Shown: positions 1 through 29,391 of the stretch, one piece after another
Position numbering within the stretch: the stretch's first letter is position 1
Layout of the letters: the number at the start of each line of letters is the position of its first letter
DNA from: Candidatus Bathyarchaeota archaeon
GTDB lineage: Archaea > Thermoproteota > Bathyarchaeia > TCS64
NCBI GenBank assembly: GCA_043826455.1
Contig: JBDRQD010000058.1
Span: forward strand, 1-29,391
Length of the DNA: 29,391 bases
Direction: 5' to 3'
The notes under the pieces: model-generated
Databases searched by the model: none
Told to the model about the DNA's origin: nothing
Seen by the model: only the letters and a program-made list of their open reading frames with translations
Translations under genes and position numbers: made by a program

Positions 1-69
1 CTGTGGTCACAATTTGTGAGTATGCCACGTGTTTTACCTTTAAAAACCCCCAGACATGTGTAAGCTCAA

Positions 70-1392
70 GTGAATGATTTGGGCGAAGTCTACGTGAACA
101 GGAGAACCATGAAGCTCGACACGGTCAAGGGCGACCTGGTGGTGGACGACGGCGCCGTTGAGGCCTCAGGCCCGGAAGGCATCAAGGTGGAGGGCAGAGT
201 CCACTGCAGGGGCTACTGCGAGTTCCTGGGAGACCTGGAGGCCCTTGAAATCGTGTCTGCTTCAGGCGACGTCAATGTGAGAGGAAGCCTCAGAGCCGGC
301 TTCGTGGATGTGAAGAGGGGCAGCCTGGAGGTCGGCGGAGACATCGAGGCCAAGACTCTGCGCGTCTCAAGGAAACTCGTGGCGTCAGGCAACGTCAGCT
401 CCGAAAATGTTAACATCGGGGGCTCCCTGGAGGCCCACAAGGACGTCAAGTCCAACAGGGTACACGTGGGCGGAAGCCTCAGGGTCCGCAACAACGCCGA
501 GATAGACTACATTGACGTGGGGGGCTCCGCCACGGTAGAGGGCTCCAGCAAGTCCAAGACCGTCAAGGTCGGCGGGACCTTCAAGGGTGTGGGCCCCGTG
601 GAGGCCGAGGATGTGGACGTGGGAGGCACCTTCAAGGCCGAGGACACGGTGAGCATACAAAGCATAGACGTGGGCGGGACGGTGGTACTCTCCGGCGGCG
701 TCGTTGAGAGAACCATTGATGTGGGGGGTACTCTCAAGTCCAGCGAGCCCCTGGAGTTCGGGGAGATCGACGTGGGTGGGATGGTCAAACTGGCGGGCGG
801 GAAGGGGCGGGACATCCAGGTCGGCGGCTCCCTGAAGAGCGACGGGGACCTCACCTTCGACCGAATCCAGGTGGGGGGGACAGTTAAGATCGATGGAGAC
901 GGCAGAGGACAGGAGATTGAGGTGGGGGGCACCTTGAAGGTGGACGGCGGCCTCACCCTGGAGGAGCGCCTGAAGGTGGGGGGTAAGGTGTCTGTCGGCG
1001 GAGATATTGAGGCTGGGGAGGTCAGGGTCGGAGGCAAGATCGAGGCGTACACCCTGAGGGCGAGGAAGTACATTGAGACCACCGTCCTGAGAACCAGGCG
1101 CGGGGCGAAAGCGGTCCGGATCGAGATCGCTAAACGCGGCGAAGTGGAGGGTCCCCTCGTGGGAGAAGTCATCATCATCAATGACAGGGCCCGGGTGGAG
1201 GACGTGTACGGCGACGACGTGCAGCTGCGGAGCGGATGCAGAGCCCGGAGCGTCTATGGCAGAAAAGTGCGCATAGAGAACGGATGCGATGTGGACGAGA
1301 TCATCTACACCGAGTCCCTGCGCTCGGACCCCTCCGTGAGGCTCAGGTCTGCTCCACAAAAGACTGAAAAACTGCCCGAACCACCTCTCTGA
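70..1392 (+). CDS. Polymer-forming cytoskeletal (bactofilin-like, YhbE/YhbF-type) beta-helix protein
   Basis: About 15 tandem ~17-aa units with a 'hxVGGx' core (IDVGGS, VKVGGT, IQVGGT...). The C-terminal 'VYGDDVQL..GC....VYGRKVRIENGCDVDEIIY' resembles the Bacillus YhbE/F C-terminus. Start (GTG 70) is uncertain. Confidence 0.75.
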   Translation: MNDLGEVYVNRRTMKLDTVKGDLVVDDGAVEASGPEGIKVEGRVHCRGYCEFLGDLEALEIVSASGDVNVRGSLRAGFVDVKRGSLEVGGDIEAKTLRVSRKLVASGNVSSENVNIGGSLEAHKDVKSNRVHVGGSLRVRNNAEIDYIDVGGSATVEGSSKSKTVKVGGTFKGVGPVEAEDVDVGGTFKAEDTVSIQSIDVGGTVVLSGGVVERTIDVGGTLKSSEPLEFGEIDVGGMVKLAGGKGRDIQVGGSLKSDGDLTFDRIQVGGTVKIDGDGRGQEIEVGGTLKVDGGLTLEERLKVGGKVSVGGDIEAGEVRVGGKIEAYTLRARKYIETTVLRTRRGAKAVRIEIAKRGEVEGPLVGEVIIINDRARVEDVYGDDVQLRSGCRARSVYGRKVRIENGCDVDEIIYTESLRSDPSVRLRSAPQKTEKLPEPPL

Positions 1393-1402
1393 GGGCTGCG
1401 TC

Positions 1403-1669
1403 ATGGAGAGAAGGACCCGCTACGACATCTACCAGGACATCTTGGAGACTGTCAGGAGACGCGGCGCCACCGGGATTACCAGGATCAGCTACGGGGCCAA
1501 CCTGCCCGTGGACAGGGCCAAGGAGGCCGTGGAGTACCTGGTCCACCGGAAGCTTCTGGAAGAGGACGAGTACGGCGGCAACACCATGTACGTGATAACG
1601 GGCCGCGGAGGCCAGTTCCTCAACGCCTTGAAGACCGTGAAAAAGTATCTTGAGGATGAGGAGGACTAG
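1403..1669 (+). CDS. Archaeal winged helix-turn-helix protein (HTH_45/ArnR-like)
   Basis: RRTRYDIYQDILE...TRISYGANL...YL...LL...YVITGRG.QFL is the typical archaeal HTH_45 pattern. Lies 10 nt after the bactofilin-like gene. Confidence 0.85.
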   Translation: MERRTRYDIYQDILETVRRRGATGITRISYGANLPVDRAKEAVEYLVHRKLLEEDEYGGNTMYVITGRGGQFLNALKTVKKYLEDEED

Positions 1670-1670
1670 G

Positions 1671-3482
1671 CTACCGGACGCCTCCTCCTCCGCCTCCGAA
1701 CCCGCCTCCCCCTCCGAACCCGCCTCCGCCGCCTCCGCCTCCCCTGCCGCCTCCGCCTCCCCTGCTGGGGATGGCGGCTGTAGTTATTGGGCGGAACATG
1801 TAGAACATTACAGGCGCGAATGCGGCGGGCACGTAGGGTATCTTCAGGTCCTGCATGGCCTCGGCCACCTTCTTGCCGACGCCCAGGCTCGTTCCGTAGA
1901 TGAGCCAAATACCCCACATGTGGAGGTCCTCGGTGCCGTAGCGCTGGAGCTGGCTGAAGTCGCTCAGGTGACTCCTGAAGGCGTCCCACTCCAGCTTCTC
2001 CTTGTAGGCGTCCTCCTTCCACCGGCCGAAGAGGGTGCTAGGGAAGACCAAGGCTATGATGGACTGTGTGAAGGGGATTACGGCGAGGCCCATGGCCGCG
2101 AATAGGAAGCTGTGGACGTTGGGGTTACCTATGAGCATGACGACGGGCACGAAGAATAGGAGGACGGATAGGACCACCATGGGCAGTATCCTCGGCCTGC
2201 CATTATAGGTGAAGGCGTCCGAGAGGCTCTTGTCGGCCCCTGACGTGATGTCGTTGTAATCTCTCTGCAGCCTCGCCACCTTGAGGGCGATGGCGTCGTC
2301 CTTACCGACCGCCTTCGCCAGGCCCCTCATGTGCTCCGTGTTCACTTTGTTGTTTACGGAGAGGCTTCTGAGGAAGCCCATCACCTTTTTCTCGTACTTG
2401 TCTAGGCCGCCGTCATCCAGAAGGTCGATGACCAGGTCCTCCTCGCCTGTCATGGTGATACTGATCTTCTTTCTCTCGTGGAGGTCAAGGAGTGTGGCGT
2501 ATAGGCCATCATCGTCGAAGTCTCTGGCGTCGTTCTTGAATATGAGGTTCACCAGCCAGGGTTTTCTGTCGGGGTTAGGTGGGGTGCTCAGGTAGGTGGG
2601 CACGGTGAAGTCCTTCTCTTCCCCGAACCGTTTGTATAGCACGTAGAATAGGGCGGGGAACGCGAAGCCGGCAAGCCTGTTGATCCACATGACGGCGGAG
2701 GCCGCGTAGTACTGGAGGCTGTACCCCATGTTGGCGTTCTCCGTCTTGGCCCTCACGTCGGCCACGTAGCTCTCGAAGCCCTGGAACGTGTTGGTGCCCT
2801 TCATGAGTATCTCCACCTCCAGGAGCTCGTTCTCGGCCGCCGCCCCCTCCAGGACCACTCTGTCCGCGTAGTCAGTCCTTTTGAGGGTGGGTGGGTGCGG
2901 GTACAGCTTCTCTACATACCCCGGCTCCATGAGCACGATCTTGACGGACTTGTAGGGCAGGTGCTCGCTGGCCAGCTTCAGGTTGAGGTGCCAGTCATTG
3001 AGGTCCTGCTCGATAGGTGGGTGCACACTGTAAACATATGTTACGGTGTATGTCCCGGGGCTGTAGTAGTTTGGGTTGAAGGCCCCAGCCTCGTTGTCAT
3101 ACGCCAGCGAATCAATTGTGTAGATTTCTGAGCCACCGGAAGGTGCCCCGTTCAACATGTGCACGATGCCCCTGTTATCCTTCAAGTAAGCCGATGTGCC
3201 CGGAGGGTTCTTGACAGTGATCAACCTGACGTGAGCGCTGTTAATGCTAGACATTACCAGCGGGGCATCCCAGTTCCTGTACAGGAAACGCTTGCCCCCA
3301 ACGTTGAGGGTATAGGTGAAGTCCTCAGCCAGGGTGCCGTTGGGGTACAGGGTGGCCACGTACTCCTTCACGTAGGCCTCCTCTGTGAAGACCCCTGAGA
3401 GTATCTGGGGCAGCACGAGGCCCAGGACGGCTAGGCCCAGCGCCAGCGCGAGGAACCTGGTCAGCTGCTGTGTCTCAGCCAT
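1671..3482 (-). CDS. DUF2207 family membrane protein with Gly-rich C-tail
   Basis: N-terminal TM/signal, extracellular domain, 'ATLLDL..RKKI', TM pair, 'W.AFR.HL.DFS....W..WLIYG.SLGV', tail GGGGFGGGGGGVR. Overlaps the end of lemA. Confidence 0.85.
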   Translation of the reverse strand: MAETQQLTRFLALALGLAVLGLVLPQILSGVFTEEAYVKEYVATLYPNGTLAEDFTYTLNVGGKRFLYRNWDAPLVMSSINSAHVRLITVKNPPGTSAYLKDNRGIVHMLNGAPSGGSEIYTIDSLAYDNEAGAFNPNYYSPGTYTVTYVYSVHPPIEQDLNDWHLNLKLASEHLPYKSVKIVLMEPGYVEKLYPHPPTLKRTDYADRVVLEGAAAENELLEVEILMKGTNTFQGFESYVADVRAKTENANMGYSLQYYAASAVMWINRLAGFAFPALFYVLYKRFGEEKDFTVPTYLSTPPNPDRKPWLVNLIFKNDARDFDDDGLYATLLDLHERKKISITMTGEEDLVIDLLDDGGLDKYEKKVMGFLRSLSVNNKVNTEHMRGLAKAVGKDDAIALKVARLQRDYNDITSGADKSLSDAFTYNGRPRILPMVVLSVLLFFVPVVMLIGNPNVHSFLFAAMGLAVIPFTQSIIALVFPSTLFGRWKEDAYKEKLEWDAFRSHLSDFSQLQRYGTEDLHMWGIWLIYGTSLGVGKKVAEAMQDLKIPYVPAAFAPVMFYMFRPITTAAIPSRGGGGGRGGGGGGGGFGGGGGFGGGGGGVR

Positions 3483-4047
3483 CTGGGTTCACCGAGACGT
3501 CCGGCGGCTTCTGTATGGCCTCCTCGAACTCCAGGTAGCCCAGCTTGGCTGCCTTCATGGCTCCAGCTATCAGGTTGCTGGGGAAGACATCGATCATGGT
3601 GTTGAATTCCTGCACCACGTTGTTGTATGTGTACCTGTGGCGGGCGATCTCGTCCTCCACGTTCACGATGGCCTCCATGAGCTTGGCCACGTTCTCGCTT
3701 GCCTTCAGGTCAGGGTACGCCTCGGCCACGGCCAGCAAGTTGTTCACTATCTCCCGGCTCTTCCTATCGATGTCGTTGAGGCCGCTGGCCCCCGCGTCTC
3801 CGACGCCGGCCCTGAGCCTGGCTATGCTCTCGAATATCTCCCGTTCGTGCTTCACGTAGCCCTTGACGGCGCCCAGGAGCTGCTCCACCATGTCCAGCCG
3901 CTTCTTCAGGGCCACCTTGATCTGCCCCATGTTGGCGTCGGCCGCGTTCCTGTACTTCACCAGCCTATTGTAGATGTTTACGAGTTCCCACAGGAGGGCT
4001 AACACGACGCCTATCAGAACGTAGTATATTGCCTGCATACTACTCAC
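3475..4047 (-). CDS. lemA: LemA family protein
   Basis: N-terminal TM, YNRLV...I.V.LKKR.D, AVAEAYPDLKASEN, YNNVV.EFN..I..FPSNLIA. Confidence 0.95.
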   Translation of the reverse strand: MSSMQAIYYVLIGVVLALLWELVNIYNRLVKYRNAADANMGQIKVALKKRLDMVEQLLGAVKGYVKHEREIFESIARLRAGVGDAGASGLNDIDRKSREIVNNLLAVAEAYPDLKASENVAKLMEAIVNVEDEIARHRYTYNNVVQEFNTMIDVFPSNLIAGAMKAAKLGYLEFEEAIQKPPDVSVNPDG

Positions 4048-4131
4048 TGACTCCTATCCCGCACGTAGGGATTTAAACCCACAGGGCGCAGGTTCTAAAT
4101 CGTCGCACGTCAAGTATCCTCCGGTGCTGAT

Positions 4132-4950
4132 TTGACTGATTACAGTAACCTGACGTGGGCCGAGGTAGAGGATCGGCTGCAGAAGGACAAGTTCGTAGTG
4201 TTCCCCACGGGCAGCGTGGAGCAGCACGGCCACCACGTTGGCGTGGGCGCCGACTGGCTCCAGGCTAACGAGATAGCCCGTAGGGTGGGCCAGAAGTCTG
4301 GGGCCCTGGTACTACCGACGCTGTGCTACGGTGTCTCGGGCCACCACAAGGAGTTCCCCGGAGTGCTCACCATGAGCTTCGACACCTACAAGACGGTCAT
4401 CCTAGAGATCCTTGAGAGTCTTCACAGGAACGGCGTCCAGAAGGTTCTCTTCGTGAACGGCCACGGGGGCAACGCGGGGGCCATCACGGAGGCGGCCAAG
4501 GAGGCCAGGGACAGGTACGGAATGCTCTGCGCTGTGAGCCACTGGTGGGAGGTGCTGGCCTCCGAGAAGATATTCGGGCACCCCGCGGAGCAGCACGCCG
4601 GGTACGCCGAGACGGCCCTCACCCTGGCGTCCAGGCCGGAGGCTGTGAGGATGGGTAAGGCTGTGGTGACCGAGACCAGGCAGGTGGACGAGGAGATACA
4701 GATCATGAGGGCGGGGCTGGCCAGGTTCAGGGGCGGCGTCATCAGGATACCGCTGAGGGTCATCGACGTGACCGACACGGGCAGCATGACGGAAACCCAC
4801 CCGGATGAGGCTCAGACGACGAGGGACTACTCCATGATAACGCCTGTTTTCGCCGAGGAGCTCATGGGCCGGGTGGTTGACTGGCTCTGCGAGTTCATCC
4901 CCAGGTTCAAGGCCCTGGACATGGGGTCGCCTGAGAGAACCTACCCCTAG
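4132..4950 (+). CDS. Creatininase / creatinine amidohydrolase family protein
   Basis: Metal motifs PTGSVEQHGHH..GAD, YGVS..H..FPG, NGHGGN, HAG..ET. Confidence 0.9.
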   Translation: MTDYSNLTWAEVEDRLQKDKFVVFPTGSVEQHGHHVGVGADWLQANEIARRVGQKSGALVLPTLCYGVSGHHKEFPGVLTMSFDTYKTVILEILESLHRNGVQKVLFVNGHGGNAGAITEAAKEARDRYGMLCAVSHWWEVLASEKIFGHPAEQHAGYAETALTLASRPEAVRMGKAVVTETRQVDEEIQIMRAGLARFRGGVIRIPLRVIDVTDTGSMTETHPDEAQTTRDYSMITPVFAEELMGRVVDWLCEFIPRFKALDMGSPERTYP

Positions 4951-5858
4951 CCGGGGCTCAGGTTCACCTCAACCCAGTCCCCAACATCCACCTTTAGGCC
5001 TCTCCTGACTCGGGGTATGGCCTTAACCAGAGGCTTAGGGACCGGCGTCAGGTAGAGGGAGAGGCCCAGCAACTGCGTGTTTTCCAGTGTGAAGCTGAAG
5101 CCGCCGCACGGGCCCACACACGAGCCAGTGTGTAGTGAGTCAGCCTCACCTATCTTGACCCCCATAAGTTTGATCTCTCCCTGCTTAGGCTCATCCAGGT
5201 GGAGGCCCACCCATCCGTAGTAGGGTATGCCTCCGTCCAGGACCCCCGCGACGCCGTCCACCTCCCCCACCAAGCCGTTAGACGCCCCCTCAAGCCTGAT
5301 CATGGTGTACTCAGGCTGAGTCGCCTCGACGATTCCCCCGATCTTAGGCTGGGGTTCCGCGGTCAAAGGCTGGACCCGTGCCACCTCGAACCCTCCGCGG
5401 GCCCTCAGAGAGTCGTGGGGGCTCCTCACCTCCACGTGGACGTGGGCTGACGTGTTCCAGCCATAGTAGCCTGATCTGAGCAGTGTGCCCAGCTCCTCGC
5501 CCAGTCGGATTCTGCTGCCCACCTCGAGGAAGGTGTCCACGTGGAGTATCTTCAGGGCCATACCGGGGTTCGATGACGGCTTCACCAAGGTCACCACATC
5601 GTACCCGGAGTCCTTGAAGCCCCGCCCCCTCGGCGCCCTCACCCTCCTGACCAGGGCGACCTCACCCTCCACGGGGGACGGCGCAGCCTCGCCGAAGCCC
5701 GCCCCTGAGTATATGTCTACACCCGTCTGGGCGCGGTGCATGGGGTACGGGCTGTTGAAGAAGCTGTACATGCCACCATCTGGGCAGAACAGCTGGACTC
5801 CACGGGACTCGGCCACCGGCTTCATGGCGCTCAGACATGGATTGATGGCGCCCTCCAT
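4947..5858 (-). CDS. Conserved archaeal protein with M23-peptidase-like Zn motifs
   Basis: H....GVDIY, 'APSPVEGEV', 'LH...VG..I..GE.LG....SG', HVHVEVR (HxH). No signal peptide. Confidence 0.6.
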   Translation of the reverse strand: MEGAINPCLSAMKPVAESRGVQLFCPDGGMYSFFNSPYPMHRAQTGVDIYSGAGFGEAAPSPVEGEVALVRRVRAPRGRGFKDSGYDVVTLVKPSSNPGMALKILHVDTFLEVGSRIRLGEELGTLLRSGYYGWNTSAHVHVEVRSPHDSLRARGGFEVARVQPLTAEPQPKIGGIVEATQPEYTMIRLEGASNGLVGEVDGVAGVLDGGIPYYGWVGLHLDEPKQGEIKLMGVKIGEADSLHTGSCVGPCGGFSFTLENTQLLGLSLYLTPVPKPLVKAIPRVRRGLKVDVGDWVEVNLSPG

Positions 5859-5919
5859 TGAAATTGTTTTCTCAGCTCGAATAACGGTTTTAAATGGATG
5901 AGCGCTCTATTGTGGTTGA

Positions 5920-6219
5920 GTGCTTATGGAGCCTGCCTTACGGGGGATACTTGAGAAGGTCATCGACGACGAGTTGGGGGAGGACAAGCTGTCCAGCAAC
6001 TACCGCATATTCAGTCAGTTCAAGCACAATGGCCTGATCGACAGCGTCCCCAGTGCCATGTTCGGCCGCATATACACCAGGGCCTACAACGCGTGGCTTG
6101 AGTTCAAGGCCAGCGACGACAAGCCCCTCAACAGGAACGAGGCCACCGAGTTCGGGCGAATATTCGAGGCCAGGGCCATCGAGATACGGAGCCGCATCAC
6201 CGATGTCGCCAGCCTCTGA
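5920..6219 (+). CDS. Hypothetical protein (helical, ~97-99 aa)
   Basis: Genome-typical codon usage and fills the gap between neighbours. TTTTAAAT TATA-like box about 25-30 nt upstream. Confidence 0.7.
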   Translation: MLMEPALRGILEKVIDDELGEDKLSSNYRIFSQFKHNGLIDSVPSAMFGRIYTRAYNAWLEFKASDDKPLNRNEATEFGRIFEARAIEIRSRITDVASL

Positions 6220-6238
6220 CTCGTAAAGATTTTACGAG
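6220..6238. promoter_or_regulatory. Perfect inverted repeat CTCGTAAA-gat-TTTACGAG (candidate operator or hairpin)
   Basis: 8-3-8 palindrome in the 40-bp gap upstream of the methyltransferase gene. Confidence 0.4.
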
Positions 6239-6259
6239 CATAGTCTAAATTTCTATCAA

Positions 6260-7036
6260 GTGACAGCCGTGGCCGAGATATATGTTACAGACCGGGAGTA
6301 CCCCACCTACTTCTCCACCCTGGGCGGACTGCGGGAGAAGGTGGCCGAGTCCCTGCCCTTCAGCCAGGGGAACATACTGGACGTAGCCACGGGCTCAGGG
6401 TACTTCTCGGCAGCCCTGGCCAGGATAAGGCCCAAGTCCCGGATCACGGCCATAGACATCGGTAGGTTCGACGCAGCCAAAATAGTCGTCGATAAGAGCG
6501 GGGTGGCTGACAGGGTCACCTTCGTTAACATGGACGCAACCAGGATGGATTTCCCCGCAAACCACTTCGACCACGCCATCAACTTCCTGGGCCTGGAGGA
6601 CATACACATGACGAGGGGCAGGAAGGGCGTGGAGGACACCTTCAGGGAGGTTCACAGGGTCATCAAGCCCGGGGGCACCTTCAGCTTCACGGTGATGCCC
6701 GCCGACATGGCTGAGACGCCCGCCCAGGCCCTGGAGATTGAGGTGTTCAGCTACATCTGTGACGCCACCTGGCTGAAGGAGGCCGAGTACACGAGGATCG
6801 CCGAGTCCAGGGGCCTAGTGGTCCAGTCCCGGAAGGCGTTCAAGACGGGTAAGAAGCTCACCCTGGACCAGGCCCGGACGGAGATCGAGTTCGCCGCCGA
6901 GAACGTCCCGCGCCTGTTTGGGCGGAGCGCCAGGAGCTTCGAGGACGCTTGGGGTAGGTACAGGGAGAAGATCAGGGTGAACGGCCTTGGCCACTACTCC
7001 CGAGTTGAGCTCATTGTCGCCAGGAAACCCATCTAG
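6260..7036 (+). CDS. Class I SAM-dependent methyltransferase (UbiE/Methyltransf_11-like)
   Basis: ILDVATGSG motif I, AID, MDA..MDF...HFD, RVIKPGG. Confidence 0.9.
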   Translation: MTAVAEIYVTDREYPTYFSTLGGLREKVAESLPFSQGNILDVATGSGYFSAALARIRPKSRITAIDIGRFDAAKIVVDKSGVADRVTFVNMDATRMDFPANHFDHAINFLGLEDIHMTRGRKGVEDTFREVHRVIKPGGTFSFTVMPADMAETPAQALEIEVFSYICDATWLKEAEYTRIAESRGLVVQSRKAFKTGKKLTLDQARTEIEFAAENVPRLFGRSARSFEDAWGRYREKIRVNGLGHYSRVELIVARKPI

Positions 7037-7278
7037 CCACGGGTCACCTCAGCCTCATCAAGGTGCCTGTCCAGCTCCCGTTCTCTGAACTGGGGGTCCC
7101 TGAGGAGCCTGTAATCGTAGTCCGTTCCCCGGCCCAGCAGTATGGTCATGCGGTCCATGCCGTCAGGGTTGAACCCTAGTAGAATCTTCACGGTGAGCCT
7201 CGGAAACCTCTTGATCAGGTGCCTGTACAGGGCCCGCTTGGTCTCGGGGGTGAGGTCCGGTGCCTGGGTCATCGCCAT
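7033..7278 (-). CDS. Hypothetical protein (81 aa)
   Basis: Genome-typical codon usage. Its stop overlaps the methyltransferase stop by 4 nt. Confidence 0.6.
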   Translation of the reverse strand: MAMTQAPDLTPETKRALYRHLIKRFPRLTVKILLGFNPDGMDRMTILLGRGTDYDYRLLRDPQFRERELDRHLDEAEVTRG

Positions 7279-7306
7279 GATACTGGGGCTTCTGGTTTTT
7301 ATGGGT

Positions 7307-7480
7307 TCAGCTCAGGTAGCTCAGCTTCCTGTACTGTTCCTCAAGGGACTCTGTGTTCCTCTTTCCTAGGGTGTCTATGCTGTCGTTTATGTCCTTGAGG
7401 ATTCGCCTGTTCTCCTCTATGGCCTGTATCATGAGGGTGATTATGCGTAGCAGCTTGTCGCCGTCCAGCTTAGCATTCAT
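7307..7480 (-). CDS. Small coiled-coil-like protein, 57 aa (MNAKLDGDKLLRIITLMIQAIEENRRILKDINDSIDTLGKRNTESLEEQYRKLSYLS)
   Basis: Translated by hand. ATG at 7480, TGA at 7307-7309, typical codon usage, AT-rich TATA-like sequence upstream. Confidence 0.65.
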   Translation of the reverse strand: MNAKLDGDKLLRIITLMIQAIEENRRILKDINDSIDTLGKRNTESLEEQYRKLSYLS

Positions 7481-7669
7481 TTTTGATATAGTTCTCTGAT
7501 CTATATTATCAGTCTATGCCACCATCATCTGTTTAATCATGAGTATACGGTAAGATAATTTCGGTATGTTAATGGTATACAGATGAAAAAGTTAACAAAT
7601 CCATGCAACAAGCATTCATTTTACTCAATGCATAAACCACCTATACATCTAAAAGCGTCAATAAAACAT

Positions 7670-7798
7670 CTATTCCTTCTTCTCGCTGAGGCTCTCTTCC
7701 AGCTTCTTCATCCTGGCATCTATCTCGCGATGCTTCTTGGCGAGCTTGTTCAGCCGGGCCACTACCTCCTCCAGCTTCTCCTCATCGGTCTTTGACAA
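7670..7798 (-). CDS. Small charged coiled-coil protein, 42 aa (MSKTDEEKLEEVVARLNKLAKKHREIDARMKKLEESLSEKKE)
   Basis: Translated by hand. TTG start preceded by a GGTGAG Shine-Dalgarno-like site, heptad pattern, GAG/AAG/CTG codon bias. Confidence 0.65.
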   Translation of the reverse strand: MSKTDEEKLEEVVARLNKLAKKHREIDARMKKLEESLSEKKE

Positions 7799-7920
7799 CC
7801 GCTCACCAACTATTAGTCTCTGAGCCCTGCATATATTGAGTTTATGTAATTATTTTTCATCTATGGGGCCATCAACCAGCACGTGATTCACAGAAAAAGG
7901 TAGGTTCACAAAAGGGCGCC

Positions 7921-8400
7921 TCAGACATCGTCCTTTGGCTGGGTGACGACGAACAGGCAGTGGGGGTCGTCCTTGGTGAGAATCTCCGGTATCTGTACGT
8001 CGATGTCCGGCCTGTAGGTCTGCCAGAAGGCGTGGTGGAAGTACTGGCAGTAGACCAGCCCGACGTCGTTGCAGTCCCGGCTCCTCCACAGCCGCTCGTA
8101 GGGGCAGAGGTATGTGTAGCTCACCAGCTTGTCATCTGTGAAGTGGGTGCGTTTCTTATTGGTATCAGGGTGGCCCGGCAGGTCGTAGTGCTCGAAGAGG
8201 CTGCGCAGGTTTACTGGCAGCCCCTGCTCCTGGTGGCGCACCCTCAGGCGCTCGCCCCGTGCGGCCCCGTAGGCCTTGACCGCCCTTATGAGGGCCTTCT
8301 TACCCTCCTTGCCGAAGCTGTCCACCATTTCCCTGGCGAAGACGCAGTACATGAGCGCCCACAGGTCGCCGAACTCGGCTATGTCCTTCTCTGAGACCAT
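7921..8400 (-). CDS. L-2-amino-thiazoline-4-carboxylic acid hydrolase-like family protein
   Basis: FG.EG...L.RAV..YG..RG, CPY..LW, G..YC..FHHA, L...DPHC. The ATG at 8400 avoids overlap with the divergent gene. Confidence 0.75.
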   Translation of the reverse strand: MVSEKDIAEFGDLWALMYCVFAREMVDSFGKEGKKALIRAVKAYGAARGERLRVRHQEQGLPVNLRSLFEHYDLPGHPDTNKKRTHFTDDKLVSYTYLCPYERLWRSRDCNDVGLVYCQYFHHAFWQTYRPDIDVQIPEILTKDDPHCLFVVTQPKDDV

Positions 8401-8476
8401 GCGAGTCCCCATGATATCCTTCCACCCGTTTAAAACACCTAGTATAATTGAAATAATGTGGCCGAAACACTTAGCC

Positions 8477-9421
8477 ATGGTCAAATCATTCATCGTTGGC
8501 TCTGACAGCGCCAAGAACTTCCTTCACGTCGGCGCAGATATTCTCAGGAACAGGGGGCGCGCCCTGGACGCCGTTGAGGATACCTGTAAGGCGGTGGAGC
8601 TCAACCCAGACGACCACGGTGTGGGCCTAGGCGGCATACCCAACCTCCTCGGAAAGGTGGCCTTGGATGCCTCAATAATGGATGGGCGCACTCTGGCTGC
8701 GGGGGCCGTGGCCCACGTGGAGGGGTACCTCCACGTCATAAGCCTGGCCCGGAAGGTGATGGAGGAGACGCCTCACGTCCTGTTGGTGGGGCCCGGGGCG
8801 GAGCTTTTTGCGGAGCAGATGGGCCTAAGACGCACCGAGCTCCTGACAGACTACAGCAGGAGGTTCTACGAAGCCTTCAAGGATGGTAATCTGAAGGAGC
8901 TGGGGCCAGAGTACGATGAGGACATCAGCTACCTAAGAGATGATGAGGTCAACTTCGACACAAGGGGATGGTATGAGCGGCTCAGGGACCACATGCTGGG
9001 CACGGTGGACGTGATGGCCCTGGACAGCCACGGGGACATGGCTACAGGGGTCACGACTAGTGGCACCTACTTTAAGCTTCCAGGCAGGGTTGGGGACAGC
9101 CCCATCATCGGGGCCGGCAACTACTGTGACAACAGGTACGGTGCAGCCTGCTGCACCGGCCGCGGAGAGCTGGCCATCAGGAATGGTACGGCCAGGGTCG
9201 TGGTTGCCTACATGAAGACGGGGATGAGCCCCCTTGAGGCCTGCGTGGAGGCCATGAAGGAGGTCCATGAGATGGTGGAACAGGCCAGCCTCAACGTCAT
9301 CGCCTTCAACCCGTTGGGTGAAGTGGCTTCGGCGGCCACCTACAGGCAGCCCCCCTACTACTACAGGGACGTGGACGTGGGGATGACTGAGACAAGGGTA
9401 GGAGTCTGGGTTAAGAAGTAG
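8477..9421 (+). CDS. Ntn-hydrolase: isoaspartyl peptidase / N4-(beta-N-acetylglucosaminyl)-L-asparaginase family
   Basis: LDASIMDG, TPHVLLVG.GA, autocleavage G|TV, TSG...KLPGRVGDSPIIGAGNY, TGRGE. Start reassigned to ATG 8477. Confidence 0.92.
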   Translation: MVKSFIVGSDSAKNFLHVGADILRNRGRALDAVEDTCKAVELNPDDHGVGLGGIPNLLGKVALDASIMDGRTLAAGAVAHVEGYLHVISLARKVMEETPHVLLVGPGAELFAEQMGLRRTELLTDYSRRFYEAFKDGNLKELGPEYDEDISYLRDDEVNFDTRGWYERLRDHMLGTVDVMALDSHGDMATGVTTSGTYFKLPGRVGDSPIIGAGNYCDNRYGAACCTGRGELAIRNGTARVVVAYMKTGMSPLEACVEAMKEVHEMVEQASLNVIAFNPLGEVASAATYRQPPYYYRDVDVGMTETRVGVWVKK

Positions 9422-9560
9422 CTTTGACCAGCATCTTGTCGGGCTCCTTATGGGCCATGAGGTACTCCAGGTAGCACGTGTAGCATATCTCGCCCACGTC
9501 CCTGAGGTAGCCTCTGAAGAACCGTATTGGTTCACTGCACCGCTTACAGTAGTCGACCAT
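9411..9560 (-). CDS. Small putative Zn-finger protein, 49 aa (MVDYCKRCSEPIRFFRGYLRDVGEICYTCYLEYLMAHKEPDKMLVKATS)
   Basis: Translated by hand. CxxC-x17-CxxC, with a GATATAAC TATA-like box about 35-40 nt upstream. Confidence 0.7.
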   Translation of the reverse strand: MVDYCKRCSEPIRFFRGYLRDVGEICYTCYLEYLMAHKEPDKMLVKATS

Positions 9561-9610
9561 TTCTGGAACCCTGATATGTAGCCCCTGTCAATGGTTATAT
9601 CCCTAAGTGG

Positions 9611-9724
9611 GTGCCGCGGCATACACACAGGCCTCAAACACCTATATTCGGCTGTTAAGATAACAGCCTAATCGGCACATCCGGGTCCCTTATCCCGGCG
9701 GGCGCGGGATAAGGCGGAAAAAAA
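9611..9724. other. Intergenic element with several perfect inverted repeats (candidate structured RNA or operator cluster)
   Basis: GGCTGTTA/TAACAGCC (9650-9668), CCTTATCCCG/CGGGATAAGG (9688-9714), GTGCCG/CGGCAC (9611-9616 with 9673-9678), palindrome TGCCGCGGCA (9612-9621). Confidence 0.4.
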
Positions 9725-9963
9725 TTCCATCTTATGCTTCATGCTTTTTCTCGGTGAGGTGATTCCGCGTGTTAATACGTCATTTTCAATTGTCGGGTCT
9801 TGTTGCGGCAGTAGGCTGGGTCTCTATGGTTGGAGGACGCTGTAAGGTGTCTACGTTTATTCACATCGGAGAATGTAACGGATGTCTAGTTTCCCGAAAA
9901 CCTCTATACTGTTCAGATAGAGTTAAAAGTGGGGTTCCCCGTTACGAGGGGCATTGAACCGAT

Positions 9964-11157
9964 TTGGCCTTAATCCAGACCATCCGCAAGGAGAAGCAGA
10001 TACTATACCTCGCCCTGTCCGCGGCTATCCGAGGGTGTAGAGATAATCTGCGTCACGTGATCTGGCAACCCTTCGCCCTGAGCCTGGGCGTCCCCATGGG
10101 TAGCATCGGGGCCCTGGAGAGCCTCATGGACCTGGCCAAGACCGTGGTCCAGCCGGTCTTCGGCGCAGCCTCCGACGTCTACGGCAGGAAAAAGTTCCTG
10201 ATCTTAAGAGAGGCCCTGATACTGGCAGCCGGCGTATGTTTCCTGTTAGCCCGGTCCTGGGAGCTCCTGGCCCTGGGCATGACCCTGATTGGGTTCAGTG
10301 TTGCCCTGTACCCCGTCTACAGTTCCCTGGTGGCCGAGTCAGCTAAGGGCTACGAGATGGGGCTAGTGTACAGCGTGATGGGCAGCTGCTACATGGGGAT
10401 GGGCCTGGTGGGCACCCTCAGCGCGGGGTACCTGGCCGAGACCTACGGCTACTCCACGGTCTTCGTTGTCTCAACTATTTTAGCTGTCTCGGCTCTAGCT
10501 GTGACCGTCTTCCTGATCTCTGAGACCCACACCCGGAGAAAGTCTGGCTTCACCCTCACGGAGGCTTTCGAATCCTTCGTGGACACCTTCAGGCCGCCCA
10601 GGTACCTGTGGGGCTTCTACGCTGCCATGTCGGTGGACTTGTTCGCTTTCAGCCTGGGATGGAGGCTGATAAACGGTATGCTCGTCAAGAGCTTCGGGTA
10701 CAGCCCCTACATGCTTGGCATCCTCAGCTCTCTGAGCTTCGGCGTCCAGGCCGTGTTCCAGGTCGTCCTGGGCCGCTACGTGGACAGGGTTGGCTACGTG
10801 AAGTACCTGGCCGTATCCCAGTCCCTGTCCTGCTGCCTCATTGCATTGATGCTATGGAACCAGAGCTTCGCTGTAGCGCTGGCGGCCAACTTCATAATGG
10901 GCGTAAGCGCGGCCCTGTGGAGCCCAGCGGAGCAGGCGTGGATCGCCAGGAACACGGACCCGGAGGAGCGGGGCAAGTCCATAGGCGGCTACAACACCTT
11001 CAGGGGCCTGGTGGCGCTGCCCGCGCCTATCATCGGGGGCATCATCTACGACAACTTCGGGTTCCACCTGCCTCTACTACTTAACCTGGTCCTAGGGGTG
11101 GTGGATGTTGGTCTGCTGGCGTTCTTGGTGAAGGAGAAGGCTAAGCCTGAGAGCTAG
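9964..11157 (+). CDS. MFS transporter
   Basis: About 12 hydrophobic segments, motif A 'GAASDVYGRKK' and its repeat 'GRYVDRVG', 'PEERGK'. Confidence 0.92.
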   Translation: MALIQTIRKEKQILYLALSAAIRGCRDNLRHVIWQPFALSLGVPMGSIGALESLMDLAKTVVQPVFGAASDVYGRKKFLILREALILAAGVCFLLARSWELLALGMTLIGFSVALYPVYSSLVAESAKGYEMGLVYSVMGSCYMGMGLVGTLSAGYLAETYGYSTVFVVSTILAVSALAVTVFLISETHTRRKSGFTLTEAFESFVDTFRPPRYLWGFYAAMSVDLFAFSLGWRLINGMLVKSFGYSPYMLGILSSLSFGVQAVFQVVLGRYVDRVGYVKYLAVSQSLSCCLIALMLWNQSFAVALAANFIMGVSAALWSPAEQAWIARNTDPEERGKSIGGYNTFRGLVALPAPIIGGIIYDNFGFHLPLLLNLVLGVVDVGLLAFLVKEKAKPES

Positions 11158-11426
11158 TCTATCCTCTTGATCTCCAGGATCACAGGGTTGCAGCCGTCCG
11201 GGCAGGCGTGGGTGGCCACCCTCGTGCCGTTCGCGGCCCTCGAGAAGGCCACGTTACCGCCGTGGGCTACGGCGTATATCTTGGGGAGCGCCGAGTAGAG
11301 GGCGTGGAGACATATCTTGCCTGTGATCTCGTTGGTGTCCCAGTCGAAGACCACCTCGTCGCCCACCTTGTGGCCGGCCCCGCAGTGGCCCTTCTGGCTG
11401 ATGACCGTCGCCTTGACCTTGGTCAT
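11154..11426 (-). CDS. TIGR04076 family protein
   Basis: KGHC.AGHKVGD...ICLHAL...ACPD..NPVILEI signature. Confidence 0.85.
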   Translation of the reverse strand: MTKVKATVISQKGHCGAGHKVGDEVVFDWDTNEITGKICLHALYSALPKIYAVAHGGNVAFSRAANGTRVATHACPDGCNPVILEIKRID

Positions 11427-11503
11427 GGTGCAGCCTTCGGCTGCAGGGCATAAAATGTTGTGGGTCAGCCGAGAACCTTTTTTAATGCTGGTTCCCGATT
11501 AGG

Positions 11504-11974
11504 ATGTTGATTGTTATGAATCTTGAGATAAAGATCAAGGACCTCATGAAGAAAGAGCCTCTGATTGTGGACCCCGACGACCACCTGGCAGCCGTCTCAA
11601 AGAAGATGGCGGCTAAGGGTAAGGACGTGGTCGTGGTCATGAAGGACGGCCTTGTCAAAGGCCTAGTGACGGCCGGAGACATATTCTTCGCCATGAAGAG
11701 CTATGTCCTGGGCAAGAACTTGCTGGAGAGCATCCCCGTGGAGATACGCGACATGCGGGTGGGGGAACTCATGAAGGCGCCCCAAGCCATGGAGTTCATG
11801 GAGGCCTGCGGCCTAACAGGCACCAACATGTGCATTGTGCTGGGTGAGGAGGACACGGTGGCGGACGCCATAAGGGTCATGGCCATCGGCGGAGTGGACC
11901 ACATCCTCATCGTGGGCCAGAAGGGCATCGTGGGTACGCTGAGCGACAACGACCTGCTCAAGGCCTTCAGGTAA
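11504..11974 (+). CDS. CBS domain pair protein
   Basis: IKDLM...P..VDPDD...GLVT..DI and VGELM...EDTVADAI..M...GTLSDNDLL. Confidence 0.88.
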   Translation: MLIVMNLEIKIKDLMKKEPLIVDPDDHLAAVSKKMAAKGKDVVVVMKDGLVKGLVTAGDIFFAMKSYVLGKNLLESIPVEIRDMRVGELMKAPQAMEFMEACGLTGTNMCIVLGEEDTVADAIRVMAIGGVDHILIVGQKGIVGTLSDNDLLKAFR

Positions 11975-11990
11975 AACCCATTGTTTATCG

Positions 11991-12012
11991 ATCCCTCGTC
12001 GGGATTCTTTTT
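11991..12012 (+). terminator. Short hairpin plus T-tract after the CBS gene
   Basis: ATCCC-tcgtc-GGGAT followed by TCTTTTT. Confidence 0.35.
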
Positions 12013-12113
12013 CTAAACCACGGTGAACACGGCTCGCCAATTGAACTGGGGCCTCTAGCTCAGGCCTAAAATGTTTAAGGTTACCTCCTTCTCTAATAGT
12101 TGATTCATGGTGA

Positions 12114-13526
12114 ATGGATTTGACTGACTTCTCTGTGACCCGAGAATGGATCGAGGAAAACGTTCCAAGGTACATGCAGGAGGGCAGGATGCCCGGCTTC
12201 AGCCTAGCAGTGGTTAAGGACTGCGAAACGGTCTACGCTGAGGGCTTCGGCTCCAGGGACCCGGACAAGGGCCTGCCTGCGACGCCTGACACCCTCTACG
12301 GCATCGGCAGCATAACTAAGAGCTTCGTCGCCATCGCGGTGATGCAGCTCGTGGAGCAGGGCAAGCTCGGCGTCGAGGACCCTGTCAGCGACCACATCCC
12401 CTTCAGGCTTGGGCTGCCCGGAAACCCCATAAGAGTACACCACCTGCTGACCCACAGCCTGGGTCTGCCCAGCCTGGCCACCAGCACAGTAGCCCTGTAC
12501 AGGGGCATTGGAGCGGACACGGGTATCCCGTGGGGCGGCGTGGACGACTTCTACAGGCTTGTGAACGGGGCTCAGAGCGAGGTGCTGTTCCCCCCGGGTG
12601 AGCGGTTCTTCTATCATAACGCGGCGTGGAGGATGCTAGGTCATATAGTGCAGGAGAAGTCGGGGATGCCGTTCCACAGGTACGTCAAGGAGAAGGTGAT
12701 GAACCCCCTCGGCATGAGGAGGAGCACCATGAACATCGAGGAGTTCAACGCTGACCCCGACCACATAGTACCCCACTGGAAGAAGCCAGACGGCAGGGTG
12801 GAGCCCAGCAGGTTCCCGTACCCGAACCCGGAGGACAACCCAGAGTTCAGCTTCATCGCCGCAGCAGGGGGCATCGCCAGCAGCGTCAACGAGATGGCCG
12901 AGTACCTGAAGGCGCAGATCGACGGCGGCAGGAGCGGGGGCGGGCCGATGAGCGAGGAAAGTTTCAGGAGAGCCCACACGCTCCACGTGAGACGGCCAGA
13001 CGGATACTACGGGCTGCACGGCTACGGGTACGGCCTGGATGTCACACCCGGCTTCCTGGGCCACAATATGCTGGGGCACGGAGGAAGCATACTGGTCTCC
13101 ACGGCCTACATGGCCTTCATCCCGGACATGGGGGCAGGGGTGGTGATGATGGGTAACAGCGCCAAGCTGCCCTACGAGGAGATAGCGGAGTCCGTGTTCG
13201 CCACCATGATGGGCCGCGAGCCCTCGGAGGTGATACCGTCCATCGTGGTGAAGAACAGGATGAGTGAGCTGGCGGGCAACTATGAGATATACAGGGGCAT
13301 CGAGAAGGTGCGGGTGGTGAGGCGGGGCGGGATGCTGTACCTGGAGCAGAAGGACGAGTTCACGGACGCCCTTGTGCCTCTCATACCGGAGGACCTGACG
13401 CTGGAGTCCACGATGTTCTACGCGTTGACGGACGGAGTTAAGGCGCCTGTAGAGTTCGTGGTTCACGGTGGCGGACGTGTAGATCTTTTCGTGGAGAGGT
13501 ACTGCTACCACAAGAAGAACGTTTAA
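12114..13526 (+). CDS. Serine hydrolase, beta-lactamase/PRP family (Pab87/CubicO-like peptidase with C-terminal oligomerisation domain)
   Basis: SxxK (SITK), LLTHSLG, YxN (YHN), HGG. The C-terminal 'G.YE.YRG...V...GG.LYL...PLIPE...ERY.YHK' resembles the Pab87 octamerisation domain. Confidence 0.9.
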   Translation: MDLTDFSVTREWIEENVPRYMQEGRMPGFSLAVVKDCETVYAEGFGSRDPDKGLPATPDTLYGIGSITKSFVAIAVMQLVEQGKLGVEDPVSDHIPFRLGLPGNPIRVHHLLTHSLGLPSLATSTVALYRGIGADTGIPWGGVDDFYRLVNGAQSEVLFPPGERFFYHNAAWRMLGHIVQEKSGMPFHRYVKEKVMNPLGMRRSTMNIEEFNADPDHIVPHWKKPDGRVEPSRFPYPNPEDNPEFSFIAAAGGIASSVNEMAEYLKAQIDGGRSGGGPMSEESFRRAHTLHVRRPDGYYGLHGYGYGLDVTPGFLGHNMLGHGGSILVSTAYMAFIPDMGAGVVMMGNSAKLPYEEIAESVFATMMGREPSEVIPSIVVKNRMSELAGNYEIYRGIEKVRVVRRGGMLYLEQKDEFTDALVPLIPEDLTLESTMFYALTDGVKAPVEFVVHGGGRVDLFVERYCYHKKNV

Positions 13527-13673
13527 TCAGGGTTCACCCCATTTTTTACACGTTTATGTTAAATTTTTAAGATGTTAACGTTTCGTATCTCAATGTTTAC
13601 AAGTGGTTTATTTTTTGTATATATCCGTTACCTGAATACCTTCATATCTGCCCGGGTGAAGCATCTATTGGCC

Positions 13674-15380
13674 ATGTTGAAGGTTAACAGAGACGTGATC
13701 ATAGTGGCTGCTGTGATCACGTTGATGGTCTCCTCGACGGCGGCGTGGTACTTCAATATCGTAGTGGAGGAGAAGACCACAAAGATCATCACAGTATCCG
13801 ACACGCCCTTCATTGTCCTCCAAAGCAGCTACATTTACGTGGGCAAGAGTGTGGTGGACCTGACTCTTGAGCTTAAGAATGGTGACATCGTGACTCAGAG
13901 CACGGATATCGAGATTCAGGCCCTCAATGCCCTTGGGGAGGTAATATATGATGGTGGAGTCGCTTTGATTCAGTACTCCCAAGCATTGAACATCCCACCA
14001 GGGGGCACCTATCTACAGACCTTCAGGTTCGAGAAGAAGAGCCTGCGGGACGAGCTGAGCGTTTTCCTCATCTTCCTCAGTGGACCCAACAACGTGATGG
14101 GCATATTCACCAGCGGCGGAGGCACATCCATCCCGCCGAACGCGCTGATGGGCTACAGCGGCGGAGGGCTAGGAGGGCCCGCGGTGCCCAAGTACAGGTT
14201 CTACGACGTCTCGTGGAGCGACGAGCACCTTGTGCCAAACACGGCGGACTCGAATGTGAGGATTGTGAGAACTGTGTTTAACCCGGCCTCCGGAAAGACC
14301 GACACGGCGACGATGGTTGTGATGAGCGAACTGGAGACCCTGTACATCTACTCGTACGATGGGTTCAGCTGGAACTTCGCGACCATAGGTAAACCTTGGA
14401 CCACGAGGCCCAACGACGTGGCCAGGCCCTTCGACGTCGAGTACGAGAAGACATCGGGCAGAGCTTTGCTCGTGTACGAGAACAACGGGGTGGACGCCTC
14501 CAAGGACCTCACCTACAGGATCTACGATGGGTCAACCATGATCTATGAGGGGTACATAGATGACCCCGCCGGAAAGAAAGACTACTACTGGGTTAAGCTG
14601 GCCCAAGACCCTACCCCAGGCTCAAATAAGTTGGCCCTGCTGGGGATCACCAGCGACGGGTACGTCAGCTGCTGGATCTGGGACGGCTCAGCCTGGACGA
14701 GTTTCTATAGACTGGCGACCTCGGTCACGAACTTGGACCGCGAGGTAGGGTACCTCGCGTATGAGAAGAGCACGGGCGAGCTGCTCGCAGCTGTGGCGAA
14801 ACAGAAGTCCATCATCAACGCGTGGTATGATGGGTCGTGGCACGCCGGAAGCAGCGTCAGCTTCGGTAGCCAGAACATTTACTGGGTGGTGCTTAAGCCA
14901 GACCCCTCTTCGGATGACATTATGCTGATGGGCCTAGACGCGGGCGCGGACCTTTACACTAACCTGTGGAACGGAGCAAGCTGGGCTTCGTCCAGGCTGA
15001 TGGATAACAGGCTGTACACGACGAGCCAGCGGTGCTTCGACGGGGACTGGATGCCGACAGGGTCCACGTTCCTGTTGGTGGCTGGTGACTACGGGGTCAA
15101 CGCCTTGAGCTACAAGACGTGGGCCTCAGGGCTATGGACTCCTTCTGGTTTAAACTCCTGGAACGTCTACCCTGGGAGCACTAACAACCAGAGGTGGATT
15201 CAGGTTGTCAGCAACCCGAAGAACCAGCACCCCTACATTCTGGTGGGCTCGCTGGACAGGATGAAGAACATCTACGTCACATCGTGGGACGGCTCAGGTT
15301 TCATGGGGCAGAAGGAGGTGACGACCACGGCCTTAACTATGTACGACTCGTTTAGGATAGCCTTCAGCTATACTCCATAG
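13674..15380 (+). CDS. Membrane-anchored/secreted surface protein with beta-rich (propeller-like) repeats
   Basis: N-terminal hydrophobic anchor, ~110-aa beta domain, Gly/Pro linker, repeated [YW][DN]GxxW motifs. Start reassigned to ATG 13674. Confidence 0.7.
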   Translation: MLKVNRDVIIVAAVITLMVSSTAAWYFNIVVEEKTTKIITVSDTPFIVLQSSYIYVGKSVVDLTLELKNGDIVTQSTDIEIQALNALGEVIYDGGVALIQYSQALNIPPGGTYLQTFRFEKKSLRDELSVFLIFLSGPNNVMGIFTSGGGTSIPPNALMGYSGGGLGGPAVPKYRFYDVSWSDEHLVPNTADSNVRIVRTVFNPASGKTDTATMVVMSELETLYIYSYDGFSWNFATIGKPWTTRPNDVARPFDVEYEKTSGRALLVYENNGVDASKDLTYRIYDGSTMIYEGYIDDPAGKKDYYWVKLAQDPTPGSNKLALLGITSDGYVSCWIWDGSAWTSFYRLATSVTNLDREVGYLAYEKSTGELLAAVAKQKSIINAWYDGSWHAGSSVSFGSQNIYWVVLKPDPSSDDIMLMGLDAGADLYTNLWNGASWASSRLMDNRLYTTSQRCFDGDWMPTGSTFLLVAGDYGVNALSYKTWASGLWTPSGLNSWNVYPGSTNNQRWIQVVSNPKNQHPYILVGSLDRMKNIYVTSWDGSGFMGQKEVTTTALTMYDSFRIAFSYTP

Positions 15381-15421
15381 TTATTAACGGCGGCTCCGGA
15401 GAAGATACACGTGATCATGTT

Positions 15422-15817
15422 TTGAATGAATTTGAAAGAGAGATGCTTGAGGAGCTTAAGGCGATACGGGAGGCTGTAACCCCCAAACCATCTGCGCCTG
15501 CGCCGCCGGCCTCTGAGCCTAAGGGCCTCGTGGAGGCGTTCACGGCTTTCCTGAGCAAGTATGGGGTTGTTGGGCTGGCTATTGCCTTCATTATGGGCGG
15601 TGCCACGAGTAAACTGGTCTCGGCTCTGGTGAGTGACATCATCATGCCTTTCATCACCTTCTTTATTCCTGGGGGGGCATGGGAGGAGGCTACTTTTGCG
15701 CTTGGCCCCATTGTGTTGGCTGTGGGTCACTTTGTGGGTGCGGTCATAGACTTTGTGATCATCGCTTTCGTGATCTTCTGGCTCATGAAGATGGTGCAGA
15801 GGACCAGCCTGAAGTAG
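15422..15817 (+). CDS. mscL: Large-conductance mechanosensitive channel (MscL family)
   Basis: F..FL.KYGVVGLAIAFIMGGA...LV..LV.DIIMP (S1+TM1) and G.F..AVIDFVIIAFVIF.L.K (TM2). Confidence 0.9.
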   Translation: MNEFEREMLEELKAIREAVTPKPSAPAPPASEPKGLVEAFTAFLSKYGVVGLAIAFIMGGATSKLVSALVSDIIMPFITFFIPGGAWEEATFALGPIVLAVGHFVGAVIDFVIIAFVIFWLMKMVQRTSLK

Positions 15818-15820
15818 CCC

Positions 15821-15830
15821 TCTTTTTTTG
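15821..15830 (+). terminator. Oligo-T archaeal terminator after mscL
   Basis: TCTTTTTTTG 3 nt after the stop codon. Confidence 0.5.
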
Positions 15831-16102
15831 TATTCGCGGTTGTGTTTGGTGTGGCGGCTTGGCTGGGGGCGTTAAGTAGCTGCGCGTCAGCCACTGGGAA
15901 TTCCTGTTTTTGGGGGGGGAGGGGTTTTGACAGTAGCTGGGTAGAATGTGAATTTTTTGGAGTAGTTTTAATGTTTTTTAGTTAACTGAGGTTAGATGCG
16001 TTGTTACATGGAATTAGTGCTTTTCCGCGGATTTAGGAGGTATCCTTTCTTCTTCGCAGGGGCTTTGCCTGTGGCTGCTACCATACGTGGGACGATGCGC
16101 GG

Positions 16103-17107
16103 CTACCAGCCCGTTGGCTGCCCAACGCGGAGCAGGGTGTATAGCCGGTCCCCGGGGTAGACGAGACGCTGGGGATACATGGTATGGACGACGCCGGGGA
16201 TCGGGCTTGTGACCTCAGCCAGGGTCGAGCCGTCCAGGTCGGTGATCCGGCCTATGGTCTGGCCCACGGCTAGGATATCACCCTGATCAGCGATGGCGTA
16301 GAAGACACCGGCCTTTGGGGCAGAGACCCCCACCCACTCCATGTCCAGGTACCGCTGGTTCACGGGTTTAACGGGTTCGCCGTCCATCACCCCATAGTGC
16401 TTCAGGAGGTTCAAAGTGCCATCCACGTGGCACTGGACATACTTCTCCAGGGGCTGAGTCCTGTACCCCAATCCCGCCTCACTGATGATGCTGGGCACCC
16501 CCGCCCTCACCGCCTCAAATATGAGGGTCCCGGGGCTGGTGTGCCCGATCTCGGGGGTCCCCGGCAGGACGTACTCCAGGCCGAAGACCCGGGCCATCTC
16601 ACCGGTGGTCTCGTCTATGGGCCCGCCCACCCGGAGCTGGATAGTGTGGACCAGGTGGCTCTCTGGGAGGTCTCCCCCTCTGAAGTCCACGTGCATGTCG
16701 CACGTCCTGAGCATGGTGAAGAGGGTGTGGGCGATCCTGTCGGTCAGGCTCCCCTCTGGGTTGCCGGGGAACACGTTGTTGAGGTTCTTGCCGTCGAAGG
16801 GGGTAAGGCCGCTGCTCCGTAGGTTAAACCACCTTGTGCGCCACTGGAAGCTGTACATGTTCACCACGGGCACCGAGATGAATCGACCCTTCAGCTGCTC
16901 CGGCTGAAGCATCCTGTAGAGCCTCGAGGCGGCCTCGACGCCGCAGTACTCCGTGGGGTACAGTCCGCCGGTGACCATGAGGGTGGGGCCGGGCTCGTTG
17001 CCGTTGACGACTCCGAAGGGCATCTTGACGGTGACGGCCAGGTTGTCCTCTATCGTCACGTAGCCGAAGGATTTAGACCCTGGCTTCACATTCAGTGGCT
17101 CAAACAT
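16103..17107 (-). CDS. Succinylglutamate desuccinylase/aspartoacylase (M14 AstE/AspA) family protein with degenerate Zn site
   Basis: GPTL.VTGG..(YPTE), PVVN, NLNNVFPG, DFRGGD, SEAG, and a C-terminal biotinyl-lipoyl-like domain. Confidence 0.85.
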   Translation of the reverse strand: MFEPLNVKPGSKSFGYVTIEDNLAVTVKMPFGVVNGNEPGPTLMVTGGLYPTEYCGVEAASRLYRMLQPEQLKGRFISVPVVNMYSFQWRTRWFNLRSSGLTPFDGKNLNNVFPGNPEGSLTDRIAHTLFTMLRTCDMHVDFRGGDLPESHLVHTIQLRVGGPIDETTGEMARVFGLEYVLPGTPEIGHTSPGTLIFEAVRAGVPSIISEAGLGYRTQPLEKYVQCHVDGTLNLLKHYGVMDGEPVKPVNQRYLDMEWVGVSAPKAGVFYAIADQGDILAVGQTIGRITDLDGSTLAEVTSPIPGVVHTMYPQRLVYPGDRLYTLLRVGQPTGW

Positions 17108-17108
17108 C

Positions 17109-18086
17109 TCAGTGTATCTCCCTGATGTCCTTCCCTATCTCGTAGACCACGTCCCCCTGCCAGATGGCCGGACTCGTCACCATGTGCACCACACCATCAG
17201 TGGGCACTGTGATCTCCTCCAACGTCTCCCCGAAAAGGTCCTTGATAACCCCCAGCTCCTGGCCCTCCTCCACCATGTCCCCCGCCCGGACGTGGCTGAT
17301 GAAGAAGCCGCCGTGCTCAGCGTACAGGTGGTACGGGTTGAACACCTTGGCCCTGGAGGGCACCAGTGGCTCGCCCTCCATCATGCCCAGCCTCATCATC
17401 ACGTTCCTGCAGCCCCGGACCACCTCCGAGACGATGTCGCTCTGGCACCTGCCCATGCCGCCGGCCTCGGTGCCCACCGTCACGGGGAACCTCATAGTGC
17501 TTGTGGATGGCCTTGGCAGGCTCTCCCGTATCCACTCCCACCCGAAGGCGCGGCAAAGGTCCAGGTTCAGCCCATCCTTCTCCCTGTCACCGGTCATCCT
17601 GTACATGGTGCCCGTCAGCAGGTCCTCCTCTATGTCACCGCCGTGGAGGTTCAGCCGGTAATCCGCCTGGCAGAGCACCTCCCTGTACAAGGTGGTGGTG
17701 ACATAGTATGTGATCTTGGGGGGCCCCGAGCCTCCCCGAGGTATCTCCTCCACATAATAGCCTGTTAGGTCCCTGTAGTCAACGGGGTTTCCGTGCATCC
17801 ACCGGGCCTCGAAGGCCAGGGTGTTCACCATGGGCACCAGGATGACCTGGCCGTCGATGTCCCCTGGCTCCAGGGTCTTCATGAGCTCCAGGATCCCGGC
17901 GGGGCCGTTGTACTCTGAGCCGTGCTCGCCCCCGTTGATGACCAGGGTGGGGCCGCTGCCCGCACCGTTGACGAGCATCACGGGTATCTGGTGGCGGCCC
18001 GCGGGACGATCAGCTATGCTTAGATAGCCTTTCACCGTCTCCCCCGGCCTGGCCTCTAGCTTCTGGACCTTGAGAACGTCAGACAT
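17109..18086 (-). CDS. Succinylglutamate desuccinylase/aspartoacylase (M14 AstE/AspA) family protein
   Basis: GPTLVINGGEHGSEYNG, PMVN, NLHGGD, TEAG, C-terminal hybrid domain. Start reassigned to ATG 18086. Confidence 0.88.
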   Translation of the reverse strand: MSDVLKVQKLEARPGETVKGYLSIADRPAGRHQIPVMLVNGAGSGPTLVINGGEHGSEYNGPAGILELMKTLEPGDIDGQVILVPMVNTLAFEARWMHGNPVDYRDLTGYYVEEIPRGGSGPPKITYYVTTTLYREVLCQADYRLNLHGGDIEEDLLTGTMYRMTGDREKDGLNLDLCRAFGWEWIRESLPRPSTSTMRFPVTVGTEAGGMGRCQSDIVSEVVRGCRNVMMRLGMMEGEPLVPSRAKVFNPYHLYAEHGGFFISHVRAGDMVEEGQELGVIKDLFGETLEEITVPTDGVVHMVTSPAIWQGDVVYEIGKDIREIH

Positions 18087-18144
18087 GGTGTAATCTAGCC
18101 CTGAAGCGAATATGGCTTTTATGCCCACGCGGATAACTGAAACC

Positions 18145-19041
18145 ATGGCTGACAGGCTCAAGGGCAAGGTGGCCGTGGTGACGGGCTCCGGCAGGGGCTT
18201 CGGCAGAGCCATGGCGCTGGCCTACGCATCAGAGGGTGCAAGGGTGGTCTCCGTGGCCCGAACAATTGATGAGCTGCGGCAGACGGAGGCCATGATCCGT
18301 GAGGCGGGCGGCGAAGCATACACGGTTGAGGCCGACCTGGCCACGGACGAGGGGCTCAACAGGGTCGTCGACGAGGCCCTGAGCGCCTACAGTGGCGTCG
18401 ATGTGCTGGTGAACAACGCGGCCACCAGCCCCTGGCTCACCCTGGAAGAGACAACCCTGACACACTGGGATAGAGTGATGGCTGTGAACCTACGGGCACC
18501 CTTCGCCCTCTCCAAGGTCCTAGCACCTATCATGGCTGGGCGTGGGGGTGGAGCCATCATCAACGTCAGCAGCAGGTCCGCTGAGCTCGGCTTCGTCGCC
18601 GAGACAGCCTACTGCCCCAGTAAGTACGGCCTAGAGGGCCTCACCCAGTGCCTGGCACTGGAGCTGAGGACGCGGAACATAGCCGTGAACAGCCTCAACG
18701 TGGCTGCACCGCCGGGTAAGAGGCTCAAGCCCACAGAGCTCACCATCAGGGAGGCCGAGGCTATGCCATACGATGTCAAGTCGCTCTATGCTGATGACTG
18801 GGGCATGGCTGAACACTTCCGTGATGCCTGGACCTTCCTGGCCCTGCAGGACGGCTCGGGCATCACAGGCCAGAGGCTGGGCACGGGAGAGCTGGCCAGG
18901 GTCCTCAAGGAGGAGGGCGAGGCCGCCGCCTATCACCGCTGGAGGGGCAAGCTGACCCAGGCGGTCTACACGCCCATCCCGTGGCCCGAGAAGGCGCGGT
19001 ACCAGACCCGGGAAGGGGGCTGGAGGGAGCTAGTCTTCTAG
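18145..19041 (+). CDS. SDR family NAD(P)-dependent oxidoreductase
   Basis: TGSGRGFG, LVNNAA, catalytic Ser and YCPSK. Has a C-terminal extension. Start reassigned to ATG 18145. Confidence 0.92.
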   Translation: MADRLKGKVAVVTGSGRGFGRAMALAYASEGARVVSVARTIDELRQTEAMIREAGGEAYTVEADLATDEGLNRVVDEALSAYSGVDVLVNNAATSPWLTLEETTLTHWDRVMAVNLRAPFALSKVLAPIMAGRGGGAIINVSSRSAELGFVAETAYCPSKYGLEGLTQCLALELRTRNIAVNSLNVAAPPGKRLKPTELTIREAEAMPYDVKSLYADDWGMAEHFRDAWTFLALQDGSGITGQRLGTGELARVLKEEGEAAAYHRWRGKLTQAVYTPIPWPEKARYQTREGGWRELVF

Positions 19042-20052
19042 CTCCGCCTCGATGTACGTGACCAGCTGAGAGAACCCCTCATCGCCCACCAGGTCCAGGG
19101 TCTTAAGGTTCATGCCCCTCAGGTGGGGTGATCCCAGCCCCAGCCTCACTGCGTGGCGGAACTGGTCATGCTCCTTCACGGGCCTGTCCGAGACCCTCAC
19201 TGTGTTATGGCGCCTCATGATGGCCGCGCAGACGGCGTCGCAGGCCACCATGTTGCCCCCGGCAACTATGACGCCGGGCTCCACCTCGTCTTTAGGATCG
19301 GTCCCGATGCCCGTGTTCATCCTCAGGGCGTCGGCCACCACCAGGTCAACGTTGTAGGCGGAGTTGATGTCCAGCAGCTTCCCCACGTGATGCTCCCCGT
19401 TGTGGAGCCACTCCCGGCTCCGGGCGTCTATGAGGCCGACACTCAGCTTCATGGCGCAGGTGAATGTGGCCGTGGTGTGACTCCTCAGGATGGGCGAGAA
19501 GATGACCCGCTCCGCCTCGTAGATGCGCCGCGGGATCACCAGGCCGCCGGGCCAGTACTCGGCCTCGCGGGGCCTGACCCTTACCCACTGCTCCTCCTCG
19601 AAGTAGGCCAGCTGAAGCCCCAGATCCTCAGCCGCGGCCTTGATGCCCAGGTTCTCCACGGTGGCACGGGTGGGCAGGCCCCGGGCCCTCCCCGACATGT
19701 CACCAACCACGATCCTGTCCGGCTCGACGCCCGCGTCCATGAGGGCCCTGGCGATGGCCCTAACAGTGTCCGGGTGGGTGTCCCGGGGGTACGGGTCATC
19801 AGTATTACAGTTGGGCTTGATGATGGTCTCGCCCTCGACGCCCTTGGCCATGGGCTTGAGTCCGCCCAGCAGCCTCATGGCCTCTGATATCCCCCGGCCC
19901 CGGTCACTGCACCTGACCAGCGCGACTGTGTCCCTGCCACCCACCCTGTACGGGCTCTCTCTCCCCGGCTTGACGGGGACGCTGTGCGCCTTGGGGGGGC
20001 GCTCCGCGAACTCCCTGTACAGCCTCATGGAGCCTTCCGGAGTAACTTTCAT
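19030..20052 (-). CDS. DUF362 domain-containing protein
   Basis: IKPN, THP, VGD.SG, P.L.SH....T.AMK, D/N.VA.DA motifs. Confidence 0.85.
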   Translation of the reverse strand: MKVTPEGSMRLYREFAERPPKAHSVPVKPGRESPYRVGGRDTVALVRCSDRGRGISEAMRLLGGLKPMAKGVEGETIIKPNCNTDDPYPRDTHPDTVRAIARALMDAGVEPDRIVVGDMSGRARGLPTRATVENLGIKAAAEDLGLQLAYFEEEQWVRVRPREAEYWPGGLVIPRRIYEAERVIFSPILRSHTTATFTCAMKLSVGLIDARSREWLHNGEHHVGKLLDINSAYNVDLVVADALRMNTGIGTDPKDEVEPGVIVAGGNMVACDAVCAAIMRRHNTVRVSDRPVKEHDQFRHAVRLGLGSPHLRGMNLKTLDLVGDEGFSQLVTYIEAELED

Positions 20053-20100
20053 GGCGTATATGACGCTGCCTCGCGGGATTATTCTTTTCCCCTGACTCGT

Positions 20101-20123
20101 CTAGGATGTGTCGCCCATCCTAG
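20101..20123. other. Perfect 8-bp hairpin between truD and the DUF362 gene
   Basis: CTAGGATG-tgtcgcc-CATCCTAG. Confidence 0.35.
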
Positions 20124-20138
20124 GGTTCACCCCTCGCC

Positions 20139-21203
20139 CTAGTCCTCCGGCTCCGTCTTCATGAACTCCCTGAGTAGGGTGGTGGCGAACCCACCCTTGT
20201 GCAGCATGAACGAGAGCTGGACTCCCCGGGGCGTCTCAGCCACCTCGATCCTGGGCGTCAGCCTGCCCAGCCGCCGGGTGCCCGTGACCCTCATGCGTCT
20301 AAACGTCTCCATGGACATCTCCGACTCCTCAAGTATCTCGGCCTCGAGGGCGGCCGCCTCCCCCAGCGGCTGGGACATCTTGTACCCGTACATGGGGGCC
20401 GTGAAGCTGATCTCCTGGGCCTCGTACCGGGGCTGCTCGGCCTCGGGGTCATTCACCCAGAATATGCCGCCGGTGTCATGCTTCTTAGCTATGTCGCCCA
20501 TCAGCAGCCTGCCGAAGAGGCCGCGGCTCACCCTCTCGGCCAGGTACCTGTTGCACAGGTAGCTCTGGTACCCCGAGACCAGGAGCTTCCTTAGCCACCT
20601 GTCGGCGAACGTCTTCCGGCCGTGAAGTATCTCCCAGCCCTCCTGCACGTTCTTGCCGCCTCTCCCGGTCCTCTGCTCGCCGTAGTAGTTGGGCAGCCCC
20701 TTCAGGTGGATCGTTTCGGCTATGCTCCTCGTGTTCTCGACGGCCCGGCTCATGGGCATACGTATGTCAGTGATCATTACCCTGAACCTGTTACCTATGA
20801 GGTGGCCCGCCCTGAACTTGTTGCCGTGGAACTTGGCCCAGATTACCTTGACGTCTATGCTGCCCTCGATGAGCTCCACGGCGTCGCTGGGTCGCACATC
20901 GTTCCTCTCGAAGAGTACGCTAAACGTCTGTGTGGTCACGGCGTACTTGTCCTTGAGCCCCGCGGTGCCCACGTTCTCGGGTCTCAGACTGAAGAGCTCG
21001 GCCAGCTGGAGCTGCACGTCACGGGTGGTCTGGTTCACCTTGGTTAGGTTGACGTACAGGTGGCTACCGACGCCCGAGGGCTCGTAGAGGGCCACCTCCT
21101 CGACCACGAAGTCCTCCGGGCGCGCCCTGATGCGGCCCCCTACGCCCTCCAGCCCCGCGGTGATGTATGGGAGCGACAGGTCGAGGGGAGGCGGCTTCAC
21201 CAT
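20139..21203 (-). CDS. truD: tRNA pseudouridine(13) synthase TruD
   Basis: PEDFVVEE, AGLKDKYAVTTQ (catalytic Asp), GNRF, PNYYGEQR.G, SF.L.KG.FAT.LLRE. Confidence 0.95.
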   Translation of the reverse strand: MVKPPPLDLSLPYITAGLEGVGGRIRARPEDFVVEEVALYEPSGVGSHLYVNLTKVNQTTRDVQLQLAELFSLRPENVGTAGLKDKYAVTTQTFSVLFERNDVRPSDAVELIEGSIDVKVIWAKFHGNKFRAGHLIGNRFRVMITDIRMPMSRAVENTRSIAETIHLKGLPNYYGEQRTGRGGKNVQEGWEILHGRKTFADRWLRKLLVSGYQSYLCNRYLAERVSRGLFGRLLMGDIAKKHDTGGIFWVNDPEAEQPRYEAQEISFTAPMYGYKMSQPLGEAAALEAEILEESEMSMETFRRMRVTGTRRLGRLTPRIEVAETPRGVQLSFMLHKGGFATTLLREFMKTEPED

Positions 21204-21262
21204 TCTGTGATGTATCCCGCCTAGGTTATTGAAGGATTCGAAAAAGGTGGATGATGTGTCCG

Positions 21263-22204
21263 CTACATCTTCCGGGGTCTCTTGGGGACGGCCAAGTCCG
21301 CTGCCCCCATCTCTGAGAGCCGTGCCTCGGGCCAGTTCTCCTCCACGATCCCTATGAGCCGTTCAGCGTACACCACCTTGTCCCGGGCCAGCTTCTCCAG
21401 TCCCGCCCCCCAAGGCTTGTAGAGGGCGCCGACGCCGGGCCCCGGCTCTATCTTGAAGTAGCAGGGAGAGCAGACCCGCGCCATCTCCGGGGTCTCGTAT
21501 ATCCTGTTGAAGCCGCCCCAGGCGTCGAAGAGCCAGACGTGGAGGTCCATGGGTATCTTGACCGCCTGCCTTATGGCTGCCAACTGTGGCAGGGTGAGGT
21601 CGCCCACGGGGTTGAAGGTGTCGGCCCCCAGCGTCTCCAGCACCTTGGCGCCCGCCGGGTTAGCGTGGCCCGCGAAGATGCTGAGCTTGAACACCACGTC
21701 TCTGGGTATCATGCCCCGCTTCCTGAGCTCGTTTACAGCGTAGAGACCGCCCTCGCCTACGACGAGGAACCCCTTGAAGCCCAGTTCGATGCAGTGGCGT
21801 ATATCGTCAACCACCTCGATGAGACCCTTCATGCCCCTGTACCTGATGCCGCATAGGCCCCCCTCCGGTGTGGCCACTTGGCGCCCCGTGTCCCACAGCG
21901 CCCTGGGGCCAGGGGTGAGGATGACCTCCAGGTCGGCGTCGTGGGCCACCTGGGCGAACTCCTCAAGCTCGCTGTCGCTGAGAAGCGTTGACCCCATCAC
22001 GGTGCTTATGAGCCTGTGGACGGGCACGTCCCGCCTGTCCATCTCGTCCACCAGGGCCCTGAGCACGGAGAGGTTCTCCACGCCAGATATCTCGATGCGG
22101 TAATTAGCCCCGTCGGGGAAGGTTGTGCTTGAGGAGGGGAGGCCGTAGGCGTCGCCCTCGGGTAGTCCTATCTCGGCCAGCATCTTGGCCGTCTCTTTAA
22201 GCAT
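21263..22204 (-). CDS. Uncharacterised TIM-barrel protein (U32-peptidase-like family)
   Basis: Pattern 'G..GFLV..EG.L', 'K.S.F....NP.....LE.LGAD..N...DL.L..LA.IR....P.D' recalls U32-like barrels. Confidence 0.6.
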   Translation of the reverse strand: MLKETAKMLAEIGLPEGDAYGLPSSSTTFPDGANYRIEISGVENLSVLRALVDEMDRRDVPVHRLISTVMGSTLLSDSELEEFAQVAHDADLEVILTPGPRALWDTGRQVATPEGGLCGIRYRGMKGLIEVVDDIRHCIELGFKGFLVVGEGGLYAVNELRKRGMIPRDVVFKLSIFAGHANPAGAKVLETLGADTFNPVGDLTLPQLAAIRQAVKIPMDLHVWLFDAWGGFNRIYETPEMARVCSPCYFKIEPGPGVGALYKPWGAGLEKLARDKVVYAERLIGIVEENWPEARLSEMGAADLAVPKRPRKM

Positions 22205-22320
22205 AGTACTCCGAGGAAATGTTTAGTCTCTGACTATTTTAAATATTCCAATTAGAATCAGGTAAGGCGCCTCTTAGAGCCTCAGACGTCGATGAATAAA
22301 GGAAAAGGTTGAGGGAGGGG

Positions 22321-23805
22321 TCACTGGCTCTCCCGGAAGGGGTGCCTGGAGCTCCGCGCGTTCTCAGCGGCCTCCCGGGCCGTGGGCCTGCCCTCCATGG
22401 CCTTCCGGATGGCGTGCCTCATGGCCTTCAGGTTGTTGATGTACACCCGTCTGCGACGCGAGGCTGAGGGGTGGACGAAGACGTTGGCTATCATCACCAG
22501 CTCATCCGTCTCGGGCAGTATGCCGTCCGCCACGGACATGGCCACGGCCTTGGCCACGGCCTCCTGGGCCGGCCCGTAGACGAAGCTGGCGTCCCTCATA
22601 CCCCTGACGGGCACCGTGGGCACTATGATGGTGGGCGGCTTCACGGCCATGTTGGGCTCCAGTATCACCTGCAGGGCCTCCCGGTCCTTGCTGGGCCTGG
22701 CTAGCGCCTCCGCGTAGGCCTTGCCCACGGGGCCGTCCACCTGGCCTATCAGCAGGTCTATGTGGGCCACCTCGTTGCTGTCGGGGTCCACTAGGGCCTC
22801 ACCTGTCCGCAGCTTGAACTGGTCTATGACAGCGGGGGTGACGTCCACCCTGTAGAACTGTTCCTTGACGGGGCCGGATGGCAGCTTGAACTCCACAGGC
22901 TTCTTGGGTATGAGGCCCAGGTTCTCCAACTCGACCCGGAACTCCTCCCTGAGCTCCCAGGTCACCGTGTCCCCAAGTACTATTGGGCGCCTGGTGGGGC
23001 CCACGTCGTGGCCCATGAAGTTGAGGCACACCTTGGGGCCCTGGGCGCCCGTGGCCACGATGTGGCGGGTGAACTTCTGGAGCCTCCACTGGACTTTTCG
23101 GGCCTCATCCAGCTTCCCTGCCTTGAACTTCTTGTAGAGGTCAAGCCAGTAGGGGGCGACCACGTTGGCTGATGCAAGGATCATGCCCTTGCAGCCCACT
23201 GCCAGGGCTGCCAGGACCACCTCGTCCCAGCCCACCACCACGTCGATCTTATCGCCCACCTTCTCCAGCACCGACATGAGGTACTTGAGGTCGCCGCTGC
23301 TGTCCTTCATGGCGCGGACCGTGCTGCACTCGTCTACTAAGTCTTCGACTACCTGCCATGGGATGTACTGGTTGGTGGCCACCGGTATGTTGTACAGGAC
23401 GAGGGGTATGTCCACGGCGCCGGCTATGCTCACATAGTGGTCGTAGATGCCCTTACCGCCCTTGGGCTTCATGTAGTAGGGGTTGACTATGATGGCGGCG
23501 TCCGCTCCCACGTCCAGGGCGTGCCTGGTGGCGTCTATGACCAGCTTGGTGGCCGTGTCCCCGGTGCCGGCTATGACCGGCACCCTGCCGTTCACCTGGT
23601 CCACGCACACCTCTATGACTCGGGCCCTCTCAGCTTGGGTCATGAGGCTAAACTCGCCCGTGGTGCCGCAGGGCACTATGCCCGTGATACCCTGCTCTAT
23701 GAGCCAGTCCACGAGGTCCCGGAACACGGGCTCGTTGAACTCCTCATGTTTGTCGAAGGGCGTGACCACTGCGGGCAGCACGCCCTCTAGTTTAAAACTT
23801 GACAT
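22321..23805 (-). CDS. Fusion protein: DapA/NAL-family class I aldolase plus C-terminal formaldehyde-activating enzyme (Fae) domain
   Basis: N-terminal part has TPF, GTTGE, PYY, YNIP and the Schiff-base KDSSGD. C-terminal part (~22324-22815) has GEALV...NEVAHIDLLIG, PN..VKP, GPAQ.AVAKAV..SVADGILP, VFVHP.A, AIRKAMEG.P, HPF, all Fae hallmarks. Confidence 0.92.
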   Translation of the reverse strand: MSSFKLEGVLPAVVTPFDKHEEFNEPVFRDLVDWLIEQGITGIVPCGTTGEFSLMTQAERARVIEVCVDQVNGRVPVIAGTGDTATKLVIDATRHALDVGADAAIIVNPYYMKPKGGKGIYDHYVSIAGAVDIPLVLYNIPVATNQYIPWQVVEDLVDECSTVRAMKDSSGDLKYLMSVLEKVGDKIDVVVGWDEVVLAALAVGCKGMILASANVVAPYWLDLYKKFKAGKLDEARKVQWRLQKFTRHIVATGAQGPKVCLNFMGHDVGPTRRPIVLGDTVTWELREEFRVELENLGLIPKKPVEFKLPSGPVKEQFYRVDVTPAVIDQFKLRTGEALVDPDSNEVAHIDLLIGQVDGPVGKAYAEALARPSKDREALQVILEPNMAVKPPTIIVPTVPVRGMRDASFVYGPAQEAVAKAVAMSVADGILPETDELVMIANVFVHPSASRRRRVYINNLKAMRHAIRKAMEGRPTAREAAENARSSRHPFRESQ

Positions 23806-23859
23806 CTCTGAGAGTTGTTAGGTTCAGCCTTTCTATAACAGTTTCCACGGGGCCAGCCG

Positions 23860-24279
23860 CTACTTGTCGGCTTTCTTGGCCGCCTCCAGCCTCTCCCTAA
23901 CCTCGTTCATGAACTCGGGGAAGTCGTACTCCTCGGCGTCGAAGGGTCCCTCCCACCACTCCACGGTGAGTATGTCCGTCTCCGGCAGCAGTATGTGGGG
24001 CACGCCCGCGGGCACGTGGAGGGGCTTCCCCTTGGTGAGAGGGTACTCCACGTTCCGGCCCTTATCCTTGAACACGTACTTGGCTTTACCATCCATGAGG
24101 ATGGAGGTCTGTTCCACCTTGTGTATGTGGTTTCCACGGTACATCCCGGCCCTGGTGTAGAGCAGCGAGTACCACTTCCCCTTGTAGGTGAAGCCTATGG
24201 CCTCGCCGACGTACTTCATCTCTCCGCCGGTCCACCTCTCATAGTCGATGACGTGCTTCTTCGTCACTTTGTCTACCAC
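23860..24279 (-). CDS. Cupin-domain protein
   Basis: RGNHIH..EQ....DG and VPAGVPH cupin metal motifs. Confidence 0.85.
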   Translation of the reverse strand: MVDKVTKKHVIDYERWTGGEMKYVGEAIGFTYKGKWYSLLYTRAGMYRGNHIHKVEQTSILMDGKAKYVFKDKGRNVEYPLTKGKPLHVPAGVPHILLPETDILTVEWWEGPFDAEEYDFPEFMNEVRERLEAAKKADK

Positions 24280-24349
24280 GGTTGGATCATGGATGATAAC
24301 CTTATTTATCAGTGCCTGTTAAAACCTAAGCCGTTCACGCGCCTCTGAG

Positions 24350-24362
24350 CATATATTATATG
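24350..24362. promoter_or_regulatory. Palindromic TATA-like element in the divergent promoter region
   Basis: CATATA-T-TATATG, about 33 nt before the TTG start of the larA-like gene. Confidence 0.4.
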
Positions 24363-24394
24363 GCTGCGTGCAATATGGGTCTTGTTGATACACT

Positions 24395-25645
24395 TTGGTT
24401 AAGGTCGATATCCCCCACCACTGCTGGTACGAGGACAAACCCCTCACCCTCACCTTCCCCGACGACTGGAAGGTCCACAGGTGCAGGGTGGCCAGCGAGG
24501 GCGCCAAGCCCATGACTGAGAAGCAGATCAAGGCAGCCATACTGAAGCCCGTAGGCCAGAGGCCGCTACCCGAACTGGCCGAGAAGGCCGAGGAGGTGGT
24601 CGTCATCTTCGACGACATGACCCGCCCAACGAAGACGTGGCAGTACACGCCCACAATCTTGGAGACCCTGCACAAGGCTGGGGTCCCGGAGGACAACATC
24701 AGGTTCATCATAGCGCCGGGCACCCACGGCACCTATGGTCGAAGAGACTTTGTGAAGAAGCTGGGCGAGGACACGGTGAGCAGGTACCAGGTCTACAACC
24801 ACAACCCCTACGAGATGCTGGACTACCTGGGGGACACCAGCCACGGCTGCCCTGTCTGGGTGAACAGCGAGGTCATGTCCTGCGACCTAAAGATAGGCGT
24901 CGGCACCGTCCTCTTCCACAGGCTCACGGGGATGAGCGGCGGAGGCAAGCTCATCAGCCCCGGCGTCGCCGGCATCGAGACCATACGGTTTAACCACGGG
25001 GAAGTGGGGGGCTTCGGCCCAGGCAGGACTCCGGACCCGTCCACCGGCTACATGGCCAACGACCAGAACAGGATGAGGCACGACGCTGAAGAGGCTGCAA
25101 GGCTGGCGGGCCTGGACTACAAGATCGACACGGTGCTGAACCTGAACAGGGACCCCCTAGAGCTGTACGCGGGGGACTTCGTGGAGACCCAGCGCCGGGC
25201 ATCCAAGGACGCCATCAGGCTGCACGCCACGGAGAGCCCCGAATCAGACATTGTGGTGGTTGGCAGCTATCACAGGGAGAACGAGCCCTACCTGGGCCTG
25301 TGGCCCGGCCTCAGCACGGTGAAGGAGGGGGGCACCCTGGTGATGGTGAATGACTGCCCAGACGGAGACATCAACCACTGGCTCTTCAACAGGCACGGCA
25401 AGACCATCGGAGCCAGCCTCTGGAACCCCAAGTCTCAGAGGTTACCCAAGGTGAGGCACATGATCATATTCGGCGAGTACCCGTTGAAGAGCTTCTTGAT
25501 GAGGTATGAGGCCGAGCAGGTAACCTGGATCAGGCGGTGGGACGAGGTGGTGGAGGAACTGAGGAACCACCACAAAGCCGGGTCGAAGGTGGCCGTCATC
25601 CCGGACGGCACCAGCTGTATACCCGAGAATACGTTGGTGAGTTAG
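24395..25645 (+). CDS. LarA-superfamily (DUF2088) nickel-pincer-dependent alpha-hydroxy acid racemase/epimerase
   Basis: DDMTRPT, GTH, NH, LG.TS.G.PV.VN, FH..GMSGGGK...PGVAG.ETI..NH, VKEGGTLV...CPDG. Confidence 0.88.
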   Translation: MVKVDIPHHCWYEDKPLTLTFPDDWKVHRCRVASEGAKPMTEKQIKAAILKPVGQRPLPELAEKAEEVVVIFDDMTRPTKTWQYTPTILETLHKAGVPEDNIRFIIAPGTHGTYGRRDFVKKLGEDTVSRYQVYNHNPYEMLDYLGDTSHGCPVWVNSEVMSCDLKIGVGTVLFHRLTGMSGGGKLISPGVAGIETIRFNHGEVGGFGPGRTPDPSTGYMANDQNRMRHDAEEAARLAGLDYKIDTVLNLNRDPLELYAGDFVETQRRASKDAIRLHATESPESDIVVVGSYHRENEPYLGLWPGLSTVKEGGTLVMVNDCPDGDINHWLFNRHGKTIGASLWNPKSQRLPKVRHMIIFGEYPLKSFLMRYEAEQVTWIRRWDEVVEELRNHHKAGSKVAVIPDGTSCIPENTLVS

Positions 25646-25960
25646 ATGAAGAAGGCGATACAGATAGACGACAAGGACAACGTGGCCACGGCCACCGGCG
25701 ACGTGAAGAAAGGGGAGCAGGTGGAGATACTGTCCCCTGAGGGCAAGGTCATCCTCAAGGCTAAGCCTGTGGACGACATAGCCTTCGGCCACAAGCTGAG
25801 CCTCAGAAGGATCAAGATGGGTGAGGAGATCATCAAGTATGGTGAGGTGATAGGGGTCGCCTCCAGGGCGATCCCCGCCGGCGAGTGGGTTCACACCCAC
25901 AACGTGGACAGCGCCAGGCTCAAGACCTCCGGTGAGGAGGTCAGGGGGGTGACTGTGTGA
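25646..25960 (+). CDS. UxaA-family dehydratase/lyase small (SAF) subunit
   Basis: DNVATA, I.FGHK.SL..I..GEEIIKYGEVIG.A...I..GEWVHTHNV. Confidence 0.92.
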   Translation: MKKAIQIDDKDNVATATGDVKKGEQVEILSPEGKVILKAKPVDDIAFGHKLSLRRIKMGEEIIKYGEVIGVASRAIPAGEWVHTHNVDSARLKTSGEEVRGVTV

Positions 25961-27132
25961 CCGAGTTCCTCGGATACCAGAGGCCCGACGGCTCAGTGGG
26001 TGTACGGAACCACCTTCTGGTAATAGCGCCCATTGATTGCAGCTACGAGCCCGCTAAGAAGATCGCGGACCAGGTGCCTGGCGCCGTGGCCATCACCCAG
26101 ACCCACGGCTGCGGGGCCGACGCTATGCTGATCCACAACCTGGTGGGCACAGCGCTAAACCCCAACGTGGCGGGCGTCCTCATCGTCGGCCTAGGCTGCG
26201 AGACCCTCACCGGGGAGATGCTCATGGAGCAGATAGAGCCAAGTGGTAAACCTGTACACAACATCACCATACAGGAGCTCGGCGGCACCCTTAAGACCCA
26301 TGAGAGGGGCGTCAGGCTCCTCCAGGAGATGGCGCAGAACGCGGCGAAGCTGAGGCGTGAGCCCTTCCCCCTGAGCAAGTTGACCCTGGCCGTGGAGTGC
26401 GGGGGCAGCGACGCCACCAGCGGACTGGCCGCCAACCCGGCCGTCGGCGTGGCGGCCGATCTACTCATCGAGGAAGGAGGCAGCGTCATCTTCGGGGAGA
26501 CCCAGGAGATGAGCGGCACCCAGCACCTGCTGGCGCGCCGGGCCGTCAACGACCGGGTGGCCAAGGACGTCTACACCATCATTGAGGCCCAGGAGCACAG
26601 GCTAAAAGCCATGGGGGTAGACAGCCGCTGGATGAGCAAGGGCAACATAGACGGCGGCCTCACCACCATAGAGGAGAAGAGCCTGGGAGCCGTGCGCAAG
26701 GGGGGCACCAAACCCATCCAGGGGGTACTCTTCAATGACTGGGACAGGTTCGACAAGCCTTCCAAGCCTGGCCTGTACATCATGGACGGTACGGGCTGGG
26801 ACGTGCCCAGCGTCACCCACATGGTGGCCGCCGGGGCCCAGGTTGTGTGCTTCACCAGCGGCGCGGGCAGCACCACGGGCCACGCCATCGCTCCAGTCAT
26901 CAAGGTGACTGGGAATCCCCAGACCTATGTTAGGATGACTGACAACATGGACGTCAACGCCGGTACAATCCTGGACGGCTCGGAGAGCCTCAACAGCGTC
27001 GGCCGGAGAATCTTCCAGATGATGGTGGACACCGCAAACGGCAGGCTTACGAAGGCCGAGGCCCTGGGCTACCACGACTACATAGTGTTCAAGAGGAGCA
27101 GAGAAGCCGAGCACCTCCTCGGCCACTGCTGA
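25957..27132 (+). CDS. UxaA/GarD/SuyB-family dehydratase large subunit
   Basis: GY.RPDGSVGVRNH, HGC, GLGCE, ECGGSDATSGLAANPAVG, GNIDGGLTTIEEKSLGA..KGG, APVIKVTGN, MDVNAG. Confidence 0.93.
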   Translation: MTEFLGYQRPDGSVGVRNHLLVIAPIDCSYEPAKKIADQVPGAVAITQTHGCGADAMLIHNLVGTALNPNVAGVLIVGLGCETLTGEMLMEQIEPSGKPVHNITIQELGGTLKTHERGVRLLQEMAQNAAKLRREPFPLSKLTLAVECGGSDATSGLAANPAVGVAADLLIEEGGSVIFGETQEMSGTQHLLARRAVNDRVAKDVYTIIEAQEHRLKAMGVDSRWMSKGNIDGGLTTIEEKSLGAVRKGGTKPIQGVLFNDWDRFDKPSKPGLYIMDGTGWDVPSVTHMVAAGAQVVCFTSGAGSTTGHAIAPVIKVTGNPQTYVRMTDNMDVNAGTILDGSESLNSVGRRIFQMMVDTANGRLTKAEALGYHDYIVFKRSREAEHLLGHC

Positions 27133-27300
27133 TCCATACTAACACTGCATGAAGCCATGTTTAAGCAGACATCCATTTTCATTCCAATGAGTTAGATTAG
27201 ACACTGACTGTGTTATCATATGAGAACAACATATCGAAGAGCAGGCTCATCGAGAAGTATCTATGACATAACTAAGGTCTTCAGAGAGCTGAGGTAGGTA

Positions 27301-27453
27301 TTGACGCCTTGTAATATATGCGGAAAAGAGCTTGAATATGGCGATGTGAAGGTGATCACCCCTGGATACGGCGTCATCTGCATGGGCTGCTGGATAGAGA
27401 AACAGGGCGAAATAGTGGAAGAATCGCCTGTAACGGATATTGGTAAAGAGTAG
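27301..27453 (+). CDS. Small putative Zn-finger protein, 50 aa (MTPCNICGKELEYGDVKVITPGYGVICMGCWIEKQGEIVEESPVTDIGKE)
   Basis: Translated by hand. TTG start after a GAGGT SD-like site, CxxC-x19-CxxC, TAG at 27451-27453. Confidence 0.7.
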   Translation: MTPCNICGKELEYGDVKVITPGYGVICMGCWIEKQGEIVEESPVTDIGKE

Positions 27454-27459
27454 TGTCTC

Positions 27460-27933
27460 TTACATCTCCTTGAGTACTACGTCGTCGTACTCCTTCTCCA
27501 GCAGGTATTTGTGGCGCAGCTCCTCCTTGGCGAAGTTGTTGAGGAACTCGCTCAGCTCCGTCCCCTTGAACCTGCGGGCCACCTCCACGTAGAAGTCGTG
27601 GGTTGCCTTCTCCCGCTGGGCCGCGAAGACCAGGATGGCGGGGTAGTCGGCCATGGGGTCCAGGGGCACCTTTACCAGCTGGTCCGTGATCTTCAGGTCG
27701 GGGATGCTCTCCTTGATGGTCCTCATCTTCAGGTGTTTGGGGTCCTTGAGCCCTTTGAGGAAGTACTCCCGGTGCCGCTTCTCGTCTGCGGCCAGCTCGG
27801 AGAGCATCTTCTTAGCCCCCGGGTATGTGGACTTCGCGGCAGTCTCGGTGTAGAGGGTGTAGCTCTCCAGCTCCATCTCGGCTCCGATATGGAGCACCTT
27901 CTCGATGGTCCAGTCCTTGATCTCCATAAGCAT
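27460..27933 (-). CDS. Ferritin-like / rubrerythrin-family di-iron protein
   Basis: Duplicated E...ExxH (ELESY..DEKRH; REKA..EELRH). No rubredoxin domain. Confidence 0.9.
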   Translation of the reverse strand: MLMEIKDWTIEKVLHIGAEMELESYTLYTETAAKSTYPGAKKMLSELAADEKRHREYFLKGLKDPKHLKMRTIKESIPDLKITDQLVKVPLDPMADYPAILVFAAQREKATHDFYVEVARRFKGTELSEFLNNFAKEELRHKYLLEKEYDDVVLKEM

Positions 27934-28010
27934 CAAGGTACGTCACAGATCGGCGAGATATAAGATTTAACCGGTAAAGCGTATAAGCCACCGCGGCTGT
28001 GAAAATCTGT

Positions 28011-28856
28011 ATGAAGCCCACGGGCACTGTCAATGTGGAGATCATCGCCACCGGCGACGAACTCATGTACGGCAGAATAATGGACACCAACAGCCACTGG
28101 ATAGCCCAGCGCGTCGCCGAGCTGGGCGCCAAGCTGCGGCGCGTCACCATGATCGGCGACGAGCCCGAGACCATAGCCGCGGCCCTCCACGACGCCCTGA
28201 AACGGGACGCCCACTTCATCATCTTCACAGGCGGCCTGGGCCCCAGCGAGGACGACCTCACCGTGGACAGCATAGGGGCAGCCTTGGGGAGGGGGACCGT
28301 CATAGATGCCGCGGGCGCCCAGAAGATCAGGGAGGTCTACGTCAGGAGGGGCATAACCGACGAGGCCGCCTTCAAGCGGGGCGAGCGCATGGCCAGGGTG
28401 CTGGAGAACAGTGAGCCCCTGCAGAACCCCGTGGGCTTCGCCGTGGGCATGTGCGTCGAGGAAGCCGGAAAACGGATTTGCACCTTCCCGGGGGTCCCCG
28501 CCGAGATGAAGGGAATGTTCGACGCCCACCTGGCCCCCATGATCCAGAGCAGAGCCTCCAGCGTTTTCCTGGCCCGGGCCTACAACGTCACCATGGTGTG
28601 GAAGGACTTCTTCCCCCTCTACACCCAGATGCAGAAGGACTACCCGGATGTATACATAAAGAACGCCGCCACGCCCCCAGTGGAGGGGGAGGACCGCAAC
28701 AAGCCCCACACCATCAAGGTGGACCTGGTGCTGGAAGGTAAGACCCATGAGGAGGCGGAGTCCAAGATGGACGCCCTGATAGACGACTACCTCAAGCGTA
28801 TTGAGGTGGCGGGTGGCGGAAGAATGGCTCCCATAACCGGCGGCGGACAGGCATAA
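28011..28856 (+). CDS. CinA N-terminal-like molybdopterin-binding domain protein
   Basis: GDEL..G.I.DTN, GDE...I, TGGLGP..DDLT, NPVG.A.G, PGVP.EMK. Confidence 0.88.
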   Translation: MKPTGTVNVEIIATGDELMYGRIMDTNSHWIAQRVAELGAKLRRVTMIGDEPETIAAALHDALKRDAHFIIFTGGLGPSEDDLTVDSIGAALGRGTVIDAAGAQKIREVYVRRGITDEAAFKRGERMARVLENSEPLQNPVGFAVGMCVEEAGKRICTFPGVPAEMKGMFDAHLAPMIQSRASSVFLARAYNVTMVWKDFFPLYTQMQKDYPDVYIKNAATPPVEGEDRNKPHTIKVDLVLEGKTHEEAESKMDALIDDYLKRIEVAGGGRMAPITGGGQA

Positions 28857-28889
28857 CAGAAGATTTTACCCGGAAAGGTACAGCCGCAG

Positions 28890-29391
28890 TCACTCTTTAT
28901 TGACGGGTAGACCCAGATCAGGGAACTCCTTCTCGCCCCTGTAGTAGGCCGTTAGCGCCCCGGGGAGCTCAGCCAAGCTGACGCTCACCTGCTGCCACGT
29001 ATCCCTGTCCCTGATGGTTAGGACGCCTTTATCCCGGGTGTCATAGTCCACGGCCACCGCCAGGGGGACGCCAATCTCATCGGCCCGGGCGTACCTGCGG
29101 CCTATGCTTCCGGCCTCGTCGTAGACCACCCAGAAGCCCTTCGAGAGCAGTATTTCCCTTACCTGCTGGGCCTTCTCGGGCAGCCCGTCCTTGGTCACCA
29201 AGGGAAACACGGCAACCTGGTAGGGCGCCAGACACCTGTCCAGGTGGAAGATGTTACGCTTCTCCTTCTCCTTCCTCTCGTAGCTGGCCTCCAGCGCCAC
29301 GTACATCAGCCTATCCAGGCCGTAGCTGGGCTCCACCACGTGAGGCACGAACCGCGTGCCGTCCTCCCGGAGCACGGTCATGTCCAGGCCG
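28890..29391 (-). CDS. glyS: Glycyl-tRNA synthetase (archaeal/eukaryotic type), C-terminal part; gene runs off the window end
   Basis: PHVVEPSYGLDR (motif 3) and anticodon domain APYQVAVFPL...GSIGRRYARADEIGVP...TIRDRDT. Confidence 0.93.
   Translation of the reverse strand, partial: GLDMTVLREDGTRFVPHVVEPSYGLDRLMYVALEASYERKEKEKRNIFHLDRCLAPYQVAVFPLVTKDGLPEKAQQVREILLSKGFWVVYDEAGSIGRRYARADEIGVPLAVAVDYDTRDKGVLTIRDRDTWQQVSVSLAELPGALTAYYRGEKEFPDLGLPVNKE

Follow-up and report, generated by a model that had tools for sequence, protein, structure and literature searches.

The window analysed here is a stretch of 29,391 nucleotides from a Candidatus Bathyarchaeota archaeon (contig JBDRQD010000058.1), and the gene at the centre of this work occupies positions 22321..23805 of its reverse strand. 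This gene is a single open frame that begins with ATG and is translated into 494 amino acids without an internal stop, and its product joins an aldolase to a formaldehyde-activating enzyme (Fae). In particular, residues 6-276 (22978..23790, reverse strand) match the DHDPS family PF00701 over profile positions 2-272 of 289 (E 1.5e-68, 231 bits), and residues 334-490 (22336..22806, reverse strand) match the Fae family PF08714 over profile positions 1-158 of 159 (E 1.5e-46, 158.7 bits against a cut-off of 27) together with the NCBIfam model TIGR03126 (166.7 bits against an equivalog-domain cut-off of 118.05). The conserved segment that connects the two, residues 277-333 (22807..22977, reverse strand), comprises the end of the C-terminal helices of the barrel and the linker.

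An earlier note on this DNA had described an intact aldolase barrel and a full Fae domain in one 494-residue frame, and that description stands: both Pfam domains are matched and every motif it quoted is found in the translation, namely GTTGE (47-51), YNIPVAT (138-144), KDSSGD (167-172) and GWDE (192-195) in the barrel and AHIDL (347-351) and PTVP (396-399) in the Fae domain. Barrel residues Lys167, Tyr138 and Thr48/Thr49 are kept in 80/80 full-length fusions, as are Trp193 of GWDE and His348 and Asp350 of the Fae domain. With its Schiff-base lysine, proton-relay tyrosine and Thr-Thr motif, the barrel belongs with the class I pyruvate aldolases of the DHDPS superfamily; its closest solved match is the DHDPS 2vc6 (E 8e-49), and its other near neighbours among solved structures are DHDPS enzymes too. 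The Fae domain, which lies above the curated cut-offs and aligns end to end with residues 7-166 of 169 of the solved M. extorquens Fae (1y5y, E 4e-27), is likewise full-length and intact.

We entertained the idea that the Fae domain is catalytically idle and gives the aldolase a scaffold on which to oligomerise. Fae makes stable pentamers (that of 1y5y is one, with 10 chains in 2 entries) and has served as a scaffold in engineered fusions (a Fae-containing chimera is present in PDB 8ub7 and 8 listed companion entries), and where M. extorquens Fae has 'NKVT' the fusion has 'PTVP'. The earlier note had entered this change ('TVP' for 'KVT') as a caveat. The sequence is as it said, but the change is no defect of this copy: Pro396-Thr397 occurs in 80/80 fusions, so that the alteration is fixed across the family and does not look like decay. 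Moreover, the Fae domain scores above the equivalog-domain cut-off and keeps His348, Asp350, Gln414 and His445 in 79-80 of 80 fusions, and a mere scaffold is in our view very improbable. (Note that we take the His of the AHID motif to be catalytic; a literature search on Fae active-site residues gave nothing relevant.)

Many homologues of the fusion are named '4-hydroxy-tetrahydrodipicolinate synthase' in their sources, and it could be supposed that the gene is simply the DapA of the organism with an appended Fae domain. The barrel falls only 4 bits short of the dapA equivalog TIGR00674 (202.0 bits, just under the cut-off of 206.15), and, as noted above, every nearest solved structure is a DHDPS. 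The substrate arginine tells against this supposition: position 143, which we take to be the equivalent of the aspartate semialdehyde ligand Arg138 of E. coli DHDPS, is Cys in 56, Ala in 15 (including Ala143 here), Thr in 6, Leu in 3 and Arg in none of 80 fusions, and the 'ynipgrs' of 2vc6 aligns over 'ynipvat'. The invariant Trp of GWDE stands, moreover, where E. coli DHDPS presumably has Gly-Asp-Asp. The genome also contains a separate dapA (contig C30, 123546-124538; TIGR00674 249.8 bits against 206.15) that keeps the arginine, in YNNPERC; because the genome has this true dapA, the fusion gene would be free of a lysine role. The sequence comparisons thus support the view, given as probable in the earlier note along with the advice to look for a second dapA, that the fusion is not the DapA of the lysine pathway, and the contrary reading strikes us as scarcely credible. 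Other DHDPS paralogues of the genome are likewise without the arginine and look like KDG-type aldolases.

The earlier note had also proposed that the distribution of the fusion be checked. The fusion is present in 32 of 121 sampled Bathyarchaeia genomes and in Asgard archaea as well, with full-length homologues that are 57-99% identical; a relative is encoded by 420 stretches in species genomes. Among the matches listed, all 120 homologues of about 494-501 amino acids carry both Pfam domains, and the fusion is therefore no assembly accident. Compared column by column, copies from Bathyarchaeia and from Asgard archaea are on average 72% identical, and the linker is conserved too (G278, D279, E284, E288, R290, E292-E294, F317, T323 and P324 are invariant in the alignment of fusion homologues). 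This conservation points to strong purifying selection on the fusion across phyla. Literature searches that paired both domains, or an aldolase for 4-hydroxy-2-oxobutanoate (HOB), with archaea turned up no publication on an aldolase-Fae fusion, in agreement with the earlier note, to whose author no characterised example was known. The fusion is frequent in two archaeal groups and apparently unstudied.

The most conserved context of the fusion is a gene that the earlier note did not mention. It lies directly downstream (21263..22204, reverse strand), 116 nt away on the same strand, and encodes a 313-amino-acid TIM-barrel protein that we call c36. No match to c36 was found in Pfam or NCBIfam. 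Its AF2 model is a barrel (pLDDT 81.3), for which Foldseek ranks almost exclusively class II aldolases at the top (E 1.9e-10, TM 0.48-0.57); the VIA-align list is flat, with CutC at Z 15.0, YdjI and FBA II at 14.8, the U32 protein Mk0906 (5d88) at 13.6 with 18% identity and many other barrels at 12.5-14. Searched against PDB sequences, the c36 profile gave only chance-level matches (E 0.7 or more). PF01136 (Peptidase_U32) matches 2/21 c36 members with a best E of only 0.097, and 28/30 feature matches in the Atlas fall in clusters in which 17-23% of members carry PF01136. Within the sampled Bathyarchaeia, c36 is present in 16/32 genomes with the fusion versus 9/89 others. It shares a contig with the fusion at 6/7 and 34/45 loci in two c36 clades and at 0/28 in a third. 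(A neighbour in the second c36 clade, m9, is LMW phosphatase/ArsC-like and not a cupin.)

In Asgard archaea and some Bathyarchaeia, the partner is instead a TIM-barrel protein of about 428 amino acids (c1). The c1 gene adjoins the fusion in 55/81 sources in two gene orders, and a third, divergent order is seen in G118, G062, G110 and G072. Present in 12/32 genomes with the fusion, c1 is found in 0/89 without it; 27/32 fusion genomes have c36 or c1 and 5/32 have neither. The c1 profile had no match among PDB sequences, Foldseek returned nothing at E <= 0.001, VIA-align ranked various TIM barrels with little difference in score, headed by DUF849 (Z 12.7), and the ESM Atlas gave scores of 0.89 or lower to unrelated families; c1 is therefore assigned to no family. 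Against a representative library the profile had 586 matches at E <= 0.001, and those listed, 150 in number, are c1 proteins, whole or in pieces; no bridge to c36 is visible among those 150. One of the two partner families has about 1,700 database relatives, and a functional name occurs in 0 of the 120 listed. A complex prediction for the fusion with c36 scored 0.00, which counts neither for nor against binding. Metatranscriptome contigs from three studies, 85-97% alike, span portions of the fusion and of c36; this is a weak sign of expression because contigs from RNA libraries can hold DNA. (In one RNA run, X22, only c36 bins were covered and none of the fusion, and we draw no conclusion from it.)

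On the other side of the fusion, 54 nt upstream, is a gene for a small cupin-like protein of 139 amino acids (23860..24279, reverse strand; its Cupin_2 match, at E 3e-5, does not reach the Pfam cut-off). Its placement is clade-specific, the same position being occupied in the window and in L017, L019, L101 and L104. Divergent from this row of cupin, fusion and c36 genes is a gene for a LarA-like homologue of nickel-pincer 2-hydroxyacid racemases/epimerases (24395..25645, forward strand; Lar_N E 1.5e-54), whose top NCBIfam match is malate racemase (206.6 bits, below the cut-off of 500) and whose closest solved match, 6d6z, is a malate racemase; L150, L174 and L178 also have a LarA-like gene in the neighbourhood of the fusion. 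It is followed by a split dehydratase of the UxaA/GarD family (25646..27132, forward strand) with a SAF small subunit (25646-25960, E 7e-10) and a catalytic large subunit (25957-27132; GD_AH_second and GD_AH_C, E 2.4e-87). The large subunit reaches 211 bits with TIGR03248, below the cut-off of 730, and its closest solved match is GarD (6u7l, E 1e-52). Rfam and tRNA scans found nothing in the window, and a sigma-70 promoter and terminator scan was set aside as it does not apply to an archaeon.

The earlier note had the aldolase run in the direction of cleavage. The racemase-like gene and the split dehydratase lend that direction modest local support, and the neighbours in this clade lean towards cleavage of HOB derived from a hydroxy acid; the divergent context is limited, however, to a narrow clade of 7/81 sources. 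The same neighbours would also suit two independent activities on one chain, in which the aldolase would cleave a larger 2-keto-3-deoxy acid, possibly the product of the UxaA/GarD-like dehydratase, to pyruvate and a C2-C4 aldehyde, Fae would serve only in the detoxification of free formaldehyde, and the fusion would reflect co-regulation rather than coupling. The position of the LarA-like and split sugar-acid dehydratase genes beside the fusion in this clade fits such an arrangement, as do the KDG-type look of the other arginine-free DHDPS paralogues and the presence of another Fae in many fusion genomes. A context found in 7/81 sources is set, however, against a fusion that crosses phyla with a conserved linker. 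Moreover, the invariant Trp193, which by comparison with DHDPS structures would lie in the aldehyde-acceptor region, argues for a small acceptor, and in Fae-Hps (NF009833), the one further Fae fusion that is known, Fae is paired with a formaldehyde-handling aldolase. We therefore consider independent activities unlikely. (Note that L030, L036, L037, L039 and L042 have PNP-like, amidohydrolase and SAM_HAT genes close to the fusion, and that a homoserine dehydrogenase gene lies upstream of it in L031; with so few loci, a link to MTA/SAM recycling is kept as an anecdote only.)

The proposal that Fae here feeds an H4MPT pool presupposes H4MPT in the host, and the earlier note had advised looking for the corresponding genes. 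Mch (365 bits), Mer (402 bits, above cut-off), Mtd (328 bits) and beta-RFAP synthase (189.5 bits) were all found in the same genome, which indicates that the host has genes for the synthesis and use of H4MPT. Mch is present in 30/32 Bathyarchaeia genomes that bear the fusion, an association that is weak because Mch is also common in genomes without it (65/89). The fused Fae is the sole Fae found in this genome, and the TIGR03128 profile found no Hps (the genome is 97.7% complete), so that the fused Fae cannot serve a reverse-RuMP Hps here. Since 25/32 fusion genomes have a second, higher-scoring Fae, the fused domain cannot just be equated with the cell's Fae, and it might act as a local scavenger. 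Asd, homoserine dehydrogenase and PanB (362 bits) are further present in the genome, which thus has no obvious biosynthetic gap that would need the fusion enzyme. Accordingly, the fusion was set aside both as a replacement for PanB in this genome and as its only route to homoserine; a parallel route is possible.

The presence of PanB bears on a further alternative, that the fusion is an H4MPT-adapted analogue of PanB-type enzymes and transfers a hydroxymethyl group from methylene-H4MPT to some other 2-oxo acid, such as 2-oxobutanoate or, in the manner of ketopantoate formation, 2-oxoisovalerate. The architecture would suit any 2-oxo acid that forms an enamine, and it is established that archaea using H4MPT need routes for the C1 transfers that bacteria run on folate. 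Yet the genome has a normal PanB, the known enzymes of the DHDPS family almost all use pyruvate, and the Thr-Thr, Tyr and Lys that bind pyruvate are unchanged. A substrate other than pyruvate thus seems distinctly doubtful.

On balance, the evidence tips towards the fusion being, as the earlier note had also proposed, a formaldehyde-coupled pyruvate aldolase that interconverts pyruvate plus formaldehyde with HOB, with Fae linking the formaldehyde to methylene-H4MPT. For this mechanism we infer a pyruvate donor, a formaldehyde acceptor, coupling of the two domains, a role for the partner and a direction of reaction. The N-terminal domain would be a Schiff-base class I 2-oxo-acid aldolase descended from DapA-like enzymes, and its acceptor would be a small uncharged aldehyde because the arginine for aspartate semialdehyde is lost and a Trp is fixed in the acceptor region. 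The C-terminal domain would act as a normal Fae that joins formaldehyde to H4MPT. With the two reactions coupled (pyruvate and formaldehyde to and from HOB; formaldehyde and H4MPT to and from methylene-H4MPT), free formaldehyde would be neither released nor needed, and the fusion would probably move a one-carbon unit between the pterin carrier and pyruvate. The partner TIM barrel (c36 here, c1 in Asgard archaea and some Bathyarchaeia) may work with the fusion enzyme and probably makes or consumes the C4 product. Counted against the HOB-Fae mechanism are the placing on one chain of a pentameric Fae and a barrel of the DHDPS type, whose members are tetramers or dimers, the absence of a partner in 5/32 fusion genomes, and the occurrence of c36 without the fusion in 9/89 genomes. 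More tentatively, and as something we would hold possible rather than expect, the enzyme may carry out a natural hydroxymethylation of pyruvate in Bathyarchaeia and Asgard archaea, in which methylene-H4MPT and pyruvate would yield HOB without free formaldehyde and the product would pass to c1 or c36 as a new family of TIM-barrel enzymes.

Bathyarchaeia rank with the most abundant microbes of sediments, eukaryotes have no closer known relatives than Asgard archaea, and carbon flow in both groups has been reconstructed from annotation alone. Such reconstructions count the fusion gene either as 'DapA' or as plain 'fae', and two papers on Bathyarchaeia treat fae as a stand-alone enzyme of detoxification or C1 metabolism (PMC10321748, PMC11631310). 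Should the fusion indeed connect pyruvate with methylene-H4MPT, it would be a C1-C3 junction that is in no model of these organisms, and it would provide a natural class I HOB aldolase where pathway engineers use promiscuous enzymes (PMC7918591). If the hydroxymethylation reading were true, the C1 pool of the Wood-Ljungdahl pathway would have a direct connection with C4 metabolism, at the node of homoserine, threonine and methionine, as a natural counterpart of the designed homoserine cycle. Linkage to the fusion also gives two uncharacterised TIM-barrel families, c36 and c1, a testable context.

Among known systems, DapA/DHDPS (TIGR00674; 2vc6, 2yxg, 1dhp) shares with the barrel its fold, its nearest relatives and the Lys/Tyr/Thr-Thr set, whereas the fusion is without the substrate Arg (0/80), has GWDE, scores below the cut-off and carries a Fae domain of 160 amino acids. 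The stand-alone Fae of methylotrophs (M. extorquens, 1y5y/1y60; TIGR03126) resembles the C-terminal domain in full-length homology (E 4e-27) and the His-x-Asp motif, and differs in being unfused and in having 'NKVT' rather than 'PTVP'. The analogy drawn in the earlier note to Fae-Hps (NF009833) is sound as architecture: in both, archaea that use H4MPT have Fae joined to an aldolase that releases or takes up formaldehyde, as predicted for the fusion, which would tie formaldehyde to the pterin pool at its source. In Fae-Hps, however, Fae is N-terminal rather than C-terminal, the aldolase is an Hps of the OMP-decarboxylase fold rather than a DHDPS-family Schiff-base pyruvate aldolase, and the carbon partner is ribulose 5-phosphate rather than the predicted pyruvate. 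NF009833 matches the fusion only over profile positions 3-160 of 392, the Fae part, with 129.2 bits against a cut-off of 274; the Hps domain is absent, and the fusion is thus not a Fae-Hps bifunctional enzyme. The proposed chemistry, pyruvate and formaldehyde to and from HOB, is that of the HOB-aldolase step of the synthetic homoserine cycle, and of E. coli YfaU/RhmA as employed to condense pyruvate with formaldehyde (PMC7918591). YfaU is a metal-dependent, promiscuous class II enzyme of another fold with no pterin link, and a biocatalysis review gives HOB aldolase only for a class II enzyme and a designed cycle. The homoserine cycle is a designed pathway, whereas the fusion described here is a natural class I candidate joined to Fae.

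The aldolase-Fae fusion is encoded on the minus strand of the window (22321-23805) in one frame of 494 codons that starts with ATG and is uninterrupted by stops. Pfam assigns residues 6-276 to a DHDPS-family domain (E 1.5e-68) and residues 334-490 to a Fae domain that is complete (E 1.5e-46; profile positions 1-158 of 159), and the open frame together with the two domains bears out the proposal of the earlier note that an aldolase and a formaldehyde-activating enzyme (Fae) share one polypeptide; every motif quoted there was found at its place in the translation. The Fae part scores 166.7 on the NCBI Fae equivalog-domain model (cut-off 118.05) and aligns with the M. extorquens Fae structure 1y5y from end to end (E 4e-27). 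The solved structures closest to the barrel are all bona fide DHDPS enzymes, with 2vc6 at E 8e-49. Mean column identity among 20 fusion copies, which represent both Bathyarchaeia and Asgard archaea, is 72%, and the inter-domain segment is likewise conserved. The fusion is thus real, intact and widely conserved.

Of 8,000 candidates scored in a protein search, 4,650 were relatives at E <= 0.001. The 120 matches listed all carry both Pfam domains (identity 57-99%); the named homologues closest to the fusion are from Bathyarchaeia, and names, where any, are '4-hydroxy-tetrahydrodipicolinate synthase' or 'formaldehyde-activating enzyme'; the fusion is mislabelled in databases as DapA or plain Fae. 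The species-genome collection contains 420 stretches encoding a relative. Each of the best 80 is a fusion; in 79 the match begins no later than residue 4 and extends at least to residue 491, and the other is cut by its contig end. These 80 loci come from Bathyarchaeia and from Asgard lineages labelled Promethearchaeota, Hodarchaeota, Hermodarchaeota, Odinarchaeota and Thorarchaeota, with one locus labelled Undinarchaeota and one labelled bacterium. (A locus titled Nanopelagicaceae bacterium, L066, has a typical Asgard-type c2-c1-fusion arrangement, and this contig has probably been mis-binned or mislabelled.) Of 121 evenly sampled Bathyarchaeia genomes, 65 match Fae and 32 have the fusion proper, defined by a match beginning within the first 10 residues of the query (residues 222-494), with one contig-truncated copy counted too. 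Three genomes carry two fusion copies in tandem. In two of these (G015:C13:12726-16709 and G057:C7:3207-7145) two diverged copies are followed by the gene for the partner protein c36, all on one strand; one of the G015 copies has an in-frame TAG.

The possibility that the fusion is a true DapA, to which its nearest structures might point, is the most improbable of those we considered. Consistent with the claim of the earlier note that this is probably not the lysine-pathway enzyme, the fusion scores 202.0 on the NCBI dapA equivalog model, slightly below the cut-off of 206.15, the DHDPS arginine is absent (in the printed alignment 'ynipgrs' of 2vc6 lies over 'ynipvat'), and the genome has a separate dapA (C30:123546-124538; 249.8 on the same model) that keeps the arginine in YNNPERC. 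The three remaining DHDPS-family genes, of five in this genome, are below the cut-off and lack the arginine. Among 80 full-length fusions (the window copy and 79 of the 80 fetched loci, the copy cut by a contig end being excluded), the arginine position is Cys in 56, Ala in 15, Thr in 6, Leu in 3 and Arg in none; Lys167, Tyr138, Thr48/49, Trp193 (in GWDE), His348 and Asp350 are each present in 80/80.

The best-supported reading, which we hold to be somewhat probable, is that the fusion would act as a formaldehyde-coupled pyruvate aldolase, analogous to Fae-Hps. The window's genome (2.95 Mb, 81 contigs, 97.7% complete) encodes Mch (365 bits), Mer (402 bits, above cut-off), Mtd (328 bits) and beta-RFAP synthase (189.5 bits), and because of these genes the host very probably makes and uses H4MPT. 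The fused Fae is the only one found in this genome, and a search of it for Hps found none. (In four genomes of the same genus a further Fae scores higher than the fused one; here, either a genuine loss or a gap in the assembly accounts for the single Fae.) An additional, higher-scoring Fae unlinked to the aldolase occurs in 25 of the 32 fusion genomes, a count in which Fae-Hps is not distinguished, and this argues against the coupled aldolase, as do the differing oligomeric states, DHDPS enzymes being tetramers and Fae a pentamer in 1y5y. The second Fae would be in keeping with two uncoupled activities on one chain, which we consider unlikely. That the Fae domain is an idle scaffold is a very unlikely reading, to be set beside the invariant His348 and Asp350.

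Neighbours were compared across the window and 80 loci (81 sources), with ORFs called and clustered by BLAST. The commonest neighbour, c1 (~428 aa), adjoins the fusion in 55 sources: in 50 it is the same-strand gene immediately upstream, and in 3 it lies immediately downstream; a divergent c1 adjoins it in four sampled genomes. In the window's clade the directly downstream gene is c36 (21263-22204, minus strand, 313 aa). Within the 121-genome sample, c1 occurs in 12/32 fusion genomes compared with 0/89 others, and c36 in 16/32 compared with 9/89, two of the nine having in-frame stops. One or the other is present in 27/32 (both in one genome), and c1 is present in each of the four genomes that have a window-type fusion but lack c36. 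Among 80 metagenome c36 loci, a fusion is also carried by 6/7 with c36 92-95% identical, 0/28 at 75-87% and 34/45 at 62-67%, in both same-strand and divergent orders. Because of these genome and locus counts, the linkage is strong, if not obligate; the five fusion genomes with neither partner are a further point against the coupled-aldolase reading.

By sequence, c1 has no match in Pfam, NCBIfam or PDB, and c36 no family match in Pfam or NCBIfam. The two are probably distant homologues: BLAST aligns them at E 3e-4 across 141 residues, the only tblastn match of c1 in the window's genome is the c36 gene (E 0.11), profile-profile comparison gives a probability of 6.7% (E 0.0055) with small alignments and 46% (E 2e-4, 262 columns) with larger ones, and both have the motif FK-[IVL]-S-[IV]-[FY]-x-G-x-x-NP. 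The AF2 model of c1 (pLDDT 77.8) has a helical N-terminal domain and a TIM barrel. Foldseek hits of the c36 model (pLDDT 81.3) are nearly all class II metal-dependent aldolases (YdjI, E 1.9e-10; tagatose-bisphosphate aldolase; FBP aldolases), and VIA-align leaves the barrels unseparated (CutC Z 15.0, YdjI and FBA II 14.8, U32 Mk0906 13.6). The Atlas points c36 towards U32-tagged clusters, for which the Pfam support is no better than E 0.097, in 2/21 members.

The window row runs cupin-like gene (23860-24279), fusion, c36 and TruD, all on the minus strand, and divergent from it are a LarA-like gene and a split SAF + UxaA/GarD-like dehydratase; this set recurs only in close relatives (six of the 81 sources). 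Acting on a C4 aldonic acid, a dehydratase of this family would yield 4-hydroxy-2-oxobutanoate (HOB) directly, which, judging from this clade-limited synteny, would fit the catabolic direction proposed earlier. Use of a 2-oxo-acid donor other than pyruvate is quite unlikely. The genome encodes Asd, homoserine dehydrogenase and PanB, and it has no biosynthetic gap needing a formaldehyde-coupled aldolase, which also counts against that reading. With Asd and homoserine dehydrogenase encoded, a role in carrying C1 units to homoserine is not needed here, nor does the gene set speak against one. In other Bathyarchaeia, the fusion follows a homoserine dehydrogenase gene directly at one locus; its neighbours are a SAM hydroxide adenosyltransferase and a PNP/MTA-phosphorylase-like gene at three loci, and an MtaD-like amidohydrolase at two. 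At 40 Asgard loci, c1 and the fusion have a gene of the UDP-glucose/GDP-mannose dehydrogenase family upstream in divergent orientation, and a Bcp-type peroxiredoxin and a nitroreductase downstream; the arrangement may be synteny kept by descent, or these genes may form a larger functional unit.

The window also encodes two adjacent AstE/AspA-type paralogues (succinylglutamate desuccinylase/aspartoacylase), then SDR and DUF362 genes (16103-18212, minus), a protein of the archaeal D-aminopeptidase-like type (12114-13526, plus) that combines a beta-lactamase fold with a Pab87 octamerisation domain, and a LemA and DUF2207 membrane-protein pair (1671-4047, minus) beside an ORF of 440 aa that weakly matches bactofilin.

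Literature searches that combined Fae with DapA or dihydrodipicolinate synthase gave no paper on the fusion, at most a single review that is unrelated by its listing, and a search for HOB aldolase in archaea found only a biocatalysis review (PMC7918591), in the available text of which pyruvate-formaldehyde condensation is confined to class II YfaU and a designed homoserine cycle. In passages of PMC10321748 and PMC11631310, both on Bathyarchaeia, fae is handled as a gene on its own. The fusion is thus apparently unstudied. The proposed coupling of formaldehyde to a pyruvate aldolase draws on the likeness to Fae-Hps, and the fusion adds a variant to this already-known pairing of Fae with an aldolase.

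Follow-up and report, generated by a model that had tools for sequence, protein, structure and literature searches.

The locus analyzed here carries two gene sets transcribed away from each other, and it raises the question of whether they form a single pathway or two modules that came to lie back to back. The window, the whole stretch of DNA under analysis, comprises positions 1-29,391 of the forward strand of contig JBDRQD010000058.1 from Candidatus Bathyarchaeota archaeon (Bathyarchaeia; TCS64; assembly GCA_043826455.1, here G000, 97.66% complete). The initial annotation had read five genes as one linear tetronate pathway. The genes, their domains and their spacings were borne out by ORF coordinates and Pfam, and the family assignments were correct, the cupin call resting on a match below the cut-off. 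The features are:

21263-22204, minus strand: orf313 (P0246, 313 aa), an ORF outside the initial annotation
22321-23805, minus strand: aldolase-Fae fusion (P0001, 494 aa), DHDPS and Fae in one ORF
23860-24279, minus strand: small cupin-like protein (P0005, 139 aa), Cupin_2 below cut-off
24280-24394, no strand: divergent intergenic region of 115 nt with two A/T-rich boxes
24395-25645, plus strand: LarA-like protein (P0002, 416 aa, TTG start), Lar_N
25646-25960, plus strand: UxaS, UxaA-family dehydratase small subunit (P0003, 104 aa), SAF domain
25957-27132, plus strand: UxaL, UxaA-family dehydratase large subunit (P0004, 391 aa), GD_AH_second and GD_AH_C

By ORF coordinates the gap between the LarA-like gene and UxaS is 0 nt and UxaS overlaps UxaL by 4 nt. 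The cupin-like gene lies 54 nt upstream of the fusion and orf313 lies 116 nt downstream of it, both on the same strand as the fusion.

The fusion joins a DHDPS-family class I aldolase domain (PF00701, 231 bits; residues ~6-300, about 22906-23790) to a Fae domain (159 bits; residues ~333-490, 22336-22809) in a single ORF. The Fae domain (PF08714) is intact: it aligns to residues 5-166 of 1y5y (E 1.7e-27), is identical in "evahidl", which contains the N-terminal AHIDL motif, and scores 166.7 bits on TIGR03126, over the cut-off of 118.05. It is the sole Fae match in the genome. The aldolase domain keeps Lys167 (the Schiff base), Tyr138 and Thr49/50 of DHDPS, and K167, Y138 and T49 are invariant across 13 aligned fusions. 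The fusion reads YNIPVAT where the solved DHDPS structures 2vc6 and 6xgs read ynipgrs, so that Ala143 is aligned to Arg; in the 13 aligned fusions Arg does not occur at this position, which holds A, T, C or V. We take this position to be Arg138 of DapA (E. coli numbering), the residue that binds aspartate semialdehyde. The description "DapA-family aldolase" thus holds for the family residues but not for DapA itself, because Ala143 stands at the Arg138 position. Its alignments mark the fusion as a probable DapA-derived Schiff-base pyruvate aldolase that lacks DapA's aspartate-semialdehyde arginine and is joined to Fae.

Both domains are present in all 119 matches listed beyond the query, whose source labels are Bathyarchaeia, Promethearchaeota, Hodarchaeales and Odinarchaeota, and a scan of genome contigs gave 261 relatives. 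Among Bathyarchaeia and Asgard archaea the fusion gene is widespread and unstudied, and its distribution is patchy (91 of 301 Bathyarchaeia genomes). By analogy, it most likely interconverts 4-hydroxy-2-oxobutanoate (HOB) and pyruvate plus formaldehyde, and the formaldehyde would most likely be exchanged with tetrahydromethanopterin as with Fae-Hps. The patchy distribution and a normal homoserine dehydrogenase encoded in G000 count against assigning the fusion a firm role or direction.

The commonest neighbors of the fusion are two uncharacterized barrel proteins rather than UxaA or LarA. Of 106 distinct loci, some picked by the analyst, 66 have a ~428-aa protein within 8 kb of the fusion, 6 have orf313 alone, 9 have UxaL and 24 have none of them. 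Both orf313 and the fusion are present in 31 genomes, and by hand tally the two lie 1.2 kb or less apart in 13 of them, in 5 families; homologues of orf313 carry Chloroflexota labels too. orf313 itself had no Pfam, NCBIfam or PDB sequence match. Peptidase_U32 matches three of six homologues (best E 2.8e-4), a lead that also comes from the Atlas. The AF2 model, of moderate confidence (pLDDT 68.6, pTM 0.75), is a barrel of alternating strands and helices, for which Foldseek returned TIM barrels of a generic kind, class II aldolases ranking first (TM about 0.45-0.53). orf313 is thus modeled as a U32-like (beta/alpha)8 barrel protein and is a recurrent neighbor of the fusion. Homology between orf313 and the 428-aa family is marginal, the profile comparison giving a probability of 58% (E 9.8e-5, 181 columns). 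The span of the initial annotation leaves out orf313, which should be grouped with the fusion.

The cupin-like protein scores 24 bits on Cupin_2 against a cut-off of 27.2, and its PDB sequence matches to the Cap5F, FdtA and OxdC cupins are marginal (E 0.02-0.15, best 0.021). It is 80-97% identical in 3 related loci, and its gene is kept beside the fusion in L002/L138, L004 and L009/L140; in L140 no LarA match was found in the 1.1 kb beyond it. The A/T-rich boxes in the spacer, at about 24294-24312 and 24351-24362, are putative promoters. The box before the LarA-like gene (GAGCATATATTATATGG) is almost unchanged in L138 and L137. This spacer and the f30 spacer between fusion and UxaS have no motif in common.

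On the plus strand, UxaS matches SAF (39.7 bits) and the N-terminal 79 positions of TIGR03248 (galactarate dehydratase), and UxaL matches GD_AH_second (116 bits) and GD_AH_C (293 bits). The alignment of UxaL with GarD (6u7l) spans residues 123-517 of the latter (E 1.2e-52); on TIGR03248, UxaL scores 211.2 bits, below the cut-off of 730.85. Judged by their domains, SAF, GD_AH_second and GD_AH_C all being present and split over two genes, UxaS and UxaL belong to the UxaA/GarD family. UxaS directly precedes UxaL in all 20 UxaL loci, and LarA stands directly beside UxaS in 14 of these 20. The same gene order, LarA-UxaS-UxaL-(rubrerythrin)-MoCF-domain gene, returns in different genera, and in the family to which the window belongs the LarA-like/UxaS/UxaL block is conserved whether or not the fusion is there.

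The LarA-like protein, with a Lar_N match of 185 bits, is by alignment a homologue in the NPN-dependent LarA superfamily, whose enzymes racemise or epimerise 2-hydroxy acids. It agrees with Mar2 (6d6z) at the Arg of DxTRP, the His of G-x-H, the His before GxSGGxK and the Lys within it, and the His of NH. These positions were equated by the analyst with LarA R75, H108, H174, K184 and H200, the numbering of Mar2 being slightly different; the LarA residues and their roles are named in PMC11770544. Its NCBIfam scores are all far below the cut-offs: LarAH6 MAR is best (206.6/500), LarA scores 176.5/460 and LarAH5 171.7/462, with further LarAH scores of 173.1/540 and 49.7/740, the LarA, LarAH5/6, LarAH10 and LarAH14-16 models all being below cut-off. 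The C-terminal 105 residues had no sequence match in any solved LarA.

LarA-like matches occur in 66 of the 71 genomes of the window's family. The initial annotation had proposed to confirm larBCE, the genes of NPN biosynthesis, elsewhere in the genome, and this check failed: in G000, LarC (PF01969) had no match, and LarB (best 48.4 bits, cut-off 175) and LarE (best 49.9 bits, cut-off 150) fell far below their cut-offs. Of the 71 genomes of the family, 6 have LarC and 3 have a LarB that passes its cut-off.

The association of the two sets was followed through 301 Bathyarchaeia genomes, with UxaL orthologues called at 66% identity or more. UxaL was present in 67, the fusion in 91 and both in 36, leaving 31 genomes with UxaL but no fusion and 55 with the fusion but no UxaL. 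The census and the orf313 counts were tallied by hand on MAGs that are 58-100% complete, and some "absent" genes are therefore assembly gaps; in G144, for instance, orf313 and LarA each lie at a contig end. Fusion and UxaL lie within 6 kb of each other in 10 of the 36 genomes having both. On the tree, the fusions with UxaL beside them occupy two places apart from each other, and its well-supported branches require at least two independent origins of the adjacency. The synteny test proposed in the initial annotation is thus borne out in part beyond the source genome, either gene being often found alone.

In a genus relative (G126), the backbone of SDR, DUF362, LarA, UxaS and UxaL is present without the minus-strand set (L086), and the fusion lies elsewhere in the genome beside the 428-aa gene (L011). 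In G292, UxaS-UxaL sits between the fusion and orf313, which are direct divergent neighbors in its relatives G137 and G206. The second juxtaposition has no ortholog of the window's LarA-like protein (best match 38% identical). Expression is weakly indicated by RNA-library contigs of a 90-95% relative, which lie on orf313, the fusion, LarA, the LarA/UxaS junction and UxaL.

The reading that best explains these results, with about an even chance of being right as a whole, is that two gene sets with separate histories were later placed back to back, with at most a facultative hand-off between them. Set 1 (minus strand, 21263-24279), consisting of the cupin, the aldolase-Fae fusion and the U32-like barrel, would be this locus's version of an unstudied module that occurs widely and whose core is the HOB and formaldehyde chemistry proposed above. 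Set 2 (plus strand, 24395-27132), the LarA-like protein and the two-subunit dehydratase, would most likely convert a small 2,3-dihydroxy acid, in either C2 configuration, to a 2-oxo acid. HOB, formaldehyde and the substrate of the dehydratase are all inferred.

The simplest chemical link from set 2 to set 1 would be tetronate to HOB to pyruvate plus C1, at most facultative. The hand-off from dehydratase to aldolase, tetronate to HOB, is plausible though doubtful. It gains weight because a second independent juxtaposition exists, and since that juxtaposition lacks LarA, the passage from dehydratase to aldolase stays plausible. The LarA step is the weakest part. The two juxtapositions could be due to chance, and the first was the reason for choosing the window. 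The link between fusion and UxaSL, if real, counts against the reading of separate modules.

The pathway as first written is rather unlikely. It runs from D-erythronate to D-threonate and back by LarA, to 4-hydroxy-2-oxobutanoate by UxaSL, to pyruvate and formaldehyde by the aldolase, and by Fae to H4MPT and the Wood-Ljungdahl branch. In its favor, only a C4 2-keto-3-deoxy acid gives formaldehyde plus pyruvate. The families, the Fae domain, the H4MPT enzymes Mch and Mer in G000 and the divergent fusion-UxaSL neighbors in two independent lineages all stand, as does a free-standing DHDPS-family gene between UxaS and LarA in L091. LarA-family enzymes epimerise 4-deoxy-threonate/erythronate, glycerate and 2,4-dihydroxybutyrate, according to PMC11770544. 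The premise on stereochemistry, namely that D-threonate and D-altronate have the (2S,3R) pattern in common, agrees with PMC10079672. In the D-threonate screen of that paper, however, only two AraD enzymes were significantly active; UxaA of E. coli (Ec.UxaA) was tested and was not among them. The single linear pathway is further weakened by the separability of the sets (31 of 67 UxaL genomes without the fusion, 55 of 91 fusion genomes without UxaL), the scarcity of LarB and LarC, and the missing LarA ortholog in the second juxtaposition. On contig C2, G000 carries a separate kinase-type operon, DtnK-like/PdxA-family/LarA-type, which suggests that C4 acid sugars are substrates of the organism; but the LarA-type gene beside the tetronate-kinase-like gene is another one, of group 22. 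No natural tetronate dehydratase route was found in the literature searched. In the most novel form of the idea, also rather unlikely, UxaSL of some Bathyarchaeia would form 4-hydroxy-2-oxobutanoate from a tetronate, and the aldolase-Fae fusion, assisted by the barrel enzyme, would cleave it to pyruvate and methylene-H4MPT, a natural non-phosphorylative route for C4 sugar acids. If true, sugar-acid carbon would enter the archaeal Wood-Ljungdahl methyl branch, and the family's LarA-type enzymes would function with no need of LarB and LarC, the cofactor machinery known so far.

It is unlikely, too, that the LarA-like protein and UxaSL act on a C3 or C4 acid, e.g. glycerate or tartrate isomers, and yield pyruvate or oxaloacetate directly, the aldolase being tied to them through pyruvate or not at all. 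The best-scoring model for the LarA-like protein is indeed malate racemase, but the score is far below the cut-off of 500, and the C-terminal domain needed to compare the MAR signature residues does not align to solved LarAs. SuyAB, which has the same split two-subunit form, acts on a C3 acid, and in most family genomes set 2 stands amid housekeeping genes with no adjoining transporter, which speaks for this reading. Tartrate is likewise epimerised by malate racemases, and glycerate is the specific substrate of one LarAH (PMC11770544). The gene pairing resembles that of LarAH group 5 (Mar1), for which Desguin et al. 2020 (Table S1, PMC7583248) list 19 COG2721 genes next to 15 LarAH genes, along with transporters TctA/TctC. 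The position of UxaSL between the fusion and orf313 in G292 is left unexplained.

A SuyAB-type (2R)-sulfolactate sulfo-lyase with the LarA-like protein as sulfolactate racemase is very improbable: the two-subunit architecture is alike, but no SuyAB-specific NCBIfam model matched the proteins, a search of G000 for a sulfite reductase of the DsrA type found none (best match 20 bits), and no sulfonate-related neighbor was seen in the 9 UxaL loci, of 20 fetched, that were scanned with Pfam. That the fusion is the organism's DapA with Fae attached, as its source label of 4-hydroxy-tetrahydrodipicolinate synthase has it and as a TIGR00674 dapA score of 202 bits, just under the cut-off of 206.15, might suggest, can hardly be entertained against the alanine at the Arg138 position, four other DHDPS-family genes in G000, and the presence of the fusion in only 15 of the 31 genomes of the genus.

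Several known systems resemble parts of this locus. A kinase-dependent tetronate route through DtnK and PdxA2 was reportedly described by Zhang et al. in 2016, and G000 carries a DtnK-like/PdxA-family operon elsewhere. Other kinase-dependent routes use LtnD/DenD, OtnI, OtnK and OtnC (PMC12994016). All share with the proposal C4 acid sugars as substrates; in them the tetronate is oxidised and phosphorylated and the end product is DHAP, whereas here it would be dehydrated and cleaved to pyruvate and C1. The engineered conversion of D-threonate to 2-oxo-4-hydroxybutyrate (Frazao et al. 2023, PMC10079672) and engineered pyruvate/formaldehyde aldolases provide the same two steps, but use promiscuous AraD dehydratases and class II aldolases in designed pathways; no natural counterpart was found in the literature searched. 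LarAH group 5 of Desulfitobacterium hafniense likewise places a LarA homologue beside UxaA-family/COG2721 genes, but the window's protein falls far short of the LarAH5 cut-off, Tct transporters are absent, and LarB and LarC were not found in the host.

For the fusion, the nearest architecture is Fae-Hps of methanogens (NF009833, a bifunctional 5,6,7,8-tetrahydromethanopterin hydro-lyase/3-hexulose-6-phosphate synthase), in which Fae is also joined to a formaldehyde-handling aldolase. The match is confined to profile positions 3-160 of 392 (129 bits, cut-off 274), the Fae half covering fusion residues 333-489; the Hps domain is absent, and its place is taken by the DHDPS-family class I pyruvate aldolase. 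In fold, Schiff-base residues and the logic of dehydratase followed by aldolase, the fusion resembles YagE/YjhH of E. coli and the archaeal KDG aldolase. YagE is among its PDB matches (E 1.4e-33), but the fusion is closest in sequence to true DapA and scores 97.6 bits on Arch_KDGaldase against a cut-off of 390. Unlike in YagE/YjhH and KDG aldolase, the fused Fae domain would imply formaldehyde as the aldehyde.

Two divergent gene sets lie next to each other in the window, set 1 on the minus strand and set 2 on the plus strand:

21263-22204, minus strand: orf313, 313 aa (set 1)
22321-23805, minus strand: aldolase-Fae fusion, 494 aa, DHDPS and Fae domains in Pfam (set 1)
23860-24279, minus strand: cupin, 139 aa, Cupin_2 below threshold in Pfam (set 1)
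24395-25645, plus strand: LarA-like protein P0002, 416 aa, Lar_N in Pfam (set 2)
25646-25960, plus strand: UxaS, 104 aa, SAF in Pfam (set 2)
25957-27132, plus strand: UxaL, 391 aa, GD_AH_second and GD_AH_C in Pfam (set 2)

The five ORFs from the fusion to UxaL, and their spacings, were called exactly as the initial annotation had described them. Among the proteins of the cluster, the Fae domain alone corresponds to a characterised equivalog in NCBIfam. The host assembly (G000; 2.95 Mb, 81 contigs, 97.66% complete, 7.21% contaminated) contains the window as contig C58, and the closest public relatives of the window carry Bathyarchaeia or Bathyarchaeota labels. One record appears to be mislabelled: a 99%-identical Bathyarchaeia-type contig (L002, DATKWY010000335.1) is filed as "Candidatus Desulfaltia sp.", a bacterial genus.

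The two sets are read here, with about even confidence, as two modules with separate histories, between which a hand-off from set 2 to set 1 would be facultative at most. Set 1 is probably an aldolase module linking 4-hydroxy-2-oxobutanoate (HOB), pyruvate and formaldehyde-H4MPT, with a barrel partner. Set 2, at the same even confidence, would be a conserved epimerase-dehydratase block with its own history. By hand tallies over the same 301 Bathyarchaeia genomes, the fusion is present in 91 and a UxaL orthologue (at least 66% identity) in 67; both are found in 36, UxaL only in 31 and the fusion only in 55. The two genes lie on one contig within 6 kb in 10 of the 36 genomes with both. The predicted synteny extends in part beyond this genome. 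Of the 10 adjacent cases, eight come from a single subclade within the genus of the window, and the remaining two (G176 and G292) from another family, f30. In the former, set 1 was inserted beside LarA, since a locus of the same genus (L086) has the same backbone without set 1, and the fusion of that genome lies elsewhere, adjoining a 428-aa gene (L011).

The f30 fusion is 53% and its UxaL 67% identical to those of the window, and f30 has no orthologue of the window's LarA (best match 38% identical). In G292, UxaS-UxaL is placed between the fusion and orf313, in an interval that also holds an inositol-phosphate-synthase-like gene and a ferredoxin/aldehyde:ferredoxin oxidoreductase pair; G137 and G206, which are related to G292, have the fusion and orf313 directly side by side in divergent orientation. 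No operator shared by the spacers of the window clade and f30 was seen. A FastTree phylogeny was built from 106 distinct fusions; as some of the loci were hand-picked, its proportions do not estimate those of the population. Fusions adjacent to UxaL occupy two separated positions in it, and the well-supported branches require no fewer than two origins. Because the first juxtaposition prompted the flagging of the window, the second alone is independent evidence. The dehydratase, having moved beside the fusion twice, is named as a candidate source of the fusion's substrate.

The window's genus has UxaL orthologues in 30 of its 31 other genomes, and its family in 59 of 70 (hand tally); LarA-like matches, often two to four each, occur in 66 of the 71 family genomes and in all 18 high-quality ones. 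Twenty loci were fetched at UxaL, most of them chosen away from the fusion. UxaS is upstream of UxaL in all 20; LarA directly adjoins UxaS in 14, is 2.4-5 kb off in three and is not in the locus in three. Genes for rubrerythrin, a MoCF-domain protein and a class II tRNA synthetase usually follow, the MoCF-domain gene being conserved in 15 of the 20 loci. The window also has a pair of long, overlapping ORFs of opposite strand, 27933-28748 (minus) and 27999-28856 (plus); only the latter has a family (MoCF_biosynth, 118 bits), and the 271-aa minus-strand ORF is therefore probably spurious. The conserved backbone to which set 2 belongs also includes one SDR and one DUF362 gene (18112-20052 in the window); such genes adjoin the fusion in L012/L141 and L100 too. 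DUF362 and the LarA N-terminal domain belong to one Pfam clan, according to PMC11770544. In two genus relatives with the fusion nearby, a 199-aa SIS-domain (sugar isomerase type) gene, which the window lacks, adjoins UxaL (L100:7391-7990 and L101:8529-9128), co-directionally in L101. A locus of a second genus, L091, has two further genes, with coordinates given jointly:

L091, 11432-12340 and 13908-14735: a free-standing 302-aa DHDPS-family gene between UxaS and LarA, and a xylose-isomerase-like TIM-barrel gene (AP_endonuc_2) just upstream of LarA

Literature searches for LarA and UxaA together found nothing related; a LarA homologue partnered with COG2721 genes is already on record for LarAH group 5 in Desguin et al. 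2020 (Table S1).

The LarA-like protein has the residues of Mar2 at the positions that we equate with R75, H108, H174, K184 and H200. Its substrate signature (equivalents of F175, F176, W358 and T359) is mostly unreadable because the C-terminal 105 residues match no solved LarA and stay unaligned; only the "H-R-L" after the second catalytic histidine can be read. The expectation that larBCE would be found elsewhere in the genome fails: LarC was not found in G000, and LarB and LarE stayed far below their cut-offs (48 bits against 175 and 50 against 150). Across the family, LarC is present in six of 71 genomes and LarB exceeds its cut-off in three, yet LarA-type genes are retained throughout the family as a whole, in numbers from one to four, and among them is an "NPN-dependent isomerase" that is a curated equivalog; LarAH group 22 is over cut-off in 44 of the 71. 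Either these near-universal genes, without LarB and LarC, obtain the nickel-pincer cofactor by another route, or the enzymes use something else. G000 has three LarA-family genes: the window's, one at C15:123226-124422 (37% identical to the window's) and a group 22 gene on contig C2, in this operon:

L144:4610-8158 (whole operon), minus strand: DtnK-like DUF1537 kinase, NF047819, 278 bits against 450
L144:4610-8158 (whole operon), minus strand: PdxA-family dehydrogenase, TIGR00557, 350 bits against 290
L144:4610-8158 (whole operon), minus strand: LarAH group 22 "NPN-dependent isomerase", NF052515, 540 bits against 400

The operon resembles a kinase-type route for C4 acid sugars that has a LarA-type isomerase of its own. 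Pairing of a LarA-type gene with a C4 acid-sugar kinase therefore exists, but with a gene other than the window's LarA; literature searches for DUF1537 and LarA together found nothing relevant.

The neighbours of the fusion vary with lineage. All 119 fusion matches listed (the query itself excluded) have both domains; they are labelled Bathyarchaeia, Promethearchaeota, Hodarchaeales or Odinarchaeota and most are named DapA. Two fusion loci, L050 and L025, group with Promethearchaeota-labelled ones yet are filed under Nanopelagicaceae and Undinarchaeota, labels that look wrong. A scan with one genome per species turned up 261 relatives, and 80 loci were retained (flank of at least 3 kb upstream in 58 and downstream in 59). 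Window proteins were matched in few of the 80, LarA in seven (one a 39-residue edge fragment), UxaL in six, cupin in three and orf313 in three, and in every such locus the fusion shares 84% identity or more with that of the window. A protein of about 428 aa directly adjoins the fusion in 55 of the 80 by neighbour clustering; its gene is near the fusion in 66 of the 106 distinct loci (e.g., L036:8679-9965), in Asgard and several Bathyarchaeia lineages. This family has no Pfam or NCBIfam match, and searches of G000 with one Asgard and one Bathyarchaeia query did not find it. Of 20 additional loci from more distant Bathyarchaeia fusion clades, 12 carry the 428-aa gene no more than about 3.7 kb from the fusion (including one partial match and one contig-edge fragment), four have an orf313 homologue adjoining the fusion, and none has UxaL. 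Tandem fusion genes, 46-47% identical to the window's, occur in G015 (L121:6027-8920), G057 and G051; those of L121 are followed by an orf313 homologue.

A second barrel partner, orf313, stands in for the 428-aa one in several lineages. It is present (E ≤1e-40) in 50 of the 301 Bathyarchaeia genomes, 31 of which also have the fusion; in 13 of these, from five families, the two are 1.2 kb or less apart, and one further pair is separated by 5.9 kb (hand tallies). Hence, of all window genes, orf313 shows the most consistent association with the fusion, and it falls outside the stretch delimited by the initial annotation. Its 1677 homologues at E ≤1e-10, with labels including Chloroflexota and Anaerolineae, are all "hypothetical protein" where source names are given, and three of six homologues touch Peptidase_U32. 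The structure model is a (beta/alpha)8 barrel (pLDDT 68.6, pTM 0.75) that matches generic TIM barrels, class II aldolases at the top (TM about 0.45-0.53). A PDB sequence search gave nothing useful, and profile comparison with the 428-aa family was marginal (probability 58%, E 9.8e-5).

Transcription is weakly indicated by one sediment RNA library, in which contigs from a 90-95% relative map to orf313, the Fae part of the fusion, LarA, UxaL and the junction of LarA with UxaS; such contigs show neither levels nor single transcripts nor co-regulation. The contigs of library X21 do not cover 23813-24415, a gap that carries no inference; X22 gave three short contigs and X23 none on the window.

The linear pathway first proposed, from tetronate through HOB to pyruvate and methylene-H4MPT, is unlikely as a whole; the observation behind it was confirmed and the pathway is supported in part. 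Its chemistry is sound, and its stereochemical premise, that D-threonate shares the C2/C3 configuration of D-altronate, agrees with PMC10079672. LarA-family enzymes epimerise 2,3-dihydroxybutyrates, glycerate and 2,4-dihydroxybutyrate (PMC11770544), and the DHDPS gene in the LarA-UxaS gap of L091 fits. The literature searches surfaced no natural tetronate dehydratase route, and the tetronate routes in the accessible part of PMC12994016 are oxidative and kinase-dependent only. Against the pathway stand the unpaired genomes, in which neither set depends on the other, the lack of LarC with LarB and LarE so far below cut-off, and the C2 operon with its different LarA-type gene. Furthermore, in the available part of PMC10079672, a D-threonate dehydratase screen that included Ec.UxaA reports significant activity in two AraD enzymes only. 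A variant that starts from acids resembling glycerate or tartrate and yields pyruvate or oxaloacetate is improbable. Sulfolactate as the substrate (SuyAB) is very improbable; DsrA was not found in G000, which speaks against a sulfite-respiration context, and the "Candidatus Desulfaltia" label that had suggested one is that of a bacterial genus.

That the fusion is a DapA can be dismissed: its aldolase half scores 202 bits on the NCBIfam dapA model (cut-off 206.15), Ala143 aligns with the "ynipgrs" arginine of two solved DHDPS, and G000 has four other DHDPS-family genes. We take this arginine to be the aspartate semialdehyde binder; the position is A, T, C or V in 13 aligned fusions and arginine in none. 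The alignments to the solved DHDPS also show that the Schiff-base lysine (Lys167), Tyr138 and the threonines of TTGE are kept. Over its full length, the Fae half can be aligned with M. extorquens Fae (1y5y, E 1.7e-27), AHIDL motif included, and it is the only Fae match in G000, where Mch and Mer were both found. A homoserine-supply role was also rejected; G000 has homoserine dehydrogenase, and the fusion is therefore dispensable for homoserine here.

Databases annotate the fusion by one half, usually DapA and occasionally Fae; literature searches found no paper on a fusion of Fae with DHDPS/DapA. The gene is frequent in two groups of archaea that are central to carbon turnover in sediments and to hypotheses of eukaryote origin. 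The new elements here are a dehydratase adjacency that evolved twice, orf313 as an alternative partner and the pattern of LarA without LarBC. An aldolase that acts on pyruvate and formaldehyde and is coupled to H4MPT would be the natural counterpart of a reaction employed until now in engineered C1 pathways.
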